The notes under the pieces were generated by a model that was not told where the DNA came from, did no database searches, and saw only the letters and a program-made list of their open reading frames with translations. Shown piece after piece: positions 1 to 64,000 of a DNA stretch of 64,000 nt. The stretch covers positions 14,570,001 to 14,634,000 of the forward strand of contig OX597838.1 in assembly GCA_951406725.2 (NCBI GenBank), in the 5' to 3' direction. Numbering within the stretch: position 1 is the stretch's first letter; each line of letters starts with the position of its first letter. This DNA is from Octopus vulgaris (Eukaryota). The position numbers and the translations under genes were made by a program.

Positions 1-14520: not shown

Positions 14521-15075
14521 GTGTATGTGTGTATACGTACATTACATACACGTGCGTACATGCGTATAAAGATACATTCATACATTCACATACACACGGA
14601 TACGCATATATATCTATATACATACAAAATTCCATCCAACCATCCACCACCACCCCATACACATACACACACACATAAACACATGTTTATATATATAAGT
14701 GTATGTTAACTGCATATCATTTCTCTTCCCGCTCCACCAACGTTACCCAAGACCAATAAAGCCCAGAACCATTGTCGTCGTTCCATAATAATGTTGGTAC
14801 ATTTAGTACATCGCACTAAGCTGTCGTATGGAATTACTAAATCTACCAGCATTATTATGGATCCCCGGGGCCCCAGAAACTGCTGTTGGACTTACAATAC
14901 CTTTCTTCCAGCCTTTTAATTTTCTCTGTCATATGTACTCTGTGTAAGTTGGACCTATTAATATAAATATCTATGTATCTACACATAAGAATTCATTATC
15001 TGAAGGTTTCCACGGCTACGCATTTCGCCCGGCGTGCTAACGTTTCTGCCAGCTCGCCGCCTAATGTGGCAAATA

Positions 15076-15076
<1 letters not shown>

Positions 15077-15136
<60 letters not shown>

Positions 15137-15401
15137 TCGCATGTATGTATGCATGCATGTATGTATGTATGTATGTATGTATGTATGTATGTATGTATGT
15201 ATGTATGTATGTATGTGTGTATGTATGTATGTATGTATGTATGTATGTAGGTATGTATGTATGTATGTATGTATGTATGTGTGTATGTATGTATGTATGT
15301 ATGTATGTATGTGTGTATGTATGTATGCATGTGTGTATGTATGTATGTATGTGTGTATGTATGTATGTATGCATGTGTGTATGTATGTATGTATGTAAAT
15401 A

Positions 15402-15436
<35 letters not shown>

Positions 15437-15803
15437 GTGTATGTATGTATGCATGTGCATGTGTGTATGTATGTATGTGTGTATGTATGTATGTATGTAT
15501 GTATGTATGTATGTATGTATGTATGTATGTATGTATGTGTGTATGCATGTATGCATGTGTGCATGTATGTATGTATGTATGTATGTATGTATGTATGTAT
15601 GTATGTATGTATGTATGTATGTATGTATGTATGTATGTATGTGTGTATGCATGTATGCATGTGTGCATGTATGTATGTATGTATGTATGTATGTATGTAT
15701 GTATGTATGTATGTATGTATGTGTGTATGTATGTGTGTATGTATGTATGTATGTATGTATGTATGTATGTATGTATGTATGTATGTATGTATGTATGTAT
15801 GTA
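15077..15803. repeat. (GTCT)n then (TATG)n microsatellite
   Basis: Directly visible. Confidence 0.95.
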
Positions 15804-15860
15804 TTAAGGAATACAAATCTAGCAAAAATAAAAACAAAAACAGTGCAAATAAAATAAAAC

Positions 15861-16492
15861 GAAACGATTTTCTAACTGTAATCCACAAATTTCCACCTGA
15901 AATTCTGAAATTTCTCCTCCATATAAGAATTACTGATCTGACGAACCTTGCGATATCACAGAACATTTGATATTAGGCACTGGAATATGATACCGAACTG
16001 CCATACCAGTACTATCACGTACTCACATGATATAGCATACGATACACCATTGTTATATGATATCCCTCTAAAATACATGTCTTCTTCGCTAAAAAAGCTT
16101 CTTACTTGAAGTTCTACTTCCTGCTTCACCCTCCTCCTACTTCACCTCTTTTGCTTCAGTATCTTTTCTTTGTAAACACAGTTCAGTTCAGCTTCTGACT
16201 TCGACTATTTTCATATCATGAAGGAACTACCGTAAATATACACGCGAAGCTAAAATCACACACACACATAATATATAATATATACTCTTTTACTCTTTTA
16301 CTTGTTTCAGTCATTTGACTGCGGCCATGCTGGAGCACCGCCTTTTAGTCGAGCAAACTCGACCCCGGGACTTATTCTTTTTGTAAGCCCAGCACTTATT
16401 CCATCGGTCTCTTTTTGCCGAACCGCTAAGTGACAGGGACGTAAACACACCAGCATCGGTTGTCAAGCAATGCTAGGGAAACAGACACACAA

Positions 16493-16571
<79 letters not shown>

Positions 16572-17167
16572 TACGACAGGCTTCTTTCAGTTTCCGTCTA
16601 CCAAATCCACTCACAAGGCATTGGTCGGCCCGGGGCTATAGCAGAAGACACTTGCCCAAGATGCTACGCAATGGGACTGAACCCGGAACCATGTGGTCGG
16701 TTAGCAAGCTACTTACCACACAGCCACTCGTGTGTGTTAACATATGTACATATACGTGTGTGTGTGTGTGTATGATTCTAGATGCGCGTGTATATTTACG
16801 GTAGTTCCTTCATGATATGAAAATAGTCGAAGTTAGAAGCTGAACTGAACTGTGTTTACAAAGAAAAGATACTGAAGCAAAAGAGGTGAAGCGGGAGGAG
16901 GGTGAAGCAGGAAGTAGAACTTCAAGTAAGAAGCTTTTTTAGCGAAGACATGTGTATTAGAGGGATATCATATAACAATGGCGTATCGTATGCTATATCA
17001 TGTGAGTACGTGATAGCACTGGTATGACAGTTCGGTATCATATTCCAGTGCCTAATATCAAATGTTCTGTGATATCGCAAGGTTCGTCAGATCAGTAATT
17101 CTTATATGGAGGAGAAATTTCAGAATTTCAGGTGGAAATTTGTGGATTCCAGTTAGAAAATCGCTTC
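15861..17167. repeat. Long inverted repeat (foldback): arms 15861-16246 and 16785-17167
   Basis: About 385-bp arms that are reverse complements, with ~10 substitutions and one 3-bp indel. The same peptide MFCDIARFVRSVILIWRRNFRISGGNLWI appears on opposite strands in the ORF track. Confidence 0.95.
16283..16728 (-). mobile_element. SINE family A, in the loop of the foldback
   Basis: Reverse-strand homolog of 23334-23780. Confidence 0.9.
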
Positions 17168-17168
17168 A

Positions 17169-17215
<47 letters not shown>

Positions 17216-17496
17216 GCACCACATACATCTACACATGCATTAATCCATACATATGTACACACACACACAAACAATATTCTCTACCTACTTCGTTATTCTG
17301 TTACTTTTTACCTTCCCACACATAAATACTCGTGCATACAAATATGTATACTCACACGCACGTATACACACGCGCGCACGCACACACACACATACACACA
17401 AGCAAGAACACACACTCTTATAGCAAAATACGTTAGAGACACGCATGTGTATTCTTTCTGAACACTCTCGTCTGAGTGGATGTGTTTACTGAAATA

Positions 17497-17913
17497 CCTA
17501 TTTCTTAACCACCCACAAGGGGCTAAACACAGAGGGGACAAACAAGGACAGACAAACGGATTAAGTCGATTACATCGACCCCAGTACGTAACTGGTACTT
17601 AATTTATCGACCCCGAAAGGATGAAAGGCAAAGTCGACCTCGGCGGAATTTGAACTCAGAACTTAGTGGCAGACGAAATACCTACTTATTTACTACCCAC
17701 AAGGGGCTAAACACAGAGAGGACAAACAAGGACAGACAAACGGATTAAGTCGATTACATCAACCCCAGTACGTAACTGGTACTTAATTTATCGACCCCGA
17801 AAGGATGAAAGGCAAAGACGACCTCGGCGGAATTTGAACTCGGAACGTAACGACAGACGAAATACGGCTACGCATTTCGCCCGGCGTGCTAACGTTTCTG
17901 CCAGCTCGCCGCC
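17497..17913 (-). mobile_element. SINE family B dimer inside a single 14-bp TSD
   Basis: TSD tgtttactgaaata at 17483-17496 and 17914-17927. One full unit plus one headless unit. Confidence 0.88.
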
Positions 17914-18463
17914 TGTTTACTGAAATATGGATGTATAATTGCGTATACGTGCGTATATGTGTGCGACATGGTGGTCTCATATCAAGATAAACAGCACATG
18001 ACCTTGCAGGTGGGGGCCCAGTTAGAATTTCTTCTGGTCGAGTAACCCATCCCGCTCAAAAGGTCCCTGAATAAGGATTGTTTAAGGATGTTGAACGAAT
18101 CACCCATATTTCCAGAGGTGAATTATCCAAACCCCAAAGAATCACTCTCATCACATGGCTATGATGGTCCGCCACTACTTCTGCTCGTGATCAGAGATGC
18201 ACATATCGTCAGCCACTAAGGAACATGGTCAACTGGTTAAGGTCAAACAACTGACAAGCAAATCTTTGGTATTGAGCAGAATATTTGCTGTAGTCCATCT
18301 TTTATACCAAGACAAAACTAAGTACGTGATAACACTTCCAATCAGTTAAGATCAGAAGCCACGAGAGCCACTGTCTGGTACTGCATCAGGGCATTTATTA
18401 TTATTGTTGTTGTTGTTGTTGTTGTTATTGTTGTTTTTGTTGTTGTTATTATTGTTGTTATTA

Positions 18464-18526
<63 letters not shown>

Positions 18527-18794
18527 GCGGTATTTCGTCTGCTGCTACGTTCTGAGTTCAAATTTGCTTTTAATCCTTTCGGGGGTCGATAAATTTAGTA
18601 CAAGTGAAACACTGGGGTTAATCTAATCAACTAGTCCCCTCCCAACAAATCTTCGGCTTTGTGCCTTTAGTAGAAAGGATTGTTATTATTGTTGTTGTTG
18701 CAAGTGCTGCTGCTGCTGCTGTTGATGGAAAGCGGTTTACAGTATGCTTCAACGATTAGACTCTCGTCAAGAAATAGCGAGATGTCTTGATGTA

Positions 18795-18891
<97 letters not shown>

Positions 18892-19902
18892 CTTGAAGTG
18901 CTTGATGGACAATTTTATAAGAATTCTACTTTTATGACAAACTGCGGAAGAGAAGCACACATTCGCGGGCGTACACACACACACACACGCGCTCACACAC
19001 AAATAGACACACACGCTCACACACAAATAGACACACACTGACACACACAAACACACACTGACACACACACAAACACTCACACACACTCACACACACACAC
19101 ACTCACACACACACAGACACTCACACACACACATTCACACACACGCGCTCACACACAAATAGACACACGCTCACACACACAGACATACACTGACACACAC
19201 ACACTCACATACACTCACACACACACACTCACACAAACACACACTGACACTCACACACATATACACACAGACACTGACACACACACACGTACATACACAC
19301 ACAAATGAATTGTGCTTGTGTACGTACGTGCACTACTGCTTCAAGTGCTTCAACGTATATATTTGTATATGCGTATATGTTAGTGTACGTGTGTGTCTTT
19401 TTTGGTGTACTTGATACGGTTTTATAAGAATTCTGACTCGAGGAAAAGACGCACACCAGCCAACACGCACCCATACACACATAAACACACAAACACACAC
19501 ACACACACATACACAGAGGAAAGCGACGGCAGCACCAACATCAGCAGCAGCAGCATCAGCAGGAGCAACTGCACGATCTGCATGAGGTCGTTGACATATC
19601 TATTTTTCCCTTAAATTCTGTATTAGAAGAGAATTTAAGAACAGACTAATTTGCATAGTAACAGTAGAAAAGTCGTATCATTTCATTTTACAAGACTAAA
19701 TATACATGTATACAATACACACACACACAAACACACACACACACGCATGACAGGTTTCTTTCAATTTCCGTCTACCAAATACACTCACAAGGCTTTGGTC
19801 GGCCCGGGGCTATAGTAGAAGACAACTTGCCCAAGGTGCCACGCAGTGGAACTGAACCCGGAACTATGTGGCTGGTAAGCAAGCTACTTACCACACAGTC
19901 AC

Positions 19903-19953
<51 letters not shown>

Positions 19954-20198
19954 TGCACAGACTTATACATATATGTCATAATATGTGTTCGGGATTATGA
20001 TGTGGATTGCAAGTCGTAAATGGTGACGTCACATGGAGAATAGGTGACGTCAGGTGGAAATGTGGAAATGCATAAGTGTTAAGAAGGTGAACGAACTCTT
20101 TCAAAATCAGAGGGGCTTATGTTGCGATGTTGATTTCCATTAACTTTCAGCGTTTGTAGATATATATGGTACATAAACATTGAGTGTATGTGTGTGCG

Positions 20199-20248
<50 letters not shown>

Positions 20249-20302
20249 TGATTGATTCTAGTTTCAGCTCACGAGCTGTGGCCATGCTGGGGCACCGCCA
20301 TT

Positions 20303-20361
<59 letters not shown>

Positions 20362-20365
<4 letters not shown>

Positions 20366-20947
20366 GTTGTGTGATAAGAAACTTCCTTCCCAGCCACATG
20401 GTTTCGGTTTCAGTCCTACTGCGTGGTACCTTGCTCAAGTGTCTTTCACTATAGCCTCGGGCGAATCAAAGCCTTGTGAGTGAATTATAGACAGAAACTG
20501 AAAGAAGCCCGTCGTGTATGTATATATATATATATATATATATATAGGGAGAATTCTCGAAAAAAAACAGGAGACGAAGACAGGTGGTGTAGATAACAAA
20601 CAGATGTATCAGTTTAACGATCGGGAATTGAAAAAGTCTTTTACGTTTCGAGCCTACGCTCTTCCACAGAAAGGTACACAGAAAGAAACAAGGAGAGAAA
20701 AAAATGTGTGTAGCGGCTACCGCTCTATCATGGCGATATATGTGTGTGTGTGTGTATTTGTGTGTCTATGTTTGACCCCACCATCGCTTGACATGTTGCT
20801 GTATATACTTCCTCGTAACATAGAGGTTTGGCAAAAAGAGACCGATAGAATAAGTACTAGGCTTACAAAGAATAAGTCCTGCGGTCGGTTTGTTCGACTA
20901 AATGCGGTGCTCCAGCATGTCCGCAGTCAAATGACTGAAACAAGTAA

Positions 20948-20950
<3 letters not shown>
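20362..20950 (+). mobile_element. SINE family A interrupted by an insert in its internal (TA)n
   Basis: Head 20362-20515, tail 20750-20950, insert 20547-20735. Confidence 0.85.
20638..20673 (-). ncRNA. Minimal hammerhead-like motif with variant core CUGUGGA, GUA site
   Basis: Minus strand: cttt-CTGTGGA-a-gagc-gtag-gctc-GAAA-CGTA-aaag. Confidence 0.55.
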
Positions 20951-21017
<67 letters not shown>

Positions 21018-21112
21018 ATATACATACAAACATATATATATATATACATACATATATTTACATATATGCATATATATATACATACATATGTATATACATA
21101 TATATGTATGTA

Positions 21113-21155
<43 letters not shown>

Positions 21156-21286
21156 TACATACAAACATACACGTATATATGTGTATCTATATATACATAA
21201 TATATGTATGTGTACAGAAAAAGAAAAAGAGTGGAGAGAGAGAGTGAGTGAGTGTGTGTGTTTGTGTTTGTGTGTGTGAGAGAGAG

Positions 21287-21322
<36 letters not shown>

Positions 21323-21786
21323 AGAAAGAAAAGATCGAATGAAGATCGAATGAATAGATCAAAGCGGATCAAAACTGAAGTACGCCACTTACGATGGCTG
21401 AACAGTGTAACACAAACCAACAGCTAAAACAGTTTATTTAGTTAGCGAAAGATGCATAAAAGAAGAAAAGTTCACTGCCGTTTGGTATCCTGCAAATCCA
21501 AGGATATCCAATATTTAAGAGATGATACTATAATAGTAAAACAGAGGAATGGATTTTATGACGTTTCGTTTCGGAAATTTTATTGTGACGTAACATATTA
21601 TTGTGACGTAACAGTACTGTGACGTAACATTTTATTGTAACGTAACAATTTTGTTGTTACGTAACATACAGGCAACTCCTCAAATATTCAGGTTATACTT
21701 AATTAAACGGGAAAATAACGAATGATATGCGGCTATTTTGATGTTCTCGCAGCGTATGCTGTGACATATCTATTTTAATTATGGTG

Positions 21787-21910
21787 TAACCTGAAGATAC
21801 GAGGGGTTGTATGTAACGTTGCATAATTTTGTGGATGTTGCACGTCTATACATGTCTATTTGTATGATGGTACGTCACAGTATAATTTCTTAGCGAAACA
21901 TTTGTAGTTA
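21787..21910 (+). ncRNA. Type I hammerhead ribozyme motif with long helix II
   Basis: taac-CTGAAGA-[~97 nt, partly self-complementary]-GAAA-CATTTG-TA-gtta. Helix I taac/gtta, GUA triplet. Confidence 0.6.
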
Positions 21911-21952
21911 GACTATAAAATTTATTCGTGTGTTTTATTTTGTATATGTATG

Positions 21953-22002
<50 letters not shown>

Positions 22003-22242
22003 GTATGTATACACACGGTGTTCATGAGTATATATGTGCACGGTGTGTGTATACATGGGATGTTCATACGCAAATATATACGTATATATAATGTATATAT
22101 AATGCGTATATATACATGTTGTACGCACATATATTGTCCGTGAAGTACTCGATGTGTGTGTGTATGTATGTAGGTATGTATGTATATATATATATGTATA
22201 TATGTATGTATGTATATATGTATGTATGTACGTGTGCGTACA

Positions 22243-22291
<49 letters not shown>

Positions 22292-22703
22292 CAATAAGAA
22301 AATGGAGGGGATCAATAGGTGTTATTCATCAACTTTTAGACTATATATATATGTGTACAGAACGACACAAAAAAAATTTCTCTTGGTTGGAATTTAACTT
22401 TTTTAATTGGGAGAAAATAAAAATAAAACTAATTATTGTTAGCGACACTCAAGGAAAGGGGAGATAATTTGACTTCAAGAACTAAAAATTGAATTTCACA
22501 GAAAATTTTATTTCTGTGCTTCGGCTGGAAATCTGATCTGTGTTGTGAAAGATAACATCTAAGAACATGTTTCTTTCGTATTAGGACTCGTAAATAAAGT
22601 AGTGTGTACTGAAGATTGCTTTGGTCAAAGGACAACGTATGTTTCGAAAGGGTAGCTAGAGTATTACGAAGCTTTTAAACTAGTTTAATTTACGTAATTA
22701 CAA

Positions 22704-22709
22704 ATGATG

Positions 22710-22806
<97 letters not shown>

Positions 22807-22850
22807 TGAAGATGATGATGATGATAACAATAACAATAACAATAACAATA

Positions 22851-22918
<68 letters not shown>

Positions 22919-23030
22919 AATAATAATAATAATAATATAATAATAATAATAATAACAACAACAACAACAACAATAATAATAATAATAATAACAATATAAC
23001 AATAATAATATTAATAATGATAATAATAAT
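22704..23030. repeat. Compound (AAT)/(GAT)/(AAC)n microsatellite
   Basis: Directly visible. Confidence 0.95.
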
Positions 23031-23333
23031 AAATAAATAAATAAATAAAAATAATCCTTTCTACTAAAGGCACAATGCCTGAAATTTGGAAGGAGGGGGA
23101 CACTGATCGATTACATCGACCCCAGAGTTTTACTGGTAATTAATTTATCGATCCCGAAAGGATGAAAGGTAAAGTCAACCTCGGCAGAATTTGAACCCAC
23201 AACGTATAATCATGTGGGTTCTTTCTCGCCATCCTCCGGGGCAACGTCTTTTCCATTTTTCTTTGCTGGAACCATGAGAAATGTTTCTATTCTGCGAGAG
23301 GCAAGACTTTTAAAAATTAAGTCGAGTTACATA

Positions 23334-23498
23334 GGCGCAGGAGTGGCTGTGTGGTAAGTAGCTTGCTAACCAACCACATGGTTCCGGGTTCATTCCCACT
23401 GCGTGGAATCTTGGGCAAGTGTCTTCTGCTATAGCCCCGGGCCAACCAATGCCTTGTGAGTGGATTTGGTAGACGGAAACTGAAAGAAGCCTGTCGTA

Positions 23499-23574
<76 letters not shown>

Positions 23575-23780
23575 TGTGTTTGTCCCCCTAGCATTGCTTG
23601 ACAACCGATGCTGGTGTATTTACGTCCCCGTCACTTAGCGGTTCGGCAAAAAGAGACCGATAGAATAAGTACTGGGCTAACAAAGAATAAGTCCCGGGGT
23701 CGATTTGCTCGACTAAAGGCGGTGCTCCAGCATGGCCGCAGTCAAATGACTGAAACAAGTAAAAGAGTAAAGAGTAAAGA
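23334..23780 (+). mobile_element. SINE family A, near-consensus copy
   Basis: Complete head, internal microsatellite and (GTAAAGA) tail. Confidence 0.92.
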
Positions 23781-26700
23781 GTTACGTATCTACCTAAGTT
23801 ATTTATCATTCTTTGCATCGACTTACCCACCTACCTACCTATCTACCTATTCGTTTATGTATTGGAATGGTCCAACGGAATGGTGGAATGGTTTTTGGAT
23901 AATTCATGGAGGTGATGGTGTGTGTGCGTGGGAGTGTCTGTATGTATGTGTGCGTGTGTGTGTTTGCGTGTATGTGTGCATTCATTAGTGTGCATGCGTG
24001 CGTTCTTGTGTGTGTGTGTTTGCGTGTGTATGTGCGTGTGTGTGTGTATGTTTGCGTATGTGTATGTGTGCGTTCTTGTGTGTGTGTGTGTGTGTCTGTT
24101 TGCGTGTGTGTGTGTGTCTGTGTGTGTGTGTGTGTGCGTGCGTGTGCGTGAAACACGATTAGAAAACGCTGCTGTCTGCGTGAAGGTTTTTTTGGCAAAG
24201 GGAATGAGAAACTGGTTTTTGGTGGAATCAAAAACAAGCAGGCAGCCAATCGACGAAGAAGCAGACGAGCAAGCAGCCAGACAAACGAAGAAGAAGACAA
24301 AGAAGAAGAAGAAGAAGGAGGAGAAGAAGAAGAAGAAGAAGAAGAAGAAGAAGATGGAGCGGGTGGGATAGGGTCGCGAGAAGGGGGGGGGGGCGATAGG
24401 CTCAGAAGTGTGTAAAAGATGTAAGTTCATATGTGTGTGTGTGTGTGTGTGTGGTGTGGTTACAACAGCTTACCCACTCGCCCTACCCACACTGTTGGCT
24501 GACACGTGCACAACAGCATGTACCCCCTCACCCCCTCCCACCATCACCCCCCCCCACCATCCATCTCCACCACCCCGCGCCCACCCGCTTTACATCTCCC
24601 AAAAAACTTACCACAGTGCCAAATAACCAAAATAACGCTTCAGAAGCCAATAGTTCTCTCCACCCGGGGAGTGTCAGTGTTTGATGCTTAATATATATAT
24701 ACACTTGTGGGGGTATGTGTACCCGGGTGTACGTGTGATAATGTGTGTGTGTGTGTGTGCGTGTGTGCGCGTGTGTGTGTGTGTGTGTGTATGTGTGTGT
24801 GTATATATGTGTGTATATGTGTGTGTGTATATGTGTGTGTATATGTGTGTACGTATGTGTGTGTATATATATGTGTGTGTGTGTGTGTGTGTATATGTGT
24901 ATATATATGTGTGTGTGTGTGTATGTGTGTGTATATGTGTGTGTATATGTGTGTGTGTGTATATGTGTGTGTGTATATATATGTGTGTGTGTATGTGTGT
25001 GTGTGTGTGTGCGTGTGTGTGTTACATAAGCTTGCTGGGTAAACACATTTCTATAACCGCCACCGTCGCCACTTACTTTGCAACTGCCCACCACCACCAC
25101 CATCACCATCAACACCATCACCACCAGCACCTACACCAATAATAATAAAAACAAAAGCAACCAACCTCTATCGCAAGTCTACATCGACTAACAACTAAAC
25201 AGCTACTAAAAACATTACCAACTTTATCTACTTCGCCTTCGTCGTCTCACCTTTCCTCCAGATTGCCTGAGTGTTGTTGTGTTTACTTCTTTTCTCTTTG
25301 CAAACATTCAACTGAAGATGAAAAGACTTTCGGGAAAATTCCGGAAAAACTAACGCCATTTCACAGCAACAGCACTGGACTGGACAGGATTAAACCGTGT
25401 GGTAATTGACAGCAAATAAACATAAAACAAACACATCACCCATAGAGACCCGGGACAACAAAAAAAGAACTAAGAAAAAAAGCAAATGATAATTTATCTG
25501 TCTGTTTATATATGTCGTCTGGAAACGTTATTTTAAGGGTGAAACTTCGTAAACGTTGGATCGCTGTGGTTGTTGTTATATCATCAGGTAAGCCGTGATT
25601 AAACAGACCTTTGATGAAAGGCATTTCGACCCTAAAAATCCCATAATTTATCTATTTATTTATTTATTTATTGCCAGCCTTATCTAACCGTATTTCTTTT
25701 ATCTACTTCTCTTTTTAAAACTACGAAGTGTGTAAACTGGAGGAAGATTTGGCCGCTATTTCCTGTAAGTCGGAATGACTACCTACCAATCTCTCTCTCT
25801 CTCTCATACACTTGTGGAATAATCTCCTATGATGTTGGGAAGAAGACGACATTCCAGATTTTTTCGATCGGAGAACTTTTCGTTGAAGAGAAAGAGCGAG
25901 ATGTGAATAAAAAAAAATATCATAATAATTAATTGACAACCCAGTTTTCGTCCTGAATAAAAATTTATTCACATCTCGGTTTGGTTTAGGAGTTTAAACG
26001 AGCGCCTGAAAACGTGAAAAAATAAAAAGAAAGATTAAAGAAAAACATTATCTAAAATTACGAAAGTATTTTGTGACTATATATGTATATATATATATAT
26101 TTATTACACGTTGTGTGATAGAAGCTTCACGGGATATAAATATATAAGCATATTTATAATTGCATAATTATTGCATCACTACTCCATCAACGTTGTGGGA
26201 CATTTATTTTACCTTTCTCAGCTGTCGACTGGAAATCCTTAACATTCCGGCCACGTTTCCGACATTATCACTTTTCTCCTCCGAGCAAGAGACGTTAAAC
26301 AATTGATTTCAATATTGTGATTTTTATATTTGATATCAATAATAATAATAATAATAATAACAACGACGACGACGACAATGATGATGATGATGATGATGAT
26401 ACTAATGAAGTGATATTAGAAAAAAAGTACTACTCCGATTATGACGACGACGACGACGACGACGGTGATAATTTCTTTTATTGGCACAAAGCCTCATTTT
26501 TATATTTAGAGAAATTACTCACACACACACATATTTATATATCTATATCTATATCTATATCTATATATATATCTATATCTATATCTATATATCTATATAT
26601 ATATATATCATATGTGTTATGTATGAATGTTTATGAATAGTAGATTAAGTCGTCTGTTCCTAGAAGTTTGGGTACTTTGATTTTGCTGCATCTTAGTAAA

Positions 26701-27798
26701 GGATAAAAGAACGAGGATGTACGATGGAAGGCAGGGTTGGCCGCTCTCCGCCGTGAAATTGAAACCGTGGACGTAAAAGAGCGAGAAGAAGGTACAACAG
26801 GATACACCGACACAAGGTTTTAAAGTCTGGATGCTCTACCGGTTTTGCAAAGGATACGGATATCGAAAAATAACTTAACGACTTGATACACACACACACT
26901 TACATACATATATATATGTATATACATATGTATGTATGTATAGCATGTGTGATCTGAGAGGAACTAAAACCATTACATACCAGGATGGCGGACCACGTGA
27001 CAAGGTAAGATATTGTGAAAGTGATGAGAGGAGGTGGTGCGTGTGTGTGTGTGTGTGTGCATGGGTTTGTGTTTGTATGTTGCTATTGTTCTGTTGATTA
27101 GATTTCGGCCAGCTTTGAACTGATCTATAGTTAAAAGTATTCCAGCTGTGAGCATACACACACACACACACACACACGCGCACACACACACACACACAGT
27201 CTCACTCTCTCTGTTTCTCTTCCTATCTCTCTCTCTTTCTCTGTCTCTCTCTCTCTCTCTCTCAAACACATCAAACACACTGGCATGCACATACATGTAA
27301 ATACATATACATACATACATACATGCACAAATACATACATGCTTGTATGTATGTATGTATGTATGTATGTATGTGTGTATGTGTGTGTATATATATGTGT
27401 CCGTGTATAATTAATTCACTGTAGGATTGATTTGAATCAAGATATTTGAATATTTAGGACACCAGGAAAAGCCGAGTTCAGGGCATGTATATTTACTACA
27501 TACATATACATCCGTACATACAATGCACATACGAACATATCCATGCATCTACATATACATACACGCACACATAGGTACACACATCATATACATACAGGTA
27601 TATACCCATGCACGCACGCATGTAGCTTCACGGTCCAATGCAATTTCCAGATCCAACATAGGGAAAGTTCCAGGCACTGTGTTTGCATGAAATAACAAAA
27701 AACGGGTTAAAGGTTTACTACAGCTGTTCCAAACACATTTTCATCAATGAATAGTACTATGAACAGTTGTGGTAATTTTCTCCGAGCCAAATTTTAAA

Positions 27799-27875
27799 TC
27801 ACCTGACGAAACGGTTTCTTCTTGACGTAATTATATATATTCATCAATAAAAATGCGTCGAAACAGCTGTAGTGA
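27799..27875 (+). ncRNA. Type I hammerhead ribozyme motif
   Basis: tcac-CTGACGA-helix II (acg...cgt)-GAAA-CAGCTG-TA-gtga. Palindromic helix III ACAGCTGT, GUA triplet. Preceded by a degenerate inverted copy of its 3' half (27692-27753). Confidence 0.75.
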
Positions 27876-28160
27876 ACATTCAACCCATTTCTGTTATTAT
27901 CTTATGTGTTTTTATATATTAATTTCATTTTCAGATTTCTTGCCTATCTAGATCCAAGGCTTTATCATTGGAACTTCAAACTACTGAATATTTGTGCATG
28001 TGTAATATGTACGTGTGTAATATTTCGAGTCAGGGCGGGCATGTGCAGATTTGTATGTTTTCTTTTATGTACGCATATTCATCCATACATATATTTACGT
28101 ATCTAAACATGTGCATACGGACTTAAATGCTACAATTTTGGAAAGTTTTACATAAAGTCA

Positions 28161-28233
28161 GGTTTCGTTGTGTAGTGGTTATCACGTCTGCTCCACACGC
28201 AGAAGGCCACGAGTTCGAGCCTCGCCGAAACCT
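28161..28233 (+). tRNA. trnV-CAC: tRNA-Val(CAC), variant or pseudogene
   Basis: Acceptor stem ggtttcg/cgaaacc, D arm gtgtagtggttatcac, anticodon stem tctgc/gcaga with loop tcCACac, T loop gttcgagc, T6 terminator at 28241-28246. Has C at position 33 and an A-C mismatch in the T stem. Confidence 0.82.
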
Positions 28234-28249
28234 GGGGGAATTTTTTATA

Positions 28250-28696
28250 GGCGTAGGAGTGGCTGTGTGGTAAGTAGCTTGCTTACCAACCACATAGTTC
28301 CGGGTTCAGTCCCACTGCGTAGCACTTTGGGCAAGTGTCTTCTACTATAGCCTCGGGCCAACCAAAGCCTTCTGAGTGGATTTGGTAGACGGAAACTGAA
28401 GGAAGCCCGTCGTATATATGTATATATATATATATGTATACATATATATGATGAGTGTGTGTGTGCGTGTATGTATGTGCATATGTCTGTGTGTCTGTGT
28501 TTGTCCTTCCAACATCGCTTGACAACCGATGTTAGTGTGTTTACGTCCCAGTAACTTAGCGGTTCGGCAAAAAGAGGCCGATAGAATAAGTACTAGGCTA
28601 ACAAAGAATAAGTCCTGGTGTCGATTTGCTCGACTAAAGGCGGTGCTCCAGCATGCCCACAGTCAAATGACTGAAACAAGTAAAAGAGTAAAGAGT
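28250..28696 (+). mobile_element. SINE family A
   Basis: Homologous to 23334-23780. Confidence 0.9.
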
Positions 28697-29125
28697 AATT
28701 TGACAATTCCATTGATGGCTTGTATCTGCAATCTTCTAACATGCTTTTTCCTTTCTGGTTTTGAGAATCCTGTCTCAAGACAGGTGCTAAGATAGTTTGC
28801 TGCAGATCCTAGTGCCCCCATAATTATGGGTATAAATCTGAACTTGAGACCCGGGTGGAGTAGCTGCAAATGTCTCAATAGTTCAGTGTTAGGTGTTTTC
28901 TTTCCCGCTGATCTTTAGCTTTATGTTGGCATCCAGTCGGCAACAGATTTCCACTCCTACGCCTAAAATTTCTTTCCTGTTCCAGATCACTATGGTTGGT
29001 CTATTATTTTTTCATTTCACTGAAGTTTTCGCTGGAACATTCCACCAGTGCTCTTTCATATTATGCGTGGTTATGGCCTCTTCCACATCACGGGGCTTAT
29101 CTCTTCGGGTTTAGGATTACTACTT
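28697..29125 (-). pseudogene. Fragment of a non-LTR retrotransposon restriction-like endonuclease domain (R4/Dong-like)
   Basis: Minus translation ...WWNVP...NRPTIVIW...VEICCRLDANI...RHLQLLHP...FIPIIMGALG matches the RPD-x-E/D...K...IPIIVGALG pattern. Contains stops and frameshifts. Confidence 0.75.
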
Positions 29126-29195
29126 CTAATTTATATAGGTGTGTGTATATGTTTGTGTGTCTGTGCTTGTCCAACCCTCAACATCGCTTGACAAC

Positions 29196-29430
29196 CTATT
29201 TCTTTACTACCCACAAGGGGCTAAACACAGAGGGGGACAAACAAGGACAGACAAACGGATTAAGTCGATTATATTGACCCCCAGTGCGCAACTGGTACTT
29301 AATTTATCGACCCCGAAAGGATGAAAGGCAAAGTCGACCTCGGCGGAATTTGAACTCAGAACGTAACGGCAGACGTAATACCGCTAAGCATTTCGTCCGG
29401 CGTGCTAACGATTCTGCCAGCTCGCCGCCT
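29196..29430 (-). mobile_element. SINE family B inserted in a family A tail
   Basis: Flanked by ttgacaacc / ttgataacc; family A tail sequence continues on both sides. Confidence 0.88.
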
Positions 29431-30023
29431 TGATAACCGATGCTGGTGTGTTTAAGTCCCCGTAACTTAGCGGTTCGGCAAAATAGACCGATAGAATAAG
29501 CACTAGGCTTACAAAGAATGCGTCGAAGCTGGAGTTAGTGACATGTGTGTGCAGCAATATGTCATTCAATGAGATTGATCTCTGGAACTTGTGACTGAAA
29601 AGCGAATTTCTACATTATTCCGTCATACTGCCTCTATAATCTGTAAGTGGTGTGTGCGTGCGTGCATGCGTGCGTGCGAACGTGCGTGCGAGCGTGCGTA
29701 CGAGCGTGCGTACGTGCGTGCGTGTTGTATAAATACACTCATACGTATGTATATATACGCGTGCGTGAACTGTACGTGTACATTTGCGTGCCATGTGTCA
29801 ATGCGTGTGAGCGCGTGTGGTGTTTTTAGCCACATTATGAAAATCAATAAGCATAGCCTCATAATCTTCTCACATTTTAAACCAGAATATAATTCAGCTT
29901 TAGAGACTTATCAGCATTAAAAGTTATTTAAAAAAGCAAAAAAGACATCCATATAGGTGCAGGCAAGGCTGTGGTAAGAAGCCAGCTTCCAACCGCACGG
30001 CTCCGGATTCACCCACGCCGTAT

Positions 30024-30346
30024 GAGGGCGCGTGACTTAGTGGTTAGGGCATTCGGCTCATGATCGTAAGGTTGTGAGTTCGATTCCCGGCGACGCGTTG
30101 TGTCCTTGAGCAAGACACTTTATTTCACGTTGCTCCAGTCCACTCAGCTGGCAAAAATGAGTTGTACCGGTATTTCAAAGGGCCAGCCATGTCACACTCT
30201 GTGTCACGCTGAATCTCCTCGCGAACTACGTTAAGGGTACACGTGTCTGTGGAATGCTCAGCCACTTGCACGTTAATTTCACGAGCAAGCTGTTCCGTTG
30301 ATCGTATCAGCTGGGACTCCCGTCGTCGTAACCGACGGAGTGCTCC
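30024..30346 (+). mobile_element. tRNA-head SINE with CORE-like central domain, nested in a family A head
   Basis: A/B boxes (tagtggttagg, gagttcgattc), then gttgtgtccttgagcaagacac core. Tail shared with 7620-7810. Confidence 0.85.
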
Positions 30347-31020
30347 TTTATGACATCTTGGGCAAGTGTCTTCTACTATAAGCCGTCTGAGTGGACTCGT
30401 AGACGGAAACTGAAATTGTTATGTGCATTCACTGCAAAAGTTCCTGAAGAAAATAATTTTTGCGTAGACCCAGAGAGGTACGAAGGCACCAACACATCTT
30501 GGTCTTCTGGATTTTCGATCGATAATTTTAAATAATATCTTCTTTGTTTTGTTGTTGTTGTTTTTTTAATGTTCTGCTTAAATCAAGAAATACATTCATG
30601 CAGTGTATAATAAGTAAATAGGCTAAAATTGAATACATGATACCTCTCAGTAAATTGAATATTAAAGGTGATTGTAGAACATGGCGAAATATATTAAGTA
30701 GAAGAATAATTAGTTGTGGAATAAATGTAAATACAAATGCATATGGCGTATTAAATATATAATAATGACACGTAGCATATTACATTGTGTAAAGGGAGAA
30801 AATTAATTTCATCACCAGAATTTATGGACGCAGTAAAATTGTTAGTTGAGCTTTTTGAGACAAAGGCGACGACAGAATGAACTTTCGAATATAAAAAGTA
30901 ATCAGAATGATTCGAGCTTGAATTGAACGAGTTAGAAAGTAAATTATATGAAGTGCAACACATACAATACAAGCTTCAAATAGTTAAGGGTTACACACAA
31001 AAAAAGAAGTGTAGGTATAA

Positions 31021-31414
31021 GGCGTAGGAGTGGCTGTGTGGTAAGTAGCTTGCTTACCAACCTCATGGTTCCGGGTTCAGTCCCACTGCGTGGCACCTTG
31101 GACAAGTGTCTTCTACTATAGCCTCGGGTCGACCAAAGCCTTGTGAGTGGATTTGGTAGACGGAAACTGAAAGAAACCCGTCGTATATATATATGTTTGC
31201 ATATATATATATATATGTGTGCATATATATATATATGTGTGCATATATATATATATATACAAGATAAGAAAATGGAGAAATACATCTAAATCAAATATCA
31301 ATTACCAGATAATACTCAATCACATACTTTATTAAACCACCACATAAGAGACTGTAGGGTTATCCCATGGAGGGTTGCATTTACAACCCCTATCTCAATT
31401 TGTATATATATCCC

Positions 31415-31469
<55 letters not shown>

Positions 31470-31686
31470 TGTATATGTTTGTGTGTCTGTGTTTGTCCCC
31501 CACCTCAACATCGCTTGACAACCGATGCTGATGTGTTTACGTCCCAGTAACTTAGCGGTTCGGCAAAAGAGAGACCGATAGAATAAGTACTAGGCTTACA
31601 AAGAATAAGTCCTGGGGTCAATTTCCTCGACTAAAGGCGGTGCTCCAGCATGGCCGCAGTCAAATGACTGAAACAAGTAAAAGAGT
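31021..31686 (+). mobile_element. SINE family A with ~150-bp insert in its internal (TA)n
   Basis: Head 31021-31185, unrelated insert ~31260-31415, tail 31470-31686. Confidence 0.87.
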
Positions 31687-32418
31687 ATACAAATACTCAC
31701 AGCGTATTATATATATATATACGTATTTATTGGTTTCAAACTTCGGCACAAGGCCAGCAATTTCGCGGGGAGGGGATAAATCGATTGCATCGACCCCAGT
31801 GTTTAACTGGTACTTATTTTATCGACCCCGAAACGATGAAAGGCAAAGTCGACCCTCAGCGGAATTTGAACTCAAAACGTAAAGACGGACGAAATGCCGC
31901 TAAGTGTTTAAAACGTTCTACCTAAAAAACTTCTGAGAAAACATTTCCATTTACTGCAGCCTGGCAACACCGGGTACTACTCCTGCTGTTTCCATGTGTG
32001 TGTGGGTGGATGGATGGATGTTTGAAGGAGTAGGTGCGTGCGTTTCAATTCCGTTGTTGCCTTTGTCTTCTTGATTTCCGACAAGGATTTAAGTTTCAAT
32101 AATTAATTATTAATGCTAAGGATTATTTTCTTCATTACGAGTGAAATTTTTAATTAATTAAACATTTTAATCTCTTGATATGTTGTCCCCCACTACTTAA
32201 TTATGTATTCTTCAGGCTGGAGGTACGCCTAAAAGAGAATTTCCCCAATCATCAAATTGGTTCAAATTTTGGCACACAAGTTCAGCAGTCTGGGGAGTGG
32301 GGAAGGGAATAGACATCAACCCCAATACTTGACTGGTACTGCATTTTACCGAGGGATGAAGGTAAAGTTGACTCCAGTGGAATTTGAACTCAGAAAGTAA
32401 TGGGTCGTAAAAAATAAC

Positions 32419-33023
32419 TATTTCTTTACTACCCACAAGGGGCTAAACACAGAGAGGACAAACAAGGACAGACAAACAGATTAAGTCGATTATATCAACC
32501 CCAGTGCGTAACTGGTACTTAATTTATCGACCCCGAAAGGATGAAAGACAAAGTAGTCCTCGGCAGAATTTGAACTCAGAACGTAGCGACAAACCACTTC
32601 ACTATAATATTCCTTTATTGCCCACAAGGGGCTAAACACAGAGGGGACAAACAAGGACAGACAAACAGATTAAGTCGATTATATCAACCCCAGTGCGTAA
32701 CTGGTACTTAATTTATCGACCCCGAAAGGATGAAAGGCAAAGTCGACCTCGGCGGAATTTGAACTCAGAACGTAGCGGCAGACCACTTCACTATAATATT
32801 CCTTTATTGCCCACAAGGGGCTAAACATAGAGGGGACAAACAAGGACAGACAAAGGGATTAAGTCGATTTCATCAACCCCAGTGCATGACTGGTACTTAA
32901 TTTATCGACCCCGAAAGGATGAAAGGCAAAGTCGACCTCGGCGGAATTTGAACTCAGAACGTAGCGGTAGACGAAATACTGCTAAGCATTTCGCCCGGCG
33001 TGCTAACGTTTCTGCCTACTCGC
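32419..33023 (-). mobile_element. SINE family B trimer
   Basis: Three ~189-bp units; only the last has the head. Junction accacttcactataatattcc occurs twice. Confidence 0.88.
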
Positions 33024-33659
33024 TAGGCATTTTGTTCGACGCACGATGGAGTCTCCCAGCTCACCACCTTCTCCAAATCACTCAAAATGGTGATGGAAGC
33101 CGCCGGTTAACGATCTATGACATAGGGCAGAGGTGGGAGAAGGAGAATCGTAAAACAGAGATAATGAGAGGAGGGAGACAATAAGTCGAGCGCAGAGAGA
33201 GGGGTAGGGAGGCAAAGACTCTATCACGTGACAGATTCTCCTGTTCAGAAACGTGAACAAGGGTCAAAAGAGTAAGCGGGAGCTGGGGGGGGGGAGGAAG
33301 GGGAGGTAAATACTTTTATGTCACCAGCACGACACAGATAGGAAGGGAGAGAAGGAGAGGAAGAGAGAGAGAGAGGAAGCCAAACCAGCAACAGCTTCCA
33401 TGTATATTTTTACACTTCAATGACGAAACAGTGGAAAGTCTGTCTATTGGCAAGCTCTCCCTGTCTCTGTCTCTGTCTCTCTCTCTTTCTGTTTCCTCTC
33501 TCTCTCTCTCTTTCATACACACACTGTCACCCGTCATAAACTATTCAGATTAAAACAAACACACACTCGTGCGTATACGCTCATTGAGTCCCACATAGAC
33601 TTATCCGCTTAGACTCATATGCACAAATACAAAAACGATTCAGGTCGGTGTGATATGTC

Positions 33660-33727
<68 letters not shown>

Positions 33728-33746
33728 GCTAGCTAGCTAGCTATCT

Positions 33747-33962
33747 AAATGTGACCGCGTGTGTACCGTTGGCGATTTTTTTTCCTCTGTCTTCCCTTCT
33801 TTGGATCTTTCCTTCTCCTTTGTTTCTGACGAAGAGCTCCGCCCGAAACGTTAAACCCTCCTCCTTCTTCCCTTCCTTCTTGAGCGTCCAATAATACTAT
33901 ATTTGTTCCACGTCCTCGCGTTGTTGTGTTTTCTCTTTGTGTTTTCATGTTTGGATTAACTT
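33747..33962 (+). mobile_element. Short Penelope-like pLTR element (family P2) ending in (TA)n
   Basis: Reverse-strand homologs at 51981-52150 and 53531-53650; contains a hammerhead. Confidence 0.72.
33822..33856 (+). ncRNA. Minimal type I hammerhead ribozyme motif
   Basis: gttt-CTGACGA-a-gagc-tcc-gccc-GAAA-CGTT-aaac. Helix I gttt/aaac, palindromic ACGT, GUU triplet. Confidence 0.72.
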
Positions 33963-33972
33963 TATATATATA

Positions 33973-34062
<90 letters not shown>

Positions 34063-34145
34063 GTAGGATAAAAATTTTTTCGGAAAAAAATTTTTTATCA
34101 ATGGTCAGCATATCAAAAAGATACCTTTAAAGGTTAAATTTATAA

Positions 34146-34443
34146 ATAATTTACAAAATAAGGGGAAAAAAAATTCTAATGCCAAATATGCCTAAACAAA
34201 AAATTGTCGATAACCATTATAATTTATGCGTCTCGAAACAAATCGATAGAAATCTCTAAAAAATTCGTTATTACCGTATTGGTCCAATTTCGGGGTTAAT
34301 TCAAAAGAAAATTTTCCCCTCTTCAGCGGCAAATACGCGAGATACGGTTTGTTTCGAGACGCATAAATTATAATGGTTATCGACAATTTTTTGTTTCGGC
34401 ATATTTGGCATTAGAATTTTTCTTCTGCCCTTATCTTGTAAAT

Positions 34444-34446
<3 letters not shown>
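34146..34446. repeat. ~100-bp inverted repeat enclosing a hammerhead
   Basis: 34146-34244 is the reverse complement of 34345-34446. The module lies between (TA)n tracts. Confidence 0.9.
34271..34332 (-). ncRNA. Type I hammerhead ribozyme motif
   Basis: Minus strand: ttgccg-CTGAAGA-gggg-[20 nt]-cccc-GAAA-TTGG-A-CCAA-TA-cggtaa. 6-bp helix I, G-C helix II, near-palindromic helix III, AUA triplet. Confidence 0.82.
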
Positions 34447-34497
<51 letters not shown>

Positions 34498-34516
34498 ACA
34501 AAGTGTACGTACGCCG

Positions 34517-34549
<33 letters not shown>

Positions 34550-34553
<4 letters not shown>

Positions 34554-34713
34554 AAAAGGGACGACTAAACATCCAGACAGACGATACAAAAAAACAAGGA
34601 CGGGTCATTTGAAGCCTTTTATCCTCTGTCAAAAACCGGATCATCTTCGCATGACCCGTCCTTGCTTTTTTTTTGTATTGTCTATCTGGATTGTTTTGTT
34701 GTCCCTTTTTGTA
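34550..34713. repeat. ~60-bp inverted repeat between (TA)n tracts
   Basis: 34550-34608 is the approximate reverse complement of 34651-34713. Confidence 0.82.
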
Positions 34714-34762
34714 TCACTTAGCTGTCCGGATGTTTTGCGTTCTTGTCCCATCTTGTATTTTA

Positions 34763-34810
<48 letters not shown>

Positions 34811-34853
34811 GAGAGAGAGAGATACATATAACTCTCTCTCTCTTTCTTTCTCT

Positions 34854-34886
<33 letters not shown>

Positions 34887-36506
34887 GTATATATATAAAT
34901 TAGCCATGAGCAACCGAAACAGCTTTTGTAACAAATATTAACTGGCACATCCAGCTAAAACTGGATGTGTTATTTATAATGCCGTAAGTTGCGGTGAACG
35001 TCCTGAAAAATCGTTTCGTGTCGACGACAAATGCTAAAAGGCATCGAACTTCTAATGTCGGTTGACTAAATTTCATCAACACCAGAAGATAGCACAGCTG
35101 TATCACGTGATTTCACCGTATTGCGGATCATCAGTAGTAGGAAGCCAAGCACCGAATGCCAGACTGCAATCTTCATCCTTATAAGCAATACATCCAGACT
35201 AGGTTGGCTGTGCTAATAAATATTTTTTTAATATGCTGCCTTATTGAGGTTTCAAAAAGGGGCGGTTTGGCAGAATCGAAAAAGTGTCAGACAATCTGGC
35301 TTATTGCTACAACTTTTTTATGTTGTGAGTTCAAATCCTGCTGAGATCAGCTTTGTCTATCATCCCAATAAAGTAACAAGTATGTGGTTCATGTGATAGA
35401 CTATTCCGATGCTCAACGAATCTCTACTGCTATAAAAGCTCAGCTACCTCGTAATGTTCTTAGTCTCAACACTTGATCTCAGATCAAATCCCTTCATCTG
35501 ATGGAATGAAACCGAGTATTAGTGATCAAGTCTTAAATTAAGATATGTTATTACATAATTGAATAAGGCGGCATGCTTGGCAGAATGGTTAGCGCGCTGA
35601 GCAAAATATTTTGCGGCATTTCGTCCATTTTTACACTCTGAGTCCAGTTCCGCCGAGGTCGACTTTGCCCTTTATTTTTTCGGGGTCGATTATATAAGTA
35701 CCACTTGAGACACTGGGGTCGATGTAATTGGCTTATCCTCAACCCACGAACATGCTGAACTTGTGTCAAAATTTGAAGCCATTATTACGTAATTGAACTG
35801 TAAATTTTGTACTGTAAGTATCGTTAATTGATATAACCTTCAAGTTTTGAAGTCCTGGAATAATTTAAGTCATCGTCTGATATGCTGTCAGTTGAAAGGC
35901 CAAGATTTTCGCAGATACTTCGTTTGGATCGGTGTAGATGCAGCTATGTGATAAGAAGCTTGCTTCCTAGCCACATGGCTCCGGGTTCAGTCCCACAGCG
36001 TGGCACCTTGAACAAGTGTCTTCTGCTGTAGCCTCAGGCCGACCAAAGCCTTGTGAGTGGATTTCGTACATGGAAACTAAAAGAATCTCGTCGTTTGCGT
36101 GTGTGTGTGTGTCCTTGTGTTAGTGTTTGACAACCGGTGTTGGTGCGTTTACGTCCCCGTAACTTAGCAGTTCGGCAAAAGAGATCGATAGAATAAGTAC
36201 CAGACTTTAAAAATACATAAAAAAAAGCACCGAGGTCGATTCGTTCGACGAAAAGTCTTCAGGGCGGTGCCCCAGCATGGCCGTAGTCTAATGACTGAAA
36301 CAAGTAAAACATAAAATCTCTTTGACGGATATCTTGAAACAGTTTTCGTGTGAAAGCTGAGCACTAAGTGAGAAGTCAATGGATCTCCGTCAGTTTCGAC
36401 GACGAATATTCCAGTCGTTCGACCAACCGAACTGTCAACTCATTGTATTATCTATTATATAAAATCAGTTCATAAGACAAATGTTGACCTCGCTACAGGA
36501 TGTGTT

Positions 36507-36837
36507 ACTTCTTTATTGCCCACAAGGGGCTAAACACAGAGGGGACAAGGCAAAGTCGACCTCGGCGGAATTTGAACTCAGAACGTAGCAACGGGTGAAA
36601 TACCTATTTATTTACTACCCACAAGGGGCTAAACACAGAGAGGACAAACAAGGACAGACAAACGGATTAAATCGATTACATCGACCCCAGTGCGTAATTG
36701 GTATTTATTTAATCGACCCCGAAATGATGAAAGGCAAAGTCGACCTCGGCAGAATTTGAACTCAGAACGTAACGGCAGGCGAAATACCGCTAAGCATTTC
36801 GCCCGGCGTGCTTAACGTTTCTGCCTGCTCGCCGCCT
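36507..36837 (-). mobile_element. SINE family B dimer
   Basis: Internally deleted headless unit joined at gaaata|cctatt to a full unit. Confidence 0.85.
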
Positions 36838-36861
36838 TTAATAATAATAATGATGATGATG

Positions 36862-36902
<41 letters not shown>

Positions 36903-37280
36903 CTACTTTCCTGAGAATTCTTACGTGATGTTTTAATATTTCGTCTTTGTTCGTCCCTCTGTGTTTGGGAAATGTTATTGTCTTAGCCGTAAAGAGGGTC
37001 AAAAGTCAAACACTTCACTTTTCCTTTGATATATACGAAGTAGCAGTCTTTTGTTCTGTAGTCAGAATAAGTCATTATGTACGTATATATAGATGTGTGC
37101 GCTCACATACAGTTATACGTCTGAGAGTATCTACGGTTATACATATATATGTAAATTAAAGCTGTGAACTTTATTCTCCTGTCTGTATTCTTCTGTATAC
37201 TGTTACGCTTTATTCTTCTCTCTACTGTTTTATTCCTTTATAAACTGTGAATTCCCTGTCTAGAACTTTCAAACATACCT

Positions 37281-37359
37281 TGTCTCTGATGATGGGAATA
37301 CCCAGTGTATGGAGACGCTAACCTATCACATTGGATATTCCAGAAACAGCTGTAAGACA
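37281..37359 (+). ncRNA. Type I hammerhead ribozyme motif
   Basis: tgtct-CTGATGA-tgggaatacccagtgt...acattggatattcca-GAAA-CAGCTG-TA-agaca. 5-bp helix I, ~14-bp helix II, palindromic helix III, predicted cut after GUA at 37354. Confidence 0.85.
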
Positions 37360-37943
37360 TGCAATAATTAATTAATTACTCTTTTACTCTATTACTTGTT
37401 TCAGTCATTTGACTGCGGCCATGCTGGAGCACCGCCTTTAGTCGACCAAATCGACCCCATGACTTAATCTTTGTAAGCCTAGTACTTATCGCATATATAT
37501 ATATCATATACATATCTTTCTACACACACAGATGTTTGCGTGTGCTTTTGTTTCTGACTTAAGGACAGTATTAACTAAATCTTTTAACTTTTACTTGTTT
37601 CAGTCATCAGACTGTAGCCATACTTGTGCGCTGTATTGAAGAGTTTAGTCGAACAAATCGACCCCAGTACATTTCCTATAAAGCCTAGTACTTATTCTAT
37701 TGGTCTCTTTTTGCCAAACCACCAAGGTACAAATACGTAGTCAAACGTCAAACCAACACCAGTTGTCGAGCGGTGATGGAGAACAAACACAGACATAAAA
37801 ACACACAAACACACACACACAATCACACACACACACACACTCACACACAAACACACACACACACTCACACACAAACACACACACACACACACACACACAA
37901 TCACGCACGCATACACACACGCGCGCATGTATGCACACACGCG

Positions 37944-37987
<44 letters not shown>

Positions 37988-38146
37988 TGCATCGCGCGCG
38001 CACACTCACATTTTGTTTCGAATTTGTGTGAAAGTGTATAGAATGATATATCAGTTGAATAAAATTAAAACATGGTTTGATTTTCAAGTTTTTATTATAG
38101 TATTTTAACATTAAAAAAATATTTTTTTTGTAATTCTCATAAAGTT

Positions 38147-38184
38147 AAATTAGCGCTTTCATACGTAGAGTAATCATCAGATTT
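38147..38184 (-). ncRNA. Minimal hammerhead in the 3' pLTR of the Penelope-like element
   Basis: Minus strand: aaat-CTGATGA-ttac-tctac-gtat-GAAA-GCGC-TA-attt. Palindrome AGCGCT. Lies ~160 bp downstream of the GIY-YIG stop on the same strand. Confidence 0.78.
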
Positions 38185-38341
38185 CAAATGTGTTTAACTG
38201 ACAGTTGAGTTCTTGACAACTTTAGTACTTCTTAGAACGCTCCAACAAGCTGAATTTTTAGAATACGGTTTTGATCAATCTGCATGCAGCTTAAACAGCA
38301 CAGTTTGCCTGGCGTACTGATATTCTGTAATTTGTTTATAT

Positions 38342-38748
38342 TTATATGCTAAGAGATATTTTTGAATCCACATCATTAACGGTTGTTATATTATTGCTGT
38401 TATTTCTGTTCAGAAGAGGTTTGAATATTTTAATAAACCGTTTTTCTTTTATCTTTCTTCCAACCTCACTCGTGTCATGTAATTTGTGGAAAGGTAAAAT
38501 CAGAAACATTTTCTGACCGCATGTCTCTATATGTTCGCTCAGTGGGATTTGGCGAACATTGGTCTTCCAGATTTGTTGTCTGTGGACTCGTGAGTGTTCC
38601 GATAATGCATTCCCTGTCTCGCCTATATATAATTCCTCGCAATTCAGGCATTTAAAGCAGTAGATCAAATTTCCGCTTTTGCAGTTCATATCTGCAGTTG
38701 CGACAATCTGTCCATTTTTTGTTTTAATGGATCTACCAGTATGCAAGT
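38342..38748 (-). pseudogene. Penelope-like element GIY-YIG endonuclease domain
   Basis: CKSGNLIYCFKCLNCEELYIGETG...H...EH...RKIKE...FKPLLN is the PLE GIY-YIG motif set (Neptune/Nematis-like). Confidence 0.9.
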
Positions 38749-38752
38749 CAGC

Positions 38753-39872
38753 CTCATCTTCGAAAACAATACATTCCTTTTCAACGGAAAAAGCTACCTC
38801 CAAATTCAAGGCACAGCTATGAGGACGTGATTTGCTCCAGTTTTCGCGAACTCAGTATTGGGATACTTGGGACAAAACCTATAAAAAAAAAAAGATTGAA
38901 GAGAACAACGGCATAACCTTTAAAAGACATATAGAGGACACATGGAAAAGATACCTCGACGATTGTTTCCTAATTTGGACCAAATCACAAGAAAATCTGT
39001 AAGAATTCAGCACCCCCTTCAACAATCTACACCCTAGTCTCAAATTTACAAGAAGAATGAGCAACACACAATTACTAATTCTTGACATAATGGTAATTAA
39101 AAACAACACCACAATTACAACTGATAGTCATTACAAAAGCACAGATACACACCAGGACCTAAATTTCAAATCATGCCACCCAACACACACAAAACGCAAC
39201 ATCCCGCACTGTCTACGCAGGAAAATTTGTACTATACTCGATGATTCAAATACCAGAAACACCCGAAGGATTTCTGCTCAAGCAAAATTACCTTCTCCTA
39301 CTTATAGCATACAACGAGTAAAAGAGATAATTATAGAACAACTAAGGGCAACACAAAAAAGATGAACCCATCAAAGGAACACAATACCTATTTCTTTACT
39401 ACCCACAAGGGGCTAAACACAGAGAGGACTAACAAGGACAGACAAAGGGATTAAGTCGATTATATCGACCCCTGTGCGTCACTGGTACTTATTTAATCGA
39501 CCCCGAAAGGATGAAAGGCAAAGTCGACCTCGGCGGAATTTGAACTCAGAACGTAACAGTAGACGAAATACCGCTAATCATTTTGCCCGGCATGCTAACG
39601 ATTCTACCAGCTCACCGCCTGATGAACACAATACCGTTTCTAGTAACACACAATCTAGTAACACACAATCTGCATCACCAAAACATTTTTAACATCAGCA
39701 AAACAAATTTGCCAATCATAAAACAAAGTGAAAAATTAAAAAAAATTAAAAAGCATAACTAATCAAACACTTATCTTAAGCAAAAGGCAACCACACAACC
39801 TAAAGAAACTATTAACAATGGCAAAATTCAACATGAACAAACAGGTTAAAACACTCACAGTATCCAAGTGTA
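38753..39872 (+). pseudogene. Penelope-like reverse transcriptase C-terminal half plus linker, disrupted
   Basis: FLFNGKSYLQIQGTAMRT*FAPVFAN, WKRYLDDCFLIW, NNLHPSLKFT, LDIMV, YKSTDTHQDLNFKSCHP, KRQPHNLKKLL. Contains stops, frameshifts and a SINE insertion. Confidence 0.9.
39390..39619 (-). mobile_element. SINE family B inserted in the Penelope RT
   Basis: TSD gaacacaatacc on both sides. Confidence 0.9.
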
Positions 39873-39925
39873 ATTATTCTGCTCAATGTAAAAAAAAAAA
39901 AGTTATGCTATGTTTGGTAGGATAT

Positions 39926-40265
39926 GTGAAGACCCCTTCAGTCATGAATGACCATATGACTGCACCTAGAAAATTCCCCTCGAAGGAACAAGTCTGTGCA
40001 AGGTCGTTTATGGAAGACCAGCAGTCGCCCATGCATACCGGCCTCCCCTCTCCACGCCACCAGTGTTATCCAAGGGAAAGGCAAAGGTGCCGATACAGCT
40101 TGGCACCAGCGATGTTGCAACTCATTTCTACAGCTGAGTGAACTGGAGCAACGTGAAATAAAGTGTCTTGCTCAAAAACACAACACGTGGCCCGGTCCGG
40201 GATTCGAACTCACAACCTCACGATCGAGAGCTCGACGCTCTAACCACTGAGCTATGCGACTTCAC
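39926..40265 (-). mobile_element. tRNA-head SINE with CORE-like domain and a distinct 3' tail
   Basis: Minus head gctcagtggttagagcg...gagttcgaatcc; core shared with 30090-30160. Confidence 0.85.
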
Positions 40266-40427
40266 ATACACACACACACACACAGACACACACATATATA
40301 TATAGTACAAAGTAAGATAGGGGGTTTGAGGGGTTATTTGGATGTTCCTATTTATATAGTTAATAAATAATATGAAATGGTAATATCTGTAAGTTGATGA
40401 TTGAAATGAATTTGTTCCTCCATTCCT

Positions 40428-40472
<45 letters not shown>

Positions 40473-53854: not shown

Positions 53855-55910
53855 GAAGGTTAGAGCAAAAGTGATGTCAGAGTGGGCATAACTTTTTTAT
53901 TAACTGACACAGGTCATTCAAATTTCATACATTGGTACAATAACTTTTCAGAACATACTCTTTGACGTATTTGAGCCATCATTGGACCCTACTCCCAAAC
54001 TGACGTATTTGAGCCATCATTGGACCCTACTCCCAAACTGACGTATTTGAGCCATCATTGGACCCTACTCCCAAACTGACGTATTTGAGCCATCATTGGA
54101 CCCTACTCCCAAACTGACGTATTTGAGCCATCATTGGACCCTACTCCCAAACTGACGTATTTGAGCCATCATTGGACCCTACTCCCAAACTGACGTATTT
54201 GAGCCATCATTGGACCCTACTCCCAAACTGACGTATTTGAGCCATCATTGGACCCTACTCCCAAACTGACGTATTTGAGCCATCATTGGACCCTACTCCC
54301 AAACTGACGTATTTGAGCCATCATTGGACCCTACTCCCAAACTGACGTATTTGAGCCATCATTGGACCCTACTCCCAAACTGACGTATTTGAGCCATCAT
54401 TGGACCCTACTCCCAAACTGACGTATTTGAGCCATCATTGGACCCTACTCCCAAACCATCTTTGAAAAAGTTCAGCTGTGCACTGTTTTGATCCACTTCT
54501 TCACAACTGCTTTCATCATGATCCCTGTCATCAAACCATTATCCCTGAAGACTGGTCATTGTTGGATCAAACTATTGAACCCTACTCCCAAACTGACGTA
54601 TTTGAGCCATCATTGGACCCTACTCCCAAACTGACGTATTTGAGCCATCATTGGACCCTACTCCCAAACCATCTTTGAAAAAGTTCAGCTGTGCACTGTT
54701 TTATCCACTTCTTCACAACTGCTTTCATCTGATCCCTGTCATCAAACCATTATCCCTGAAGACTGGTCATTGTTGGATCAAACTGGTAGAATTAGGAGGG
54801 CACCAGATCTGGGTTTTAATGGTGGAACAGAGGGACCACTGACCAGCTCAGCTTGCCAGTTGCCTGATTTGGTGCCAAAGATGCTTGCTGTCGTGCACTG
54901 TCATGGTGAATGTGTGTGTGTGGATCATTTCAGATTCTTGTTCTGCTGCTCTCTCCTCTTTAGTGTCTCTGTGTACTGTTTGCTGCTTTATGATTCTGCC
55001 ATATTCTGGAAAATCAAGGAGCATAATGCTCTTGTCATCTCATGAAACAATCACTACAACTTTCTGCGGTCATTGCTACTAGCTGTGGAACTTCTTAGGT
55101 CTTGGAGAATTAGTGTGATGCCATACCATGATCTGAGCCTTCATTCCTATATCCTAAAGATACCCACCATGGGGCTGCAGTGTGGCACATTGTGAAGATG
55201 TAGTGGAAGAGCTCAACTGAGCAAACAGTGCTTCTTACATTAATGCTGAGTGCAGGAATCCTTGGAGATCAAAGGTCAGGATCACCAAACTCTATCAAGA
55301 GAGTAACTCTAATGCATCCATAGGCGTGGCACTTGTGGTTGTGTAATCAGCCGGTGAATCACTGTGACTTAAGCTCCCTAATCAAATTTAAAATAAGGGA
55401 ACTTGATAGCAACAGAGAGTGATGGGGAATCTGTGAAATTAGCGAGTAAGAAAAAGAGAAAAAAAGATATACCGATATTTTATCTCCTGTCACTAGATGG
55501 GGAAAAAAAAATACCTGTCTTCATTGGCTTCAAATATTTCCAGCAGATCAGAGCCGACTTTCAAACTTCTCTCTTTCGATCAGATATCAGCTCCTGAGGT
55601 ACTCAAGTCGCACACAGTTTCCAAGACCCAAAGTTTTTTCACCATCTTCTTTAATGTATTTTGACCACAACCCTGTTGTACAGCAAGCTCCCAGATTGTG
55701 ACTTGGTGCTTGCAGTTACAAATTTCCCTCTGGTTTGCCTTCAGTGCTGGTTCCCTCCTTCATCCATTTGTGTACATTGTGATCACAGCATGCCTTATTT
55801 GAAGGTAGTATTTAGATGACCTTCTTACACAGTTGGCGATGATGTTAACGTCTTCAGTTTTGGTCAAGAAGCATTGCTTTTGCTGTCAGCTGATAGTATC
55901 TGCATTTTGT
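53855..55910 (-). mobile_element. Decayed mariner (DD34D-type) transposon
   Basis: Minus-strand remnants of HHDSAR (HDNARPH), NPDLVPS*F (SPDLAPSDF), FFKDG and VTIWELA. Boundaries approximate. Confidence 0.7.
53963..54784. repeat. 38-bp minisatellite: 13 identical units plus higher-order duplication
   Basis: tgacgtatttgagccatcattggaccctactcccaaac x13 (53963-54456), then a ~117-bp segment, two more units (54594-54669), and the same segment again. Confidence 0.95.
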
Positions 55911-56203
55911 GTTTGGTGGTGCTTTGTGGGTGTTTTCTTGCTCCTGTAGTGTATGGCATGGGAGGGTAATATTCAGGGTGACATGTTATAAACTTCTCGG
56001 TAGACATAAACATACAGATTCAAAAACGATAGGTGCCTTATACCAGTTTACACAAAAGACACTATCAAACGTATGTACCTATGCAGAAATAGGGAATACC
56101 TGTATAACTGCAAATGCCATTGGTGAAATTACTACTTGGGGTTATTTAGGTAAAAATCACTCCTCAGGGGAGCATTGCAATTCTCTTCCATGAAACACTA
56201 GAT

Positions 56204-56747
56204 CAGTGATTCTCAGCTGGGGTGGGGTGGGGGGGGGGCTATAATGACCCCTGGGGTTCACACAAGTAAAATAGTAAATTGGGTAGACCTGTGGTTTTCA
56301 ACCAGGGTTCCACGGAACCTTAGGATTCCGCTAGTACAGTCCAAAGGGGTTCCGCAAGAAGTTACAAAACTGCTAAAATCGGCAGTAATTTTTAATTCTC
56401 CTGTGCAGATATGTGTGCATAAGACTATTAAATTATCGCACAGGGGTTCCTCGAGCCAGTGGAATGCTTCCTTGGGGTTCCGCTCCAGCAAAAACTTTGA
56501 AAAGCACTGGGGTAGACCCTTGATATAGGTCCATGAAAAAATTTTGCTTTAGATGAATAGAAAGAAACAGCTAAGTTTGTTTCTCTAATGCTTAACCTAT
56601 ACATTTTAATGTTTGAAAAAGAAAACAGGAATTTTGAAAGAATTATCTATAGAACTAATTTTTAGACATTGAGAAGCTATGGGGTTCCACCAAAGTAAAA
56701 TAGTAATCAAAGGGGTCCATAGGTAAAAAGTGGTTGAGAATCACGGG
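56204..56747. mobile_element. hAT (Charlie-like) MITE
   Basis: TIR cagtgattctca...tgagaatcacgg; 8-bp TSD cactagat (56196-56203, 56748-56755). Confidence 0.85.
56289..56509. mobile_element. Second hAT MITE nested in the first
   Basis: TIR ctgtggttttcaa...ttgaaaagcactg; 8-bp TSD gggtagac (56281-56288, 56510-56517). Confidence 0.85.
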
Positions 56748-57159
56748 CACTAGATAAAGAAATCCACAGAATAATGCAAGTATTAGTTAACAATGGATAT
56801 TCAAACAGACTCAGTCAACCAAGTTACTGATAAATGCAGAAAAATACAATGCAACAAATACATTATTAGATGGTTTCCCTTTCTAAAATATACATTACAC
56901 ATAAAGGGTATTAAATGAGTCAAATGCATACCTGGTGCAAAAATCTCGTTAAGCCTTAACACAAAATGAGTCACTTCAAACAATAAACTGACAGTTATTA
57001 CAAAAAAGAAAACAATGTGATCAAAACCTTTCATATTAACATCAAAAGCATGTAAACCTGAGAAAAATTAAAAAATACTGCATTTGACCAGTGTACTTTA
57101 TATATCTGACTGTATAAGTGCAAGTAATAAACCTCAAAATTTTGTTTAGATTCAAGTTT

Positions 57160-57325
57160 TGTACTGGTGCCGCATTGAAAGCATCTAATACGAGTAGTTG
57201 GGTGTTAGGAAGGGCATCCAGCCATAGAACCCAAGCCAAATCAAACTGGAACCTGGGGCATCTCTCCAACTTGCCAGCTCCCATCAAACCATGGAAAACA
57301 AATGTTAAAGGTTGATGATGATGTT
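57160..57325 (+). mobile_element. SINE fragment with Meta-like domain and (GAT)n tail
   Basis: ggtgttaggaagggcatccagcc motif; homolog at 58985-59165. Confidence 0.6.
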
Positions 57326-57502
57326 TGATTTAATTATAAAAATACAGTAGGATTTTTTTTATATATACATTGAATGGTTATGAGGGTCCAGGAGAGTAAA
57401 ATAGGAGTCAAGGGGAGTCCATAAGTAAAAAATGGTTGAGGACCATTGCTTTATAGAATTCCCCCACAGAAACTGACAATTGATTATGGTAGCACTAATA
57501 AT

Positions 57503-57716
57503 GGTTTCAAATTTTGCCACAACAGCGTCAGTTTTGGGTTAGGGGATGAATCGATTAGATCATTCCCAGTGTTCAACTGGTACTTATTTTATCGACCCCA
57601 ATAGAATGAAAAGCAAAGTTGACCTCGGCGGAATTTGAACTCGGAACATAGTGAGGGGCGAAATACTGCTAAGCATTTTGTCCAGTGTGCTAATGATTCT
57701 GCCAAGCTCGCCGCCT
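57503..57716 (-). mobile_element. SINE family B subfamily
   Basis: Homologous to 31729-31905; flanked by tagcactaataat on both sides. Confidence 0.82.
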
Positions 57717-59699
57717 TATAGTAGCACTAATAATATTGCAAGACAAGGTTTGTCCAACCTATGCCACCATGGAATATTGACATTAAATGATGATGATGAT
57801 GAAGATAACAGAAGCTACAATTAACATCACAAATGCAAATCTGATGACGTAAAACTAACGCTTTAACTTGTGAACAGCACAAGAAGCCCTAACTACTCCA
57901 TATTCTGAAGATGAAGCCAAAAGATTGCTTGGAAAGATGGATTTGGGAACTGCATTTTTACAAAGTATAAGAGTCTGCTACATAGTTACAAGAAATTTCT
58001 AACTCCTTTAATACCAACCCACCTGAGACCATTCCTAGTTCTACGATATATGCTTCCTGTTTTGAAGTGATTTAAATTAAAATCTTCCATCGAAATTCTG
58101 TGTAAATTTAACCCTTCAGCACTCTAATCAAATGTAATGTTTATTTATTCACATTGTTGTGAATTAATCATGCTTTGTCTCATAGCTTTTGAGATTTTGT
58201 TGATGTGATTGCTTAGTTTTGGAATGACACTGTAGGTTTGGTGGGAGAGGCTTGATCTGGCCAGCTTGAGCATAAAACAGGTAGGATATTTTGGCTGGAT
58301 ATTGCCAGTTTAAATGCTAAAGCTCTAAGTTCCAAACACCGAGTTAATGACGATAAAGTAATTTTTACTAAACCTTGCACCAGTTTCAAAATTAATTAAA
58401 AGAAAAGCAGTTTGTTTCAACAGAAATATGGTAACAAAAGAAGGTGAAATTAGAACCTATTCATCTTTTCTACACATCATTATATATATATTACGGAGAT
58501 GTACTCGCATAGCAAGTAATTTGATCTGAGATCGTGTGCTGAAACAAAAACAATTGCAGCGTGGAAGGTGTTTATAAACCATTTAAGAAACACACAAAAG
58601 CCGTTCGATTCACTTCAACATTTAAGTTTAATTTGTCAAAATATTTTCGGCGCTAAAATCCGCGACCTGTTCACTGACAAAGTCCGTGCTGCATCCGTGA
58701 TTATATATATATATATATATATATATTAATCATCTTCCCATCTATACTATGCCTTCTCAGTACCAACTGACATTAATCTCTTCCTTTTCCTCGGTTCCCT
58801 GCCATTCTCCTTCTCGCATTTAATGTCCACTGTATTACACTCTCCACTACCATCCATTACAAAATCTAAATCTGTCCCTCTTCTCTTGCTTTACCCGCAT
58901 CGCACCCTTTCTCGTGTCTTCTCACTCGGTTATAAAAGATTACTTTAGTCCCCTTAGACCTGCAAATTGCTTGGTGATCTTCAGTGTTGGTGCCACGGGA
59001 AAAAAAAGCATCTAGTGTACTCCGTAAAGTGGTTGGTGTTAGGAAGGGCATTTGGCTGTAGAAACCATACCAAAGAAGACACTGGAGCATGACGCAGTCC
59101 TACGATTCGCCAGATTTTGCCGAAAACCGTCCAACCCACACGCCAGCTAAGAAGACGGACGTTATATCACGCACACACATACACCTCCCTACCTCAGGTG
59201 TAACTAATTATCTTAATTCAAACAATGAATACATTTTGCGGTGCTGTTATTCGCGGAAGCACTTGGAAAATGTATTTGAAAGAAAACTGGTTTCTATGAC
59301 GAAGAATGGAAAAAAAGAAAAAGAACAAAATGTGAACGACTTTCCAGTTTATAGTAAATATAAGAAATGGGTTTTTATTTATGTTATCGAGAGACAATTG
59401 GTGACTATTGGCGATCAGAGACAGGTATTAAACTAATAAAGTATTGTTTCACGGTAGCCTCTACACCACGTTAGTCGCTTCGAAGGTTGAGTGTGTGTGT
59501 ATGTATGTACGCATATATACACGCTGTATTTTGTCGACAATGTGTATCATTTGTATGTCATTCTGTGTATTTAAACTTTCTTGTTTTGAACATCAGTTTA
59601 GTGTCGTCAACTTGTTCCGGTCTTTCTTAGAGTCAACACTAACCACAATCCCATATTTGTTTTGTAATTTACCCACTGTCAGCTCTTATAACAATAAAG

Positions 59700-60130
59700 G
59701 GATCTTTTCTGTTTGAACGGCAGTTTTTTCTAGCGGTGTCATATGAAATTGGCACCCATAATTATGACCCTAGTATCGCTCTATTGCATTTCAATCTGTT
59801 TTAGGGTTAGGATGAGTTAGGGGTGGGGGGAAGGGTATATTTTTTTCTTCAGAAATGTAAATAAACCCAATCTGTTTCTTAAATGAGGGACATATTCATA
59901 CGGCACAGAATGTTTTTTGTTTTTTTTTTACCTCAATAGACGTCATTGATTGGTTGAAATTGCAGAAATTGAAGAAAAAACAACAGATATCTTACAAACT
60001 ATAGAATTTTCTCTATAAAGCCAAGAGAAAAAGGTGTTTTATAAACACATTCTACCAATATAAGAAGTTTAAAATTTTTTAGTTACCTAGAAATTATTTT
60101 TAAAAACTGCCGTTCAAACCGAAAAGATCC
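59700..60130. mobile_element. MITE with GG termini and 8-bp TSD (Merlin-like)
   Basis: TIR ggatcttttcNgtttgaacggcagttttt at both ends; TSD caataaag at 59692-59699 and 60131-60138. Confidence 0.85.
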
Positions 60131-60413
60131 CAATAAAGAAATCAGTAGTAGTAGTAGTGGGATTAAGATATGCGTTCAATTCTTTCTGTGGTTTACTTTA
60201 CACCTGTTCTGTTGCAGATTGATAACAATTTCAGAGGTATTGCATGCATAACCGATTCTGAATATTTCTCTACAAATGTTTATTTAATTCCACATCGGTT
60301 CAGACTAAAAACAAAAAAACTCTGATCAGAGACCTTTCATCAGCGGCTACCTTTTTTTTTCTTCCTTTGTATTAACTTATTCTACCTAATTTAATGTTTT
60401 GAAGTTATTTATT

Positions 60414-60814
60414 TACTCTTTTACTTGTTTCAGTCATTTGACTGCGACCATGCTGGAGCACCGCCTTTAGTCGAGCAAATCGACCCCGGGACTTATTCTT
60501 TTGTAAGCCCAGTACTTATTCTATCGGTCTCTTTTTGCCGAACCGCTAAGTGACGGGGACGTAAACACACCAGCATCGGTTGTCAAGCAATGCTAGGGGA
60601 ACAAACACAGACACACAAACACATACACACACACATATATATACATATACACGACAGGCTTCTTTCAGTTTCCGTCTACCAAATCCACTCACAAGGCATT
60701 GGTCGGCTCGAGGCTATAGTAGAAGACACTTGCCCAAGATGCTACGCAGTGGGACTGAAACCGGAACCATGTGGTTGGTAAGCAAGCTACTTACCACACA
60801 GCCACTCCTGCGCC
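60414..60814 (-). mobile_element. SINE family A
   Basis: Near-consensus reverse copy. Confidence 0.92.
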
Positions 60815-61420
60815 TATTTCTTGATTTATCTTCGTATCCTCATCTCAGTACCTTTTGCGTGTCAGGTCGTTCGCTGGTAATTAATCCTGTTATTAAGTCA
60901 TGGGTTATTTTATCTGGAATTTTTTTTAAACTAATAAATCACTTTCTAAATTTATCTCCAACACAGAAAAAAGCCATCCAAAATCTCCCAGTTCAATAAT
61001 TTGCGATCTTAAAGTACAAAATCAGTCCTTACAATCGATATTGTTGTTTTGCCCCAAATCAACTATATTGAAAGAGATCTTCGATAAAATAAATGTTCGA
61101 ACCGTGACCATCTCGTCATTATTTTATTTTCCTGGAAAAACCAGCCCCAGACTTCTCAATATACTGTATCGTTCCTAAGGTAGAGGTTCTCCCTACCATT
61201 GTGTCGCTGGGATTGAGTTGGTGTGCCGCAAAGTTTTTTTTAAAAAAATGCTATTTGCACGATTTATTTAAACTAATGTTGTTACTAATCCAGACTAAAG
61301 TTATTTATGTTTATACAAAGTATGATGAGTAACACAAGTCGTAGTTTTCTGGTTTTTTTTCCAAATTTCTAACTATAAAATAGTTTCTTTTTTAACTTTT
61401 CATTCTAAGTATATGTGTTA

Positions 61421-61798
61421 TTCTTTTTACTTGTTTCAGTCATTTGACTGTGGCCATGCTGGAGCACCGCATTTAGTCGAGCAAACCGACCCCGGGACTT
61501 ATTCTTTTGTAAGCCCAGTACTTATTCTATCGTACTCTTTTTGCCGAACCGTTAGATGACGGGGACGTAAACACACCAGCATCGGTTGTCAAGCAATGCT
61601 AGGGGGACAAACACATACACACACATACATATATACGACGGGCTTCTTTCAGTTTCCGTCTACCAAATCCACTCACAAGGCTTTGGTCGGCCCGGGGCTA
61701 TAGCAGAAGACACTTGCCCAAGATGCCACGCAGTGGGACTGAACCCGGAACCATGTGGTTGGTAAGCAAGCTACTTACCACACAGCCACTCCTGCGCC
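61421..61798 (-). mobile_element. SINE family A
   Basis: Near-consensus reverse copy. Confidence 0.92.
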
Positions 61799-62444
61799 TA
61801 TGTGTTAGTAATTTTTTTTTTTTTTTCGACCCGTAGTATATCACGAAGTCACGAAGTCCAATATATATATACACACATAGAAATCCACTGCGGCAGGGTA
61901 GGATTTGGGGGTGGGGTGAATGTGGCTGCTATTTCTAGCCGTTCGAGCGGACCGATTGGAGACACAACTCCCTTGTTGATGTGTGTGTGTGTGTGTATGT
62001 CACTCCTGTTATTTTTGCAATGTTCATTCAAAGCAGCGAAGTTGTCAGGTGACGTCAGCCTTCACTTAGTCACACACACACACACACAGAGAGTCTTTTC
62101 TCTCTCACCATAACTTGCCTTGGTTTGAAGTTCTACTCTCTTTCCCTCCACGCACTTGTCCTAATACTCAGTGCTTCTTCACTTCACATTCTACCGTCGA
62201 CATGGCTAATACGTACCTCGACTAGCAGGAGAAGCAACCGGGGGGCACCACCGGGTCCAGGGCACGCACGCAGCCTTGTAATCAAGTCGTCGATTCGATT
62301 AAATCCCTTTTAAGGGAAAAGGGAAAAATGATAATTACAGGAAAATAGAGAGAATGTTCACAAACTTCCTGTCTCTCCTTTTACATACATACATAACTCG
62401 AGTTTCTGAAGTGTTGTATAACTAAGAGAGGAAAACTAACTACC

Positions 62445-62502
<58 letters not shown>

Positions 62503-62753
62503 TCCGTGGATATTATATAAACAGCAGTGGAGTATGTACATGACGATGCCACCCTGGATTATTATACATATGTGTACAGCACCAGACGATTATATAAAAC
62601 AAGGTGTTTTTTTTTCGCCGGCTCATGATTTGTAAATGCTCGAACGAAACCCAGCAGCTAAGGACCACTTCACCTTCTTAACTCTGGAATCGATCAATAT
62701 AAAAATACCATTAAGATACTCTTGTCCTTTCAGTTGGTAAACCAACTCTGTCA

Positions 62754-62790
<37 letters not shown>

Positions 62791-64000
62791 GCGTGTTCCT
62801 AGTGGGGTGTTGTGGAGAGGTCACAGCATCCGTGCTGGCAATGTGAGAGCGGTATTTATATTTCTTGTTAGGTACTCTCGTTCCTTGAAAGAAATAACCT
62901 CTAGTTTGAAAAATATTTATAACAAGGTGAGTAAGCTACAACCGTCCTTTATTATTCAACCGTCTTATCTACCCTAAGTACCTACCTTACCAGCAGCTTG
63001 CCCGCATCATAAACATGGACTCGTCCTGTCTCGCACACGCACGCAGTTGCTACATACAACATATATGTATGTGCGAGTTGATGGATGGATGGATGAATGG
63101 ATAGAAAGATGTGTGTGCGCTATTGTTTCAATCCATATTATACTGGGTAAATCTAGATTTTGATTAACACTGTATTTATAGCTACATGTAAACCACTTTA
63201 CCTTTATGTACAATAGCTTCGTGAACAGAGAAAGGGACCAGGTTAGTTTTAATTAAATGTTGGGCCCTTCTCTATCTTCTCTCTCACACATTCATTTTTC
63301 GCGATCTGTCCCAGTGGAATATTCACTGTCGGAACATTTGGAGTTGTTACTTTCCATAGCTTCGTATCCTTGGGTCCCTTAAATGACTCTTAAAATCTTA
63401 CATTTAGATAATAAAGTAACCCGGTGATTATCGGGTTTAGACATCGGGTTGCAAATTTACGAGAAAATCTCTACGATCCTTACCCCAGAAAGTTAGTAAC
63501 CTTATCTTGGTATTGTTGCTTAGCTCCAGGCCATAGATTGAAATTGATCGAAGGTGTTTCCATTCGTGGCCGCGCCGTCTTTATTTTATCGGTCTTGGAA
63601 AAAGTGAGTCGCGAAGTTGATCTCGGCACGATTTGAACTCGGAACGTTTAAGGAAACACAAACTAGATATTGCTGCCATTTTGTCCGAGGCACTGACAAA
63701 TTGTTGGAACTGCCAGGGCGTAATTTGTGTAAGGGGTGTAAATTAGATGGAGATCTTGGCTGTCATTTCTAGTGAATCAAGGCTGGCATGTAAGAGGCTG
63801 AGGAGAAGCGGGTTGAAGAAGGAACCGATGATATTTTTCTAGGCTGGACCTGTCTTTGTCTCTGCATATAGTTTCCCCTTTTTCAGTCTCTGCCTTTATC
63901 ATATGCACTTCACCACATACACACATACAAATAATGTATGTATATTGCGTGTATATATTTCATGTGTACTTCTGAGTATTGCTATTTCGTTGGCGATCAG

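Follow-up and report, generated by a model that had tools for sequence, protein, structure and literature searches.

Back-to-back insertions of a non-coding, hammerhead-bearing repeat in Octopus vulgaris suggest two-site priming by a Penelope-like enzyme

The stretch of Octopus vulgaris DNA analyzed here (the window) is 64,000 nucleotides long and holds, between two (TA)n tracts, a repeat insertion at 34061-34446 whose minus strand reads as an arm, a loop, a second arm and a tail. Its parts are as follows, with unit positions referring to the repeat family described below.

33963..34060, no strand: (TA)n tract, the target side at the long (A) end, common to this insertion and a different repeat fragment at 33750-33962
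34061..34344, minus strand: direct copy, the 3' 284 nt of a ~465-nt unit (unit 183-464), starting at fixed end A and 5'-truncated at 34344
34061..34140, minus strand: tail, left unpaired in the hairpin and lying between the two fixed ends of the family, B (unit ~381) and A (unit ~469)
34141..34241, minus strand: 3' stem arm, belonging to the direct copy
34271..34332, minus strand: type I hammerhead in the hairpin loop, found by descriptor scan
34345..34446, plus strand: inverted copy (unit 283-381), starting at fixed end B
34447..34492, no strand: (TA)n tract, the target side at the short (B) end

On the minus strand, positions 34446-34348 pair with 34241-34141 in a stem of ~99 bp, interrupted by three substitutions and a 2-nt indel with one adjacent mismatch. 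The 386-nt fold has a predicted energy of -165.6 kcal/mol (z -19.4), equaled by none of 100 shuffles, and the 100-bp hairpin with a tail and (TA)n flanks that an earlier note had described from the sequence is thereby borne out. The junction between the inverted and direct copies, at 34345/34344, is blunt. The direct copy carries about eight rare or private changes, and at one subfamily site, unit position 382, the two arms do not match, yet this base abuts the TA tract. The locus represents a single old insertion, 5'-truncated, of a non-coding ~465-nt repeat family; it is ordinary retroelement debris for which no function is required, and this copy is likely inert.

The hammerhead consists of a 6-bp helix I with one G-U pair (TTGCCG/CGGTAA, 34332-34327 with 34276-34271), the core CTGAAGA at 34326-34320, helix II (GGGG/CCCC, 34319-34316 with 34295-34292), GAAA at 34291-34288, and a palindromic helix III, ATTGG-A-CCAAT, with the triplet AUA and a predicted cut at 34277/34276. 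A descriptor scan of the whole window for the type I core (CUGANGA, GAAA and NUH) with three helices recovered this motif, the only hammerhead in the copy, confirming the canonical loop hammerhead, helices and AUA site of the earlier note, while Rfam reported no hammerhead family in 33750-34450 nor among the best 150 of 338 window matches. Taken alone, the hammerhead region is no more stable than its shuffles (z -0.07), and the fully active monomer fold is predicted to make up ~2% of the 386-nt RNA and 7% of the hammerhead alone, mainly because helix III is weak. The available text of PMC4209133 describes palindromic helix III with dimer action for metazoan motifs, and the palindrome here likewise points to action as a dimer.

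We compared 13 motifs chosen by hand in related families, where a search pattern fixing the core and helix III had located them. These families are 65-83% identical to the unit or have the motif alone in common; the core is kept, and helices I and II are altered on both sides. In this set 91% of cells are paired, against 30-46% in slid controls, and double-sided changes occur at 6/6 helix I pairs and 3/4 helix II pairs (9/14 pairs overall), so that helices I and II show the compensatory changes of a type I hammerhead. A bulged base often leaves the first helix II pair open, and helix III is uninformative because the search pattern sets it. Within the ~465-nt family decay is even, at 2.3% in the core and 2.1% in the arm, with 46 of 62 cores intact. 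Judged from these alignments, even decay together with covariation fits selection on the hammerhead in source elements and none after insertion.

The family is abundant. At no more than one mismatch, a hammerhead 22-mer has 587 matches and an arm 32-mer 691 in the 2.8-Gb genome, with no matches for controls, which supplies the genomic copy count proposed in the earlier note. Whole units measure 464-470 nt, stand head to tail, have about 33% G+C by base counts and contain no ORF, the longest stop-free frames being 51 aa (sense) and 88 aa (antisense). Unit coordinates are those of a natural copy (L022:1319-1782), with the core at 201 and the cut after 249. Two samples were drawn: sample A comprises 86 loci, out of 87 that hold the first 100 exact hammerhead 22-mer matches listed (one, on C5, was left out), and sample B the 78 loci that hold the first 100 arm 32-mer matches listed, which were not hammerhead-selected. 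Together they give 152 loci, the window copy excluded; as exact-match picks they are biased to well-kept copies, and pieces of <82% identity were left out. Three loci (L009, L038 and L069) hold consecutive units spanning the hammerhead. The family thus shows the arrangement of at least two consecutive hammerhead units that Li et al. call 'active', and the 34061-34446 copy, which does not, is a truncated offspring rather than a source element.

Back-to-back inversions make up 109 of the 152 loci, with 40 direct only and 3 of other kinds. Their outer ends lie at two fixed points, B (~381) and A (~469), 88 nt apart, classed in windows of about 20 nt because BLAST overshoots into the TA tract. On this classing 85 inversions have one end of each kind (AB), one is AA, none is BB, and one or both ends are unclassed in 23, so that AB accounts for 85/86 of those that could be classed. 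Insertion is into AT-rich, microsatellite targets, with TA tracts at one end or more in 139/152 loci and at both ends in 88/152. In addition, the family displays the inverted 5'-truncated copy, partial tandems and one-ended tail of Penelope-like elements (PLEs). These counts and the lack of an ORF uphold the earlier view of the hairpin as a recurrent, non-coding PLE integration product. An assembly or library artefact, in the form of a palindromic chimera, has in its favor that palindromes between microsatellites assemble poorly; it is nevertheless practically excluded, since the arms carry several differences and the 109 loci have distinct junctions with the same two outer ends.

The earlier note had also pointed to similar layouts in the window at 8873, 27692, 34550 and 45535. 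Inverted arms are present at all four, yet the families are unrelated, having no sequence in common with the ~465-nt unit or with each other besides TA tracts, and none has a canonical hammerhead in its loop: CTGANGA is absent on either strand at all except 27692, where the arm itself contains the 3' half of a decayed motif. These sites support a recurrent PLE-type layout, not a ribozyme-capped hairpin.

While the outer ends are fixed, the inner ends are not. We analyzed 80 simple AB inversions, leaving out 29 of the 109 in which an arm was in several pieces or the ends were AA or unclassed, and their inner ends scatter across the whole unit; the inner junction of the 34061-34446 copy is matched by none of the 80 within 12 nt on both arms. 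A fixed inner breakpoint is thus rejected, and what is fixed, the outer end of the inverted arm, is the tail signature already known from PLEs. By the earlier note's own reasoning variable breakpoints reduce the structure to PLE inversion debris, and because they vary we read the hairpin as the 'inverted copy plus tail' product of PLEs. Inner ends were also seen to cluster at unit ~156-173 and ~285-302, possible RT pause or annealing sites, and the perfect back-to-back junctions of five loci (L023, L120, L156, L163 and L169) are located in these clusters.

The position of the hammerhead follows the same pattern. It lies wholly in the loop in 33/80 simple inversions, against 29.4 +/- 3.9 by permutation with independent arm lengths (20/42 in the hammerhead-selected and 16/44 in the arm-selected sample), so that enrichment is rejected and loop placement is common but accidental. 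These results bear directly on the function first proposed for the locus, a selected non-coding hairpin RNA in which the loop ribozyme opens the ~100-bp duplex for Dicer or ADAR. Stem and core are indeed intact, read-through of any of the 109 inversions would give dsRNA, and contigs of putative RNA runs contain sequence of the family (at 34344 the contigs listed continue into the usual upstream sequence of the unit, and none of them spans the junction, which carries no weight either way). Nevertheless, the junction is found in this copy alone, a hammerhead falls in the loop no more often than by chance, core and arm decay alike, and the active fold is predicted for a very small share of the RNA. 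Moreover, substitutions in the family occur at 6.4 (A>G) and 6.3 (T>C) per 1000, with C>T and G>A dominating; with A>G and T>C equal, ADAR has left no trace, the 271 aligned pieces show no ADAR signature (none has more than 4 A>G), and the 34061-34446 copy likewise has no A>G excess. A hairpin requires no cut to serve as a Dicer or ADAR substrate. A dedicated ribozyme-capped dsRNA is accordingly not supported, and we consider it very improbable.

To characterize the template, we compared the arms with each other and with the hammerhead. Over 84 nt the arms differ by 2.8 within a locus and by 5.9 between loci (43 loci, including 34061-34446), and they agree at 402/430 diagnostic sites, which are linked, where 272 would be expected; gene conversion could account for part of this similarity. 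In 39/152 loci a piece spans the head-to-tail joint, and in 38 a piece is longer than one unit, which indicates a multimeric or circular template. Among the 88 arms of sample B, 50 extend as far as the hammerhead; 2 of them end at 246-254 and 46 run beyond the motif, indicating that the template was not cut there, and no pile-up of 5' ends was seen at the predicted cut site in these arms. This agrees with PMC11167929, the available text of which names unprocessed RNA as the main substrate, reports that purified PLE protein cuts both strands, that both target strands are extended and that two start sites bound the tail, and predicts a dimer.

Collectively, these data indicate, with a probability of roughly 0.8, that the hairpin is the product of a Penelope-like RT/GIY-YIG enzyme acting in trans and priming on both (TA)n strands at two fixed points of the RNA. 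A cDNA would start from each nicked target strand, at end A on one strand and at end B on the other, and both would copy uncut RNA, multimeric or circular, of a single source locus; the cDNAs would stop at unrelated points and their ends would be joined back to back. Where one cDNA ran past the hammerhead and the other stopped short of it, the hammerhead would come to lie in the loop. In the source lineage the hammerhead is probably held by selection, likely for the processing of multimeric transcripts, as dimers or aided by protein. Against two-site priming stand the 88-nt tail, longer than the 30-40 bp published for PLEs, the mismatch of the arms at unit position 382, and the failure to find an autonomous element with these ends among the GIY-YIG PLE loci examined.

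Fold-back by self-priming, in which the end-A cDNA turns back and copies itself as far as end B, would yield the same outline from a single start. It is argued for Adineta PLEs from palindromic junctions in the available text of PMC3846280, and it agrees with the shared variants of the arms and with the inverted arm lying inside the direct copy, as in 34061-34446 and likewise in 32/80 simple inversions. The inner ends also coincide (within 5 nt) in 10/80, where 2.4 are expected by permutation, an excess that tells against two-site priming insofar as it is compatible with fold-back too. However, the B arm outreaches the A arm in the remaining 38/80, and in six loci (L055, L065, L067, L078, L089 and L153) neither arm contains the other, the B arm measuring less than one unit, so that no single cDNA can have templated both. 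The non-nested arms exclude fold-back as a general route, and although it may have operated in a subset of loci we consider it unlikely as the explanation of the hairpin.

Two-site priming extends, with less assurance but still on the favorable side of even odds, to a general statement: the family may be a genome-scale record of an asymmetric two-site rule, by which a Penelope-type enzyme, probably a dimer, always combines an A and a B start on one source RNA that its hammerhead has left uncut. If true, this rule would trace the inverted copy of PLEs and their tail to a single event and would tie the hammerhead retrozyme to the PLE machinery through its insertion footprint. No statement of the AB rule or of single-source arms was found in the available text of the PLE and retrozyme literature searched.

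To assess which enzyme might be responsible, we surveyed GIY-YIG elements in the same genome. The unit lacks the ORF with RT and GIY-YIG of an EN+ PLE. The GIY-YIG piece in the window, used as query, has 150 matches in the genome; the 45 GIY-YIG PLE loci examined (L194-L238), a small part of the PLE families present, show no DNA similarity to the unit above 45 bits and include no autonomous element with its ends. By tblastn, PLE remnants occur in 10/193 loci. Among these elements is a young autonomous PLE with a 4271-bp tandem unit, RT and GIY-YIG by Pfam, TA targets and two ends 46 nt apart, and in all four of its inversions with both ends in view (L227, L228, L231 and L234) there is one of each end. 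Because this coding element has it too, the inverted two-end layout appears to be PLE chemistry in this genome, coding or not. Most copies of the 4271-bp element (L224-L235, e.g. L225, L227 and L229) are ≥99.5% identical, and in most of them two frames, of 454 and 775 aa, are free of stops, while L229 has one of 1199 aa; a CxxC motif precedes the GIY-YIG domain, and we take the group to be Neptune-like. CTGANGA is absent from the sense strand of the one 4271-bp unit scanned. A decayed PLE also lies within the window (38342-39900), with RT-thumb pieces on the plus strand and a GIY-YIG domain on the minus strand, which makes it another inversion, and it is interrupted by a SINE-like repeat.

The same comparison weighs on other classes of element. 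L1 elements are known for back-to-back inversions and TA targets are common among MITEs, so that the repeat might owe its spread to twin priming in the manner of L1 by a LINE-type enzyme, or might itself be a MITE, a fold-back DNA transposon bounded by terminal inverted repeats. L1 twin-primed parts are not known to overlap, whereas the arms here do. Moreover, the two ends differ by a fixed tail, the inner ends vary, the units stand head to tail without poly(A), and an RT and GIY-YIG element of this genome shows the identical layout, which together make both classes highly improbable.

Several other features were observed in the window and sampled loci. Two copies of another abundant TA-targeting family, at 33750-33962 (plus strand) and ~51960-52150 (minus strand), carry a minimal hammerhead (33826 and 52116); about 20 further copies lie in the loci examined, one in L149 being an inverted pair. 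A type I hammerhead-like motif at 37281-37359 (plus strand) has a palindromic helix III, its helices measuring 5, 5 and 3 bp. A family seen at five loci (L171, L174, L175, L177 and L186) has the same palindromic helix III as the ~465-nt unit and otherwise no detectable similarity to it; L177 also has an inverted arm. The window further contains a tRNA gene at 28161-28233 (plus strand; Rfam 50.4 bits) and homogeneous tandem arrays at 874-2412 (116 bp x 13.3, 98% matches) and 53963-54456 (38 bp x 13, 100% matches).

The main value of the family is a clean footprint of two-site priming, rather than the 34061-34446 copy itself. The family is useful because, in their available text, PMC8557442 calls the origin of PLE inverted repeats unresolved and PMC11167929 leaves the later insertion steps unvalidated. 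The A-plus-B ends, single-source arms and ribozyme read-through constrain the PLE mechanism and give defined in vitro substrates. The counts also support PLE mobilization of retrozymes, for which the arguments have until now been co-occurrence and similarity to pLTRs. In a search for octopus hammerhead and Penelope literature PMC8557442 was the sole match, and supplementary species lists may include the ~465-nt family.

Non-coding tandem units with type I hammerheads are described as non-LTR retrozymes (Cervera and de la Peña, 2020, PMC7229834, available text), and these have been argued to be non-autonomous PLE derivatives (Li, Clavereau and Pollet, 10.64898/2026.07.22.740005, available text). 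Like metazoan non-LTR retrozymes, the present family has a non-coding, low-GC, head-to-tail unit with one type I hammerhead and many dispersed copies, and PLE mobilization is proposed for both. It departs from them in a unit just over their 150-450 bp range, in occurring mostly as truncated back-to-back pairs rather than long arrays, in the single hammerhead of the 34061-34446 copy, and in a helix III that is a longer palindrome; the word 'inverted' is absent from the main text of PMC7229834.

Similarly, non-autonomous Chlamys elements such as MRC1 (PMC8557442, available text) are non-autonomous PLEs with pLTRs and multicopy head-to-tail insertions. Those elements resemble the 3' ends of autonomous families, and their clade is reported to lack canonical hammerheads, whereas the ~465-nt unit has one, and no autonomous partner for it was found among L194-L238. 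The typical PLE insertion is described as having a tail of 30-40 bp and an inverted copy truncated at its 5' end (PMC8557442 and PMC3846280, available text). EN+ PLEs, including Poseidon_Ac (PMC11167929), Adineta Pen2a (PMC3846280) and Naiad and other clades (PMC8557442), share with the family, as far as the available text of these papers goes, 5' truncation, partial tandems, the inverted truncated copy, a one-ended tail, a hammerhead in the repeat, AT-rich or microsatellite targets and insertion without a hammerhead cut; they differ from its ORF-less unit in coding capacity, and from its 88-nt tail in length. Taken together, the sequence features that define its membership suggest that the ~465-nt family works like a PLE-mobilized retrozyme.
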